The notes under the pieces were generated by a model that was given only the letters and a program-made list of their open reading frames with translations, had not been told where the DNA came from and did not search any database. From Tricharina praecox (lineage: Eukaryota), in contig NW_026250429.1 of NCBI RefSeq assembly GCF_024521635.1, forward strand, positions 62,001 through 126,000: DNA of 64,000 nt. Reading direction: 5' to 3'. Positions 1 through 64,000 of this stretch are shown piece after piece (the first letter of the stretch is position 1; the number at the start of each line of letters is the position of its first letter). Position numbers and translations under genes: made by a program.

Positions 1-540
1 GACTATAGTCCCGTCCCGTCCCGTCTCGTCCCGGGAAGGCTTTCCAGAGGACTGATTGATTCCGTCCGGAGGATGAAATGCCCGGATACCCGCCAGGTAC
101 CTGTAGGTACCTGATAGCACTAGCGTGCTATGCTGACTACTAGTTTGCGGAGTAGTATAGCGCGGTGGCTACCAACAGAATTTTTAGCCTTGCGAAGAAT
201 TTTCGGCGTCGTCAAACAATCGAGCTCAGGGGATCGACACTGCTGGAAGTAGGAACGGGGATGGTGTGAAAGTTCCATATCGTGAGAGACGCTGCGAAAT
301 GGAGCCGCACAGCCGCACAGCCGCACAGCCGCACAGCCACACATCCGCACACCTGCGCCACTGTGTGGCGCCACGCTGTGTGCATTATCCTAGTGTCGGA
401 GTCAATTCCGGGCCCTGTAGGGTATCCGTCCTCATTTCTCCAGCCCGGAAGACTGTAGTCATTGGTCTCCTCAGCCCGACTAATTCCTTCCCGGGCCGGG
501 CAACCTCAAAGACGGACGGGACGGACGGTTGACAGCTAGG
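1..540. mobile_element. MITE-like element with long imperfect terminal inverted repeats (left end probably at or beyond the window edge)
   Basis: 11-100 (ccgtcccgtc..cccgggaagg..gagga..gaaatg..cggataccc..cagg) matches the reverse complement of ~415-530. The right end reads TAGCTGTCAAC on the minus strand, which is hAT-like. A further copy of the right arm lies at ~59095-59200. Confidence 0.5.
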
Positions 541-1420
541 ACAGCCAGGACAGGGCCGTACTGGGCCTGCCGATACGGTGATAGCGGTACTGCTTAATAC
601 TGCCGAGCACTCACCCTTCCGGAGTTTTACCGGTCACGATGTCCTGCCAACCGCGGTAACAGTCAGTACCACTCAGTACAGGGTCCGACGATGCGGCGAT
701 AGCGGTAGCGCTCTGTACCGATCGGTACTGACCGTTCTGGAGCTGTACCGCCCATAGTATTATGTCTGCCGCCGCCACAGTCAGTACGGGTCAGTACTTG
801 GCCCGCCGATGCGACGATAGCAGTACTGCCTACTACTGCTCAGTTCTGACCGTTCCGGAGCTGAACCGGCCAACATATCCTGCCATCTGCGGAAACAGTC
901 AGTACGGGTCAGTACTGGGCCCGGCGATGCGGCGATAGCGGTACCGCTCGGTACTGGACATTACTGATCATTACTGGCGGTTGCGGAAGTATACCATCCC
1001 AAGGTGCGTGCCCGGCCCAGCCGCATGCAGTACTGGTGAGTACTGCTCCCAGCAATGCGGCGATAGCGGTACCGCTCGGTACTGAACACTACTGACGATG
1101 GCAGACCTATACCTCCCCCAGTTTGCTGGCCGCCCTGGCCGCCCTGGCCGCATGTGGTACTGGTCAGTACTGCTCCCGGAAATGCGGCTATAGCAGTACT
1201 GCCTATTACTGCTCAGTTCTGACCGTTCCGGCCCGGCAATCCGGCGATAGCGGTACTGCTGGGTACGGAGCATTACCGATCATTACTGAAGATTGCAGAC
1301 CTATGCCATCCAATCTGCCTGTCAGCCCCAGCCGCATGCAGTACTGGTTAGTACCGCTCCCGGCGATTCGGCGACAGTGGTACCTCTTGGCACTGACCAT
1401 TACTGATCAGTACTGCACAG
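541..1420. repeat. Degenerate satellite built from cagtactg / gcggcgatagcggtac units
   Basis: Motif gatgcggcgatagcggtac(t/c)gct recurs at ~570, 690, 808, 926, 1055, 1181, 1240 and 1370, interleaved with palindromic cagtactg. The overlapping ORFs are repetitive artefacts. Confidence 0.8.
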
Positions 1421-2204
1421 TATATTTTGAGCGGGCGCGGCTTTGCTGATTAGGACCTAATTTGGTCCAGTGTGCGTGTTTCGCACCCCGCATCTTTTCA
1501 GGTCTTGAATACGCCCGCCATAGGTGCTTGATTACTTCGTAACCTTTCCGTGACACAAGATTTATAGTAGGCTCGTAGCCAGATGGTGTTTTACATAGTA
1601 CAGTCCAGCCCAGTCTTGCCCGACCCAAAGTCCAGGGACGGAACTGTAATACATTCATCAAGTCTATACTGAGGTCGGTGTTGCACGCACTACAGAGTCC
1701 ATGAGAACGGTAGACCGGAATGGATGGCTGTCGACTGTAGCTGACTGCCAGTAATATAACAAGTACCGCTGAAACACAATGAGGCGACATGAATGACATC
1801 AGAGAACGCTCCGGCCAGCACGGAAGCACTAGGTTATTCCACCATCCGGAAGGGATGGACGAAGCGAGGCCGGAATGGTCCCACTGTTGACGTTCAGACA
1901 ATGTAGAACACAGGTGTCTTGGACGGTGGTTCTGTGGAATTTATCACAGCGCGATACCCGTTACGCGAGTGACGACACGGGAGTCACGGGGTGCAGTCGA
2001 CTGCCATTGACTGCCAACCGTTGTACATTTACAACGGAAGAATCATAAGGCACAGGGAATCACATCATACAGCGTTCAACAGTCCAGCAAGATGGCGAAC
2101 GTGACGGAATATGTAGAACACAGGTGGTGTGGACAATAATCCGGTGCAAGTCTTCACGGCAAGTCACGAGTTTCACGAGTGACATGACATACTATCACGG
2201 CAGC

Positions 2205-3130
2205 AGCTATAATGAGATCGCAGATGGGTGGGCCAGGCAGGCAGCGGAAAACCCGGACGGCGATGGAGTAGAAAGGCTCTGGAAAGGTATTGAGTATGGA
2301 CGCCGCCGTGACGTGCCCCTTCTAGTCTCACTGGCACAACTTAAGAGGCGGATTAGCGATGAAAAGTGGAGAGAGGCGCATCAGTGGTCACTGACCCGGA
2401 TCAAAAATCGGCGGTACCATACCAGGGAGCCCTCGAAAAAGACCCCCTATGCGCTCCCTGCCAAAGCGCCAAAGAAGCTAGCCGCCCGCTTCAAGCAGCT
2501 GAAGACAGGGCATGCCATCACGGCGGTGTACCTGAAGTGGATTAAGAAGCGGGATGATGACCATTGCTGGTGTTGCGACAGGCCTACCAAGCAGTCCCGG
2601 GAGCACCTATTCAAAAACGGCTCACGGTTTAGAAGTCAACAGAAAGCCTTGTGAGCGAAGGTCGGGAAGGAGACGGAGAGAAGGAAAGAGAGGTGGTCGA
2701 TAGCGGAGCTGTTCGCCGACGAGCGGTGCAGCGAGGCAATCCTAGAATTTCTGGAAACGACGGATGTGGGGAGGAAAGCACTAAAAGACATGGACGAGGA
2801 TGAGGAGGAGGAAAGCATCGCATCGGGGGCAGAGCAAGAGTGCCCAGCAGGGTACTTTCCCTGCGGCCGGTGCGAAGAAGCAGGAGATGAGGATGGGCGG
2901 TGATACTTTCTTGGTGCGATTTCATTTGTTATTTGTTTGGTAGGCAGCGGCGCCACATCGTGCTGGCTGGTAACGGGGTCCTCACCACCGGCTGGCCTGA
3001 GTGAGCAGAAAAGAAGTGCGACGGTTCGCCATAGTCTAGATAGGCTAAACTGAGCAGGGCGAGTGACGCGCGGGTGGACCCCGTTGCAGACTGCTATTTC
3101 GCCGCTAAGCCTAAACGAGACTAAAAAACT
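2205..3130 (+). mobile_element. 5'-truncated non-LTR (LINE, Tad1-like) retrotransposon relic: RNase H end, CCHC-type zinc finger and 3' UTR
   Basis: NEIADGWARQAA (RNase H C-terminus), QLKTGH..YLKWIKKRDDDHCWCC..QSREHLF (zinc-finger region), in-frame stop at 2652, then WSIAELFADERCSEAILEFLETTDVGRK. Ends in an A-rich tail at ~3123. Confidence 0.85.
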
Positions 3131-3331
3131 TTCTCCTTCCATCTCTACTCTCCTCTCACCTCCACTCCTCTCCTCTTTCCTCATCATACCCTCACACGAA
3201 CGCTCCCTCCGCGACAACCTCAAACGTCACCTATCCCAGCCCTCTTTTTCAACCAAAGGAACATCCGCAACAAGGTATTCTCCGTCGGTTTATGCTACTC
3301 TACATTTGAGCCCGGACTAATGCTGTAAGAA

Positions 3332-3646
3332 ATGGACAAACCTGAAGGTCTCGCTGGTGTGTGGAAGCTGACGACGATCGTCCCGGCTGTTCTGGTGCTC
3401 TTCGCCGTGGTAGTTGTGCTCGTTATGCGCAAGATGGAGAGAATGCGTCGCGACATGGTTCGTCATCACCGCAATCCCCGATACGAAGCACTGCTGACTG
3501 GAAATAGAGGAACGGATTGCACTAGATGCTCGCCGCTTAGCTCCCTTCCGCCCTTGCAGAAATCATCAATGCGAATGGTAAGCTACGCACAATCCCAATT
3601 TCATCCATCACGCTCACTAACATCCTAACTTTATCCTAGGACGTGA
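3332..3646 (+). CDS. Possible small spliced single-pass membrane protein
   Basis: ATG at 3332 with hydrophobic IVPAVLVLFAVVVVLV followed by basic residues. Intron-like signals gttcgt..ctgac..tag and gtaagc..ctaac..tag. No recognisable homology. Confidence 0.3.
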
Positions 3647-5458
3647 CTGAGGAGCTGGAGGTGGTGGTGATGGAAAGGTAACGGGTCGTTGTGTCTGCGT
3701 GCTTCAAATCGTGTTGCTTGTGTATATCGTCTTCCTCGTACATAACCCCATCATCAAAGTTCACCACTTCTCCCGTGTCTTGCCGAAGTTGTAATTCCTA
3801 GTTCCCTAACAGTGACATAACTATGTAGTCCGTTATGCCTAGCAATGCTCCCTAGAAGTGCTGCCAATATGTTCCAACACGTAGGTCCGTAGGATGATAA
3901 CTTGTAGTGCACCAAGATACTCGGAAGCTCTGGTGAATCGGCGACGTACGTTTCCTACCCCGGTGGGTATTCGGTGAAGCTGGTGCTAACGAAGGATGGT
4001 AGTCGGTCAAAGTGAATGTATCGCGCGATGTCTTGATGGGAACATGTAAAACGTTTGCTGGGTTGGATGGGGGGTTATGGCGGCCGGCGCATGGGTGGGA
4101 ATTTAGTGTGCAGAAGCTTTGCTGCGTGCGGCCGTCCATGACAATGTTTCTCTACAGAAATCTGCTGACTAGTCCAAAACGTGGATGGGCATATACTTGC
4201 GATCCGAAAAACGATCCGGATGAGCACTTGTATTGCCGGGTCGCAGTGTAACTGGAGGCTGCCCCGCGTCTGCAGAGACCCCTACCTACAACCATTCTCT
4301 ACGTCTTCCAGCTCTCAGCTCTGAGGGGAGATGAGTAACAGTCGCTTCTTCTACCTACTAGCGACGAGGTGATATCTCTGTCCTAAGCGAGTCAGTACTC
4401 AGACAAAAGGCATCAACGATTGCATCTTTCCGCGCCCCCCCCCCCCCCCCACCCTACCTCACGACTCTGCAACGCGTAATAGCACGAACTCGAGGTCACC
4501 AAGCTCAACGAAAGGGAAACAGCCCTCAGGTCTCTATTCTTCAACAAGGGGCTCAACCATCTGACTGCCGTTGCGAACGTTCAAGAAAGAATAGTCTGTG
4601 GTAGGTCTGGTAGCTCCACTTCCAGCCGGAAGCTGAGTGATACGGACGCTTCGGCGGCCGAAGCGGAGAGGCTTTCACCACGATGCGTGCAACAAACAGA
4701 GCAACGCACAGCACGATGATGATGTATGAAGATAGTTGTTGATTCCAGTAGTCTCACCAGGCAGCAGTCCTCTATATAGACAACGCATCCAGCTCCACAC
4801 GGTACTAGTACTCATGCTGCAGCTGTTTCTGCAGAGCTGGCCCACCGGGACAGTCAATGAGGGGAATTTGCGGATGCCATAGTAAGAGGGTTACTAAATG
4901 TATTACCGTAAAACGTTTGACGGAATTACGGATCAAACGAAGCCCATGCTCGTTAAAGAGAACGCGGATGTCCGAACACATCCAGTCAATCCTTCAGCTT
5001 CACCTATACCCACCATGGACCACTTCGTTCACCTCCGGACATAGGCAGACCGACCTTAGAATTCGAGCAGTATTCCGGACAGATGCTTGTGATGATTTCC
5101 AGCGGATACAATTGAAGAGAAACTATGAGACAGGAGTCCATCGACTGTCGCGCTCACGCCGTTCGTTGGATCCCCCATACAGACGGATTCACTACTTAGT
5201 GACCTAGTTTATGACGGGCCGCATACAAAAGTCACGATACTTGAAAGAGTTTGATCGGAGGATTAAAAACATTAACCAAAATGAAAATGACCAACTCCAC
5301 AATATCGCCTGACTCACGTTGCCACGTGGAAGTTGGAGCTCATCAGTGTTATGTATGCGTGTAAAGAGTAGCGCCACCGCACCCAACCCTTAAGATACAT
5401 CCCAAAACATAGGACTACGGCACTGACCATCATGACTCGGTATTTCTAACCACCTACC

Positions 5459-7850
5459 CTACGACAATCGTGCCCGATGATCGCAGATTAACCGGACCAC
5501 TCCCTCATTACTCTAACCATCGCTAAGTGCACCGATGTACGCCCATGATCATCAGTGGCGGAGACATCGGCGCCCCTGTCCAGAAGTAACCGGACTACCG
5601 TCTCACGTCCGCTTGACGCTGCCTCGTGGAGCGCTGATCGTCCGAAGGCCGAAACTGCATCAACACAAAGACCTTCATCTAGCAGATGCCCAAGTACATC
5701 GTGCCGCCCTTCGCACGCAGCGTGAAACGGTGATAGGCATACCCGCAGATTTGTGTTAGGCGTTGAAAGCCCTCTATCCTTCAACATCCGTCTTCCTGCT
5801 CCATGAAAGCCCCACTTAAGCACTCGCAAACGATCAGGTATCGTTGTTGTTGAAGTAATTGCTGAGCAGCTGCAATGACTCCATCAACAAAGGTATCCGA
5901 GCTTTCCGAACGCTGCAAGAAACCACAAAGATGATGAATAACATCGGCGGTAGAAGTCTTCATTGCAGCTAGCACGAAGATTGCATGGTGGGTTACCAGC
6001 GCATACTTCTTGAAGTCGTGGGTACAACGGAGGATATGCTGGTCATACGCAAACAACATGGTATGGAGGAGTTTCGCGTCTAGTATCAAGTCATGAGTTG
6101 GCTATATCTCTCACTGATGTAGGGCTAACCAACCGAAAGCTGTTGCAAATGCAATCTGAATACCGGCTATGCTAAAAAGACCGACGACCGGCAACACTAG
6201 AGCGGTAAAGGATTCACCTGCTGTCAAATTAGCCATGTTACAGAGCGTCACGCTGCAGTTCTCCCGACAAAGCAACGTGGAAAAGACAATTCAATCTCAT
6301 ACCCCTTAGCTCTGCCAATGTTCTCCACCTCTGGTCATGAATGACTAAACGTGGCTACTTCGACTGCTTGTTGACAAGTAACAGCACTAATGATGGGGTG
6401 GGTAATCTTTGGTAATCGACCTGATACTGGGCAAATCTATGCGAACATTAGTTGTACAGCGATGGCTAGACTCGCCCGCGACATATAGTTGCAGACACTG
6501 GTACGCAACTGCGGGCAGTATTTCAAACGTGTCCACATGACTGGCGAGTAGAGGTTCGTCGCGGAGAACACAGACAACACCTATTTTTGAAACACGATGT
6601 GTTCGTCCTTCATAACCCACGTCCGCTCACCCGAAACCGAGCCTGGCTTTAGTGTTGAGTTTTTCGATTCGGACTCCCAGATCTGTAGCTGCTTGTCGTT
6701 GTCGAGAGTGGGAATTCCGAGAATTTGGGCCTCGACATATCCGAATTCATCTTTGATAGCCTACGTTGGGCGGTAGTGCATTGGGTTTTTGGGTGAGAAT
6801 AGGTGTCGAAACTCACCTCGGTTAGATGTAGAACATCGTATCGCACGGTGGTTTCGATGTAGACCAGCTGAGGGTGCACAGTGATGATGTCCGTCAGGAT
6901 CCACGAAGCCTTCAACAGGTTGACATATGCCTCCTTTGGCACAGTATCGATTGCGGTACGAAAATCCGTATGCGCCTGCGCCGCCAACTATCAGTCACTT
7001 TGTCGGTTAGGATACAGCGGAGCATTGCAGCCTCTTACTCTTAGTATCCACCACCTGCCAGTAGTGATACAGTCTTCGATGCCGATTGCCGTCCAGCGCT
7101 GCGAAGTCAGGGCCGCCTCCATACACTTTTGGCTGAATTCAATCCTCACCGTACTATCCGCTAACGACGAAGCCACAGGGAGAGATACGTTTCCTGTGTC
7201 GGCTCGCTTGAGGAACATCTGGATCTCCTGGACACCAGCGTCGATGGATTGGGTGGTGACCTCCAGGCGTTGGAGCGACGATCTAAATGCGCAGTTCATC
7301 AACACGTTCTGGAGGGCGCACTCCGGTTGGGGTCACCGTACTGCCGAGCGCAGGTGAGAAGCAAAGCCAGTAGGCCATTGTGGTAGGAAAGCTGGAGCGA
7401 ACAATCGATCAGTACATGTGAGGAAGCGCTGGTAAAACCAGATTCGACAGTGACCGAGGCATCCCACCTTGTTCCGCAAGCCATCCACGTCCCTCGCACT
7501 CACTGCCCATTTGAACTGACCCCAACCTTTTTTCATACTGCTCCGAGAAACGTTGCCTAGATTGCGATGCTTGTTGAAAAAATCGGCCAGATCACTCAGG
7601 GTCTTTTTTACCTGCTCCAACAGATCCTTCACCATCCGTAGACGCTCTTCCCCGGCTCGCACCGGAACGGACGTCGGATCTTTGCATTCGTCTTCGAAAA
7701 GCTTCATGTCGCATGCAGGGTCTTCAACTCGTCAACCAGCATCCGGAATTCCTGGGGAGCTCCCCGGGCGATCAGGAAGCAGTCGCGGTAAAGGCGCCAA
7801 GTCAGCTCGCCGGCCGCAATGAAGTCTCCGACACCGAGTCCGAATGCCAT
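5459..7850 (-). pseudogene. Disrupted gene: fungal STAND N-terminal (HeLo/SesA-like) domain plus C-terminal ankyrin repeats
   Basis: N-terminus MAFGLGVGDFIAAGELTWRLYRDC..GAPQEFRMLVDEL..KWAVSARDVDGLRNK|LSYHNG. Ankyrin motifs SPFHAAC.GRHDVL..LL, GRSALHEAASSGRETVVRLLLDRGADV and GRTSVHLA. Frameshifts at ~7707 (ACA TGA vs ATG AAG) and ~5515. Confidence 0.7.
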
Positions 7851-8398
7851 TTCGCGTGTTCCGTTGAGGTGTTTGAATTTTCTTGATGCTGGAATTGTGA
7901 TGATCGTTGTGGGAGAAGCGATCACCGCTCCAAAAGCGGGGACGACACATTTTCAGCCTCAGAGCCTGCCAGCCAATCGCGACTGCATGCTCGTTTGAAA
8001 CCCGCTGTCTGGGCGCCTATCGGCACATCGCTGCAGATAAGACCCGCACCACGCGAAAGCTTCATCACCTCTTCTGGAGCCGTCTGAGGTGAGTCCGGGC
8101 ATCTCCGTCCCCCGCGCTACCTGTGAAGGAAGAGAACTCCAGGCCGTGGAAACGAGGCGGGTAAAGGCTTACTGCACGAGGATGAGGGAAAACCGGGGAC
8201 GAAGATTAGCTAGATAAGAAGGTTGAGGCTGGAGAAAGTCAGGTAAATACATATCGATTAGGTTTCTCTCAAGGCTACGCGAAGAAGTTTGACTGTCCCA
8301 TGTGGCGAAGCCCCATCGTGGCGCAGCCATAGTGGCGTTGAGTGCGTTCTGAGAGGGAGATCTGAGCTCCGGGGCACCAACCGGGGGCTTTAGGTACG

Positions 8399-8843
8399 TA
8401 CAGTACTAGCCCTTTTTACACCAAAAATGGTCATTTTCAACCACCGATACAACAACCACAACGTATCGAAAAAAATCAGAGACCATCGGGAGACCTCTAT
8501 AACTACACCGAAAACGATATGGAACTCCTCATGGGGTTCTGAATTGTTGTTGTGGAGCAATACCACACGGGAGAAAAGTTGTTGGTTGCCAAGTAGCTTT
8601 TTGTATGGGAGCCCCATACAAAATGTAATGTCACTTATCAACTCCTGCACAATACAACGTCGTACAGCCCCAATCCGTGATGAAAGTCGTCAAAGTTTTT
8701 ATTGATGAAGCAGCTTGTGATTCTAATGCTTCTGTGAAAGAAACGATTTTTTTCGACCGGGTGGATGGTATGTTTGGGTTGCATGAAAATGGGAACTTTT
8801 GTATAAAACGGGCTTTGTCCAATCCTTTTTGTCATAGTACTTT
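8399..8843. mobile_element. AT-rich MITE-like element
   Basis: Ends TA-CAGTACTA.. and ..TAGTACTT-TA (short imperfect TIR, TA flanks). Perfect 11-bp stem ttttgtatggg/cccatacaaaa at 8599-8623 near its centre. Related motifs at ~21220-21290. Confidence 0.4.
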
Positions 8844-9029
8844 AGGATCTGCCAAAATACGTCCGACCGACCGTTGGAAGGAGACTAAAAATAAGAAGAA
8901 GAAGCTTTCTAATATGGACAAGATGATGGTCGTGAACTCGAGCTCTCTCGCCTAAGCTCTCGTAGTGGCACCGTACCAAGCTGCCAAGGCGCACTACGGC
9001 CAAGCCTCCTATTCCCGTGGGCCGTCGTG

Positions 9030-9130
9030 TTGCGCCTGACCTGGTCCCCACGCACACCTGGTATGCTATCTAATCTAACATCGGATCTGATCTTCTCTTA
9101 TCGCATCTCGCGGATGTATGTACCACGAAA
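9030..9130 (+). repeat. Dispersed repeat (possible LTR/TE end fragment), second copy at 63715-63815
   Basis: tatctaatcta.cat..gatc..atct..tcttatcg.a.c.c.cgg.atgta is shared with 63750-63805. Confidence 0.55.
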
Positions 9131-11155
9131 AGAATTCCGGAAATAAATCGCGTCAGTAAAGTTCTGCGCAATTCTGAACGGAATGAAACGTCTGTTTCGG
9201 TTCTCGATTGTCATGTGGACTAAACAGATCAGACCCAACGGTTCTCGCAGCCGTGCGTTAGTCAGCTAATCGTGCGGGCTTTTTGTCTGTCGACTAGACT
9301 ACCTGACGTAGACTGTAGAAGCACCAGTGGAGCTTCCAGAATCCAGGCCTAGAGACGTATCTTCAGACCGCATCACGCAATCGGTGAATGCCTCATCCAG
9401 TACGTAGGACTGTCGCTTGCGAACCACAAGCGAGATTCCCAGCAGACGGTACACCCACGACTTCATATGTAACAGAAATGACTGCCACCCGAAAGTTCTT
9501 CGTTTTGGGTGTCGCCATTGATGGAAGACCGGTGGACGGAACGACTTCAGTCTCCCCCCCATCCCCCCCCCCCCCCCCCCCCCCCAGGCTCCGATGCCAT
9601 CCATAGTTCCTGGCTTCCAACGGGGCGAACCAGCTCCGTCCCGGCCATAGGTAGTCGTATTTATGCACCTAGAACTCGACGACCACCTGCGCCAACAGGT
9701 GTCAGGCACCACCGGAGTTTACCGTTGAAAATCAATTTAAAGATGCGGGGTTACATACGAGGTAAGCAGTAGGCTCCACGTTTCAGTCCTTATGTAAACA
9801 CTAGGTAGGTAGGGATACTGCCAAGTTGCGAGATCGTCAGGCAGGCAGGCCATGGGGAAGAGGATGGTTTAGCCGATTTTAGTCTGAATCTGACCTCTCC
9901 CGAACTCCGTGACTGGGGATGACGTTTCGACGGGTATTTTAACCGGACTCAGCTGCCATCCCATCCAATCCCATCGAAGATTCGAGGGGGCCGGATTGCC
10001 GGGAAGTCCTTGTGGAATCACGGAAAAAGTCGTCGCGAGAGAGAGAGAGAGAAAGTTCTGCAAGCTGCCACCGAGACTCTAGAGCCTCTTCTTGGAATGA
10101 AATGAAGTCGCTCATCCGGCGAACATGATCCTTTCACCCGGCGGAAGCCCGTTGACGAGAGAGTATGAGTGAGACTTAAAAGCTTAATTTGTAGTATGTC
10201 GTTCACAGCTCGCTCTCTTTTTTGGCTATTCTGCATCGGATTTCGGGCCGAACCACACACCGATGCCGACCAGTCCGAGGAAACTGTTCTATACACAACC
10301 ACAACCTCAACTTCAGTTTTGAACTACCTTTTATCTAGTAGTATACTGTATATTAATCGTGTACTCGCGTCATACATAGCTATCTGTGTAGTAGCCGGGA
10401 AGACCTTCGCCGAGATCTTGGAGACGCAGTCAAAGTCAACCTAGCAATTCGTACATATGCTACGCATCCCTGCTTGCCTGTCACAGTCAGACCCCCCCCC
10501 CCCCCCCCCCCTCACGTGTCCGAGGCCACAACCGATGCGGGGCGGTAATTTTACTACAGTGGGTGGTTTATATTGCGGGCTATACCTACATTAGTTCCGG
10601 GTGTCATTCTCCCGGAGACGATGCACCCCGGACAAGACCAGATGGCCAGATCATGGTGACATGGTCCTGCAGAATCGGGAGATACTTATGTGATACCGAG
10701 AACCGTGCGCATCTCGAATATGGATGGAATGTATGGGATGTGTGGGGAAATACATTGACAGCTGTAGGGTACAGTAGGGTAGGCTGTAGTTAGCGTACGT
10801 AGGCTGTAACTACAGTGTAGCGTCTACAGGCTGGAGCGTACTAGCACGGTATGTAGGCTGTAGCGTCTACAGGCACCGCACTGCACGCCCTTCATATATT
10901 CGATTCCCCACAAAATTTACCGATGTTGCAATTTGCGACGTAGGTACACTCAGGAATCACCGGCCGCGATGCCGATGCCGACTGCTCGGCCTTACAGGGT
11001 GCAGCATTTGCCATTCGATTTGCTTCGTATAAAGACCATCGTCCTTCGCACTCTGCTTATACCAGTATCCCACTGCCCTTCACAAGCTTTTCAGCTCCGA
11101 ACGTACATACTCACCACCTCACTCACTCGAAGTCACCGCCACAGCCACCGCCACA

Positions 11156-12110
11156 ATGGTCCAAATCTCCGTCCTTCTTTCCGCCGCTCTGACGCTGCTG
11201 CCGCTGGCTTCATGCGCCAAGATCCTCCTCGCCGGTGATTCCACCATGGCCCAGTCGTCGTCGGCTACTCAGCAGGGGTCAGTTCCAGGACAGCACCCCC
11301 TCCCCCAATCACATCACATCACTAACCACTAATGTGTTTCGCAACAGATGGGGAACCCCCTTCGCGCAGTACATGAACATCGAAGTAGTCAACCTAGCGC
11401 GCGGCGGGCGGTCCGCACGGTCCTACACACGTGAGGGGCTATTCGACGCCTTGGTAACGCAGATCGTAGCGGGCGACTACGTCGTGATCGAGTTCGGGCA
11501 CAACGACGGGTACGTATCCCCCTCCCCACCCCCCATTGCTTCCTCGCCTCTCTAACACTCCCTCAGGGGCAGCACCTCAACCTCCGAGCGCGCCCCTGTC
11601 GGCGGCACGGGCACGGACACGGAAACGGTCACGCTGGCCGATGGCACCGTCGAGGTGGTGCAGACGTTCGTGACGTACGAGCGGAACATGGTCGCCAAGG
11701 TCCTGGCCAAGGGCGGGATTCCGATTATTTCCAGCCAGACGCCCAATGGCGATGCGTGGAACACTGCGCTCACTGCGATCGGCACACCACCGAGGTTTGT
11801 CGGCTATGCCGAGGTCGCCGCCGCTCAGAGCGGCGCCGTCTATATGGATCATTGGAAGGTGAGTAGTGTGTGCGGGAGTGCGGAATCATCGGTGTGACTG
11901 ACAGTATTGCAGTGGACTGCTATTGCCTACGAGGACCTGGGTTACAGCGCCGTCTACCCCACCCTGTTCCCCCAGGACCATACCCACACCAACCCCGCCG
12001 GCGCCGACGTCGTCGCCAAGGCGTTCGTCAACGGCCTCAAGTGCATCAGCCACCCGCTCGCGTCGCTACTGACGACAGCGGGCAATGCGATCCCGAAGGT
12101 GTGCTCATAG
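11156..12110 (+). CDS. Secreted rhamnogalacturonan acetylesterase (CE12, SGNH/GDSL hydrolase), 4 exons
   Basis: Signal peptide MVQISVLLSAALTLLPLASC. Motifs ILLAGDSTMA, GWG, NLARGGRSARSY, VVIEFGHNDG, SSQTPN and FPQDHTHTNPAGA. Introns at ~11278-11348, 11510-11567 and 11859-11912. Confidence 0.93.
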
Positions 12111-14326
12111 TCGGGTCTTGTAGAATGTATGATGTGGAACAAAATGTATGATGTATTGTATCGAGTTGGGGGAAATGGGGAGGGGGAGAGATGTGGCATT
12201 GTGCGAAAATGAATTATCGTCAAAAAAAACACTCTGATTTCTGCTTTGTCCCGTGAGGGACAAGTTTCATTCATTCCCGATTGCGCTCGCCCGGTGTGGA
12301 CTTCCATTTATGTCTCCACTGCACCGTACCGGTGCACGGGAGAGCACAGCGGCCGACCGACTCGGAGGCCCGTTTCCGCCAATTTCCGCCGGTTGACGGT
12401 CTCTCCGGGGAAGGTGAAACTTCAAAGTGTGGGCAGCTCGACTGCTCGCCCCCAGCGAGTTTTCCTTTGCTTTGTTTTTTGTTTTCCGAAAAAAGACAAA
12501 TGGTTCGATCCCTTGCCTTTACTTTCGTCTGCGGAGGGTGGAGGTGATCCATGACCCATCACGCGGAGGGTCCCTACTGCTGCGATGTTTTCGTTCCCGA
12601 GATCAGGAGAGTGGACATGCGACTCACGATATCGAAGCGTTTTGCCTGTGGGGTGAGATGGCGCCCTGCAGTGACGTGCAGAGCAGTAGCCGGCCAACTT
12701 GACCTGATGCGGTACTTACCTCTCTGTTGCGGAGTGCGTCAAGCGTGAGGTGCTTAGTGAATACTGAAGGGGGAAAACGGTCGGCAGACCGCGGAGGGTG
12801 CTTGTTATATAGATTATGATTCATAGATCTGTGGCTAGTCGGTACTTCCAACATAGACTTGGTCGTACGCGGGATTCCCAAGCGCACTGATAGTGAGTAC
12901 AGAGCTCGAGTACGTAGATAGGTCGGCCATTATCGGTAGTCCGTGACCCCCAACCTTACCAGCGCAGTGCTGTTTCGGTAATCGTGCTAATTCCACACCT
13001 CGACGCAGTCCAGAAATAACGGTTGATGGTATTGCCGGGATGTTGGATGTATGCAGGGCCGCGGCGGAAGCATGGGCGCTCACATCGGACTGTGGCCGCT
13101 TTCGTCCACGATTCGAGTTTCGATTGGAGTAGGTAATCAGGTAGGCATATCCGGCAAAGCGTGTGTTGCTCGCCACGTCTACATGCCTGCTCCGAGTCCG
13201 CCGTTATGTGTCTCATGCGCGTCTGGCAGCCGAAGCGGTGACACCACACCACACACCACACCCCACACACCGTCGCACCCAGCCGTCCCGTCCCGTCCGA
13301 AGAATGAACACTGCCCCTCGGTAGCTATCCGACCGACCGTTGGTCGCAATAATCTGCAGGTTCCCTTCCCCCGCCCTCCCCCGCCCTTACCTGACTCCCG
13401 AGTCTCAGATCTCTCGCCCGGATTCGGGAGTGCCCTTGCTGAATCCCGCAGTCTGACACATGTACTACGGTCATCGTGAGCGGTGGGCATCAATAAGCTG
13501 ATTCATTCTAGGCCTATAACTGAGTGCATATATAGGTATACGGCTTCAACTCTGCCCCAGATGCACGGCAACGGTAGCGAATGGATTGAGTCCTTCCTTG
13601 CTCTAGCCGCGGATATACGGCCGCCATAAGTGTGTGTGTAGGAGGTCGGAGGACCTTCGTCGTGATGGATCATTGCTGTGAAGATTCAGGTTGCGAGTCT
13701 CCTTCAAGCCGAAGGTGTTACGGTTAGTCCTGAATACGGTACATGTGTACATGCGCTAAAATCGAGTCTCAGCACCCCCGACCCGGCTGTTCTACGTAAC
13801 CTAACCTGGGCACTTCGTCTCTACATCATACACGAACACATTCCGTCCAGCTGCTGGAGTCCCTCCAACCGGCTCCCCACCCGATGCAACCGTCACACAA
13901 CCACCCAGAACCAGTCTTGACTCTTCACTCGAGGTTTCTGCTTCCCGTCGGCGGGGCACATAGCATACCTAGCGATATTGTTTGCCGCAAACGTCACTTT
14001 GCTCGTCTTCGGATGATCACCGCTACGCTACGCTTCCGGTAGTTGCATATCGCTGGTGGGATGGAATCCATAGACGAACGACTTTGGTGAAGTTGAACAG
14101 TTGAACGGATCGGCTGCTGGCTGGCTTGGATGTTGGGATATTGAAGGGATAACTGAACTGAACGGAGGTATCACCTGCGTATGTAGCAGTGGATACTGAT
14201 GGCCCTTCCGTATTTAAAGACGGATCTTTCCTCCCATTTCCTTCTATCCAGACAAGCTTCAGGCCTCACTCGCCTTGCCATCTTCTCTATCGATTCGACC
14301 TTCAAACCCCAACTTTACAACAAACC

Positions 14327-15190
14327 ATGGCGCCTCCTTCCGCTCTCATTCTCGGGTTCCTCGCGATCGCCGGCCTTGCCAATGCGCAGGACCCATACCC
14401 GATCACCTCATTCCCTCCCTGGAACTACACCGGCTGCGCCAACGAGCCGGCGATGGGGCGCGCCCTCGACGGCGCCTCTACCGCGGGAAACATGACGGCG
14501 CAGGCGTGTCTCGATTACTGCACCATGGCCGACTTTGGTCTCGCCGGTCTAGAATATGGCAACGAGTAACCCTCCACCCTCCGCCCCCCCCCCCCCCCCC
14601 CCCTTCCCTTCCGTTCCCCATACCAACACCTCTAGATGCTTCTGCGGCAACACCCTGAAGGGCAACTCGACGTACGGCCAAACGGGCTGCGACCTTCCCT
14701 GCAGCGGCGACAGCTCGCAAGTCTGCGGCGGCGCGAACCGCTTGACGGTGTATAGCAATAGCGCGTTCGTCCCCCCCTCCAACGCGCCCAAAGTCGGGGT
14801 GTTCGCGCTGCAGGGCTGCTTTACCGAGGGCAAGACCGAGCGCTTGCTGTCGGGATACTCCTTCGCCAGCGCGAACATGACGGTCGACGTTTGCGTCGAC
14901 ACCTGCCAGAGCCTGGCGTACGTCTACGCCGGTGTCGAGTATAGCACTGAGTGCTACTGCGCGGATACTCTGAGTAATCAGACCACCCAGGCACCCCCGA
15001 TGGACTGCGAGTTTAAGTGCGGCGGAAATAAGAAGCAGTTCTGTGGTGGCGCTGATCGCGTGCTGCTTTATGCTAGGAACGAGGTGCGAGCAGATTTGTG
15101 TATCCCCCCATAAGTGAGACGACCGCTAACTTGTCCCTTCCTTTCTAGACTGCGCCCACCCGTCGCCGCAGACTGAACAGGCTGCACTGA
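14327..15190 (+). CDS. Secreted protein with two WSC carbohydrate-binding domains, 3 exons
   Basis: Signal peptide, then YTGCANE..MTAQACLDYC..AGLEYGNECFCGN..CDLPCSGDSSQVCGG and GCFTE..MTVDVCVDTC..YAGVEYSTECYC..CEFKCGGNKKQFCGG. Introns at ~14566-14635 and 15084-15148. Confidence 0.9.
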
Positions 15191-16887
15191 GAGGCTGCAG
15201 AGCTACCGTTCCTGGCACAGTGCACATGGGCTCATAGAATGGGGATGGCGAATGAGGGGAGCAGAATTAGGCTCTAGAGTCGGTTTCTCCGGTGGAGTAG
15301 TTGAAGTTTTACAGTTATGCAATAAATTCTCTGGCCAGAATACGGGTGTCTTCGTCGCGGGACATGAAATATAACGCATGCGCTAAACTCGATTTGGTAT
15401 TCCGAGTGACAATCATGGGTTTTCTGGAGGGGAGCTGAGAACAGCCGCTCCGGACTTATGTGTTCGAACACTAATCTATCGTGGCCCTGGGATACACAGG
15501 TGCAAATTTCTGAGTAGATGTGCCAATATCGTCACAAAGTATTCGAACTTCATCATTGAGTAGACTCGGTAGATCATCCCTAATTGCGCTAGACCATAGG
15601 CGGACAAATGAGTGATACGATATGCCCAGGATGTAACCGGTGACCACCCTGTCAGGCTATTACGAGGTACATAACTACCGCAGTTACCAGTAGAGCAGAT
15701 GCCAGATGGGAGGACTATGATGAAACAAAACACGACCGCGGGCAACTTCCCGCAGGGGCACCCTCAGCAAGACCCCTTGTTCCGACTCCCGACTCCCGCG
15801 ATCGCGGGTGTCTGCACCACCGCGTGGAAGCCCTCGCCGAGGGGGCCATAAAAGTTCCGACTCCCCTATTGTTTCATGTGGCCGCACGCGTGCTCCCAAT
15901 GAACGAACAAAGCCCAGTGCCCAATACTGACGAGACCCGCGCTGGGAATCGATATCCTTCATGCTCCCTCCTTGGTACCTAGATACCTATGTAGAGTGGG
16001 GTATATAGTTTATGACTGTGACCGAGGAGGACGACGGAGGTATCCGAGTAGCCATGTTTCGCGCGCACTTGCGCCCCCCCTACCCCCATAGTTAATTACC
16101 AATTACCAGTTACCACTAGAAATCTACACACATTCGCCGCAAAGCGTGGCGATGCGTGGCGGTGTCTGAGTGGGCGCGCGCGCCACAGTGCCTAACGTGG
16201 CGGTCGGAGTGCATGTGCGCCCCGCCAGCACGACTTATTCCTGCGTCGCGCGGGGAGTGGCATTCACCAATGGATGCATACACAGGTACATATCAAGGCG
16301 ACCATCCACGACGCAGTGCGCCCCTAAGTGCGAGTGTCAATCCACGGTGAGTCGGTGACGATGGCAGCAGCCAATCGGTACTTGTATCGTTCATACTTGT
16401 GCTGCGTGCATCGGCGTCGGCGGATGTGGCCGAGCTGAGCATGCATGGGACTGGACGGGCGGGACTGCACGGATCGCGCGCGATCGGGATTCGGGACATC
16501 TCGATTCTCATGAACGCTGGAGAAACCGTTGCACTCACATCACTTCCGAGCCCATCGACATGCTACTCATTACTGTCATCCGTCATCCATCCCGTCCTCT
16601 GGAATTATTGCTAAGCTGAAAACTTAAAGCCCGCCATCGAAACTCGCTAAATCCCATATCCGAATAGCACTCCGTAGTTTCGTCCCTTCCATCATATCCA
16701 GTGACAAAGAAAACTCATCCGATCGTAAACACATCCGCCATACTATTCCTCGAACATCCACTGCCGACCCGACCCGATCCGGCCATCCCATCCCATCCAG
16801 ACGCCCGACTCCAAATCCGAAACCGAAAACTCCAAAAGCCTCCTCCGCATCCCGTTGAAATCCGTACTTTACCGACCATTCCCATCG

Positions 16888-19800
16888 CTACAGCTTGATA
16901 CTCCCCGCCAAAAGCTGCAACAACTATATTCCCCACCACCCGTTAGCTCCCCGCCATCCAATCCGATCTGATGCTTCAAGAGAACTCACCCAAGTATTCA
17001 ACTGCCCCCTACTCTGCGCCTCGCCGAGTGCCCAGTCCAGCGACTCATCGGTCGAAAACAGTAGATCGTTCACCTCCTCGTCTTCCTCGAGGCTGCGGAC
17101 AAAGCTCTTGGCTTTGGAGGAGGTGCCGACGCGGGCGATGTGGAAGACGACGGCTACAAGAAGGTAAGGGGTTAATAATGAAACATTGGGGGACAGGGAG
17201 ACGGGGGGTGTTACAGGATGGGCCGTAGCTACTTCTGCCGCAGGAGTGCTTCGATAACTCGTTCTTTGTCGCGAGAATGGCATTCTTGAGCATGTCCTCG
17301 TCTTCTCCGCTCGGCTATCGCACAGGCATCAGCGGCGGGCTCCAATCTATGATCACACCCCCGAACGCGCAGAAAATACCTCGCCATCCGTCACAATGAT
17401 AACAACGACGGGCCTATCCAGCTCCCCTCGCCTGGCCCTATCCAGTATGAGCGGCTGAATAACCTTCGTGACGAGCCTGGTGCCCAGCTGCGTCCCCCCC
17501 TTAGGCACCACCGTATCGAGACACGTCTCAACCTGCTCCTCTGTAACAATCCCATCGAAGCCCCCGTCATTTGTAGCATTAACAAACCTGATCTTGATTC
17601 CACGGGGATTATAAGCGCCAGCAATCCGTGCGATGCGTCTCACCACCGTGCGGAGCGTACCATACCGCTCCTCGATGTTCATCGACCCCGAGTCGTCGCA
17701 GAACACGATCACGTCGTAGAGGCCGATAAGCGCCAGGTCCGGCAGCGCCCATCGAGAGAGCTCGAGAGCCTCGCAGATCCCGGGTGCACGTGCTCCGCGA
17801 GCGCAGTCCGCGGCGGCTTTGCGTGCTATCTGGCGAGGGTGAGGGTTGGTGGATGGGAATAGTGCCTGCAGGTGAGAGCGCGAGATGAAGGAGGTGAGGG
17901 TGGCGTAGTGATCCGCTTCAGTCTGTGGGAGGGGACTGTCTTCGCGGTAGGTGAAGGTTGGCCGTGTTATCAATACGGCGGATGAGGCCACGGCGGTCGT
18001 CGTCGTGTCGGTTGTGTGGTAGGCGTGCCGTCGTTGGATGCCCGGCCCGGTGCAGTGCCTCCGCGGCGAGTTTTTTGACGTCGAATAGCATGTATTCGGT
18101 CCTGGAGCGTGGATCGGCGGCCTGCGCCTGTTGGCGGGTGAGTCCGGGGTTCCGGTGGGCAGTAGTGGTGGTGGTGGTATCAGGAGGAGTGGGAGTAGTA
18201 AGCGTTACTTGCGCTGTCGCAACTGCTGCGCCTTTGGTCTCAGCTCCCGTAGATGTCGCTTTATTTTTTTGTTTTTTTGTAGATTTCGCCCGTCGCCGTC
18301 GGGCCTCGGACGAAACTTCCGTCCGCGATGCTTCTCCATTCGATTTCGAGTCTGCGCGCGACATTCCCACACTCCCCTTGCTAGCCGATCCCGCCGCCGC
18401 CTTCTTCCGCGTCTTCGCCGCCGCCGGACGTGGCTTCTGCATGCCATCGATGTAGGCATCATCGGACGACACGACGTACTCCTTGTCAGTATCGTCGTCC
18501 GGGTTGTGGTAGTTCGGGTCGACTGTTCTCGTGAGACGTTAGTGGTGTTGTCGAGCGGCGGGGAAAGGAACAGGGGTGAGAAGGCAAACTTACGTACCGT
18601 CTTCAAGGAGGATCGGCTTCTTTCTGGCTGACCTGCGCCGGAGGACGTCGCCATTGGACCCTGTGGCTTCGGCGGCATTCACGGCAGAAGAACGATGACC
18701 TCCTCCCCTCGAAGACCTATGACTGGCGGACTTTGACCGCGAAAGCTTGCTGGTCGCAGCAGCACTCCTCCTATCCCCCCCATCATGATCGTCGTCGTCG
18801 TCGTGGTCGAGCATGTTGACCATGTTCGCACGGGGATCCATGGCATCACTCTTACTCCTGTGCCGATGACCGCCATGTTTCCGTTCGCCACTGCTACCGC
18901 CCCGGCTGCTTTCGTGGCCAACCATTGTGGCGACACCGGCCGTGATTTCGGAGACTTCACCCTTGCTCCGATGCCGATGCGCCGCGTCCTTCCTCGAGTT
19001 GCGTCTCCCCGCGCCCATCCCACCGCTATGTTCCGTGTCGTGATCGAGCATGTTGACCATCCCCGCGCGCACGTCGTTTCCGTTCCCGTTCTGCCCGCCG
19101 ATAGCGTACCCGGCCGCCGCCTCGTCGGTCCTGGTCCTGTAGCGCGACGACTTCGGTCGCTCCACCACTACCACCTCCTCGCGGCCAGCGCCGTGATTCC
19201 GTTTCCCGAGCATATTGACGATTCTCCCCTTCAAAATCCCCGCGCGCGAATCCTGCTCCGTGGTAACATTGCCGTTGACAGCCCTCGGCCTATACTCAGT
19301 CTCCAGATCCCTCCTATTCGCCGCGGTCGCCGCACTCGCGCGCCCAGACGACGCCCTCCTCTCCTCAGTGCGATACCCGCTATCGTCATGACTTCCCCTT
19401 CTTGCCGTCGAATGCCGTTTCTCTCCAAGATGACTCTCTCCATACCCCAGATGCGAGTTCGCCGCGCTAACCTTCGCACGCCGGTGCTGCGAGTCCGTCG
19501 ACGTCGTGAACCCTGTAACCCCGCTCAGCGCGCGCTCGGCGGCCGCGCGGCCATCCACGTTACTCCCACTCCTGCGGCGCGCTCTCTTCTCCGCGCGCGC
19601 ACGCTCGCTGACACTCAAATCCGTCGCAGCGGCGCCGGCTGTGGCGCCATCCACCCCCGAGCGCGACCGGCGGTGGCTGTGGCTGTGGGAATGGCTGCTG
19701 CGAATGCGTCCGTCGGCGTCCGCGCCGACTGAGCGCGACCGACTGCGCTTCTCGGGGTTGTAGGAATGGCGCCGGTGAGTGCTGGTTTGGCTGCGGCGCG

Positions 19801-19984
19801 CGGAGACGCTGGAGGCGCCGGTGTCGCGCGCGATCCGCACGCGCGTGTTGCGGTGGTGCTTCAGTGACTTCGGTTTGCGCGTGCGCGATTTCGAGCGTGA
19901 GCGGGGGGGAGAGGCGGCGTCTTCGAGGATCTTCCGCCGGTCGCAGCAGCACGACCAGAGGTGCGCGAAGGGGATGCAGCACAT
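16888..19984 (-). CDS. vWA-domain protein with long disordered Arg/Ser/His-rich N-terminus (one apparent frameshift at ~18030)
   Basis: MIDAS motifs VIVFCDDSGSM, IKIRFVN, GGTQLG and VIIVTDGE. Splicing gtacgt..ctaac..cag joins the 464-aa exon in frame to exon 2. Last exon LLQLLAGSIKL* ends at 16888. Confidence 0.75.
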
Positions 19985-21499
19985 CGTAGAGGAGGCGGCG
20001 ATGCGGTGTAGAGGGCGCGACGAGTAAGGAACTGGGTCTTCACTTCACTGAAAAGCGGGGACAGGTTCGAGTGGGCGAGGGGAACAAAGGGAGTATATCT
20101 ATCAGTGCGTACTATAGTGAGGGGGCCAATGTGAGGGTGGGGGGGGAGGGGCTGGGACCGAAGCGGCAAGTGCAAGTAAGAATCCCACGGCGCGATGAAA
20201 TGCGATGGCTGGAGCCTACTCCGTCGAGGAAAAAAAAGGAAAGCCAGATTAGATTTGCGGTGGGAAAAAGGAAATCATGCTGCGGGCGCCGGGGCGGAGG
20301 AGGGTAGGCAAACGCCCAATACATAATGAACCCGAACGGGGATGGTGATTGGACTGGTTCGTGGGGCTGCGGACATGAAGCTGAGACAGACCGTGTGGGC
20401 CAAACGAATGCAGCGAACCAACGGACAAGACGATAGGATTGGCGGGCAGAGGAGATGCAGGTGCTGCCCGAGTTCAGTGCCTGCGGGAGGGGATGATGGA
20501 TATGGGAGTTCACGAGAGACGGTACGATAGACTCGAGAGTGCTTGCATCCGATGACGAGAGACTACATATCGATACCAGCACGAACGGAGGGTGCGCAAT
20601 AGAGGCGAAGTCCAGTCTCCAGATAATCTGCTTGTTGGTCCTGACAGTCTCAGTATAGTATCAAGTACTACGTACTCGCACAGCATCCCTGACAATGATT
20701 GGTGAAGTGTGGGAAGTGAGGGGCAAGCGCGAGCGACATGTGCTTCTGAAGCAGTGGAGTGGAGTGGAGTAATGGGGACTGTTGGGTAGTACCCAGTACA
20801 TAGTGGCTGGCCCCGTCTCTCAGAGTCAGACGGTCATGTCAAAGACTCCGAGACTCAGAGTAATTGCCCTTCCTTTTGATTCCTCGGCCCCCGCCCACGA
20901 ACGAAAACTATCCTCCTTTCGGAAAGTTCCCTCCTCTCGCTCCTCGCCTCGTGCGCGCGGACTCTGCATCCTTATCAGCCACTGCAGACTTCTGCAGCCA
21001 TATGCGCATGCAAACGCGGCGTTCGACGATCACCGGGCGACGGCGACATGGGGCGTGGGCATGGCGCACCGTAGGGAGCTGCGACTAACTAGTATGATTG
21101 GGGACGTCTGGATCCTTTGACGTTCGGTTAGTTAACAACAACCAAATTTTTAAGAAGAGCTCTGTACAGCGATAGAGAAGAGGCAGGAGATGATTTACAC
21201 AGCGCTCTATCTTTTTTTTAGGGTATGGTTGGGTGGCAACCAAAATCCAAAATAAATAGACGAAAAATGATTTAGTATGGGGAGGCCCCGGGAATGGCCA
21301 GGGGCAAGGCTGCTGCAGCCCAGTCTTAGCATGGCTGAGTTCCCGATGAGGACGTCTTGGCAACAAACATGGTGGCTAATTGCCCTGATAAAGAATATTA
21401 TGTACATAGTAAATGGAAATAATTACGAACAAATTTACTACAATTTTGACTTATCACTAACCTGTCGATGAGCTTTGTATATCTGCGCCTTAGATACCA

Positions 21500-22045
21500 G
21501 GCAAGAGCTGGCCGGAAAATTCTGATTTTCGGTCCCTGTGGGGCTGTGGAGCGCTGGAGCTCTGGAGTGGGCTGCGGAAGCCCGGTCAACGGCGTCGGGC
21601 CAGTCGAACGATGGGACTGATGGAATGAGCGCGTTCGTGTGATTCAGTGGAGTGTTTGATCGCAGGAAACGGGCAGGAATTGGCCGAGAAATCGTAATTT
21701 TTGGTCCCGGCGGGGCTATGGAGCTCTGGAGCAGGCTATGGACGCCCCATCAATGGCGACAGACTGGTGGAACACTGATGGAATCAGCGCACTCGTGCGG
21801 TCCAGAGATGTATTTTATTGAAGAAAACTGGCAAGAACCGGCTGCGATATTGTAATTTTCGCTCCCGCCGGGGCCAGTTGGCTACCGACGCCCCGTCAAC
21901 GGCGACAGACCGGTGGAACTATCGAACTGATAGAAGGAGCGCAATAGTGCAGTCCAGAGGAGTGTTTTATGGAAGAAAACGGCCATGAACTGGCCGCGAT
22001 ATTGTGAATTTCGTTCCCGGCGGGGCCGTTTGGCTGCCGACGCCT
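21500..22045 (+). repeat. Degenerate tandem repeat, ~150-170 bp unit, ~3.4 copies
   Basis: Units start at ~21501, 21672, 21831 and 21982: gca.gaa.tggccg..a.att.t.atttt(c)g.tccc..cggggc...gcccc.tcaa.ggcg..actgat.gaa..agcgc. Confidence 0.8.
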
Positions 22046-22692
22046 GGAAGTTTTTAATTTTAATAAATGCTAATGTATTACCGCATTTGGATTTTAATTT
22101 CCCCGATCCAAATGTCCACTTACTCCGGCACTAGATGTCCCCAAGCATGGCGACCACAGCAGAGTGGCTTGAAACTAGGTACGAATTAGTAGTGACCGGG
22201 AGGAAAATAGAGAAGAATCCGGACGCACGAGTCGCGGTGGTTGGCTCAGTGGGCAACCATCTCGGATTCCCGTACCGCATCGGTAGCCGGGGGACATCCA
22301 CACATTCGTCCGACTGTTCGACGCTTGATCGAATACACGCTCGGAGGATCCATGAGTGGAGCGGCCGGAAATAGGCACAGTTAAGGGGAGATGGCTGAAC
22401 TCCGCAATCCGATCGATCTCGATCTTGTGGGAGACGAGCTCGACCGACGACAAAATAAAACTTGCTTCCGTAACTACCAGTATCGTCTCGTATCTCATCC
22501 CGGCAGAAAGATGGGCCTTGCGCTGACTGAGAACCTGGTGACAAAAGCCCCGGCAGATTCGGTACGGCGAATGCTATCCGATGACGCCGCCGTCGTACGT
22601 CGTACCGTACCCCGCTCATTCATGTATTCCGCAGCGCGTCCTCGAGACTCGAGAGTCGATAGTCGAGATCAGCAGCTTCACGCACAAGAAAA

Positions 22693-23574
22693 ATGGATCC
22701 CACGCTACCTCCCTGGACGCCCCTCCCCTCAATCCGCAACCTCCGCGACGCTGGCGGATACGCGACGACTACGCCAGGCACCTCCGTTCGCCGGGGACTC
22801 TTGTACCGCTCTGCGGCGCCCCAACAGCTCACCGGCGACGGTGTAGCGACCTTCACCGCGCTCGGGATAAAAGCCGTCTTTGATCTGCGCTCGCCCAAGG
22901 AAATCCTCGACCATCCGGCCATGCCGCCGCTGGATTACCTTCCGGACGTTACATATACTCCGATAGCGGTATTTGCCGGGGGCTGGAGTCCCGAGTAGGT
23001 ACCCCCTGCCGCTCGAAGCGTGCTTTTCTGTTGCAGCGGCTGATTCTGGTGCAGAGCAATGCTGTTGCGGTACCAGGACTACCTCTCCGGCACGCCGCTG
23101 GGCAATTACATCCACATCCTGCGCGCGCTGCCGGGCGCAATGAAGCCCGTGATCGCGCACATCCTTGCCGCCCCCGCCGCCCCGGTGCTGATTCACTGCT
23201 CGGCGGGCAAAGACCGTACGGGCGTGATGATCGCGCTGCTGCTCTCGCTCGCGGGCATGCCCGACCAGGCCGTCGCGGAGGAGTATGCTCTCACGCAGGT
23301 GGCCATGAGCGTCATGATGCAGACGATGGGTACCAGAGTTAGGGAAATGGGCGTTTTTAAGACGGTCGAGGCGCAGGGGTTGGCCGTGAGTGATGAAATG
23401 GTATGGAATTTGTTGAGTGCAAGGCCGGAGACTATGCTGGGCTTGTTGGGCGTCGTTAGAGAGGAGTCCGGTGGCGTTGAGGAGTGGTTCGTGAAGGAGT
23501 GTGGGATGGCGCCGGATGAGGTTGACAGGTTGAAGGCGGCTTTGAGCGTGGAGGATGATGGAGTCGCGAACTGA
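22693..23574 (+). CDS. Tyrosine/dual-specificity phosphatase family protein (Y_phosphatase3-like), 2 exons
   Basis: IRNLRDAGGY, GLLYRSA, LGIKAVFDLRS and catalytic P-loop LIHCSAGKDRTG, then EYALT. Intron at ~22995-23050. Confidence 0.9.
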
Positions 23575-24634
23575 AAATACAACGCTTCGCTATATGTGGG
23601 AATATCGTATGTTTATCATGCCGGGCCAAGTGGATGAGCTCAGGAACGCTCGCTCACTGACAAAGGAAAAATCTCATCGCAACCACTAGTCAGATCGTTC
23701 TCACTGCAAATCTGGGTTATACTATACATCGTGATTCCTGATAACGATTCCCATGCATACGTTCGTTTCAGGATAGGGGAGTGACGTAGCCCTGAAAGGG
23801 AGACGGCGAAAATGAAAGATGATAGGGAAGTTGACGTTGTATTCACCACTGAGGGGCCAGCTAATATGACTCTCCTCCGCTGGCTGCATACAACGTTCAG
23901 TGCTACCCGATCCGGCTAGTCCGGCTATCACGACCGTTCGGATGCATCGATGATTGATCCGACTACTCATCCTCCTATTTTATGTGATTATGTATCTATC
24001 CTACATGTGCCCCTCTCATGATGGTGGCAGACGCTAACTCGCCGATTAGATTACAAAGGAAACTTGGCGCAGACAAACAGCGAGCGAGTGCAGTGCAGTG
24101 AACCTATTTAGATCGACAGTCAAACACAATTGTAGAAAAGAAGTAATGAAATAAAATAGAACCGGTATAGTTGCTTCGCTATGAGCTGGCTTCACTGTAT
24201 CACCAAGTAGCAAACATCATCGACGCACAGCTACAGACCGAAAGCGACAGAGCATCAATTACGATCGTAGCCAGGAAATGGAAACTTGATTACGAGGGCA
24301 TGACAGAAATTGATCGTCCGCCGCGGTCTTCTTCAGCACCATATGATCTCGCGCGATTAAGCCAACCTACCCGATTAATCTACAGTTCCGCTTTAGTTTT
24401 TAGAAGCATTATTCGTGACGATGCCTAAAGATCGAGTGAGTCTGTATGAATCACGATGTGGTGAAAACTAGTGACATCGTCGCCAACCAAACACGCCCGA
24501 TTAAGCCAAACCCTACTTAGATTGACCAACACTTCCGCATTAGTCGGGGCACAACACTGATGAGTCTCGGCGGCAAGTATTTAACACTCAGACGAACACC
24601 ACCATTCCTTCTACTTTCTTCACCCACGACCAGC

Positions 24635-24735
24635 AGACGACAACCACAGCGACCACCACAGCGACAACGACAGCGACCACGACAGCGACCACCACATCGA
24701 CGACTACAGCGATAACCGCAGCGACAACCACAGTT
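24635..24735 (+). repeat. 12-bp minisatellite (cgacaaccacag-like), ~8 copies
   Basis: cgacaaccacag cgaccaccacag cgacaacgacag cgaccacgacag... read directly. Confidence 0.85.
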
Positions 24736-25051
24736 GTGCATAGGCAACCCCTCAGCGAAAAGGATCAAATGTAAGTACTACACAACACTCCGCAAGACGG
24801 TAGCTAAAGCGAATAAAATCCGCCAGCGTTTCCACGCGGACTCCCGCTCGTCGCTGTACTGCGCTGGCACCCTCACACCACCAGGACGATCAATACAGTG
24901 CGTTCACTGTCGCTCCACATCACCAACAACATCGAACAAGTACGCTTTGCACTGTGCAGTCGCCTCAATCCGCATGCCTTTCCCCCTTCACCATCAGTTG
25001 TGACGTGAGCCTAGTTGTTGACTTTCCTCCAGCTCCATCATCATCGATAAG

Positions 25052-25417
25052 ATGTCAACTATTCCTAACAACCTCCTCATCACTTGCACGTGCGAGGCAA
25101 GCATCCGCTGCAAGCTTGTCCGTCGCCGCGGTACCGCCACGCAGGGGCTTCTGCTCAATATCTGTAACCACTACGTCTACGGCAAGTGTGCGTACAAGTG
25201 GGCGCAACATCGTCAAGAGAAGAACGCCAAGGCCGGTAAGCTGCCCTGCGGGTGCAGCTACCAAGTCTCCGTCAAGAACCTGGACCGTCTCGCCATCGAT
25301 CTTACTGCTCGCTTCGGTCCTGAAGCTGTCCAGCAGGCCGCCGCTACTCAGGCTGCCGCTGTCGCCGCTGCGGAGGAGGTCATGAACCGCAAGAATGAGT
25401 CCCCGGCTGAGAAGTAG
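25052..25417 (+). CDS. Small RING-like zinc-finger protein (paralog of 62508-62834)
   Basis: Intact 121-aa ORF with CxC-x5-C..CNHYVYGKCAYKW..LPCGC; aligns by eye with the 62.5-kb ORF. Confidence 0.6.
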   Translation: MSTIPNNLLITCTCEASIRCKLVRRRGTATQGLLLNICNHYVYGKCAYKWAQHRQEKNAKAGKLPCGCSYQVSVKNLDRLAIDLTARFGPEAVQQAAATQAAAVAAAEEVMNRKNESPAEK

Positions 25418-25444
25418 TTGCTTGGTGGTGATACGAGTGCGATA

Positions 25445-25625
25445 AAATGGGTGTGTTTAGGAGATAGGCGTCTACTGGTCTGGTTTAAATGGGTGTGCTT
25501 GGGACTTGAAAAAAAGATAGGCGTCGGGTTTGATTGATAGAATACTCGGTGGCTTTACTTTGAGACTCGAAAAAAAAGATAGGCGTCCGGTTTGGCTGAT
25601 AGATTACTCGGTGGCTTTGCTTTGA
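25445..25625 (+). repeat. Short degenerate tandem duplications 3' of the RING-like gene
   Basis: aaatgggtgtg occurs twice; aaaaaaagataggcgtc..gatag..tactcggtggcttt occurs twice at ~62 bp period. Confidence 0.7.
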
Positions 25626-26449
25626 TTCTTTTTTGCCGCTTTTCCAGTAATTCTTCGTAATTGTGATCGTGATTCATCTCGCCACTTTCCGCACCAACTC
25701 CCCCGCTCTACCGTTTCATTGCATGATTCTTCCGATCGCTTTCTGACATTCGGAGAAACTTGACTCTAACCGTAAACAGTATAACGTTTTCGTCACCCAC
25801 GAGTGATACTACTAGCACTCCCATGTTCTCCAGCGAAGTCCACCCAGCTCACGGCGCTTATTCTAGTCGCCCACCCCAGCCTTAATACCCAGCTCTAGCT
25901 ACCTCTGTAGAAGCCTAATAAATCGTGTGTCTTTTCTACCACTCGAGACTACCGGCTCATACGACCTGACGAAACCAATACCGCCACCGCTCGAGAGCCC
26001 ACTCATAGGCAGTTCACGTTTATCTCGTTTAAACCGAGTGGTACAGTAGTCGGTTCGAAAATGGGCGAGCGGATGACTAACGTAGCGGCTCGCGGGCCGC
26101 TTGTGAATGTGGACAGAAGCGATTAAGCGAGCGAAGCCGTGGCGGTGGCGGTGGAGAATTCACTTGGGACTTCCGAGTCCGCACTGTCTCTCAGCAGTTT
26201 TAAACCACATGGCACACTACGCACGTTTTTACTGATACAACACGCCAGAATCCACTGCTACAAAACGCCCGATATTTCCCCTCCACCCAAATAAACTGGC
26301 CTTAGCCGCAAGCTGGGATTAAATCTTTCATCGTTGCCAAGGTAAATGTTGTGTGGTTTTGGTGTGGCGGTGGCTGGAGGTGGTGCCTGAAGAGGGGCCA
26401 CTGCTGCAACACAGCAACCGCTGTGGTAATGGTATCGAGATATTGCCCG

Positions 26450-26857
26450 CAATGTTCTACATAGACCAGTCCAGACCGTATTTGGGAATGGACGGGTCAG
26501 GTCGGGATATATCACGACCAAACGTTTTCGTCTGGTCGGGCCTGTCAGATAGACACGTTTGAATGGGTACTAGACACGTTGCTCTTTACAATCGCCTATG
26601 CGAGACTAGATCCTCCTCGCGTAGGGCGCCCAAGATCTCCGCGACTTTACTCACATCCTGTTTAGTCGCCGCGATCATCCCATCCTTCTGCCCGGTTTTC
26701 AGGCACTCGGCAGCCTCTAGTACATTATTCCCCTTACGACACTTGATCGCACAGGACTAGATTCTCAAGCAGACCTCTGGAAGAACCGGATGGATGTACT
26801 ATAATTCCGTCATTGTGTCGGGGCGGACTGGGCTGGACTGGACTTTGTAGAACACTG
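26450..26857. mobile_element. hAT-like MITE candidate (~410 bp) with 28-bp TIRs
   Basis: Left end caatgttctacatagaccagtccagacc vs reverse complement of right end cagtgttctacaaagtccagtccagccc (24/28). No clear 8-bp TSD. Confidence 0.55.
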
Positions 26858-28430
26858 GCCGAATATGAGTTTATTATAACTGTTGCCTCGCGACACGCTG
26901 TGAAAAATTCAAATTCAGTGATGATGCAGTCATCTGCGATAAAATTGAAAGAAACAAAAACAATAAAATGGAAAGAAAGAAAAACAAACTGCATCCTCGA
27001 CAGCCTCCTCGTCGTCACCGTCCTCACCACCCTCCACCCCTTCATACTCATTTTATTTCTCGTCCATCACCTCCATCTGCTTTGCCTCGTCATCCTCTTC
27101 CGAATTCGACATCAACTTCTTGATAGTGGTTTAACCGATAGGATCACTTGATACGGATCTGTTCGGAGGAGGTGAGAGCCCAATTGATCAAGGCTTTCAA
27201 CACGGCGTGCTGTTGATGTCCAGAGGCTGGAGAGCGTTCGCGAACCCCGTGGGTGCTCCCTCTCCAGCCTCCTGATAATGGCATCTATGTTATCTTCTAG
27301 AAAATTGCCGTGACTATTGGAACCGGTTTTCGCGTCTTCCTCCAAGTATTCGGAAGAGGGAGGGCAGCACCTAGGTGCTCCCTGTCCAGCCTCCTGATTA
27401 TTTAGTCGATATCCTCCAGAAAATCGCCGTGACCATTGGAACCTGTATTAGCCGCTTCCTCTGAGTCTTCGGAGGAGGGAGAAAGAGGAAGGGACGGGGA
27501 TGGAAGTGTCCTCGTCCGAGGAGTATTCCTCGGATGATTGACCTTCCAACCCCGCTCCTCTTCCATCAATTCCCCCTCCTCTGCGCCACCCTAGTGGCTT
27601 TGCGGCCTCAGCCCCTGGGGGGTACCTACTGCACTTTCGGCAGCGTCAAGTAATCCTTCCTGGCGCAGGTAGACGATGGCGCCGCCGGTCGGATCAAGCG
27701 ACATCAAACGTGCAGCTTCGTCCAGCTGTTCGCCGCAGTCGCAGCGCGCGGACCACGCGATCTCGCCCGTGTAACATTCAGAATGAATGCGGACCAATGG
27801 GATGTTCTTTTGCTGCTGTTCGCCATCACTAGCCGGAATTCCCGGTAATCGGACGTGAGCTGGCGCACGACCGACCACCGGGAATGCCGGGAGGATTATT
27901 TCGAAGGGTGGTGGTGAAGGAGGGACGGTTGATGGGAGGTGGTGAGGGACGGGGTTGATGGGGGTAGGATGAAGGAGGATGATATCCATGTATCCAGGTG
28001 AGATCGAGTTGACTCGGATATTGTAACGTGCCCATTCCGCCGATGTTCACTAGCCGGTATTGCCAGGAGGATTATGTTGAAGGGGGTAGTTGAAAGAGGA
28101 AATTGATGGTGTAGTAGCGCTGTAGCAAGAAGAAAGAGATTTATCGAGAGGATGTTGATGGTGGAGGAAGAAGAAAGGTAGGAAGAAAGAGGATGTTGAT
28201 GGTGGAAAGGGAAGAAGGAGGAGGGAGGGAGAGAGGAAGATGATGGTGGGGTAGGAAGAAGTGGGAGGGCACAACCCCGCGGGCAAAACCCTACACGCTG
28301 CTTGGCACTGCACCGTCGTTGAGGCTTTCGAGTAGTCAGCGTCCCTTTGAATTTTGAATAATCGGAATATTCACCTCAAAAGCACAACTTAGCCGACGCA
28401 AGAGTATACTACATCAGAAAATAAAATTTC
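26858..28430 (-). mobile_element. Cassette-family copy carrying a RIB1 fragment
   Basis: CT-rich header at 28080-28300 (shared with 36490-36790 and 51100-51300), acidic tract, and conserved 3' module gatgcagtcatctgcgataaaattgaaagaaa at 26922-26955. Confidence 0.6.
27654..27826 (-). pseudogene. RIB1: Captured fragment of GTP cyclohydrolase II (riboflavin biosynthesis)
   Basis: [45 protein letters not shown] matches the zinc-binding core of RibA/Rib1. Homology stops abruptly before the expected RGIGL. Confidence 0.88.
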
Positions 28431-29029
28431 TCCATAAGCGTAGTCGGCTACGTGTATAATATTTGCTGCGTTAGGTGCGTCGAGTAACAGGGGGGGGCCC
28501 ATGGACGGATCTACTCCACCCCGTTCCGTGGGAATGACGTCGGGTGGGGTGTTCGTACGTTCGCTGGAACGATGTTAGGCAAAACATACGCAGAAATCGG
28601 AGGGAGTTTTGCATTCTTTATTGCTTGCATGTGGCCTATTTGGGCAATGGTAGTATCTACATCCCGTCCGCTCCAACAACTCTCCCCCAGCATCGCCCTT
28701 GACTGGCCCGTACCCTAGGTTCTTCGCTTGATTCGCCCTGCCTCGTCCTTGACAGACTGGTTCCCTCAAACGAGACGACATGACGCAGTTGAGAGAAAAC
28801 CTAGGCGTCCAAGAAGATGCGCAAGTAAGATAGAGTCCGTCCTCTGTAGAGAGTATGGCAAGATGTTGCCTTCAGGCTTCATCCACAGTGATAGAGGCGT
28901 AGCAAATTCAATGCCGTAACTGCACTCAGCAATTAATCGTCTACGTTGTACGTACGTCACACAATGTAACGAGGTCACTACCAGCTACCCAGAAACATAG
29001 GCTGTCACGCGGGAACAGAGTACCGGTTG

Positions 29030-29440
29030 ACAAAGTGATGTGTGTGCGTTGTTTCATGACCGAATACTAAGAATCTGCGCGCCGCGTATAGAGAGAGAGA
29101 TATTCAGTATGTTTTGCATGCAGTGTTTCAAGACTCTGGCGAACCATCGTACTCTTTTCCTGCCCACCCTGACCGGCCTGCAACATGTGGCGCCGCGGTC
29201 TACCAAACAGGTTACAGATGACAAAGGGAATTGGGCCGACATATGTTTCGCACCAAGAACAGACAATCGTATGTGGTGGCTCCTCACGTCCGTGCACAGA
29301 CGGAAGACTCTGTACTCTGCTGAGGTCTCTTGCTTTGCACCCGATGCTTCGCCTCACTGCTCCTTCTGCCCTGGGAACTCCAGGATCGGATCCCTGCACC
29401 GCTCATCGGCGAACAGATCACTCGATGTGCGCGAGATGAC
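29030..29440 (-). mobile_element. LINE 3' relic, same family as 2205-3130
   Basis: DLFADERCRDPILEF matches ELFADERCSEAILEF. 3' UTR gggcaggaaaagagtacgatggttcgccagagtct matches gagcagaaaagaagtgcgacggttcgccatagtct (3003-3037). Confidence 0.75.
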
Positions 29441-29720
29441 GCTAGCCTCGACGGCAGAAGCATGCCTCGAAAGCAGCGACGAGCATAGACTGCAGCGACA
29501 CAAGCAGTCATGACGCTACGGCGATTCAATATCAAGCACCGTAGTGGGTTTTACCCTGAAAATTCCGCCGCACCCCTTGCCACCAGCTTCCTTTCCCTCC
29601 TTTATCATCCACCATCCACTTCCTCTCTCTCTCTCTCCTTTCTCACTACTTCCTCATCAACTTCCACTTTTTACCTCTCCCTCTCAATTACCTCTCCCTC
29701 TCAATTACCTCAACGTCAAC
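29440..29720 (+). mobile_element. Cassette-family 5' module (degenerate 21-mer + header)
   Basis: gcctcgacggcag remnants followed by acgctacggcgattcaat..ttttaccctga..ccgccgcaccc and a CT tract. Confidence 0.6.
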
Positions 29721-31019
29721 TAGACGATCGGTGAAAGGACGGCACAACCATAAGACTAGTTCCGGCGCCTGTACAACGTCCTCGCCGAGTCGCCTTCGTC
29801 CTACAACTCACCCGTGATCGGTTCAGATTCGACGCAGGGTACCAACTTCGATGGGTTCATGAACCCTCAGAAGCGAAAGAACTGCCCCATCGGTATGGAC
29901 AGGTCCGAGAGGAGTCCGTCGGTCGTGGGCGGCACCACGGTGCCCGAGCCCAACGTTAAAGTAGGTATATCCTGATCCATGGGGTGCAACCTGTATCTCG
30001 AAAACAGTGACTGACATCGTGTAGGACTCGCTGTTGGTTTTCCGACCAGTCCTCTTACCGAAGACGACGTGCAGATCGCCGTCGACAGTAAGAAAACGAT
30101 GAAGAGGACAGCAGGGATAACGAAGTAGACAAGGATTACATCTCTCTAATGGCCGGCAAACAGCTTCGTACTTTTGCGCGCTAGCACGGAATCCCTCTCT
30201 CCAGGGACCTCACGCGCAGGGACCAGATCGAGCAAAAGATCTCGTGCTCGCTTCGAACTTTCAGAGCACTTTGCCCACGTTCCCCACTTTGCCCTCGCTC
30301 CCCACTTTGCCCTCGCTCCCCAGGGGCTATGTCGGCTGTCGCGGTGGGCAAGAGGCACTGTTCGCCTAGCAACGACAAAAATCGCAAGATTCTCAAAGGA
30401 ACGAACACTACTGACACTGCTCCTTACTCTCCTAGATCCGCTGCGAATGCCCTGTCACCTACTGCTACTCGTCGTACCAGAAATACCCACTGATACCGCC
30501 TCCTGCCTCGATACCGCCTCCTCCCTCGGCACCGCCACCCTCGATATCGCCACCCTCTATAACGTCTCCTCCCTACATACTGTCTCCTCTCTCAATACTG
30601 CTACTCACCGATCGTCCATTCCGACTGCTTCTCACGCGGCTGGCACCACCGCGGATACTGTTAGATACAAGAGGTAGATAAACATATCAATAGTATTTGA
30701 TACAGCAGCAACATCGTGAGCTGCGAGCTCTCTCCATACAGTCTTCATAAACCAGGAAATCTCTGCATCGATCTCTTCATGAGGTCGGGGTTCCGTCGCC
30801 TGTCGACCGTCTCCCGAGCTCAGATACTCCACTAGAGTACACTAGGGACATCGTCATCTCCGGACGTCCCATAATCTGACAGATACCATATCCTTCCCCT
30901 GTATCACGCTGGCCTTGAAGAGGAGCCTGTGCTGTTGTTTCTCGTTCATGTCTGGAAATGACTGGTGATTGGTCGTTTATACTAGAAATGTAGGCATTCA
31001 CTCTATGCAATGGCTCCGG

Positions 31020-31085
31020 GACATTCCCAGCGTTACTAGAGTCAGGACTGCCTACACGCACCCAACGGATTTTTTTTTCTTCCTG
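31020..31085 (+). repeat. ~65-bp direct repeat, partner at 32280-32345
   Basis: ttcccagcgttac.agagtcag...gc.tacacgcacccaacggat.tttttt..ttcctg occurs at both sites. Confidence 0.75.
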
Positions 31086-31429
31086 TTGTGTGTATTTTCA
31101 ACTGAGCTGAATATTTTGATGTTCGAAAAAGAAGTTCAACTGTAACGTAGGTAGGAAGACACGCATTGCAGCCGACTAATTACAGCGACTGCCAATACTG
31201 GTATAACTACTGAAGGGGAAAAAATCGTAAGGCGATGTGTATCACAGGAGAGAAAGCTCAGTCCAGCCAGAGTAAAAACAGGGCGGATTGCTTCGATCCT
31301 GTCCCCCGAAACATATGAACGGAGTGGGATTGAATTAACAGCTCTGGTCCCTCCGGACTACGTAGATAATAGGTGCCTCGATTCTCGGGCAGCGCCTTAC
31401 GGGTGATTGCACAAAGAGCGAGTCACAAC

Positions 31430-31901
31430 GCAAGCCTTGAAGACAGCGACAAGCCTCAGTAATTGAAGATCTCTCTCTCACAAGCCTCAGTAACGTGGCT
31501 ACGCCAATTTAATTCCGCGCATCACGCAGTGTTTCACCCGCAGGGTTTAGCCGCCCACCCTTCCTCTCTTTCCCTCTCTTTCCTTTATAATCCACCACCA
31601 TCCTCTTTCTACATACCGCTTCTTCATACTCCACCACCAACATCCTCTTCCCACCTCCCGCTTCTTCCTACACTTCTACTCTACCATCCACTTCGTCTCA
31701 TTCCCTCCCGAAAGGTACCGCCCCAAGTCTCCCCACTTGGGAGGGGGGCGGGGGGGTTAATCAGACTCCGATGATGAGGACTCCGAGGAGGACTCAGAGA
31801 TTATCTCTGCGTCGGCTCCAATGATGATGGGTGATGGGGATTGGTACTACCGAATGCAGTCGCCAAAGTGGTACCGTAACTGTACAGCCAGCAGTGGTGG
31901 T

Positions 31902-31934
<33 letters not shown>

Positions 31935-32265
31935 GATCTCGAGCCCGTAATATTACTACCTAGCCGGTTTCGGTTTCAGCATGCAATTCTATTCCTGGGC
32001 CAGCCTACTTAGGCAGAATTCTATGGATAGTCTGGCCCATGGTGAGATATCTGGCTCCTGGGCCAGCCAAGGAGCCGGAAAAAATCTATCCATGGTCCGG
32101 CCTGTTGTGAGATCCGACCCACCTATACACGGGCCGGTCCATCTATAGTTGCGCCGGCCCATCTAAAGAAGAATAATTTTGCCCAGTGGCATAGAACATA
32201 TCTATAGTAGGCTCGTAGCCCGATAGTGTTTTACATGGTACATTCCAGCCCTGTTTTTCCCGCCC
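31430..32265 (+). mobile_element. Cassette-family copy (short)
   Basis: acaagcctc remnants, header gctacgccaatttaatt..tttcacccgcaggg..gccgcccac..tttataatccacc, G tract + gactccgatgatgaggactccgagg, and 3' tatagtaggctcgtagcc..tagtgttttaca. Confidence 0.6.
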
Positions 32266-32359
32266 CATTGATAAGTTAGACGTTCCCAGCGTTACCAGAG
32301 TCAGTGCCGCTTACACGCACCCAACGGATCTTTTTTCTTTCCTGATGTCGATCAACCTG

Positions 32360-35135
32360 GTGGCGAGATCTCCGGCCTCCGCAACAGCAGGAGTGAGAAC
32401 TAGCTGAGAGGCCGTACGTTGAAGCCTTACTGCCTACACATCGTCAGGGGACCCGGGGACCGTGCGTCGGACTCCCATTTCTGTGTTATTGTGGTAAGTG
32501 ATTCAGTTGGTGCAGATGGGTAATTATCTCCTACAGAGAAGCTGAACTCCGTGAGTCTGTGTAGAAGAACTTGCTCGTATCTCCCTCTTCGGTCTATAGA
32601 CCTGCACGACATCATACACGAATTAGAAGTTGGCACTGGAGAAGGATGACGGCTACCATCGGAGGCTCGGAAAATCGGAGGCAAGCCGCCAATGGCGCCT
32701 TGCGCTGTCAGGGGGAATCGACTACGAAGATGGCAAAGAGTACCCAGGGCTAGAGAAGCCAACTGATATGCACTAGCACGCCTGGCAGCACGTAACACTG
32801 TCTGGATACTGAAATCCGGGCGTGGCCTTTGATACCTTCCGGGAGTGGCCTTTGATACTTTCCAAAAGCAACCTGCCTATCACCCAGAGGCGCCTTCTCC
32901 GGCCGCCGCAGCATGAAGAGCGGCAAATGGCTGCGGAGCCGCACGATTATGCCTTACAGGTCTCCAGGGGAGCCGGGTCCCCGCGACTGCACGTCTGAAT
33001 CCGAGTTCCATTTCGCTGTGGTGTGTGATTCAATGTGCAAATATGTACAGTCTACTGCAGACAAACTGACCTTTATGCAGATCAGCTAGGTCTTGAGTGC
33101 ATCGCTCGCCACACGCTGCAGAGCCGGGCAATATTCTTCACCACTTAAGAAGTAGAGAAGTCGCGGCATGTTTTCCGCCCTCTCGGTCAGCAATCATTCG
33201 TATCGCCAAATCCAACCCGATCCCGGTCAAGAAACAGCAACCGCCAGCTCGAATATCATCACTGCCATCAAGACCCTCAACAACAGCCTTATTACCGTTT
33301 ACGCTGGAAAATGGGTGAGGATGGGTCGGGATTGGGCGGAGTGCGCGGCGTCGAATTACTGGGCGGAAAACACCTCCGGTACGGCGGCACAAACCAACTA
33401 GCCGCACTGGGGCAGTGGAGTTATAGGTTGGGGCTTGTGAAGTCCCTTCCAAGTTCCATCCCTTTGATCCCCATAGGTACTTAGTCAGAGTTCGTACGCT
33501 GATGACTGGTGAGGAGAGGATATAGCTTAGCTGAGAAGATTGTATACGAGACTGGAATCAAATAAATACGGACATCTGGTAGTGGCTGTGATTCGTACAA
33601 CGGCAGGAACGGGCTACGTCGCCGATAATTACCCACTCCCGGAGGTGGCCGTACGTCCAAGTGCCATTTCCATGTCTCGGTGGTGTGTGATCCAGTTGGT
33701 GCAGATATCTACAGATTACTTCAGAAAACTGACCTTTGTGTAGAAGGAGCTTGATAGTATTGCCCTCTGCAGTCTATAAACCTGGGTGGTATTATGCACT
33801 ACTTGAAAGTTGGCACTTGAGAAGCTCCGGCGTGGCTTTCTTCACGCTCGGAGACCGATATAACGTCTAAGGTCTACCTCCCTTCGGAGAATCGGAGAAT
33901 CGGAGGCAAGCGGACAGTAGATCATGGCAGTATGCTCGCGGAAGAAGGTTCGACGATGACCACTACAACGGCGGGGACGATGCCAACCTTTGGCTAGAGA
34001 CGCCAGCTGATATGTACGCTTGACGGCACCTGCCGCATCGTGAGCTGGCCATGCTGTACTCCGGAAATGGCCTTTGATTCCACCATATGCGAGTTTTCTT
34101 TATATCTGTCACCCTTTGGCGACAACGCATGTGCATGTGCTGTCACTCGCTCGCATGCACAGCCTGTCTGTTAAGAAAAGTGGTATAATGAAGTAGTGTA
34201 CAGTGTCTCGTAGCCAGAGCAAAATACATAGGCGCGAAGGTGCCTCGGATAGAGGCCGCTCGGCGCCGCTCGCCACCTCCGTGTGAGAACGGATAAGGGA
34301 AGTCCGAGTGATCTCGCATGAAGCGGTACACGGAAGTTCGTGATATTATGACGCTGTCGCTCGTGTTGCACACGAATTGCTGTATAGCGCTAGCAGAGTA
34401 TAGAGTCTCTGTCCGTAGCTAATGACTATCTACATCATCTTTTTCATCATTCACATTTCGTTCGTTTGATTGACTTCATCATCACAACACTACCCAGAGT
34501 GCGGAGGCGAGATCTCCGACAGCCGCCGCAGGACTCGGGAGATACCTGCACGGGGGAGGAGAGGAGGGAATACGCACGTTACAGCCTAGGAAGACGCACG
34601 TGACAGCTTTACAAGTCTCCAGGGGAGACCTTACACCAAAGTCTCTTTTCCGTGTTACTGTTACTGTGCCGTGAGTGATCCAGTTGGTACAGATAACCAT
34701 CTAGTGGACTACTGCAGATACTGTGACCAGTGAGCGCTGTGTAGAACACTGCATCGCAACGCCCTCAGGGCCTTCACACACCTAGAGAATAGCATTCGCA
34801 ATCTGGATGCTGGCACTTGCGAAGCCGCGGCGTGGCCTTTCGCCCCGGCGAAGTGTCGGAGTTGATGTCTACCTTCTGAGAATCGGAGAATTAGGGGCAG
34901 GCTTCACGTGAGATTGTGTGTTTGAAAGAAGACCCGACTGATGCGACGATGCTCATGGCGATGGCGACGCCACTACCTACACAAAGACGCCGGCTGATAC
35001 TTACGCTTGTCGGCACCGCAACTGAGACTGGGTACTAAAGACCGGGAGTTGCCTTTGACACCTACCTTAGGCAACTTGTATATCTACCCAGAGTTGTAGA
35101 CTCACAGAGGCGAGATCTCCGATAGCCGCCGAAGG
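32360..35135 (+). repeat. Three degenerate copies of a ~500-600 bp unit (32360-32895, 33640-34115, 34500-35135)
   Basis: Shared ordered blocks ggcgagatctccg, gtgatccagttggtgcagat, gttggcact, ggagaatcggaggcaagc, gcc.gctgata, ggcctttga and tatc.acccagag. Confidence 0.7.
34143..34345 (-). repeat. ~210-bp dispersed repeat, 3 copies (also 56108-56292 + and 58592-58808 +)
   Basis: ataTCACGAACTTCCGTGTA..catgcgagatcactc..tccgttctcacggaggtggcgagcggc..cctct..tacactac..ataccactt..ttaaca..gagtga. Confidence 0.8.
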
Positions 35136-35214
35136 AATCAAGAGAGAGCGGGCACAGGTAACTAAGTCACATGTTACACCGTATATGGGGAAGGTAGAAA
35201 GAGTAGTAAAGTTA

Positions 35215-35901
35215 TGGCGTCGCGACGAGCTTGATAAGATACATAGTAATTGAGGATGCAGATATCTGCGATAAAATTGAAAGAAAGAAGAACGAAACAC
35301 AAGAAAAAATAGAAAAAACAGAACAAAAAACAAACGCCCGAAATCCATCAGAAACCCTCCGTCCCTGCCAGCGGCCAGCACCAGAGCTTTTGGACTCCTC
35401 CTTGCTGTCGCCTCATAAGCGAAGTTATGTCGGTCGTCTAATTGCCCGATATCGTCCTTGCTGCCGCCTCGTAGTCGAAGTTATGTGGGTCAGCGTGCCG
35501 CGCAGCCCTAGGAATGACGTCCATCAGGAGATACAGCAGATATCCCTTCGTGTGTCTTTGGTGTCGCGCGTCCAGTCCCACGTTGCCAACATAGTCGACA
35601 ATCTTCATGAGCAGCGGCTCGACCTCTTGACGGCGTAGGTCCCACTGCCAGATGCGCCAGACGTATTCGTCCTTTTGAGCCGTGCTTCTGACTGGCATGT
35701 CCATCACCGTATAGCGGTGATGGACTTGTAATTTCCTAGCGGAAACGATTCCGCCAGGAAAGAAAGGCCTAACCGTCGGGACGGTTGGCCGGGGGGATCA
35801 ATGAGCATTAAGCTCTTCATCCTCGGAGTCCCCGTCATCAAAGTTGACCCAGAGAGTTTCTCTGGGTACTCCTCGAAGTCCTCTTCATCGGAGTCTAATT
35901 G

Positions 35902-35961
<60 letters not shown>

Positions 35962-36790
35962 CGCAAAACTGCGGGAGATGGATCTGGTGCGCGCTGTTCT
36001 GGCAACCAGAAGATCTATTCGCCTGGCCATTGTCAGTGCCCATATTCCAGATCTTTAGATGAAGGACGGAAAGAAAACTCACCACTTCCTTATTCGCACT
36101 TGCAAATAGAGTGGTCTTCAGAGCGTTCTTCAGAATCTGCTTCTCGGCGGCGCGAACGGAAAGCTGAGCGCACGGCTTACCGTTGTCGTCACGGCAGGCG
36201 TCGACACCTGCAATGACTCAGTCATCTGTGCCGACATATGTGAGATAGATTTTGCAACATACCGAGGTCAATATTTTCCTTCCATTCGTCGTTATTCAAT
36301 GCTTCGGTGACACCTGCTGTAGTTAGTACGAGCTTCACCCATTAATAGAAAGGGTTTCATACCGGGAATGGCACCAAGTCAATCACTCAGCGAGCAATGA
36401 TTTGTGTGGATTTGCGGGCCGGCGAGCACTGATGCGGCTGGATTTGTGAGCCAGCCGGCGCAGGCCCGACCACCGGGAATGGTGGAGAAGTGTTGTGGAA
36501 GGGAGTTGTTGAAAGAGCAAATCAATGCTGTAGTAGCACTGTAGCAAGAAGAAAGAGAGAGAGAGAGCGGATGTTTACGGGAAGGACGAAGAAAGATAGG
36601 AAGAGAGAGGATGTTGATGGTGGAGAAGGAGGAAGTGGGAGGGCGCAACTCTGCGCGCTGCTTGGCAATGCAACACCGTTGAGGCTTGGGAGTAGTCAGC
36701 AGCCCATTGTATTCTCGAATTATCAGGGGTTTCCCTTCAAAAGCACGATTTTGCTGACGTAAGAGGATACCACGTGAATTAAGACATATC
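35215..36790 (-). mobile_element. Cassette-family copy; inverted paralog of 51050-52580
   Basis: 36040-36350, 35700-35895 and 35340-35390 match the reverse complements of 51625-51930, 51930-52125 and 52297-52350. Header at 36490-36660; 3' module at 35248-35290. Confidence 0.75.
35903..35958 (+). repeat. C56 homopolymer (poly-G on the minus strand)
   Basis: Counted directly. Confidence 0.9.
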
Positions 36791-37208
36791 ATTCTGTTGA
36801 CATGCTCCACGGATTATGCGACAATTTTCCGCTGTACCTGTACCAGAGTTGGCAGTGTGTCGCGTCCCACCTTACTGCGGTACTGTTCCGAACGGAATGC
36901 ACCAAAATATTTAATCGTGGAAGAGGACTATTGTGCACCTCATTGACCTTCACTATAATGGCGATGGATGCCTGTGTCTGGTCTACCTATCTCATATCTT
37001 CACGATAGAGGGAACTCCGGGAATGTCCTCATTGTCGCTCGGCGATTGTTCGGGTGAAAAGCTCCTGCATTTCCCTACAGAGCCTATGGGTATGAGATTT
37101 TGAGAGAAGAGCGCAACCTATGCAGTACAAACTCGTTCATCCCCTAATCGCCCGAATGCGTAACGAAAACAAATGTTCGAAACCCGAGCATACGAAACTC
37201 CTTTCCAA

Positions 37209-38372
37209 TCAGTCCATCGGCTTCTTGCCGTACACGACGTAGCTAGACAACCCCAATGATCAGCATGCACCACTGTAAGTCCGACGACAATGGAGGTGAA
37301 CGTACAAGTTTGTGTAAACATGATGATTCTTGTTCTTACAACTCTTCCACGCCTCAGCACACAGCTTCTGCGCCTCCTCCGCCTCCATACCCATAATCCT
37401 GGTAGCCGCAGCCATAACGTAGGCCTCGATACCAGTTTCCATCGCCAACATTGCAATTGCACCAATCTGCTTCTGACGCGGATCCCTCGGCCACAGTCCG
37501 TACGGCTGCTTGTATGTAGACGTCGTGATATCCACACAGCCGGCCATTTTGAGGAACGCGGCCATACGCTCCAATCTCGCTCCGTGGCGGCCGATACGTG
37601 GTAAAGCTTCCGCATTGACGAGGTCGTAGGAACGTTTGAACGCGTTGTCAGGGGCGAGTGTGCCGTCATCGCTGTAGAGCTCGCAGCCAAGCTCTGCTAG
37701 CTCGATGTATCCGCCCGGCTTGGTACAGCGGAACATTTCGGACGTGAGTTTTGGCCAGTCGGTGATGGACTGCGCGAGGTTGCGAGCGTGAACGTAGTCG
37801 AACGTGTCCTATGAACCCCATGTTAACATCTCCTGGTAGTATGAACGAGTCACACCTTATGACTTACCTCCGCGTGCGTCCAATCCTTCTCCGCATCATC
37901 GACTTCAAAGTTGCAGTTCGGGGGCACCCAATTTGGTTGAATGGGACTCAGATCACTCCCGGTAACCCAAGCAGACGGATACCTATCCGCCATATCGATA
38001 GCCCAAACTCCGGTACCCGTTCCCACATCCAGTATCTTCTGCGGATTATTCAACGGCGCCTTGTGAAGACTTCCCCCCAGCAGGAGAAGCATCATCTCAT
38101 GGTGCATGTCCAGTCGATCTTGTTCTGTTTCATCGTTGGGAAGGAGGTTCTTCTCGGCGCCGTAGTAGACGTGGTAGCGACGACCGTTCTCGAAGACGAA
38201 GGCGTTGATCGACGAGCTTAAACTCTGGGTGCTCGTATTGTAGCCGGCGGATTCGTAGTCTTCGTCGTCATTCGCAAGCTGAATAACCAGATGAGCAAAG
38301 CGGGGATAGGTGTTATAGGCCGAGTGAACTCACAACTTTGGGGTCGACCTCGATATCGGAATTGTTGGACAT
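37209..38372 (-). CDS. LaeA-like / TAM-type SAM-dependent methyltransferase, 4 exons
   Basis: MSNNSDIEVDP, STQSLSSSINAFVFENGRRYH, LPNDETEQDRLDMHH, ILDVGTGTGVWAIDMA, GSDLSPIQP, FEVDDAEKDW, KPGGYIELAE and final exon YVVYGKKPMD*. Confidence 0.93.
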
Positions 38373-39629
38373 GACTTTTAATCTTCTTCGCACGGATATC
38401 TGGACGCGAGAACATTGCGAACAAGCCGCAACTTATATAGGATTCCACCTAGCACCTGAGTCTTATTCGATCCTCCCAGCTTCCGGGGTGAGTGCAGTAA
38501 CCGACATCCGCCTCCACACCAGCCTCTCATCCATATCCTAGCCCTGCCTCAGCAGCGGGTCGGGCCTCTTGCCGCTTCGGATCTCACCTCTTAGCCCCTC
38601 GTAGCGTGGTGCCAACAGTTCTTCGCGTATCCAATGTGAATGGAGCTGGCGTCTCGGGAGCTTGTTCGGCGTCAATTGGATCCCTCGCTTTAGGCTAAAG
38701 CGCGGATGGGCGGGTTACCATGCATCCAGCCGACACCAGCGACTGTGGATCTGCAGCACAAGGTGGTTAGGAAACGGCAGTTGCGAATGCGTAGATTGCA
38801 CATCGCGGTGTTGGTGGTCTCACATGCGCATATGGGAGTCTGGGCCACAGCTGCCAGGCACAAACTGACGGAACCGCGAAGGGCGCGAATAGCACACCTG
38901 ATAAGGTCGGGTCGGATTCGGCCAGCCTAGCACGGATCGCGTCTACTGAGGTAGACCATATTCGGACCGGTGAGGGATTCGGGTCCATTAGCCGCGAGTG
39001 CATTGGCGAGCGGGATCGAGTAGCGTAATCGAACTGCCGCTGTGGCCTGGAAGAGTGTCCGCGACGCCGCGCGGCTGCCGACTAGCAGCAGGGATGTCAT
39101 GATCGTCGGGAATATCGAGAGACAGCACCATCAAACGACACCCTACGCCGCGTGCCCACCTAGCCGGAACGTAAACGGTCTGCCGAATACCCGTGTCGGT
39201 TGTCCTCGGGTTGGACGGAGTGTTGGGGAAATCCTCATCGGTAATTATTTGGCCATGTGGGCGACACTGTAAGATACAGACTGACGATTAGCGACAAAGA
39301 GGGATCAGTGGCTGGGGTACTCACTGGGGTGCTGCGTGGCTACCGGGACCGGGTTCTGGCAATATTGTGTAACCATCGGTCACGGACCCGTGTCCGGCCG
39401 GGATCTGCGAGTGAGAATCGATAACTGTGTTTCGTTCGGGTTGTCGCAAGAGATATCTGCACGAGTGTTGGAAACATTCGAAAACTGTTCAGGAGTGGAT
39501 AATTGGGATTTCGTACGTGAATCTGCACAAATGGCTCTTCAGCCGTTTCTGCTTCCAAAGCGAGCATAGGCGAGCAGCATCGCACAGGGAAACGAAACCC
39601 TGCAGGTGAAACCGTCGGTACGGACGAGA

Positions 39630-41012
39630 ATGGACTAGACTGTGAAGAACATTGGCAGGCTACGAGCATACTATGGTCACGACGAGCTCGAAAGCTTACA
39701 AAGTTATTGAGGATGCAGTTATCTGCGATAAACTGAAAGCCAGAACAATAACAACTCCTTCAGCTCAAAAACTCTTCATCCTCGGCATCTGTCACCTGAC
39801 CACGTCTTCCTCCCCGTCTTTTATGCTCGAAGCTGAATGTTGAACGCATCTAGTAGACAACAAAATAACAACTTCTTCAGCTTTAAGCCACTCCCTCTTC
39901 CTTATCCTCCACCTTTTCCACCTCTACCTCGTCCCCAACTACTACCTCCCCCCGTCTTCATCGCCTTCTTCTTCTCCGCCCCAGCACTGGGCGCCATGCT
40001 CTTTTCGCGTGACCAAGCACCTTCATCTTCTCCCTCCTGGGTAAATCTCATTGGCTTATCGAGGCAGTCAGTGATGATCACTGGCATGGGGTGAGTGCGC
40101 CGGGCGGGGTGGGGGTGGAGGAGGTTGTGACCCACATGTCTAAAAAGCGTAGCTGTGTAAGAAGATTCGCCTCTCCTCCGTTACTCGGAAGCGACAGAGT
40201 CATGATTGACTCCGTATTCATTCTGGAACCGCTTCTTCATCATTCCAGCTCCCGTTCCATCTTGAGCAGCTTGATGGCCAAGGCCTTCTTGCCACCCTTC
40301 GGCACGGATCCGGAGTCGCTCTCCGACTCTGGATCCGTGCTGTCCCGGGCCTTGCGCGCCTTCTTGCGCGCCGGGCGATCGGTCCCGGAAATCTTCCTGC
40401 ACGTTTCGCCGGCGGTCAGGTTGTATGCGTCAAAAGGTTTTTAGTTGTGTCGAGCATTGAGAAGTTATCGTCTGGTTGACGTTGGGGTAATGAAGAGGAA
40501 GGGGTAGAAAGAGGATGTTGATGGTGGAGTAGGGTAGAAAGTGAAAGGAAAGAGGGGAGGTTGATGGTGGTTTATAAAGGAGGGAGAGGGAGAGAAATGA
40601 AGCGTGGGCGGCGAAAACCTGCGGGTAAAACCTAACTCGGTGCGTAGAATTTAATTGCCGTAGCGTTGTGACTGCTGGTGTCTCTACCGTCGAGGCTCGT
40701 CTCTGCCGTCGAGGTCTGTCTTTGCCGCCGAGGCTCGTCTGTGCAGTCGAGGCCTGTCTCTACCGTCGAGGCTTGTCTCTACCGTTGAGGCCTGCTTCTG
40801 CCGTCGAGGCCAGTTTTTGCCATCCAGGTTTGTCTTTGCCGTCGAGGCGTGTCTCTGCCGTCGAGGCTTCTCTCTGCATTCGAGGCGTGTCTCTGCCGTC
40901 GAGGTTTCTCTCTGCATTCGAGGCGTGTCTCTGCCGTCGAGGTTTCTCTCTGCATTCGAGGCGTGTCTCTGCCGTCGAGGCGTGTAGCGGCCGTCGAGGC
41001 TTGTTTCTACCG
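39630..41012 (-). mobile_element. Cassette-family copy with full 21-bp array
   Basis: Array at 40680-41010, header at 40490-40670, Lys/Glu-rich cargo, 3' module at 39675-39740, then hairpin ggctacgagc and TIR-like tggactagactgtgaagaacattg at 39631-39654. Confidence 0.7.
40680..41010 (+). repeat. ~21-bp tandem array (gccgtcgaggc.tgtctct), ~15 copies
   Basis: Read directly; an inverted paralog lies at 50855-51035. Confidence 0.9.
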
Positions 41013-41624
41013 TCGCATCATCCCCCCCTCTCTTCCCCTCCACCATCCCCCTCCTCTGATCAACAGCAACAACACCAACCACCTCCCACCACCATCATCC
41101 CCCTTGCGCTTCCCCAGCATCAACCCGCTCCACTGTTCAACAACAACGACACCAATCACCCGCGATTCTTCCTCTCTTCGTTAGCTGGTACCCGAGAAGA
41201 AAAATGCCAAACCTCAACTTGGACGCCGAATCCGACAGCTCTTCGGAGGTGTCTTCTGCGGGCGGCCTGCTGTAAGCTCACTTTCCCTTTACCTTGTGAG
41301 ACCAGCCCCACTGGAACAGTATGCTGACCTACCCAGCAGGGACTCCCGTCATGACGACTTCGAGGGCATCTTCACGGTTGGTATCGGTCACTGGGGTATG
41401 TCCACTGCACCTTCGCGCAACAGTCGTTGATGATCATGCTGACGGAGTTCACAAGAGGCGGCTCGTATGGCGGAGGAGGGCTACGCCCACATCGGCGGTG
41501 AATCTCCCTGCACCTTCGGCACCTGCATCTGCAGCATTGTTAGCACCATCGTACGTGTCGGGTACGGACTGGTGACCCTCGCGAAGGAGACTTTTGGATG
41601 TTGAGGAGCCGGCTTGCTCAGTCA

Positions 41625-41790
41625 ATGGAAATCGGCAACGGAAAATGGGGGGTTAAGAATTTGTGATCGTCTATCTGTTGTGTGGCGCCTGGGATACTTT
41701 CAGTTGTCTGTAATGAGCCGGCGTGCTCGAAAATGGCAATCGAAAATGGAAAACTGGGTGGTTAGGAATTTGTGATCGTGTCTCTGTTAC
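41625..41790 (+). repeat. Imperfect direct repeat pair
   Basis: ggcaa..gaaaatgg..ggtta.gaatttgtgatcgt.t.tctgtt at ~41635 and ~41735. Confidence 0.65.
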
Positions 41791-43199
41791 CTGGTGTCTC
41801 GATGGGCTTTTAAGATGAAAATTGCGGATACTTTCGGTATTCTCTCCTCTACGTGTGCTCGATTCTTGCTGCTATGTACCGCTGTTGAAGGTGTTAAATT
41901 GACAATCCCATGTTTCTCTACCTTTCTGTTCCCCGAACTGCTACAACGTGAAAACCCACGTTCCCTCCACTTTTCATCCGTGAATCCTCAACATTCTCTA
42001 CGTCGCATGCGTCTACGACATCCGCACCTCCGATGGTAGTCCTCTCATCGTGCGGAATTGTCCGCATATCTCCTGCCTACAGTTCGCCAGCGGCACGACG
42101 TGTCACTCGTTTTGGTAGTCGCACGATTATGTCTCTTGCTCCTGAGTGTCTACGTGAGGATGGTAAGACCATTACCCACGCGATGGAATAGATCCTTCTA
42201 GCCGCACGTTGAGACGTCGTGCGGAAGTGTCTGGTTATCCGCAGATTTCATCGAAGCTGATCATGGCTGCGTCTCTGCCCAAACCGATGAACTGATGATG
42301 CCGCGGATTCCCGCAACTTCCGGAGGATATCAAGTATCAAGCCCCGATTACCTACTCATGTTTGGATGGTATGCTACCCAGGTCGCGTCAGTCTCCCGCC
42401 CGGGGTGGCTCATCATGAAGCAAGAAGGTAGGAGTAGTGTGAGGAACAGCAGGTGGTAAGATTACATGTCCCTTCAAGCTTCAGCTGTAATATTTCTCGA
42501 TACTGCTCGATACTGCCAGAGCACTCCTGGCGTACCGCAAGGCAGCTTCAACCACCCTTCCTCTGATGTCATCAAGCAAACACAATTTGAAGGACGAGTG
42601 AGATCACATGTTCCTGTAAATAGAAAAGCGCAAGTTCTCCGAGTCTTTCAAAGGTTGACTGGCTGAAATTTCCATGATTTAACACCAACGGAGCGGGGTG
42701 ATTCTAAGGAGGTTTTTTATACGAAATCAGATAAATCAGAACATTGCAGCCAGCTCATTTTCTTCCTGCTAGATCTTCCGGCCAACTGATTCTTCACAGC
42801 TACACCACACGTTTTCCTCCTTACTTCACCAGACAAATCGGATTTGATCGTACGTTCCTCTTGAATCTTCATTCTCATCATCTTTCCAGTTTCTTCCCCT
42901 CACACTCTCCGCCGTCCTTGAGCACCCATCCACGCTGCGGCGGTCCATCCATCCATCCATCCATTCACCCATTCACCCATTCCGCACGATTGCGCTGACA
43001 TTCTTACCTCCACCCTTCTAGAGCTCATTGTACTCGTCCACCCTGAATCTTACTCGTTAAAACCCAGCTACACTCGACATCTCCCCTGCTCCCTTGTCCA
43101 ATCGCTATTACGACCTCCCACTGACCTTCGCTCCCCCGGACGCCTGTTCTAATCAATCGTGCACAGCCACCCTTCAAGACTCGTCACCCAAGACTCAAG

Positions 43200-44317
43200 A
43201 TGTCCGCAGAGCAGTATTCGCAGATCTCTCCCGGTGACCGTGCGATCCTCGGGAGGTACGTACTACCACATCCCGCTTTGGTCTTCGATGATGTATGTAA
43301 GGCTAACGATACATCCCCAGCTTGTTCGCCAGCGGCACAGTGAGGCGGCTTGGAGATACGTTGGACGCCAACGCTGCCCAGCAGCAGGGGAGCGCGACCG
43401 CGCAGTCGGGCGAGGCGGGCAACGGCCGGGTTGGTCTGGCTGAGCTCGATGTTAACCGTTCCAGAGATGAGCACGGATCTGATAACTGGCGTGTCCTGCG
43501 CCTGCAGGGAGTCTATGGGCTGGGAGTTGCAGAAGACAACACCACCGCTGCACAACAGATAGTGGTGTTCCCTGCGGAACCGGAGGCGGCTGGCGAACGC
43601 TACGATGGCATAATACGCGATTTGGATTTCAACGGCAGTGATCATGACTCGGGCACCCACGGCGTACAGGGTCTACCGGGAGAGACCAGTGGGAAGAGTG
43701 AAGAAGCCAAGGCTATCGAGATGCAAGAGGTCGCCCTCGAACAATGGATGTCGCTTCGCGACGTGGCCATGCGCGATTCTGGAGTGATCCACGACGGCAG
43801 CCTTGATCGCGGCTCGGAGAGTCTCGGTGTCGAGAGAGTCCCAGTTAATCCCGCATCCGACGTTGATGATGGCAGTTGCACAGCTGCACACGGGGAGGAA
43901 CACGATCTCGAGCAGGGATCCACCACCGACGCCAATACTGTGTCTCTGCAGTTGACCCAGATGCAAAATTCACACCGGAATATCTCGCTGTACGGTACCA
44001 CACCCAGCGTCACCTCGCCCTTCGTACAGAACTACCAGCTGCAGAGCGAGCTGAATTACAACGAGTACGTCAGGCAATTCAACACCCGTCCGGGGGCGAT
44101 CCACGGTGCGGAGGATGATCGCCGTCTGCCGGACGATCTTTACCACGCTCACCTGCGTGACGTTTACGTCCATCCCGCTCACCCTCACGCCCGGTCCCCA
44201 ATTTCGGATTCGAAAGTGAGCTGTCGTATCGGATGGTGGGTCTTCTGGATCGTCGCAATCGCCCTGGTTGTCGTGCCGCCCGCTATTGTTCTGGCCATTT
44301 TCACCCACGATCAATAA
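43200..44317 (+). CDS. Hypothetical acidic/disordered protein with a C-terminal transmembrane anchor, 2 exons
   Basis: ATG at 43200 (MSAEQYSQISPGDRAILG), intron gtacgt..ctaac..cag (43256-43320), 331-codon open frame ending WWVFWIVAIALVVVPPAIVLAIFTHDQ. Confidence 0.75.
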
Positions 44318-45011
44318 TAGGTTTTTAGTCTAACCTGAATAACCAGCCGGTTATCTAGTTCAAACTTGCCGATCAGTGTAGTGTCGCCTTCAAGTGTCGG
44401 TTGCTTTGCGTCGCTGTGCATGGGTTGGTGTAGAGTAGATGGTCGCTCTTCATGTCTCGGGCCTGTTTGTATTTGATCTCTCTGTACTTCTGGGAACACG
44501 TACTAGTACGGCATTGGGAAATGAAATTTGTCTATCTAAACCACTTCTGTTGCTTATTTTTGTGTATCTCTTCTTGATAACGTCAGATAGTTAATACACC
44601 ATCGAGACTTCTGTCCTTCAAAATCTCCCTCTCTCTGTCTCTACCGCGTTCCCCCTTCGCACGACCTCCTCTTTTCCGCTCCGCCCAAACGACATCTGTG
44701 ATGGGTGGACAGAGGCAGAGTACCATTATCGTTCAGATTTTCCGCATATAGTTACCGTAGGTTGCACAAAGACTTTCAGGTTTTCCTCGTATCGGCAGAG
44801 TATCGGTTGCACAAACACTTCCCGGCTCGATTGGCTTTCCCGAGCATACCGGTGATTCCTTGCATTCTCTCGCTACACACGGCCAACTCTTATCACAGCC
44901 CAGTGCAGGTTTGCAACACCTTCTGCATGCGGCTGCTGAGCTGATGTTTACCCCGCTCTTAGCACGGCACCTCCGGTCACTGCTCAGAGTCCGGAGGGCA
45001 TCCAATCCGTG

Positions 45012-45018
45012 TATAAAT
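45012..45018 (+). promoter_or_regulatory. TATA-like box followed by a CT-rich tract
   Basis: tataaat followed by ccttccctctcttttctctctttctccc, typical of filamentous-fungal core promoters; lies upstream of the ribozyme-containing unit. Confidence 0.45.
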
Positions 45019-45080
45019 GACCGCCATTCCTACGCCCTTCCCTCTCTTTTCTCTCTTTCTCCCCCATTGACACCACCGCG

Positions 45081-45645
45081 ATGAAGCCTTCGATAGAAAG
45101 ACCGTAAAAACCGGAACCCCGGGGCCCACCCCCAGACGCACGCCTGCCCCCCGCCCGCCGTCCTCCACAAGCCCGGCTCTCTCAATGTGACCATCCGGTC
45201 CCCCGGCGCGCTTGCGCGGCCCGCCCTCGCACGCCCACGTCTGCATCTGTGTCCCCTCTCCGTCCTCTCCCTGTTCAGGTCCGTTCTACGTCGCCCTGCT
45301 TCGATCGCCATGTCGTCCGCCACCTCGTATGGAGTTACCGTTAAACCCCGACACCGATCGGTAGAGACCCTACTCCTTCCCGCCCCTGTGACGTGCACCC
45401 GGTACGCGTAACGTGTCCCTGCACCCAGCTGGGACGCTCCGTTCTACCGTTCGGGGGCGGATATGCTAATCTCCTTTCGGTGTCGGCCGGGTTGGCAGCC
45501 CGAGCCCTGACGATGGTCGCCTTTGAGGCCGAAACACCGTGATTTTAGGTTCGAGGGTTGGTCGCTTCGGGGCGACGTAGTGCTGGCTGTGAAGTATGCG
45601 AGGCGCAGCGGATTGGTTGCGGCGGGTAGAATGGTACGTAGATAG
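45081..45645 (+). CDS. Predicted small spliced ORF (~80 aa) or non-coding host transcript with two introns (45103-45278, 45402-45548)
   Basis: Joining exons at gtaaaa..ttcag and gtacgc..gctaat..tttag gives one open frame MKPSIERPSVLRRPASIAMSSATSYG..VTCTRFEGWSLRGDVVLAVKYARRSGLVAAGRMVRR*. No recognisable homology. Confidence 0.35.
45478..45539 (+). ncRNA. Type III hammerhead ribozyme
   Basis: Stem III cggtgt/acaccg. GUC cleavage triplet (cut after 45484). Stem I ggc+cgggt/gcccg+gcc with a bulged A. Core CUGACGA at 45507-45513 plus an extra U. Stem II ggtc/ggcc with loop gcctttga. GAAA at 45531-45534. Confidence 0.87.
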
Positions 45646-46870
45646 AAACCTGAAGCAATAGATGATCTGCTGTGTTCGTTAATAAAAATCGCCCGAGCGT
45701 CGATGATTATGCGCGATTAAGTGACCGTACTTGATATGTGATATTTCTCGTCGCACAGTATGGGATGAACGAACACTCACATCGACTCCCTTGGGCATTG
45801 AATCCCTCCCATTTTGTGGAGCCTTCCACTGCGATCCCATGTTGTTTCCCAAGTTCAGGCTTCAACCGTTCGCTCCATCAATCCCAGCGCTTTCCCGCAC
45901 GTAAGCCGTTGCCCAATGTTGCACATGTACGTATGTAGTACATACCAAGCCCCGCACCTCAGTACACACGTAATGAGCACGATACGGTCAAGTCTCGATG
46001 TTGTTGCCACACCCGGCACGAACGTCGTCGGCTACCCACAATCCTCCCATATAGCCGTACCGTGTATCGGCTCGTGATAGCATACGACGAAGGGCTATCA
46101 TCTCGCAAGGAAGTCGGTTGTGCCGGTATCGGATTCCTCGGCCCCGTACCTGTGGCATCGATGTCAGCATCAGTGTCAGCATCGCACGGGACGGACGGGG
46201 AGGGAGGCGCGAACTCTACGATAGTGGGGCTCGCTGTACGCGAAGACCTTCGCAGCTGGATTCGAGGAATAAGAGATTCGAGGGATGGGAGGTGGCCTGG
46301 CGTGGCGGGCGCGGTTGGCGTGATGGCGAGTGTGTGCTGGACTGCTGGACGGTGAGGAGTTGGGAGGAGTAGGAAGGAGTAAAGCAGCGTCTGCCATCGT
46401 TGCTGGCTCCCGATACGACTACGACTACCACCAGCACCAGCACCAGCACCGTCGTTCGTCTCCACCATTCGTGCGTATGTGCACTGCGCGCGGGCTTCGC
46501 CGTGAGCGGGAACCTTTTGTTCCGTTTCGCTTAATCGTGCACATCCCGAATCCCTGCCAAAGCGAGCGAGAATCGAAGACACGAGTGAGGTTCTGTGTAC
46601 TACGACTGCAGAATTGCTTTTGACGTACCGGAGGAAGCAAGTAATCGGACATTTTCATGGCCTGTGGGATCGACCGAATAGAGATTTACACAGAGATTTA
46701 CCGATATACACATTGAGATTCACTGAGATTCACATTGAGAGTTGCATAAAGATTTGCACAGTTTCAAGTTTCGGGCAAGAATGTTTATTATTTGCTATCT
46801 TGCGCGCGCGGAGGCCGGAAGATACAAATGAAAAAGGTCCTGACCGATGAACGTGATTTTCTGACCCCAA

Positions 46871-47690
46871 TTACTCCGTTGACATGCCGGCGACACAGCT
46901 GATGCCCTGCGTACCCGGGGCCGGCTGATCTCCCACATCCGTGTGGATGTAATGTTGGTAGATGAGGGCGGGAACGTTGAGGTTATTCGCATCTTGATTG
47001 TTGGTGGCCTGGTCGGGATCTTGGTGGTTCACATTATCCCCATCGTGATCCTTCTTGTCGACGAGCTTAGCGGGATAGTTGTTGGTATTCTTGATGAGAC
47101 CATCGTCGGTACCCACGATAACCTCCTTGACTTCAGTCTTTTTGGGAGAAGGCTGGATGTCGTCCGCGACCTTGGGATCGTGTTCGACACTCTCGACAGA
47201 GGACTTCTTGACAACGTTGATCACATCCTGCGGGACATTATTGACATCGGTACGCTCCAGCAGCGTCATGGGGCGAACATTGACAGCATTCATGGGCGAG
47301 CTAGACACATCAGCATCTACTCATCACGAGCCAACCAGCAGGAGACAGGAGACAACACATACGCTGGCTGGATACGGGGGTTGGACACCCATGGCATGGG
47401 GACCGCGGCCGCAAGGCCAGCTCCGGCCACATGCACGACATTCATCGGTTGGCCGATTACCATAGCTGGGCGTTCAACTTCTTTGTCGGTCTTGAACAAG
47501 GCAAGCTTGTCCCCACCCTTCTTGACGACCTTCTTGATGGACTTCCCGGACTTGTGGCTGGCAGCCTTGATGAGCTCCTTGAGCTCTGCGAAGTGAGGCA
47601 GTTAGTACACATGAGAGTACGGAGTGGGTGAGGGCGACGAACTATGGATATGCTCGCGAATTTTGGGCATATTTGTTGTTTTTGGGGGTG
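46871..47690 (-). CDS. Hypothetical protein with CRIB/PBD-like motif, 3 exons
   Basis: Splicing gttcgt..ctaac..cag and gtatgt..ctgat..tag gives MPKIREHIHKLKELIKAASHK..PAMVIGQPMNVVHVAGAG..SPMNAVNVRPM..AGMSTE*. Confidence 0.6.
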
Positions 47691-48179
47691 ATTGGATTTT
47701 GTGAAGATTATTGAAAAGCTCAAAGTTAATTGAAGTAGTAGGATACTCCAATGTCGTTGTGTCCTGGTTATCTGAAGGGATAAGTAAAAGGAAAGGAGGA
47801 AGAAGACGAAAGGAAGCAACCCTTTTATTGAGGGCCGAGGCGTCGTAGGGTAAAACCCTTTGTGTTTTGGGCAAACCTACTCACGATCGTGAAGTCCCGC
47901 TAGCTGTGTTTTGTCGGCGAAATTATACATAGAATTGTCCCCGTGATGGTGGGGTAAAGTGGTTTTGACATCGAGTGAGTGCGGGAGGCAGGCACAAGGA
48001 GCCAGTACGTGAATCCGGAATCCTCCACCAACGTGCGTCACAGGCGCGGCTTGGCAGACGATAGAGAGATTCGGATATACTAAAACATATGTAACCACCT
48101 TTATGGACAAGATATGGAAATACAGGAGGTCATCACGCTCATAGCATGAGATATCACGGTGGAGCGTGTGAAGCAACCG

Positions 48180-48512
48180 TGATCATTTACTGTGAACCCC
48201 GCGCCCTCACCAAACGTGCTGCACAGAGACTCCAGCTCGCTCCGCAAGTGGGCATACGTCAACCGTTACATGGTAGAATACACTAAGTGATCCATTAGGC
48301 AGGGCATAATCGGTCCCCAATCAATCCCTCAGACTCATGCCAGCACTTGTGGTAATTGTAGACGACTACTACTTTGGGTCAACCGTACTATTCGTGCGGA
48401 CAGGACTCTTACTCGCACGATTACCATTGGCCTCGTAAGCGTGTCGGGTAACTATGATCCTTTACTGTGAGCCCCGCGCCCCTCATCGAATGTGCCCCAG
48501 CTCACTCCGCAA
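48180..48512 (+). repeat. ~65-bp direct repeat pair
   Basis: gatc.tttactgtga.ccccgcgccc.tca..aa.gtgc..ccagctc.ctccgcaa at 48181 and 48457. Confidence 0.7.
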
Positions 48513-50854
48513 ATCGGGATAGCTCACGGTTTGGCAAGCCGTCTTACTACTTCACGTGCGCAGCGATTGTTGGAAGTTGAAGTTATGTATGTCACAGAGC
48601 ACGAATTACTATGGTCAAAGAACGACGGTGTGATATAAAAGCTTAATTCGCATCCACTTATACTGCTTCAGACTAGACTGCTTCCAACTCACTCGGTGCT
48701 GTTTTACCAGGAACGTGACTACGTTATTTTCAACCGGGGCGTGGCGGGATGTGGACTCGCTTGTGGTGGTGACTCCCGCTGCGGCTCTGGCTGAGGTGGT
48801 TGGGGCGGTATCGGCAAGCCCATACGATGCGGCGGAGTGGGAATTTGCAGGGCTGCTAACTTCGAATTGCCGCCGTCCCCGCCGCTGTTAGGAATCGAAG
48901 ACAAATCCGCGAATAGCTCATCAAACTTGGTAATGCTTTGAATGTGTTGGGATCTACGGCAGCAGCCACTTATCTAATCTAGGAACCGGTCTTTTGATAT
49001 TTCACTAGTTGCAGCCCTACACGCAACTAGCGCTACAAACGTCACAAGCTTCTTGCCCCCTCCCATTTGTTGGAAGTAGCGGCGAAAGTGGGGCACATTC
49101 TAGGATGTTGCCCTAGACTGCGCACCACGCGCCACTTATAAAAGGGTAGTTCTTCTTTTCACAACATACTTCGTCCTCCATCCTTCTTCCTTCATCTATC
49201 CTCTTTCATCATTCTGGCATTCTTCATCCTTCACCAACAAATATTCGGTAAGTTACCACGAATCCCAAAGAAACATGGCACACATCGACATGTCCCTTTT
49301 TAACATCACCAGCAATTCTTTTCTTCGCCACTTCATGATTTGCGGCTGTTCTTCGGCTTGCCCTGCACGGAATAATTTCCAAAGCGCAGCTCGTTTTCTC
49401 CGTGATGGAGGTTTTACCTCCACCGTGTGCGTACCATGGTGCGCATATTAAGTAATACCCCATCCTACCAAGCCGCCCGGATTCTTAACATTAATAATCC
49501 CGACGTTTAGAAAAACTGCCTACAAGACCCATTACTAGTGCCACGCCTCCCCTGACTGGATTCAAGACCCGACCGGTGGGGGCGCTCTGCGGATGTGGAC
49601 CTCAACTATACCCTGGTGGTGGTCATGCAGTTGCGCAAGGTATGCTACTCTCGGCCGATGTTCCATTTACTGTTTCATGCTCACATGCTTCTAGTGCTGT
49701 GATCACCCCCACCTTCTGCCACGCGCAGAACCACATCGCCCAGAAATACAGAGCATTGCGGATCACTCCGCTACGATCATGTTTCAGGTTTGGACGACTG
49801 GATGGCACCACCCCATAGCCAGACGAAACCTCGGCATCAGACTGTTCAATAATGGCCCCAATTACAAGATCACCCTGATCTCGACTGGCGCCGGAGGATT
49901 GGGAATCAACCTGGCACTGTGTTTGATGTCATATTTGGTCCGCCTGAAGTGCGAGGGGCCCCCAGAGAATTACTCCGAGGCATGCTCCGATGACGAGGAC
50001 TCCGAGGATGCCGCAGAGAATACTCTGCGGCACACCGATGACGAGGACTCCGAGGAGGCTTACTTCTACTGGAGCCATATTTCCGCTTCCTATCCTCATC
50101 TGGCGGTGCCTCCGTCAGCCACAGCGTCTGGACTTGCAAATCAGCAAGTGAGTCCGAAACTCACAGGGATTAAAGGGACCCCTACCACACCCGCGATGTC
50201 TACAGTCCACTAAAGAACCTCGTCCCAAGTTTTCAAATGAGAACAGGGATTCCAGTCTCCGAAAGGCTACAGAACAAGATGAATCGTCGAAGGCCTTGAA
50301 ACACCCAGGAGGCGAAGGCAAAGGAGGAGATAGCAAAGGGACCTTCAACAAAGCATAACTCGGTGGTGACGATCCGTGAAACGGAATGACGCTGGACCGC
50401 TTGAAACTTGAAGGTACTGCTTTGCCAGGGTATTGGAACGACATCTTGTATAGTTTAATACAAAACCTCAGTCAAGGGTTGTTGAAATACCAGCAGTATA
50501 CGGAGGCGTGGGTGGTCAGCGGCGACGGCGCCGATAGGGCGTTGGCGGAGGCAGGTGGTGCCGGCAGGTAGTCGCCGGCATGATATACGAGTCGGTAGAT
50601 AACGGTCAACGCAAAGGCAACTCTCATACATATCATCCGTTCGAAACTCCGTGCCTTTCAACAATTCAGCTGCTCTCTCAATTGTTGGATATGTGCTAAG
50701 ATGCCGAGAATGTGGAAGGCGGCTCGGTTTGCGTATGCGCGGTGGGGAGGATAGAGGCCCATGCGAGGACGCGCTCACCCAACAGTGGTGTGGCCTGCGG
50801 TCGGAACTCGTGGGGCTACACATAGCAGGTCTAGTGCAGATATAGCTGGACCTC

Positions 50855-52650
50855 TCGACCGCAGAGACGAGCCTCGACGGTAGAGACGAGCGTCGACGGT
50901 AGAGACAAGCCTTGACGGTAGAAACAAGCCTCGACGGCATAAACAGGCCTCGAGGGCAGAAAGAAGCCTTGACGGCAGAGACAAGCCTCGATGGCAAAGA
51001 CAAGCCTCGATGGAAGAGACACACCTCGACGGCAGAAACACAAACAGTCAAAACGCTACGGCAATTCAATTGCACGTACCATGTTTAGTTTCACCCGCAG
51101 GATTTCGCTGCCCACGCTTCCTTTCTCTCCCTCTCCCTCCTTTATAAACCACCATCAACATCCTCCCTCTCTCTTCCTACTTTCCTTCATCCTCCACCAT
51201 CAAGATCCTCTCTCTCGCTCTCTCTCTCTTCTTGCTACACTGCTACTACATCATCAATTCTCCCTTTCAAGACTTCCCTCCAACAATCCCCCCCCCCCCC
51301 CCGAGATCCCCGACGGTCGTGCATGCGCCTGCGGGCGCGCAAATTAAGCCGTATCGTCGCACCCTCCCCATTCGTGTCGCAGCGATCGCTGCCAGAGCTA
51401 CAGCCTCCACCACCGAGGCGACGGATGTTATCACGTACCATACGGGAGTCGAAGAGGCGAAGGAGGAGTACGACTACCATCCTAGGGGATCCAGTAGCCC
51501 GTCACAACCAAGAAGTTGTGATTGACTTGGTTGTGAAGGACTACTGGCGTGTGGTGTCCTTGTGTCTTTTTAGGAATACTTTGCGATTGACTTGCTGCCA
51601 TTCTCTTTATGGACCCGTTCTATTAATCGGTGAAGCTCGTACTAACTACAGCAGGTGTCACCGAAGCATTGAATAACGACGAATGGAAGGAAAATATTGA
51701 CCTCGGTATGTTGCAAAATCTATCTCATATATGTCGACATAGATGACCGAGTCATTACAGGTATCGACGCCTACCGTGACGACAACGGTAAGCCGTGCGC
51801 TCGGCTTTCTGTTCGCGGCCCCGAGAAGCAGATTCCGAATAGCGCTCTGAAGACCAATCTGTTTGCAAGTGCGAATAAGGATGTGGTGAGTTTTATTTCC
51901 TTCCTTCATCTAAAGATCGGGAATATGGGACTCCGATGAAGAGGACTCCGAGGAGCACTCAGGGAGACTCTCAGAGTGTGCTCTGATGACGAGGAGTCCG
52001 ATGAGGAAGAGCTCAAGCTCATCGACCCGCCGAACAACCGTCCCGACGGTTAGGCTATTCATTTAGGCGGAATCTTTTCCGCCAGGAAATTTTCAGTCCA
52101 TCACCGCTATACGATGATGGACTAGTTTAAGATCACTCACTCCTGGGAGGAGGAGTTTTCAAGAAGCTTGACGACTACATCAAGAGCTTAGGAATGGATG
52201 CGGAACACAAGAACAAGGCGAAGGGATACTTACTGTATCTTCTAATCGGAGTCATTCGTAAGGTTGCGCGGCAATCCGACCGGAACGAGTTCGATTGAAA
52301 AAGCTCAGGTGCTGGCCGCTGGCGAGGACGGAGGGTTTCTGATGGATTTTGTGCATCTATTTGCTTTCTGTTTTTCCTTTTATTTTTTCTTACTTTGTTA
52401 TATCCTGCTGTGTCAATTGAGGTGAACATTTCCGGAAAGACTATGCGGAAGAGGAGGAGAGAGGGGGGGAAGAAGAAGGAGGAGGATGAGGAGGGCTGAG
52501 GGGGCTAGTTTTTTCTTTCAATTTTATCGCAGTAGTCTGCATCCTCAATGATTTTGTATCCTTTCGAGCTCGTCACGACGAATTTTTCACAGTAGGCTGG
52601 AAGCCAGCCTGTGTTCTATATAATCCCATCCAGCCCCTCTTTGTGGCCTA
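50855..52650 (+). mobile_element. Most complete cassette-family copy
   Basis: 21-bp array (50855-51035), header with tttataaa (51141) and CT tract, cargo, acidic DEEDSEE block (51930-52010), 3' module (52515-52585), hairpin aggct..agcc and ctgtgttctata..ccagccc (52609-52636). Confidence 0.75.
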
Positions 52651-53479
52651 TGGACGGGACTCTGCTTCAGTCATCCGGGGTAGTGCAGGCAACAGCTCGA
52701 AATGCCCATAGGCTGGGCTGGGGTTAGTGGGCTGATCTGATAGCCCGGGCTGGAGCCGATGTGCTGGCAGCCCAGCCCGGGCTATCAGTTGGCGTTGGGC
52801 GGGCTGGATCGTAGAGTTGGTTAAGGTAACACTACGACAATAGATAGGAAACAGGCTCACGCCGGCGAGACGAAGGATTGAAGAAAGAGTATTGGATTTA
52901 CATAGGACACAGGCCCACGCCAGCAACAGTAACTTTAGCTTACTACCCGGGCTGCTACTTGGTTCGAAACCGGCGCTCTCGATTGCGTCTGACATCGAAT
53001 TTAGGGTTATATGGGATGCGATTTGTGGCAGGAGGCGATTTGTTTAGGGAGGTGACTTTGTTGCGAGAGATGATTTAGTTGCGGACGATGATTCTGTTGC
53101 GATTATTGTTCTTGGGATGCAGAATGTGGCCGTGCCAGATCACCCTCGTCGATACTATGTAGAGTAGAAGTGTGACGCATCATTGAAACTCACTCGCTAC
53201 TACCCACTAACCCTGATGCGCCCAGGCTAAGGCATCCGAGTGGGAGCTCAGGGAGCTGGAAGAGAGAGCGAGCTGAGGCGAGTCGAGAAGGAGATGAGTG
53301 CCGATGCCGAGGAGGAGGAGGGCGCTGAAGCTGAGGAGCCAGGCGAGGTAGAATAGCGGACCAGCAACTTGCTGTGGAGGTGGGTGCGAGGGCGGGGCGA
53401 GTGGTGGTGGCGGACGTGGCGGGGAACGGTCGTTGCCTCCTCTAGCTCTATCTCTGCCTGATGAGCTCACATATAGTAC

Positions 53480-53640
53480 TGTTAGGAAAGGCCAGGGCGG
53501 AGGGCCAGTCACATCGGGCCGCCTAACAAAAGTCGGGTTGGACAATGGCGTGAAAACGGGGGGAGGGGTGCACGTGGAGATGATAATGCCATGATCTAGA
53601 TAGGTCGCATGCAATTAATGAATTAATAAAAAAAAAAAGG
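53480..53640. repeat. Dispersed repeat shared with 61760-61830 (inverted) and 62015-62062 (direct)
   Basis: cgcatgcaattaatga.ttaa.aaaaaaaa (inverted copy) and ggcc.gggcggagggc..cacatcgggccgc (direct copy). Confidence 0.6.
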
Positions 53641-54089
53641 TGGGCTGCTCAAAGCCAGGCTGTGGGCTGGCTTTGACCGGGCTGAGCTGTTGCCTGCACT
53701 GCCTGAGGGTGTGTGATGGACGGGTCACGGGCGTACCCACGAACAAGGTCGGACGGGAGGCACTGCAGTTAACTACCGTCGGCTGCAAACAGGCGTACAG
53801 GTTCAGGAGAAAAACCATAAACCGGGATGAATCACATGAGAACAAGCGATGTTCAGCAAAATAGCGTACAGAACGGAATACTTTCATCCCGCGCTCCAGA
53901 AGAATGGACGGGATGGGGGTAGACAGATCCCTTCCAACCCACCTGGACTATGCAGAACACGGATGCCGCGATTCTCCTGAAGCACTTCACTGGTCATGGC
54001 TTGACTTGTGTCTGACATGTATGATGTCATGCCTCGAAGGCAGCGACACCCCTCAGTAACGGACCTACTGTAATTCATTGCCAGGCACC

Positions 54090-55715
54090 GCGTGCGGTTT
54101 TACTCGCAGGGATTATCCTCCACCCATTACTTTACCTCTCTCTCCCTTCTTTCTCCTAAGGGACGTGAAGGGTCGAGCAGGAGCTGGCTCGCCGGGGTGC
54201 ACCAGAGGGTTGCCTCTTATTCCGTCAATGGTGTGACCCGAGTGAGACTAGTTTCTGATGGTATGACGATGGCTCGCCAAGATTGTGGGACCCGATTGAT
54301 GCTTGGCTAGACAAGACAGAACTTGAGTGGGCTTGGGAAGACTTGGGTTGACACCCCTGTTTTCAAGGCGGAACCTTCACAGACCTGGGTGGACCTCTCT
54401 GTTTTCGAGGCTGGACCTTCACAGACCTGTTGCGACCAAATGTTCTGTAGTGATCATTTCTGTTTGTTGACATCGTCGTCGAGCCGACCTGATTCGGTCG
54501 GCCAAATGTTGTGTTCTCGCCGGCAACTCTTATCTAAAGGGGTCGTCGTCTCTTCTCTTTCTGATTTCTGTGTCGCGATTTTCACTTTTCTCATGTTTCC
54601 CGTTCATTTGTGCTGTTTCTACAATTGACAATCTCATTTTCATTACACTTCTCCCAATTTGTGGGCCCTCACTACTCCAGCATCAACTTCCTCTTTCTAC
54701 ATCCCCCTCTTACTACAGTTCTACTCCACCATCAACTTCGTATCTCCCCCTCCCGGACGAAATCGCTCCGCCTTTGCAGATGCACACAGCGATCTACCAC
54801 CTCTCCCCTTACCACCCCATTAGCATCCTCTCTCTCCCTACCGCCTCCTCCCTACCCCACCATCCATTGTACGATACCCCATCTACCTCACAAGCCGTCG
54901 CAAACCCGCCATTGCTTGCTATCGAAGGAAGCTCGGCGGAGCCGGGCGCGACCGAAGCCCAGCCGAGACTAACGATCGAAGAAATCCCTGCGCGTGCGAC
55001 CAAAGCGGGGCAGGATCTAGAACTCTGTGATATCCCTCCGCGTGCGACCGAAGCGGAGCTGGAACTGGCTCCCGCCAATATCTCCGAGGTTCCGGAACCG
55101 GAAGCCTCTCGAGCCCCGTCCAGCATCCGGCAGGTTGGAACCGTGGTGTGGATTAGTAACGACATCGGATGGCGGTGTAAATTCTGTATGCTCTTCCACC
55201 TCCCCAGCCGGTGTATACAATTATCTAACCCTCTCCAGGCACCCAGCAGTATCGCAACTATAAACCATCCAACCCCGCCACCGCAAACCACAACAGATCC
55301 CGACCTCGCGTACTCTACTGCCTAGATTCAAGACGACGAAGATGAAAGCCTCTACTCATTCGAAGAAGGAAAATACGAGGAAGATGGGAGAAAGATGAGG
55401 AGGATGAAGAAGGAATAGAAAGGGGAGTAGGAAGATGACGAGAAGAGGGTAGATAGCAAGGGGAAGAGGCAGAGGAGGACGCGGAGGAAGAGGCAAAGTG
55501 GAAGCAGACGAAGGAGTCGAAGGAGACGAAGGAGGTGAAGGATTTGAAGGATTTGATATTTTTCTTGTCTACATGCGAGGAGACGAGAACATCCGACTAC
55601 AGATGGGTACAATCTTTGACGGAAAGCACAACATCGTATTGTTGCTATCAATTTTATCAATTTTATCGCAAATAACTGTATCCTCAATGACTTTGTATCC
55701 TTTTGAACTCGTCAA
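54090..55715 (+). mobile_element. Diverged cassette-family copy with Pro/Glu-rich cargo ORF (54780-55325)
   Basis: ggttttactcgcaggg..ccaccc header remnant, acidic purine tract at 55330-55550, and 3' module ttttatcgcaaataactgtatcctcaatgactttgtatcc at 55661-55700. Confidence 0.55.
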
Positions 55716-57186
55716 TTCAGCAGCTGTTTGGCGATACGTTTCATTATAATGACGGTCGTCGTGATTAAAACAACATTTTGACTATTGCCTGGTTTTCCGG
55801 GTATCTCGAAGTTGGAATCCGAATTTTCGATCTCGTGCTGTCATGTAACGCTCCGCTTATAAGGCATAATTAGTAACCTTCTGCTTCCTACATCCCGCGT
55901 CCGAAATTACCATGGACTAAAGGTTTACATTGCGCAAGACTTGGGAACGGCCGTCGAAATCGCCATACGCAAACACGGCAGCATGTGGTAGAAGAGCAGC
56001 ATTTAGCTGTAATCTTGACAAACAATCTACAAGCTTTATAAACAATCTAATGAGTGGAATCACAGCCCCCCAATCGTCTGACTTTCTGCTGCACCGTTGT
56101 TCTTGCCATAATATCACGAACTTCCGTGTACCTCGTCATGTGAGATCACTCGGAGGTTCGTTTTCCGTTCTCACGGAGGTGGCGAGCGGCGGCGAGCGTC
56201 CTCTATATGACTCTCTTTCCGCTACGATACAGTCTACACTACCCCAGAATACCACTTTTCTTAACAGTTCTACACGGATAAGGGGTGAGTGATAAAACGT
56301 GAATCAGTGAACCGGTGCCGCAATATGGAACTATAAGCTGCGATTAGTTGTGAACTTTTTTAAGCATCTAATGTGAAAGCAGAACATCCTAATCGTTTAC
56401 AACAGACTTTCCGCCGGACCGCAGTCCGCCCGACTAAGATGTGAGTGATGTAACGTGAATCTGTGAACCAATGCCAATAATGGCGTGCCATGGCCCATGG
56501 GTGGGGTATTTTGTGGAGCTCTAAGAACGGTCATTGAAAGGTATGAGCTCTACGTACGTTGTGGAATGATGGTTCTTTACGGTGATGACCTTGGGGAAAC
56601 TACCTAGGAGGATGGAAGCATCGTATTCAGAGAAACGGAGACTTGATGCGTGGGAAGGTTCGAGACGTCTATCAAATACTTGAATACAGATGGTAGGATA
56701 CGGCACAGAAGTAAATCTCCATTATCACCCCTTCATCGGCCGGCCTCGGCATCACCTCCATTTGCCGCACCCACCGACATCCCACCGCCGTCTATCACAT
56801 ACCATCCCCGGTTGCTCACCCTTCACAAGGGCAGTGTCACGTTTTCAGGCGTAGAATAATATCGGCACCCAAGAACGCTGGTTATGCAGCGGCATGTGTT
56901 TAGATCAGATGGCGTATTCGCTTAAGCGCTCTCGGTCTATGAACACGCATTCACGAGATCACTCGGTCGAACCACGGCATGTCTAATCATTTTCTATAAC
57001 GGCGACGTCGGTGAGTACGACAAATACTAGGGCACACACGACGTGCATGTATTACGAGCTTCAATCAAGCAACACACATCCGCTCCTTATTTCTATCCCA
57101 ATTTTTACCACCCACCCTTTCCCCAACAATTACTCAACCTGACATTGACTTCCCCCCCCATCACCTCACTAGACACCAAAACCACC

Positions 57187-57912
57187 ATGAGCGACTACAC
57201 TCCCTCCAACAACGTCAACACTTCACCTACTCCCGGCGCGGGCAACAGGCCTCGGTCGAAGTCCGTGGGAATGGATACTCCCCTGGACCGCGCGGCGGCT
57301 TCCCGCTTCACTACCACCATGAGCGACGACACACCTTCCAACGACGTCAACGCTTCGCCTACTCCCGGCGCGGGCAACAGGCCTCGGTCCAAGTCCGTGG
57401 GAATGGATACTCCCCTGGACCGCGCGGCAGCTTCTCGCTTCGCTGCGGAGTTTCCTGGCCCTCGCGGTGCCGTCACGTGGGAGGAGCAGACCATGGCTAC
57501 CATCGCTACTTACATGGAGAAACACAACGAATTGTTTCTTAAATTTGAAGCCATGAGGCTTTCCTATGACGAGACTTCACCGATGATGCGCGGCGCGAAA
57601 GCCCGCGAGATGGTCGCGATCGCCTGCGAGATGGCCAGGAAAGCCCGCCAGATCGCCGCGGTGGCTAGGCGTGCCGAGCTACACAGGTCGCTGCAGAATG
57701 CGAACCAGTCCCAGCTGGACCCTTGGGCTTGGGATGCTAAGTATAATGTTCTCGCCAGGAATATTTTCTGCGGTATGTTCGTCATTCATGGTTGCATGGA
57801 GATGGGGGGGCTGACGTGGAGTGCAGAGACGTGCTGTGATCATTCCGACGAGGACGGAATCTGCAAAGACAAGTTCGGTGATGAGTCCAACGAGAACGAA
57901 ATCTGCAAGTGA
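57187..57912 (+). CDS. Hypothetical protein with a recent 132-bp N-terminal tandem duplication
   Basis: ATG at 57187 in accaccATG context; MSD.TPSN.VN.SPTPGAGNRPRSKSVGMDTPLDRAAASRF occurs twice; helical/Cys-containing C-terminus. Confidence 0.65.
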   Translation: MSDYTPSNNVNTSPTPGAGNRPRSKSVGMDTPLDRAAASRFTTTMSDDTPSNDVNASPTPGAGNRPRSKSVGMDTPLDRAAASRFAAEFPGPRGAVTWEEQTMATIATYMEKHNELFLKFEAMRLSYDETSPMMRGAKAREMVAIACEMARKARQIAAVARRAELHRSLQNANQSQLDPWAWDAKYNVLARNIFCGMFVIHGCMEMGGLTWSAETCCDHSDEDGICKDKFGDESNENEICK

Positions 57913-59094
57913 ACTAGGGTTTCTTCGACAACACCTTCTCATTCACTGTGGTTCGATGGAGGTTGGGTTCACGGGCGTGGGTTCATTGATAAGGCTTCTT
58001 TGGGATCATAGCGGATGAATGGAGGATGTTGTCGATAAAAAGTGTCTTATGTTCACTGGCTGGGGATGAGTTGGCATTGCAGGATCTGTTTTCTCTCAGC
58101 ATTATGAGCAATTACTAGAACCTTCAATCTACAATCTTGTCATGATTGGTACATAACTTCGGCAATCGCGTGAACCCCCCAAGCCTCAACCTCGTATGGC
58201 CAATGTCTCGCCAGTATATACGCCAGTGACGGTCAAAGCCTCATCGACACCCTCTGCCCTACCATGGCTCCACGAACTATTCGCTTCTCATTCACCGACC
58301 AGAGCTAAATGCAACATTCCTCATCCCTTCTAAACCGAACCGCGATCAAAATTTCCGTCTCAATCCGTGATGCTAACGCTTGCGAGTTTCCACCCGCTCG
58401 GTGGCCGTCACGCCCGAATGGCACGTCATTCTATGGTTAGCTAAACTGCAGTTTATGGCGGTCGAAAGTCTTTGATTGTATTTGCTATGCTTACTTCCAG
58501 TTTACAGGATGGGCAGTCGTCCGGTGACTATCAGCATTGAAACAGAATCTTCATCGCTGAACGGAATTTCACCGCACCAAACACAGTTGTCATGATATCA
58601 CGAACTTCCGTGTAATGCGTCATGCGATCACTCTCTTTGTCGAGATACTTCCGTTATCCGTTCTCACGGAGGTGGCGAGCGGCCTCTGTCCGAGGTACCC
58701 CCGCGCCTTCCTCTACATATGCATTTCTTCCTGCTGTGTCTGATACGTCGTACACTACTTCAAAATACCACTTCATTAACAACAGTTGCTTATGGGAAGG
58801 CGAGTGATATCACGTGATTTGAAACAGCGAGCGACTGCCATCCAGATATCATACAGTCCGCAACGAAATAGGGTTCAGGTGGGCTCGGTGAATAGACCGT
58901 GCTGTGAGTAGGCACGAGAATTGTGATGTGTTGGATAGTCCTTTGTAGGTCGTATATCGAAAATGTTACCGTGAAAGGTTAGTTAGAGTACTGAGTAGAT
59001 TTGGCATTGTGAAATACACCTGCACAGCCACATATTCGCATACCTGCACCGCCGTATAACGCCCCGCCGCCAGCACCTTCCTAGGGTCCCGGTT

Positions 59095-59200
59095 CACTCC
59101 CAGCCCTGTGGGGTATCCGTCCTCATCACGCCATCACGGAAGATTGTAGTCCTTGTTCTCCTCAACCCGAATAATTCCATCTGTCTCGGGCAACCTCTGT
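59095..59200 (+). repeat. Solo copy of the right arm of the 1-540 element
   Basis: gccctgt.gggtatccgtcctcat..cggaaga.tgtagtc.ttg.tctcctca.cccga.taattcc.tc..cgggcaacctc matches 413-507. Confidence 0.75.
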
Positions 59201-62200
59201 GGAAACCAGAAAGGCACAGGAATAATTTCACTCAAATGTACGATTTTGTATGAGAGTTGTCCTTTCATTAACGGCTATCTACCGACCCTTATATCCTCCT
59301 GCCGTCGCCGGTGACCCACACTTCCATATAATGATAGCATTTGCTGATTCGCCACACCTTCCAACAACCTCAAAGACGGGCTGGGCGGACGATTCGCCGC
59401 CCTGGGGAAGAACGGCTGAGTCCATCGATCTGCAAGATGTTAGCATCAGGTTCAGAATTTAGGAGATTAGTGTTTGCCTTCCACCACAAGCGGGAGGAAT
59501 TTTCCGAGGAAGAGGCATCTCGGCGACACTGTCCACAGGGGACATATCAATGTGTTAAGAACGACGAACCCGTCAATCTGCATGATACGATTAGTGTTAC
59601 GTTAAGCATTTGGAGGATTGGTACTTGCCTTCCACCACAACGAACATGAATAAACGGTCCTAAACCGCCACCTCGTAAGCGGCTCAAGTCGCACTTCCCA
59701 GCAAGGGACGCATAGTGATGGCTCCACTAGCCACGGCACCCGGCTCCCACGTCTTTCCAGTTGATCTGTCCGCGGCTCTTTGGTTGCCTCATCATCTGTG
59801 TCCGACGTCGGCTTGTCATCCGTTTCCGAGGTCGCCCCATCATCATTGTCCCGACGTCGCCTCATCATGTTCTGAGTCACGCCCGCTGTTGGGAGGCTCA
59901 GCCGTGTCCGGCTCGTCATGGGCATTATCATCGGTCTGATCGTCATTGTGGCCCGACGCAGCCGCCTCAGGCTCGCCGTGCATGGTGCTGCACGTGGCCA
60001 TCACCAAGTGTGGTGAAAGTGGAAAGGAGATTGTGAAGGAAGCCCGCTCCTAGGCGGGGTGGGAAAAAGATGAGTCAGGTTATCAATGCGAAGAAAAGAA
60101 CGAATATTCTAATATTGCCACCAAGGGCAGTTGGGGTTGATGTTTGATGTTGTGTGTTGGTTGTTGTGGGAGAGGAGTGAAAGCAGTGGTTGGTTGAGTT
60201 AAATGTTGGGGGCTACGACGAAGTTAAGGTCGAAGCTAACGTCGAAGCTAATGGAGCGTGACAGAACATACGGAGCTTCTGCGCTTTCTATGACACGGAT
60301 AACGATTAGATCCACCCTCCTCCTCCCCGATGTCGGTAAGCAATGATCTACATAGAAGAACAGGAACACGTGGCATGTTCCGAGTCTCCGACTTTTTGGT
60401 CTCTGCAGACGAGCCAACAGTATTTGTTTGTCGCGGCCAAACAAAGTACTCCACCCATATTGAGAATAACCATTTGCTACCGCGATGATCAGAAGTCGCA
60501 ATTCACGCCAGCTTAGAATGGTCGCCCATGTGAGGTGAAAAACCACTACTAGGTATGGTGCGCTGGGTATGCGGGCGAGTTGAGCCTCCTAAGTCCTGAT
60601 CATTGCGGTATGTAGAAAATACATATCGGCAATGTGAGTCCCACTGTCATTAGAGTGAGCTGCAATAATTTATACTTTCCAGCCCGTGCGTTCTCCAGCT
60701 CCATGTGTGTTGCCGCATTTTGGCCTCATATGTACACTGCTATGTAGAGTATCCGCAACCTGCCACCTACGTCATACCAACCCCCCACACTCCCGCTGGG
60801 GTCGCGCACCCCTGCAACAAGCACTGCTATGTATGGTCCGACCTCTTGCTTGACGTCTGGCATCTCCATAAATATTTATGTTTCACTCCAGCAGTAAGGA
60901 GCGAGCCACTTACATCAACGCCCTGCATTTGCAGCTGCCACAGCAGAGACCTCCGCCAATGGAACCCAACACCGCCAGCACTACCCGCATCATACGATAT
61001 CGAGGCTACCAGGAATCGAGAGGAAGGTGGATACGGAGGGGCTCTTAACACGGGTGGTGGAACGATATATGGAGGAGAAGAAGCGGGCATAAAGGACATC
61101 GAGTGTTTTCTTGACGAGAGTTTTGTTCAGATTGAACAAACATCAACCTACAACCGAGCGTTCATGAAAGCAAACGGGGATCTGTCGGTTTGGACGTCAC
61201 ACGAGAATGGAAAACAAAGGTGTGTTAGCGACAGCCTCGAAATGAAGACCCGTTCTGCAGAGCATGTGGGGAATCATTAAGACCGGCTAACGGGCAGATA
61301 GGGCTTGACCGTCCTATCCACAGTGGCGCATCTCGAGATCCATTCGGTAATTCCCTTACATCGACAACATCTGCAGCTATCTGCGGGAATGGGCTCTGGC
61401 GAGTACTATCCAGCCCAAGGCCTACGAATCCTCCATTTTGAACGATCACTGTCAACCAACACACTACCGACATCCATCAAAGCCCTTTCACGACGCAGTG
61501 TCACTGTTGTAGGATGATATTAAAGTCCGGGAAGATACGACTTAATCGGCGGAATCTGCGCATCGCGCATACCCTACAGAATATACATTACTTCCGAGCT
61601 CTGACCCGTTACCAGATATACCAAGCAAGAAGCAGTTCATTCCTACCAAGCTGGCTAGTGGATGGACGGCCGGAGGCAGGCCATGTTTTCTTCTAAGCCT
61701 CAAGCTCCTCGGCTGGTACCTGTCAGATCTAGGCTCATTGGGCGCCGGAGGACTACATACTGGCTTTTTTTTGTTTAATCATTAATTGCATGCGAACTGT
61801 CTACATCACGGCAATTTCTACCCGTGGAGGGAGCGGGAAGAGAGGCAGCGGGAAGGGAGGGAGGTGCTGCGGCGGCTCGAGGAAGAGGATGAGGCGACGG
61901 GGGAGGCGACGGCGTGGATTAGAGACTCGCGGAGGTGGTGGGGTACGAACGAGCCCAGGGATTGGATGGTGTCTTATCCTGGTATTGTTTCTTTCGGGCG
62001 CTCTATGTTCATTTCTAGGACTGGCCGGGGCGGAGGGCAGGTAAAGCCACATCGGGCCGCTTGGTGAAAGTCGAGACGGACAGTGTCGTAGGAACAAGGG
62101 GGTGTATGGGTAGACATTAGACGACATACTGGCGCCAGATCTTTGGCTTCCGGTGATTGGGCGTCCGAGTCAGATTTGCTGTCCGGGGCGCCGTGATCGG

Positions 62201-62507
62201 GGCGGGGGCCGAATTGCGAACCGTCAGCTTGGAAACATGTATATAAAGGACCTACTGTTATGACGAGAGAAATAATAATCAAGTCTTTTCATGCTCCTAG
62301 TTTTCACACCGATATGCAGATTCAACTTATGTACATACGCCGATGATTGGAATGCCTACGTCCGTTTAATTCACTAGTTACTGCCGAGCGAGCGAATTTC
62401 GCTCTTGATATGTTTGACAGGTAACTACCGTCTATTCCAAAGTCAAACAGAGTGACATAGCAAACGAACCCATCCCCCGCTTGCGAACCGCAAGCACAAA
62501 CCGGCTT

Positions 62508-62834
62508 TCATCTAGCTCTCCCGTCCCCCAGCCTGGACCGAAAATAGACATCTTCTCGACTATCATCAGAATCAGACTCGTTTTGAAGTGCTTCATCCAC
62601 TGCTCTATCAACGCTATCCAGGGGGCGCCGTGTTGATTTACATCCGCTTGGAAGCCTATCAGTATTGCGGTAGCCGAGTCTCGCGACCCTCATCAGTAGT
62701 GAGCAACTCCATGCCTTGCAGCATTTCTTGTGGATCCAGTGGCCGCATTCGGCAAGTGTTACTCCGTCCCTGTCTGTACCGGTGCGGCGGAGGAGCTGGC
62801 AGGAGTTGCTTGTGGTACATTTGCATCTACGCAT
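62508..62834 (-). CDS. Small RING-H2-like zinc-finger protein (paralog of 25052-25417)
   Basis: CKC-x5-C..ECGHWIHKKCCKAW..LPSGC followed by an acidic tail. Confidence 0.6.
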   Translation of the reverse strand: MRRCKCTTSNSCQLLRRTGTDRDGVTLAECGHWIHKKCCKAWSCSLLMRVARLGYRNTDRLPSGCKSTRRPLDSVDRAVDEALQNESDSDDSREDVYFRSRLGDGRAR

Positions 62835-64000
62835 TGTTGCAGTGGGGGTAGTGGATATTGCTGTTGGTGGTTGTTGTTTGGATTGAGAATATCGCAGTTG
62901 GTGGCACCGTGGTTGTTGTGTAGATGGAGGATATTGTGGATAGTAGTTGTTGTGTGGAAGGAGGATGTAAGAGTTCGGGACGTTGACGGATTTATGTGAT
63001 AGATAGTAGCCTATGTACTTGAACGGTAGAAGAAATCACGTGGATTGAAATCAAAATACATAACTAAACATTCTATGTTTGGTCTTCATTATAAAATCCG
63101 TCATCGCATTCAGACGTCTGCGAACATTCTCACCTATGTCGAGCATGTGCGCAATTACAGATGCCATCACTCGCATAAACGAGTGATTACTCATGCCGAG
63201 TTGCTCTTGGTTCGATTATAGTCGAATGGACTGATCCCCTCTTGACAAAGGGATGAGTCTCACGAGACATTAATGACTATACATTGTACTACTAGTGTAT
63301 CGGTTTTCACTATTGCCCTACCGGGACTCCATGCCACGAATCTATCATAGCGCATTAGCAACTAGGTACCCCATTCTCTGCCGATGAGTACAAAAACAGT
63401 CTTACCACTGGTCTCCTCCATTGATGACACTTTCTCAGCGAGCTTCCTGGTGGTATAACCAACAGCTGGAACTACCCAATCTGCGTGTTCGGAGCCTGAG
63501 TTTCATGCTGAGCTTTTAACTGCAGTGCAGCCGTACGATTGTGTCCACATAGAGTAATCCCACCAATACTGAAGAATGTGCCCGCTAGTAAATATTCCTA
63601 TGGGGCCACCCCGAGATTCCTCCTTTCCTTCGATTCCAAGCTGAGATCATTTCTGTAGAGTATCGAAAGGACACCGTGTGATAGCCTAACCGCATCGCGT
63701 CTAGTGTCATCCTTGTTCAGACGTCATCACACCCTGTCCCACCAACCTGTATCTAATCTATCATACGATCGCATCTTATCTTATCGTACCCCACGGGATG
63801 TACTCGTCACAACGGGCGACTCAAGCAACTACATAATGTACTCATCCGATTTCATCATACCTCTATTCGCCCACTTATCTGATCGAAATGAAGGTGCGGA
63901 GAGAAGAGATAGGCTTGACATTCCTACGGACAGGTTGCAACGTTGGAAAGGTCATCGCTTACTAAATACCACGTGGACTCAACCAAGTTCCAATAGCTCT

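Follow-up and report, generated by a model that had tools for sequence, protein, structure and literature searches.

A single type III hammerhead in a fungus-like chromosome, with putative small RNA circles assembled from public runs that join at its predicted cleavage site

The locus described here raises the question of whether a hammerhead-like sequence at positions 45478-45539 of a 64-kb stretch of DNA (the window, meaning the whole stretch analysed) is a working self-cleaving RNA, and what its cleavage would release. A sequence-only reading had proposed an active self-cleaving RNA in a fungal chromosome. This proposal is now independently supported by RNA joints at the predicted cleavage position, 45484, in two public runs (X6, X7) and by contigs spanning the locus in two others (X2, X3). 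The locus also proved more interesting than first proposed, since the RNA upstream of the cut, apparently set free by the ribozyme, turns up as a small circle. We favour a reading, with a probability of roughly 0.65, in which a non-coding transcript of about 500 nt self-cleaves at C45484 and the upstream rod, which does not contain the ribozyme, is circularised by a host ligase.

We found a complete type III hammerhead on the forward strand at 45478-45539, with all core bases, three helices in the type III order and a GUC triplet. Helix III (CGGUGU/ACACCG, 45478-45483 with 45534-45539) has 6 bp, including the pair of U16.1 (45483) with A15.1 (45534), and is followed by C45484, the cleavage base C17 predicted from the sequence, with the predicted scissile bond between C45484 and G45485. 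Helix I (45485-45492 with 45498-45506) has 8 pairs, the last of them U-G, with A45503 bulged, and is closed by loop 1 (UGGCA, 45493-45497). The core strand CUGACGA (45507-45513) is followed by an extra U at 45514, between A9 and G10.1, and then by helix II (45515-45518 with 45527-45530; 4 bp, one of them U-G), which starts with the G45515-C45530 pair and carries the 8-nt loop 2, GCCUUUGA (45519-45526). The second core strand, GAA, lies at 45531-45533. In the hammerhead numbering the consensus is C3 U4 G5 A6 N7 G8 A9, G12 A13 A14, the pair A15.1-U16.1 and H17, and the corresponding CUGACGA, GAA, A45534-U45483 and C45484 are all in place. The topology is also that of type III, with loops closing helices I and II, helix III open and the G10.1-C11.1 pair present. 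Our own type III descriptor, run on both strands of the window, returned 45478-45539 as its single match. The sequence is therefore as first described, with the core in the correct order, all stems pairing and GUC as the triplet, and the observation of a genuine type III hammerhead motif at this position is confirmed. The GGC/GCC complementarity that had been pointed out between the loops is likewise present in loops 1 and 2, a 3-nt Watson-Crick match of a kind expected by chance in 22% of pairs of random 5-nt and 8-nt loops. The loop-loop tertiary contact of the sequence-only reading, which rests on this match, is to be taken as putative.

How often such a motif arises by chance depends strongly on how much of it is asked for. 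The bare core pattern is common, with 1 match in the window against 0.23 expected and at least one match in 21 of 100 shuffles. When the helices were included, the loosest descriptor (helix I at least 3 bp, II at least 3, III at least 4) matched once when both strands of 43 Mb simulated by an order-2 Markov model of the window were scanned, and a stricter one (I at least 3, II at least 4, III at least 6) did not match in the same simulation. A 19-position pattern combining core and loop 1 (U16.1, H17, loop 1, the core, G10.1, C11.1 and GAAA at fixed spacing) had a single match in the window and no match in any of 100 shuffles. In public contigs this pattern was observed in 81 metagenome stretches and 1 viral stretch, and none of these 82, all of which were scored for pairing, formed the three helices. 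The best of them by summed pairs had 5 of 8 pairs in helix I, 4 of 4 in helix II and 1 bp in helix III, and helix III was 5 bp or shorter in all 82, compared with 8 of 8, 4 of 4 and 6 bp in the candidate. On a rough estimate, even a scan of many gigabases should contain fewer than one motif of such quality. As possible relatives of the locus, the 81 metagenome stretches were all set aside as matches by chance; most of them came from repeated coding sequence of bacteria, and the window sequence itself was not among them. The viral stretch was also taken as a chance match, and a further scan of viral contigs gave 0 matches. A BLAST comparison found no relative of 45000-45700 among the 82 pattern-match loci, and a protein-level search found no look-alike of the antisense frame at 45444-45716.

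The check by Rfam Hammerhead_3 that had been proposed for this motif came out below the family threshold. The full-length RF00008 model (positions 1-54) aligned to 45477-45540 with 17.6 bits and an E-value of 0.084, in the 70-nt search only, and its gathering threshold is 48.5 bits, so that the sequence does not qualify for the type III family by Rfam's own cutoff. Both hairpins were treated in this alignment as unaligned inserts, so that no score came from helix II or from the distal portion of helix I. The longer queries (261 nt and 851 nt) gave no hammerhead family at E<=10, and no Rfam family reached its gathering score anywhere in the 64-kb window. Matches to c4-a1b1 and SNORD105 at E<=10 with the 261-nt and 851-nt queries were dismissed as noise.

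The dimensions of the motif were compared with those of natural type III hammerheads. Table 1 of PMC1636495 lists helix and loop sizes for helices I, II and III of 7/4, 4/4 and 6 for ELVd, 6/7, 5/6 and 7 for CChMVd(+), 6/7, 4/4 and 4 for sTRSV(+), and 6/13, 4/6 and 5 for sLTSV(-). The candidate, with 8 pairs (one bulge) and a loop of 5 in helix I, 4 pairs and a loop of 8 in helix II and 6 pairs in helix III, falls within or near the range of the entries listed there, loop 2 being somewhat long. The core, the order of the helices, the open helix III, the GUC triplet and similar sizes are common to the locus and to the RF00008 hammerheads of viroids, plant satellite RNAs and plant retrozymes. 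The locus differs from that set in its score (17.6 vs 48.5 bits), its bulged helix I and its 8-nt loop 2, and also in lying in the chromosomal DNA of a fungus-like eukaryote as a single ribozyme of one polarity. The extra base after A9 is shared with the CChMVd (+) hammerhead, and the earlier remark that such single-nucleotide insertions occur naturally agrees with the relevant section of PMC3705267. In that section, which cites De la Pena & Flores 2001, the natural extra A of the CChMVd (+) hammerhead is associated with a moderate loss of rate, C or G at this position (A10) is harmful, and the change of A10 to U raises the trans-cleavage rate 3-4-fold. Since U raised the rate in that hammerhead, U45514 is compatible with activity, as far as the cited section goes.

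Evidence that the locus is transcribed was drawn from public sequencing runs. When 45200-45900 was searched, 8 runs from 4 studies were listed, of which 7 contained part of the stretch, and four (X2, X3, X6, X7) were aligned on 42000-49000. These data are assembled contigs, which show coverage and joins and cannot show strand, ends, levels or true circularity. X2 and X3 are transcriptome-like runs from two studies with different organism labels, and each contains one contig that spans the hammerhead, at 45130-45626 in X2 (mean word depth 1585) and at 45123-45634 in X3 (depth 189), which together outline an RNA unit of about 500 nt (45123-45634). Neighbouring contigs had depths of 15.8 in X2 and 2.6-8 in X3, and as contig depth gives a single value for each contig and reflects expression poorly, we take these differences as no more than a hint that the unit is abundant. 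A second X2 contig, at 45781-46647, lacks two stretches of 56 and 65 bases bounded by CT..AC, which correspond to GT..AG introns of a minus-strand gene, and because this neighbouring contig is spliced we regard X2 as RNA. We also observed an adapter-like loose end in X2 directly behind 45626, which suggests that many X2 molecules end there. Within 42000-49000 no other cover was observed in X6 and X7, and most bins were empty in X2 and X3; this is not read as absence.

Several features of the sequence are consistent with a discrete transcription unit on the forward strand. A TATAAA box at 45013-45018, about 105-115 nt upstream of the contig starts at 45123 and 45130, is a putative Pol II promoter element, and together with a pyrimidine-rich tract at 45037-45066 it may form the fungal Pol II promoter of the hammerhead transcript. 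The promoter elements, the hammerhead and the joints described below all point to the forward strand as the strand of the unit. The longest forward-strand ATG open reading frame in 45100-45660 has 33 codons, and the RNA of about 500 nt is therefore probably non-coding. No Rfam family accounted for the rest of the unit (queries 45100-45290, 45270-45400 and 851 nt). From the cleavage site and from the X2 contig with its loose end, the 3' cleavage fragment, containing the ribozyme body and a tail, is predicted to span 45485-45626.

The locus lies in chromosomal DNA between spliced genes. Domains observed in split open reading frames of the window include WSC, Y_phosphatase3, GTP cyclohydrolase II and ankyrin, and this gene content and the 56- and 65-nt GT..AG introns are consistent with the earlier assignment to a fungal chromosome. 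An Atlas search with a phosphatase exon returned a mixture of bacterial and eukaryotic clusters and did not decide the taxon. No tRNA gene was found in the window, no Pfam domain in any open reading frame of 40-52 kb, and no reverse transcriptase or endonuclease domain among the 121 open reading frames of the window. Repeat searches returned no second copy of the motif or of the unit and no flanking direct repeat within the 64 kb. The earlier statement that the locus has no second copy, no LTR and no Penelope context thus holds within the window, according to the repeat, domain and descriptor searches.

The two remaining runs, X6 and X7, are soil metatranscriptome runs representing two samples of one study, and each contains one self-closing contig from the locus. 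The X6 contig (187 nt, depth 77) reads 45440-45484 and then 45328-45469, with a 30-nt self-overlap, and corresponds to a 157-nt circular RNA (45328-45484, forward strand) with the joint 45484 to 45328. The X7 contig (171 nt, depth 60) reads 45406-45484 and then 45344-45435, again with a 30-nt self-overlap, and corresponds to a 141-nt circular RNA (45344-45484, forward strand) with the joint 45484 to 45344. A 30-base overlap of the ends is what a graph assembler with k=31 yields for a cycle. Both joints have 0 ambiguous (shared) letters and 0 inserted letters, and the pieces of both contigs match this locus with 0 other letters. Both circles are upstream fragments that leave out the ribozyme core, and they share their 3' joint side and differ in their 5' joint side (45328 in X6, 45344 in X7). 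The upstream side of the joint fell exactly on 45484, the C17 of the hammerhead, in both of the metatranscriptome runs examined (one study, assembled contigs). This is one position in a unit of about 500 nt, and it had been predicted beforehand from the sequence alone. Even if the RNA should not be circular, its 3' end at 45484 has become linked to a 5' end, and this is difficult to account for unless the hammerhead site is cleaved.

Both circles are predicted to fold as an unbranched rod. The 157-nt circular fold has an energy of -52.8 kcal/mol (z -2.55, 3 of 300 shuffles as good), and the 141-nt fold an energy of -50.8 kcal/mol (z -3.46, 2 of 300 shuffles as good) with 55% of bases paired. 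The rod is closed by a predicted 8-bp helix between GACACCGA at 45350-45357 and UCGGUGUC at 45477-45484, and this fold places 45484 next to 45350, which leaves a distance of six bases to the 45344 end and of 22 to the 45328 end. In the full-transcript minimum free energy (MFE) structure a second, long-range helix is predicted between 45284-45296 and 45569-45581 (13 contiguous bp, -28.1 kcal/mol; 45286-45296 and 45570-45580 are an 11-nt perfect complement), and it would enclose both the rod and the ribozyme.

The same contigs could be explained differently if the hammerhead does cut at 45484 and the circles are template-switch cDNA of linear 45328-45484 and 45344-45484 fragments, closed by the assembler. 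The joints come only from assembled contigs of one study, from which circularity is beyond proof, and the 5' side differs between the runs as the ends of degradation products would. Template switching, however, usually occurs with microhomology or added bases, and both joints are free of shared or inserted letters. Each contig also closes exactly, with its 30-nt overlap and at a depth of 60-77, and the rod fold would bring the joined ends next to each other. We consider this explanation unlikely.

A second explanation concerns the unit and not the joint, and treats the unit as one member of a multi-copy family of mobile or satellite-like elements, such as a solo retrozyme-like LTR, a SINE-like element or an endogenised viroid-like RNA, with the RNA coming from the family as a whole. 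With one copy in 64 kb, no flanking direct repeat or second hammerhead, and 40-52 kb free of transposon domains such as reverse transcriptase, the genomic setting speaks against such an element, even though the unit ends nearly coincide in X2 and X3, as those of a discrete element would. The depth far above that of the neighbouring contigs may reflect copy number if X3 is partly DNA; X2, on the other hand, is RNA as judged from its spliced neighbour. A precedent exists in that the first reported fungal hammerheads are described in PMC3088659 as lying on interspersed repeats of Yarrowia lipolytica. The circles at the present locus exclude the ribozyme, unlike the site-to-site monomers of retrozymes and viroid-like RNAs, and the absence of any foreign letter in the circle contigs ties them to this locus. 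The multi-copy origin is in our judgement distinctly improbable.

It might also be argued that the hammerhead is a look-alike by chance and that the 3' end at 45484 comes from a protein nuclease, or from trimming that stopped at the base of the rod helix. Position 45484 is indeed also the last base of the 8-bp helix with 45350-45357, and an end defined by structure is conceivable. However, since the rod helix can extend two pairs further in the uncleaved transcript, to 45486 in the MFE structure, trimming is not expected to halt exactly at 45484. Exonucleases leave ends with a 3'-OH, which fungal tRNA ligase does not join. The Rfam score below threshold, the thermodynamically disfavoured active fold (see below) and the searches of metagenome, viral and protein-level data, which found no homologue and hence gave no conservation data, would fit a chance motif; a motif of equal quality was nevertheless absent from the 43-Mb simulation and from the 82 real pattern matches, and the RNA data were consulted only after the exact site had been predicted. 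We regard a chance motif as highly improbable.

Cleavage at C45484 followed by closure of the upstream rod therefore remains the reading we prefer, with the folding predictions pointing to competition between ribozyme and rod. The closing helix of the rod (45350-45357 with 45477-45484) uses bases of the 5' strand of hammerhead helix III in the MFE prediction. For the 62-nt motif alone, the hand-drawn hammerhead structure has an energy of -24.7 kcal/mol, compared with -27.1 kcal/mol for the MFE structure (z -1.55). The hammerhead-constrained ensemble is 3.4 kcal/mol less favourable in the 62-mer and 6.4-8.2 kcal/mol less favourable in the context of the transcript, figures from a nearest-neighbour model that leaves out the tertiary energy of the hammerhead core. 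The larger penalty in context arises because the upstream 8-bp helix competes for the helix III 5' strand, and the suggestion in the sequence-only reading that this belongs with the fast type III hammerheads is therefore doubtful. Because of this competition cleavage is probably partial or slow in the model, with uncleaved transcript persisting. The folds suggest a switch in which the ribozyme fold would be a minority or transient state, cleavage would be partial, and the new 3' end would then be locked in the rod.

The proposed mechanism would begin with forward-strand transcription of a non-coding RNA of about 500 nt from near 45120, downstream of the TATA box. The hammerhead would then cut the bond between C45484 and G45485, and C45484 would end in a 2',3'-cyclic phosphate, in keeping with the chemistry of the hammerhead family. 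The 3' end of the upstream product would be held in the 8-bp helix with 45350-45357, which would close the rod-like domain, and once the 5' side had been cut or trimmed, at 45328 or 45344, the two ends would be neighbours. Finally, a tRNA-ligase-type RNA ligase of the host would join them into a circle of 157 or 141 nt without the ribozyme core. tRNA ligases are described as circularising hammerhead-cleaved viroid and retrozyme RNAs in PMC5680766 and bioRxiv 10.1101/2022.01.19.477025. In this scheme we infer the strand, the promoter, the chemistry of the ends, the ligase, the true circularity and any function of the circle.

Ribozymes at the 5' ends were also considered. No ribozyme family was found there by Rfam at E<=10 in 45270-45400 and 45100-45290, and matches to IRES_mnt (7 bits) and RT-13 (13.8 bits) near these ends were discarded as noise. 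Inspection by eye of the bases around 45328 and 45344 found neither the hammerhead rules nor an Ire1-type loop, and no motif shared by the two sites. A more specific proposal is that the locus is a single-copy fungal non-coding RNA gene that uses a hammerhead solely as the maker of a 3' end, discarding the ribozyme and passing the upstream rod to tRNA ligase as a circle of 141-157 nt. We put this forward tentatively, at somewhat less than even odds. In the literature searched we found no described case of a single genomic hammerhead giving rise to a ribozyme-free circle.

Genomic hammerheads are common, their activity or role in vivo is known for few, and fungal examples are few. The present locus unites a clean single ribozyme, an apparently abundant transcript and joints in RNA that coincide exactly with the predicted cut. 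If the proposed mechanism is correct, it would represent a cellular use of a hammerhead as a device for processing RNA 3' ends, and small circular RNAs would arise from one ribozyme together with host enzymes. It would also constitute a ribozyme-assisted natural route to a ribozyme-free circle, distinct from viroids, retrozymes and back-splicing, and in the folding model the rod helix, by competing with helix III, would provide a built-in switch. Such loci could be an endogenous source of viroid-like small circles in fungal and soil metatranscriptomes, which would bear on the origin of viroid-like circles and on the interpretation of small circles from fungi and soils that are taken to be 'exogenous'.

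Comparison with known systems sets the locus apart from each of them in some respect. Penelope-like elements carry a type I hammerhead in repeats flanking an RT/GIY-YIG open reading frame; a hammerhead of this kind was rejected here, the locus being type III with no reverse transcriptase or endonuclease domain in the 121 open reading frames of the window. Viroid-like and ambivirus-like replicons have no DNA stage, and their circle holds its own ribozyme or ribozymes, usually in both polarities. An identity with such replicons was likewise rejected, as the sequence is chromosomal, the circles exclude the core and no minus-strand hammerhead was found by the descriptor or by Rfam.

Circular RNAs of similar size have been reported from a filamentous fungus as the BdcRNA 'mycoviroids' of Botryosphaeria dothidea, which PMC9875651 describes as circular non-coding RNAs of 157-450 nt that are exogenous, resemble nothing in the host genome and carry no hammerhead. 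BdcRNA 3.2 is also 157 nt long, but its G+C content is about 40% according to that text, compared with 60% for the circle of the locus. A link was rejected on this difference and on the BdcRNA 2 motif as given there, which is absent from the locus (its sole match in the window has 3 mismatches and lies elsewhere). The size common to BdcRNA 3.2 and the X6 circle is a coincidence.

The hammerheads of Yarrowia lipolytica, reported in PMC3088659 as the first fungal ones, share with the locus a hammerhead motif in a fungal nuclear genome, a comparison made by description only. The Yarrowia motifs are described there as lying on multi-copy repeats, whereas the locus is single copy in the window and has promoter-like elements of its own. 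Plant retrozymes, as presented in PMC4918200 and PMC5680766, have in common with the locus a genome-encoded type III hammerhead, a small non-coding circular RNA and circularisation by tRNA ligase (proposed here). Retrozymes have two direct LTRs, each bearing a hammerhead, on either side of a non-coding region with PBS and PPT, and a circle of 600-1000 nt that runs from cleavage site to cleavage site and includes the ribozyme, whereas the locus has one hammerhead, no LTR in the window and a circle of 141 or 157 nt that excludes the ribozyme core. A retrozyme identity was rejected on the single hammerhead in 64 kb and the lack of a flanking direct repeat.

The proposed product can also be compared with two further kinds of circle. 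'Tornado' RNAs are engineered, flanked by ribozymes and circularised by a tRNA-type ligase. The tRNA intronic circular RNAs are also joined by tRNA-type ligases, as described in PMC4536317. As proposed, the circle of the locus would resemble both in being small, structured and devoid of cutting activity, with a cyclic-phosphate 3' end ligated to a 5' end held in a helix. In tRNA intronic circles and 'Tornado' RNAs both ends are exact, through an endonuclease or two ribozymes; at the locus the 3' end alone would be defined by a ribozyme, and the 5' end varies, at 45328 or 45344.

The 12-kb stretch 40000-52000 gives rise to two or more RNAs, despite the lack of a Pfam family in any of its ORFs of 110 codons or more. 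Outside this stretch, the genes of the window are of ordinary eukaryotic kinds (WSC, Y_phosphatase3, GTP cyclohydrolase II, ankyrin and methyltransferase). A spliced transcript was observed at 45781-46647 on the minus strand, as a contig in the public transcriptome-like run X2, in convergent orientation to the RNA unit spanning the predicted hammerhead ribozyme. It contained two GT..AG introns, of 56 nt (45890-45945) and 65 nt (46148-46212), and its largest exon translated into low-complexity sequence for which no Pfam family was found. In run X3, from a second study, the same stretch was covered by unspliced sequence (45702-46289).

The hammerhead and the predicted rod-like fold upstream of its putative cleavage site were together enclosed by a predicted long-range helix of 13 bp (45284-45296 with 45569-45581), including an 11-nt perfect complement. 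Such a helix, as modeled, might keep both cleavage products together.

We also observed two arrays of one common 19-nt tandem repeat unit, in opposite orientations and spaced about 9.8 kb apart, with the hammerhead locus lying between them, close to the midpoint. The first (40679-41015, plus strand, 17.7 copies) was directly followed by two copies of a C-rich 77-nt unit (41016-41160), while the second (50854-51040, inverted relative to the first) had 9.8 copies. Both were traversed by long ORFs with no Pfam family, which are possible because the repeat unit is stop-free in every frame of that strand. A large mobile element could have these arrays as its termini; alternatively, they could be a pair of minisatellites in inverted orientation.

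Follow-up and report, generated by a model that had tools for sequence, protein, structure and literature searches.

A hammerhead ribozyme in a chromosomal non-coding RNA of Tricharina praecox that probably cuts in vivo and ends a small, likely circular RNA

Most hammerhead ribozymes described so far from eukaryotic genomes belong to retrozymes, to satellite repeats or to a small number of amniote introns. For TER1, the telomerase RNA of S. pombe, a long distance between branch point and 3' splice site uncouples the splicing steps, and the first step only is used to define the 3' end of the RNA.

Retrozymes of plants and animals are, according to the accessible passages of the primary reports (PMC4918200, Cervera et al. 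2016; PMC7229834, Cervera & de la Pena 2020) and of reviews (PMC7761336, PMC11721086), encoded in the genome; their RNAs are cut by hammerheads, and subsequent joining of the ends yields small, abundant, non-coding circular RNAs. As the joining enzyme, tRNA ligase has been proposed in the available text of one of these reviews (PMC7761336), in which the words fungi and fungal are absent. The amniote hammerheads in RECK, CTCL/C10orf118 and DTNB belong to type I, are conserved between species and reside in protein-coding genes, within introns that are long and truly spliced, as described in the excerpts of PMC6155905 and PMC3088659. For fungi, the passages at hand of Perreault et al. 2011 (PMC3088659) list hammerhead motifs in multi-copy interspersed repeats of Yarrowia lipolytica. 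The BdcRNAs of Botryosphaeria dothidea, in turn, are rod-like non-coding circular RNAs of 157–450 nt, which are characterized in the accessible part of PMC9875651 as exogenous, self-replicating and devoid of hammerheads. Our literature search, which was thin on subscription journals, found neither a genome-encoded hammerhead-derived circle in a filamentous fungus nor a report of a hammerhead in Pezizomycetes, and among the matches listed for retrozymes and fungi there was no genome-encoded fungal hammerhead circle. The fungal hammerhead literature searched comprised only the repeat-associated yeast motifs and exogenous viroid-like RNAs.

The locus presented here was found in a window of 64 kb from T. 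praecox, the window being the whole stretch of DNA that was analysed. One of its reading frames, 17353–18204, is 100% identical to a named NCBI protein of T. praecox (Pezizomycetes) over the 36% of the query that is covered, and the next named hits come from Trichophaea and Wilcoxina. The locus is a single, apparently well-expressed fungal one, at which the RNA data show a hammerhead cut; the outcome is a small, probably circular RNA that sheds the ribozyme. With moderate confidence we propose that a chromosomal non-coding RNA of T. praecox carries a hammerhead which probably cuts in vivo and thereby ends a small, likely circular RNA.

Assembled contigs of four sequencing runs (X1–X4), i.e. 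contigs and not raw reads, were compared with positions 41000–49000 of the window (8001 positions). Much of this region is covered by no contig of X1–X4, and X3 has none over the flanks of 45328–45484; nothing was drawn from uncovered parts. The host transcript and its surroundings have the following features.

45123–45634, plus strand: unspliced non-coding transcript of about 510 nt (X1 and X2 contigs)
45002–45066, plus strand: promoter-like elements (CCAAT 45002–45006; TATAAAT 45012–45018; pyrimidine-rich tract at about 45035–45066)
45286–45296 (5' arm) and 45570–45580 (partner), plus strand: 11-nt perfect inverted repeat (repeat search; paired in the minimum free energy fold of the 512-nt RNA)
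45781–46647, minus strand: neighbouring convergent transcript with two spliced introns (X2 contig)

The transcript is represented by an X1 contig spanning 45123–45634 and an X2 contig spanning 45130–45626, where adapter follows at 45626, and thus by two studies. Both contigs bridge 45326/45327, 45401/45402 and 45548/45549 without a gap. The neighbouring X2 contig has joints at 45889/45946 (56 nt, CT..AC) and 46147/46213 (65 nt, again CT..AC once the cut is shifted by 2 to the right), and the first of these introns begins with GTATGT. Since this contig is spliced at two CT..AC introns, X2 is RNA. For X1, whose neighbouring contig shows no splicing, an RNA origin is presumed. We infer the plus strand for the transcript from the ribozyme, the orientation of the adapter and the CCAAT, TATAAAT and pyrimidine-rich elements, which we take to be promoter-like from general knowledge of fungal Pol II promoters. 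Contig depth at the locus is 189 in X1 and 1585 in X2 versus 2.6–16 for neighbouring contigs; these values, which are contig means and a poor measure of expression, suggest that the ~510-nt RNA is highly abundant.

The longest ATG-initiated open reading frame of the transcript encodes 33 aa, and there is no convincing flanking reading frame. Rfam assigned the transcript to no family at E ≤ 10 apart from a chance match, a tRNA scan of 44800–45900 was empty, and Pfam searches with 13 long reading frames of the window gave nothing above threshold. The fold of the 512-nt RNA is not unusually stable (z = +0.8), nor is the local fold of 45470–45548 (z = -1.0). According to the 512-nt fold, the inverted repeat would enclose the central domain, in which the ribozyme is situated as follows.

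45478–45539, plus strand: type III hammerhead ribozyme (descriptor match, full-length RF00008 alignment, class model R1, RNA joint at 45484)
45478–45483 / 45534–45539, plus strand: stem III, 6 bp
45484, plus strand: C17, with predicted cleavage at 45484/45485 (C45484 / G45485)
45485–45491 / 45499–45506, plus strand: stem I, 7 bp, with A45503 bulged and a 7-nt loop
45507–45513, plus strand: CUGACGA
45514, plus strand: extra U between A9 and stem II
45515–45518 / 45527–45530, plus strand: stem II, 4 bp including one G-U; loop II of 8 nt
45531–45534, plus strand: GAAA

Three helices surround the core; loops close stems I and II, and stem III is open, which is the topology of type III. The core was compared with the consensus C3 U4 G5 A6 N7 G8 A9, G12 A13 A14, A15.1-U16.1 and H17 other than G. 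CUGACGA, GAAA, the pair U45483-A45534 and C45484 as H17 are all in place, and the inserted U45514 is the sole deviation. A descriptor no stricter than the example at the locus (stem III of at least 5, stem I of at least 3 and stem II of at least 4 bp, extra base optional) matches once in the window. On dinucleotide shuffles it matched 0 times in 300 and 3 times in 3179, i.e. 3 in 3479, corresponding to a chance rate of about 0.001 per 64-kb window. The hammerhead form of 45478–45539 is above chance.

Evidence for cleavage in the cell comes from X3, a soil metatranscriptome, with the following RNA.

45328–45484, plus strand: 157-nt RNA, ends joined C45484 to U45328 (X3 contig), without the ribozyme core

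The single X3 contig, 187 nt at a depth of 77, consists of 45440–45484 followed by 45328–45469 with 0 mismatches, and the joint 45484→45328 has neither shared nor inserted letters. Both ends of the contig carry the same 30 letters (45440–45469), in line with 187 = 157 + 30. A 31-mer graph prints an isolated cycle with repeated ends in such a form. The X3 contig is a closed 157-nt cycle. The coordinate from which the joint departs equals the predicted scissile bond, which is one position in 8001. It is chiefly because the downstream boundary of the cycle falls exactly on this bond that we accept cutting by the hammerhead in vivo; the joint is seen in one contig of one run. The first-pass annotation had expected cleavage to define an RNA 3' end, and the joint in this contig indirectly provides such an end 3' of H17.

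The 157-nt RNA is probably a covalently closed circle. We infer the circularity, rather than read it off the contig, because an abundant linear RNA of 157 nt would yield the same cycle if reverse transcriptase switched templates from one end to the other. With -57.1 kcal/mol (z = -2.2), the RNA is predicted to fold into a rod. Neither of the two adjacent 157-nt segments aligns with 45328–45484, and the idea of a tandem unit was abandoned.

A further strand within this RNA bears on the activity of the ribozyme.

45348–45357, plus strand: competitor strand CCGACACCGA, a perfect 10-nt complement of 45477–45486

The complement covers the 5' strand of stem III together with the cleavage site. For 45328–45548, the minimum free energy fold (-83.2 kcal/mol) contains the competitor pairing in place of stem III, and the hammerhead-enforced fold reaches -77.4 kcal/mol, a difference of 5.8 kcal/mol in favor of the competitor fold. 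Since 45348–45357 competes for both the cleavage site and stem III, we predict that only a minority of the RNA adopts the active fold. The competitor pairing predicts a slow or conditional ribozyme, which would be compatible with the persistence of uncut full-length RNA.

We therefore favor a pathway in several steps. A chromosomal gene would give rise to the unspliced ~510-nt non-coding transcript (45123–45634, plus strand), in which the hammerhead 45478–45539 would cut between C45484 and G45485 in vivo, a step backed by the RNA joint at this bond. Judged from the folding calculations, the competitor strand 45348–45357 would keep the active fold in the minority and leave much of the full-length RNA uncut. 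The upstream cleavage product would also be ended at G45327/U45328, most likely by a host nuclease or by 5'-3' exonuclease trimming. Such trimming would stall at the base of the folded domain, stopping two to three bases short of its first helix (45330/45331 in the predicted folds). The ends would then be joined, presumably by the fungal tRNA ligase acting on a 2',3'-cyclic phosphate, the end presumed to be left by the ribozyme. The use of a 2',3'-cyclic phosphate, as left by ribozymes, is established for fungal tRNA ligase in tRNA and HAC1 splicing. The outcome would be a 157-nt rod-like RNA without the ribozyme, its joint observed and its form probably circular.

At the other end of this RNA, one more sequence feature is located.

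45327–45332, plus strand: GTATGG, resembling a 5' splice site; the 157-nt RNA begins one base inside it, at U45328

As a sequence, GTATGG would make a good donor, and it is odd for pure chance that it abuts the 5' end of the 157-nt RNA; G45327 itself is not in the joint. As an alternative to a host nuclease or trimming, a second, so far unrecognised self-cleaving motif might cut G45327/U45328, and the 157-nt RNA would then be a true closed circle from a chromosomal gene with its 3' end made by the hammerhead. We regard this as unlikely. If true, it would represent the first DNA-encoded, ribozyme-made circular RNA system in fungi; it would include a ribozyme of a new class, and mycoviroid-like RNAs could have a chromosomal source in it. 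Rfam at E ≤ 10 found no other ribozyme family on 45270–45420. Several candidates for the 5' end were discarded. A second hammerhead is ruled out, because CUGANGA occurs only once in the transcript, both strands considered, and a G such as G45327 does not qualify as H17. In an informal inspection of 45300–45380 by eye, none of the pistol, HDV-like, bulge-helix-bulge and Ire1-type models fitted.

It is rather improbable that the locus is a retrozyme-like mobile element, i.e. a non-autonomous retroelement that spreads via hammerhead-processed circular RNA, exists in many copies and has no host function. Such an element would be in line with the type III hammerhead, which is also found in plant retrozymes, and with the small circular-looking RNA. 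In addition, the contig ends are closely flanked by an 8-nt direct repeat, GATAGAAA, with copies at 45092 and 45641 (chance probability about 4.7%), and if X1 were DNA, its depth of 189 versus 3–8 would mean many copies. This explanation stays alive because GATAGAAA flanks the unit and X1 is only presumed to be RNA. Nevertheless, there is one hammerhead and no long direct repeat, the longest being 17 nt at 76%, and a circle that lacks the ribozyme could not be reprocessed. The cover of X1 is patchy and coincides with what X2 shows to be transcribed, a pattern that RNA should give. Within the 64-kb window the unit occurs once, and no copy was found in the viral and metagenome collections searched: an exact 29-mer and 24-mer of the locus had 0 matches in the viral collection, and a metagenome scan with a hammerhead pattern leaning on the locus gave 34 loci, none of which was related (blastn of 44000–47000, E ≤ 1e-3).

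The position of GTATGG leads to another explanation, which we judge improbable to a slightly higher degree. An intron would extend from 45327 to 45548 with GTATGG as donor; step 1 of splicing and a hammerhead cut of the lariat tail, followed by debranching, loss of the first G and ligation, would yield the 157-nt circle, and the 5' exon 45123–45326 would be set free. GTATGG starts one base before the 5' end that is observed and is followed downstream by TGCTAAT and TTTTAG; step 2 would be disfavoured by the long branch-to-AG distance of 79 nt and also by the possibility of cutting the tail. However, G45327 is missing from a joint that is unambiguous, the X1 and X2 contigs cross 45326/45327 unspliced, none of the contigs ends at 45326, and four extra steps are required. 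A read through a lariat would link A45469 to G45327 and produce a cycle of 143 nt, not 157; a lariat origin of the joint is ruled out for this linkage.

It is also very doubtful that the hammerhead is a chance motif which never cuts, with the 45484→45328 join resulting from a 157-bp tandem duplication in the soil strain or from a library artefact. The low stability of the active fold relative to its competitor and the origin of the join from one contig of one run are in favor of this view. At about 0.001 per window, the descriptor rate convinces for a single window; for a scan of very many windows it does not suffice alone, as it predicts many false motifs there and chance is not negligible. 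The Rfam score, too, is far below threshold. At the gathering threshold, Rfam has no match in the whole window. RF00008 aligns end to end with 45478–45539 at 17.6 bits, compared with a gathering threshold of 48.5, and this match surfaced only with 91 nt as query and was absent with 401 or 651 nt. At E ≤ 10, queries of 401, 151 and 651 nt gave nothing but a chance match to c4-a1b1.

Against a chance motif, the join falls on the exact bond predicted, and the sole direct repeat nearby (10 nt, spacing 158) cannot cause a misjoin in a 31-mer graph. Furthermore, the core is intact, and its sole deviation is common to 69 well-folded natural phage hammerheads. These stem from IMG/VR, which was scanned for the layout of the locus with its extra U. 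There were 85 matches in 84 loci; 69 of the 85 (51 distinct) are well folded, with at least 5 bp in stem I, at least 4 bp in stem II and at least 4 bp in stem III. An alignment of the phage extra-U hammerheads shows obvious covariation in all three stems. When 20 of the 84 phage loci were run through Rfam, RF00008 was found at the pattern site in seven (23.5–36.3 bits) and not at all at E ≤ 10 in the other 13, and none of the 20 reached the threshold of 48.5. Because of this calibration, we consider the extra U a common natural variant that is poorly handled by the Rfam model. A covariance model, R1, built from the 51 distinct phage extra-U hammerheads, scores 45478–45539 with 33 bits (rough E of about 4e-6) as the sole site of the window at E < 1, every other match in the window having E ≥ 2; this test is partly circular, because 21 model positions are fixed by the pattern derived from the locus sequence.

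The first-pass annotation had suggested that the hammerhead lies between branch point and 3' splice site of an intron, 45402–45548, and forms a switch between splicing and self-cleavage. GTACGC at 45402–45407, the hammerhead at 45478–45539 and TTTTAG at 45543–45548 are indeed present at these positions. The branch-like TGCTAAT is present as well, but at 45464–45470 and not at 45465–45471. Since the motif starts at 45464, the branch A is A45469 and its distance to the AG is 79 nt rather than about 77 nt. The postulated collapse of this distance upon folding of the ribozyme would leave 8 + 9 nt instead of about 15 nt. A pairing between ctaatc and gattttag had also been postulated, and it recurs in the hammerhead-enforced fold, which is predicted to contain the pairs C45466-G45548, U45467-A45547, A45468-U45546, A45469-U45545, U45472-A45542 and C45473-G45541.

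The intron itself and the switch built on it did not hold up. The contigs of the four runs, a form of data in which rare variants are dropped, contain no 45401^45549 junction, and X1 and X2 are unspliced at these sites. Signal sets as loose as the one proposed occur 53 times on the plus and 56 times on the minus strand of the window, compared with 66 ± 10 per strand in 50 shuffles. The proposed intron has a length of 147 nt and starts with GTACGC, whereas the neighbouring introns have 56 and 65 nt and a GTATGT-type start. Its flanks belong neither to a reading frame of more than 33 aa nor to a known RNA with an Rfam family. The splice-like signals around the ribozyme are chance matches, and their use as an intron is unlikely. 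Isoforms of low abundance may be missed in contigs; a minor spliced form is possible, and we rate the switch as unlikely. It is highly improbable that 45402–45548 is a real spliceosomal intron in which folding or cleavage of the ribozyme between branch and 3' splice site competes with step 2: all three signals exist, the branch motif and the AG region are predicted to pair once the hammerhead is enforced, excision would lengthen the 33-aa reading frame to about 62 aa and the hammerhead does seem to cut in vivo, but no spliced contig exists in four runs, unspliced contigs of two studies bridge both sites, the 157-nt product keeps the 5' splice site GTACGC and the branch motif inside, signal sets of this kind are no more frequent than expected by chance, the intron has a weak donor in GTACGC and is long by local standards, and the extended reading frame would stop at 45643–45645, past both contig ends. 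As this locus shows, a switch should be proposed only when plausible splice signals around a ribozyme are backed by evidence from RNA.

Returning to the hammerhead-ended non-coding RNA that we favor, the ribozyme shares topology, core, extra U, similar sizes of stems and loops and an A in the last position of loop II with the phage type III hammerheads that have a U between A9 and stem II. In contrast to this phage class, whose copies are clustered between phage genes, the hammerhead of T. praecox is single in the 64-kb window and is part of a eukaryotic nuclear non-coding transcript. It also differs by the bulge in stem I and the 8-nt loop II.

In its course of events, the locus resembles the retrozymes: it is encoded in the genome, and a hammerhead cut followed by joined ends yields a small non-coding RNA. 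Retrozymes, as far as the accessible passages describe them, have hammerheads in repeats at both ends, and their circle keeps the whole ribozyme. The T. praecox locus has one hammerhead, a different origin of the 5' end, a circle without ribozyme and no long repeats; hence, the hammerhead-bearing terminal direct repeats and the complete hammerhead in the circle, by which a retrozyme is recognized, are both absent.

The amniote intronic hammerheads are the closest precedent for the idea of a switch, since there, according to the excerpts mentioned above, a hammerhead resides in a Pol II transcript and a role in RNA biogenesis is suspected. The locus from T. praecox differs from them in its type III hammerhead, in a host RNA that is non-coding and in that no intron use is seen. 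The logic of TER1 underlies both the switch and the intron starting with GTATGG. However, the T. praecox RNA has no features of telomerase RNA, is only about 510 nt long and has no end at the 5' splice site; the end that is seen is that of the ribozyme. With Yarrowia, the locus has in common that a hammerhead is encoded in a fungal nuclear genome; in vivo ends or circles are not reported in the accessible passages of PMC3088659.

In contrast to the BdcRNAs, the T. praecox RNA is encoded by the chromosome, although the 157-nt RNA is likewise small, rod-like, non-coding, without a ribozyme of its own and from a filamentous ascomycete. The shared size of 157 nt is, as far as we can tell, a coincidence, the two having been compared by size only. 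A viroid-like or mycoviroid replicon is ruled out, since the sequence is chromosomal and located between spliced nuclear genes.

If confirmed, the locus would offer a tractable system for the role of a domesticated hammerhead in a fungus, and it could be used to test if the fungal tRNA ligase is able to circularise the products of ribozymes. It would also be a concrete example of a chromosome that gives rise to small circular RNAs like those found free in fungi. On the basis of these comparisons, the locus probably works like a retrozyme- or viroid-type system, with a hammerhead cut and subsequent circularisation, yet without the defining features of a retrozyme.

The non-coding transcript that carries the hammerhead (about 510 nt, unspliced) is bracketed by a short direct repeat, and the copies of a second repeat are spaced at nearly the length of the 157-nt unit (RNA 45328-45484) defined by the joint C45484->U45328.

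45092-45099 and 45641-45648: 8-nt direct repeat GATAGAAA, just beyond both ends of the transcript contigs
45280-45289 and 45438-45447: perfect 10-nt direct repeat TCCGTTCTAC, spacing 158

A flanking pair such as GATAGAAA is expected by chance with a frequency of about 4.7% (two 66-nt flanks). It could represent a target-site duplication from the insertion of a unit. The spacing of TCCGTTCTAC is close to the length of the 157-nt unit. At 10 nt this repeat is too short to have given rise to the joint, which has no shared letters.

Further features of the window are as follows.

45781-46647 (-): convergent neighbouring transcript (contig of sequencing run X2) with two short introns of 56 and 65 nt
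42936-42976 and 46406-46457: (CCAT)n-like and (CAG/CAC)n-like tandem repeats, both short
18590-20044 (-): long open frame in a GC-rich block
18737-19732 (+): long open frame within this block

The introns of the neighbour are spliced out in X2; coverage in run X1 is unspliced. Because no long open frame was found after a crude exon join, this transcript may be non-coding too. The tandem repeats were passed over as repeats when contigs were aligned to 41000-49000. The GC-rich block (18001-20000; 63% vs about 52%) has a strong AT skew (-0.26), and its minus-strand frame has no Pfam match.

Near-identical CUGAAGAUGG...CCGAAACACCG motifs were seen on many metagenome contigs (L086-L118, e.g. L088:2001-2038). 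In several of them GUGUC follows immediately, giving a very short stem III and a type I-like layout. These motifs, which have no relation to the fungal locus, look like copies of a repeated element. Phage type III hammerheads in which a U separates A9 from stem II form a large class in IMG/VR (L001-L084, e.g. L015:298-356, L051 and L038, the latter two each with a second hammerhead close by). Their Rfam RF00008 scores fall under the threshold of that family, and the final A of their loop II is near-invariant.
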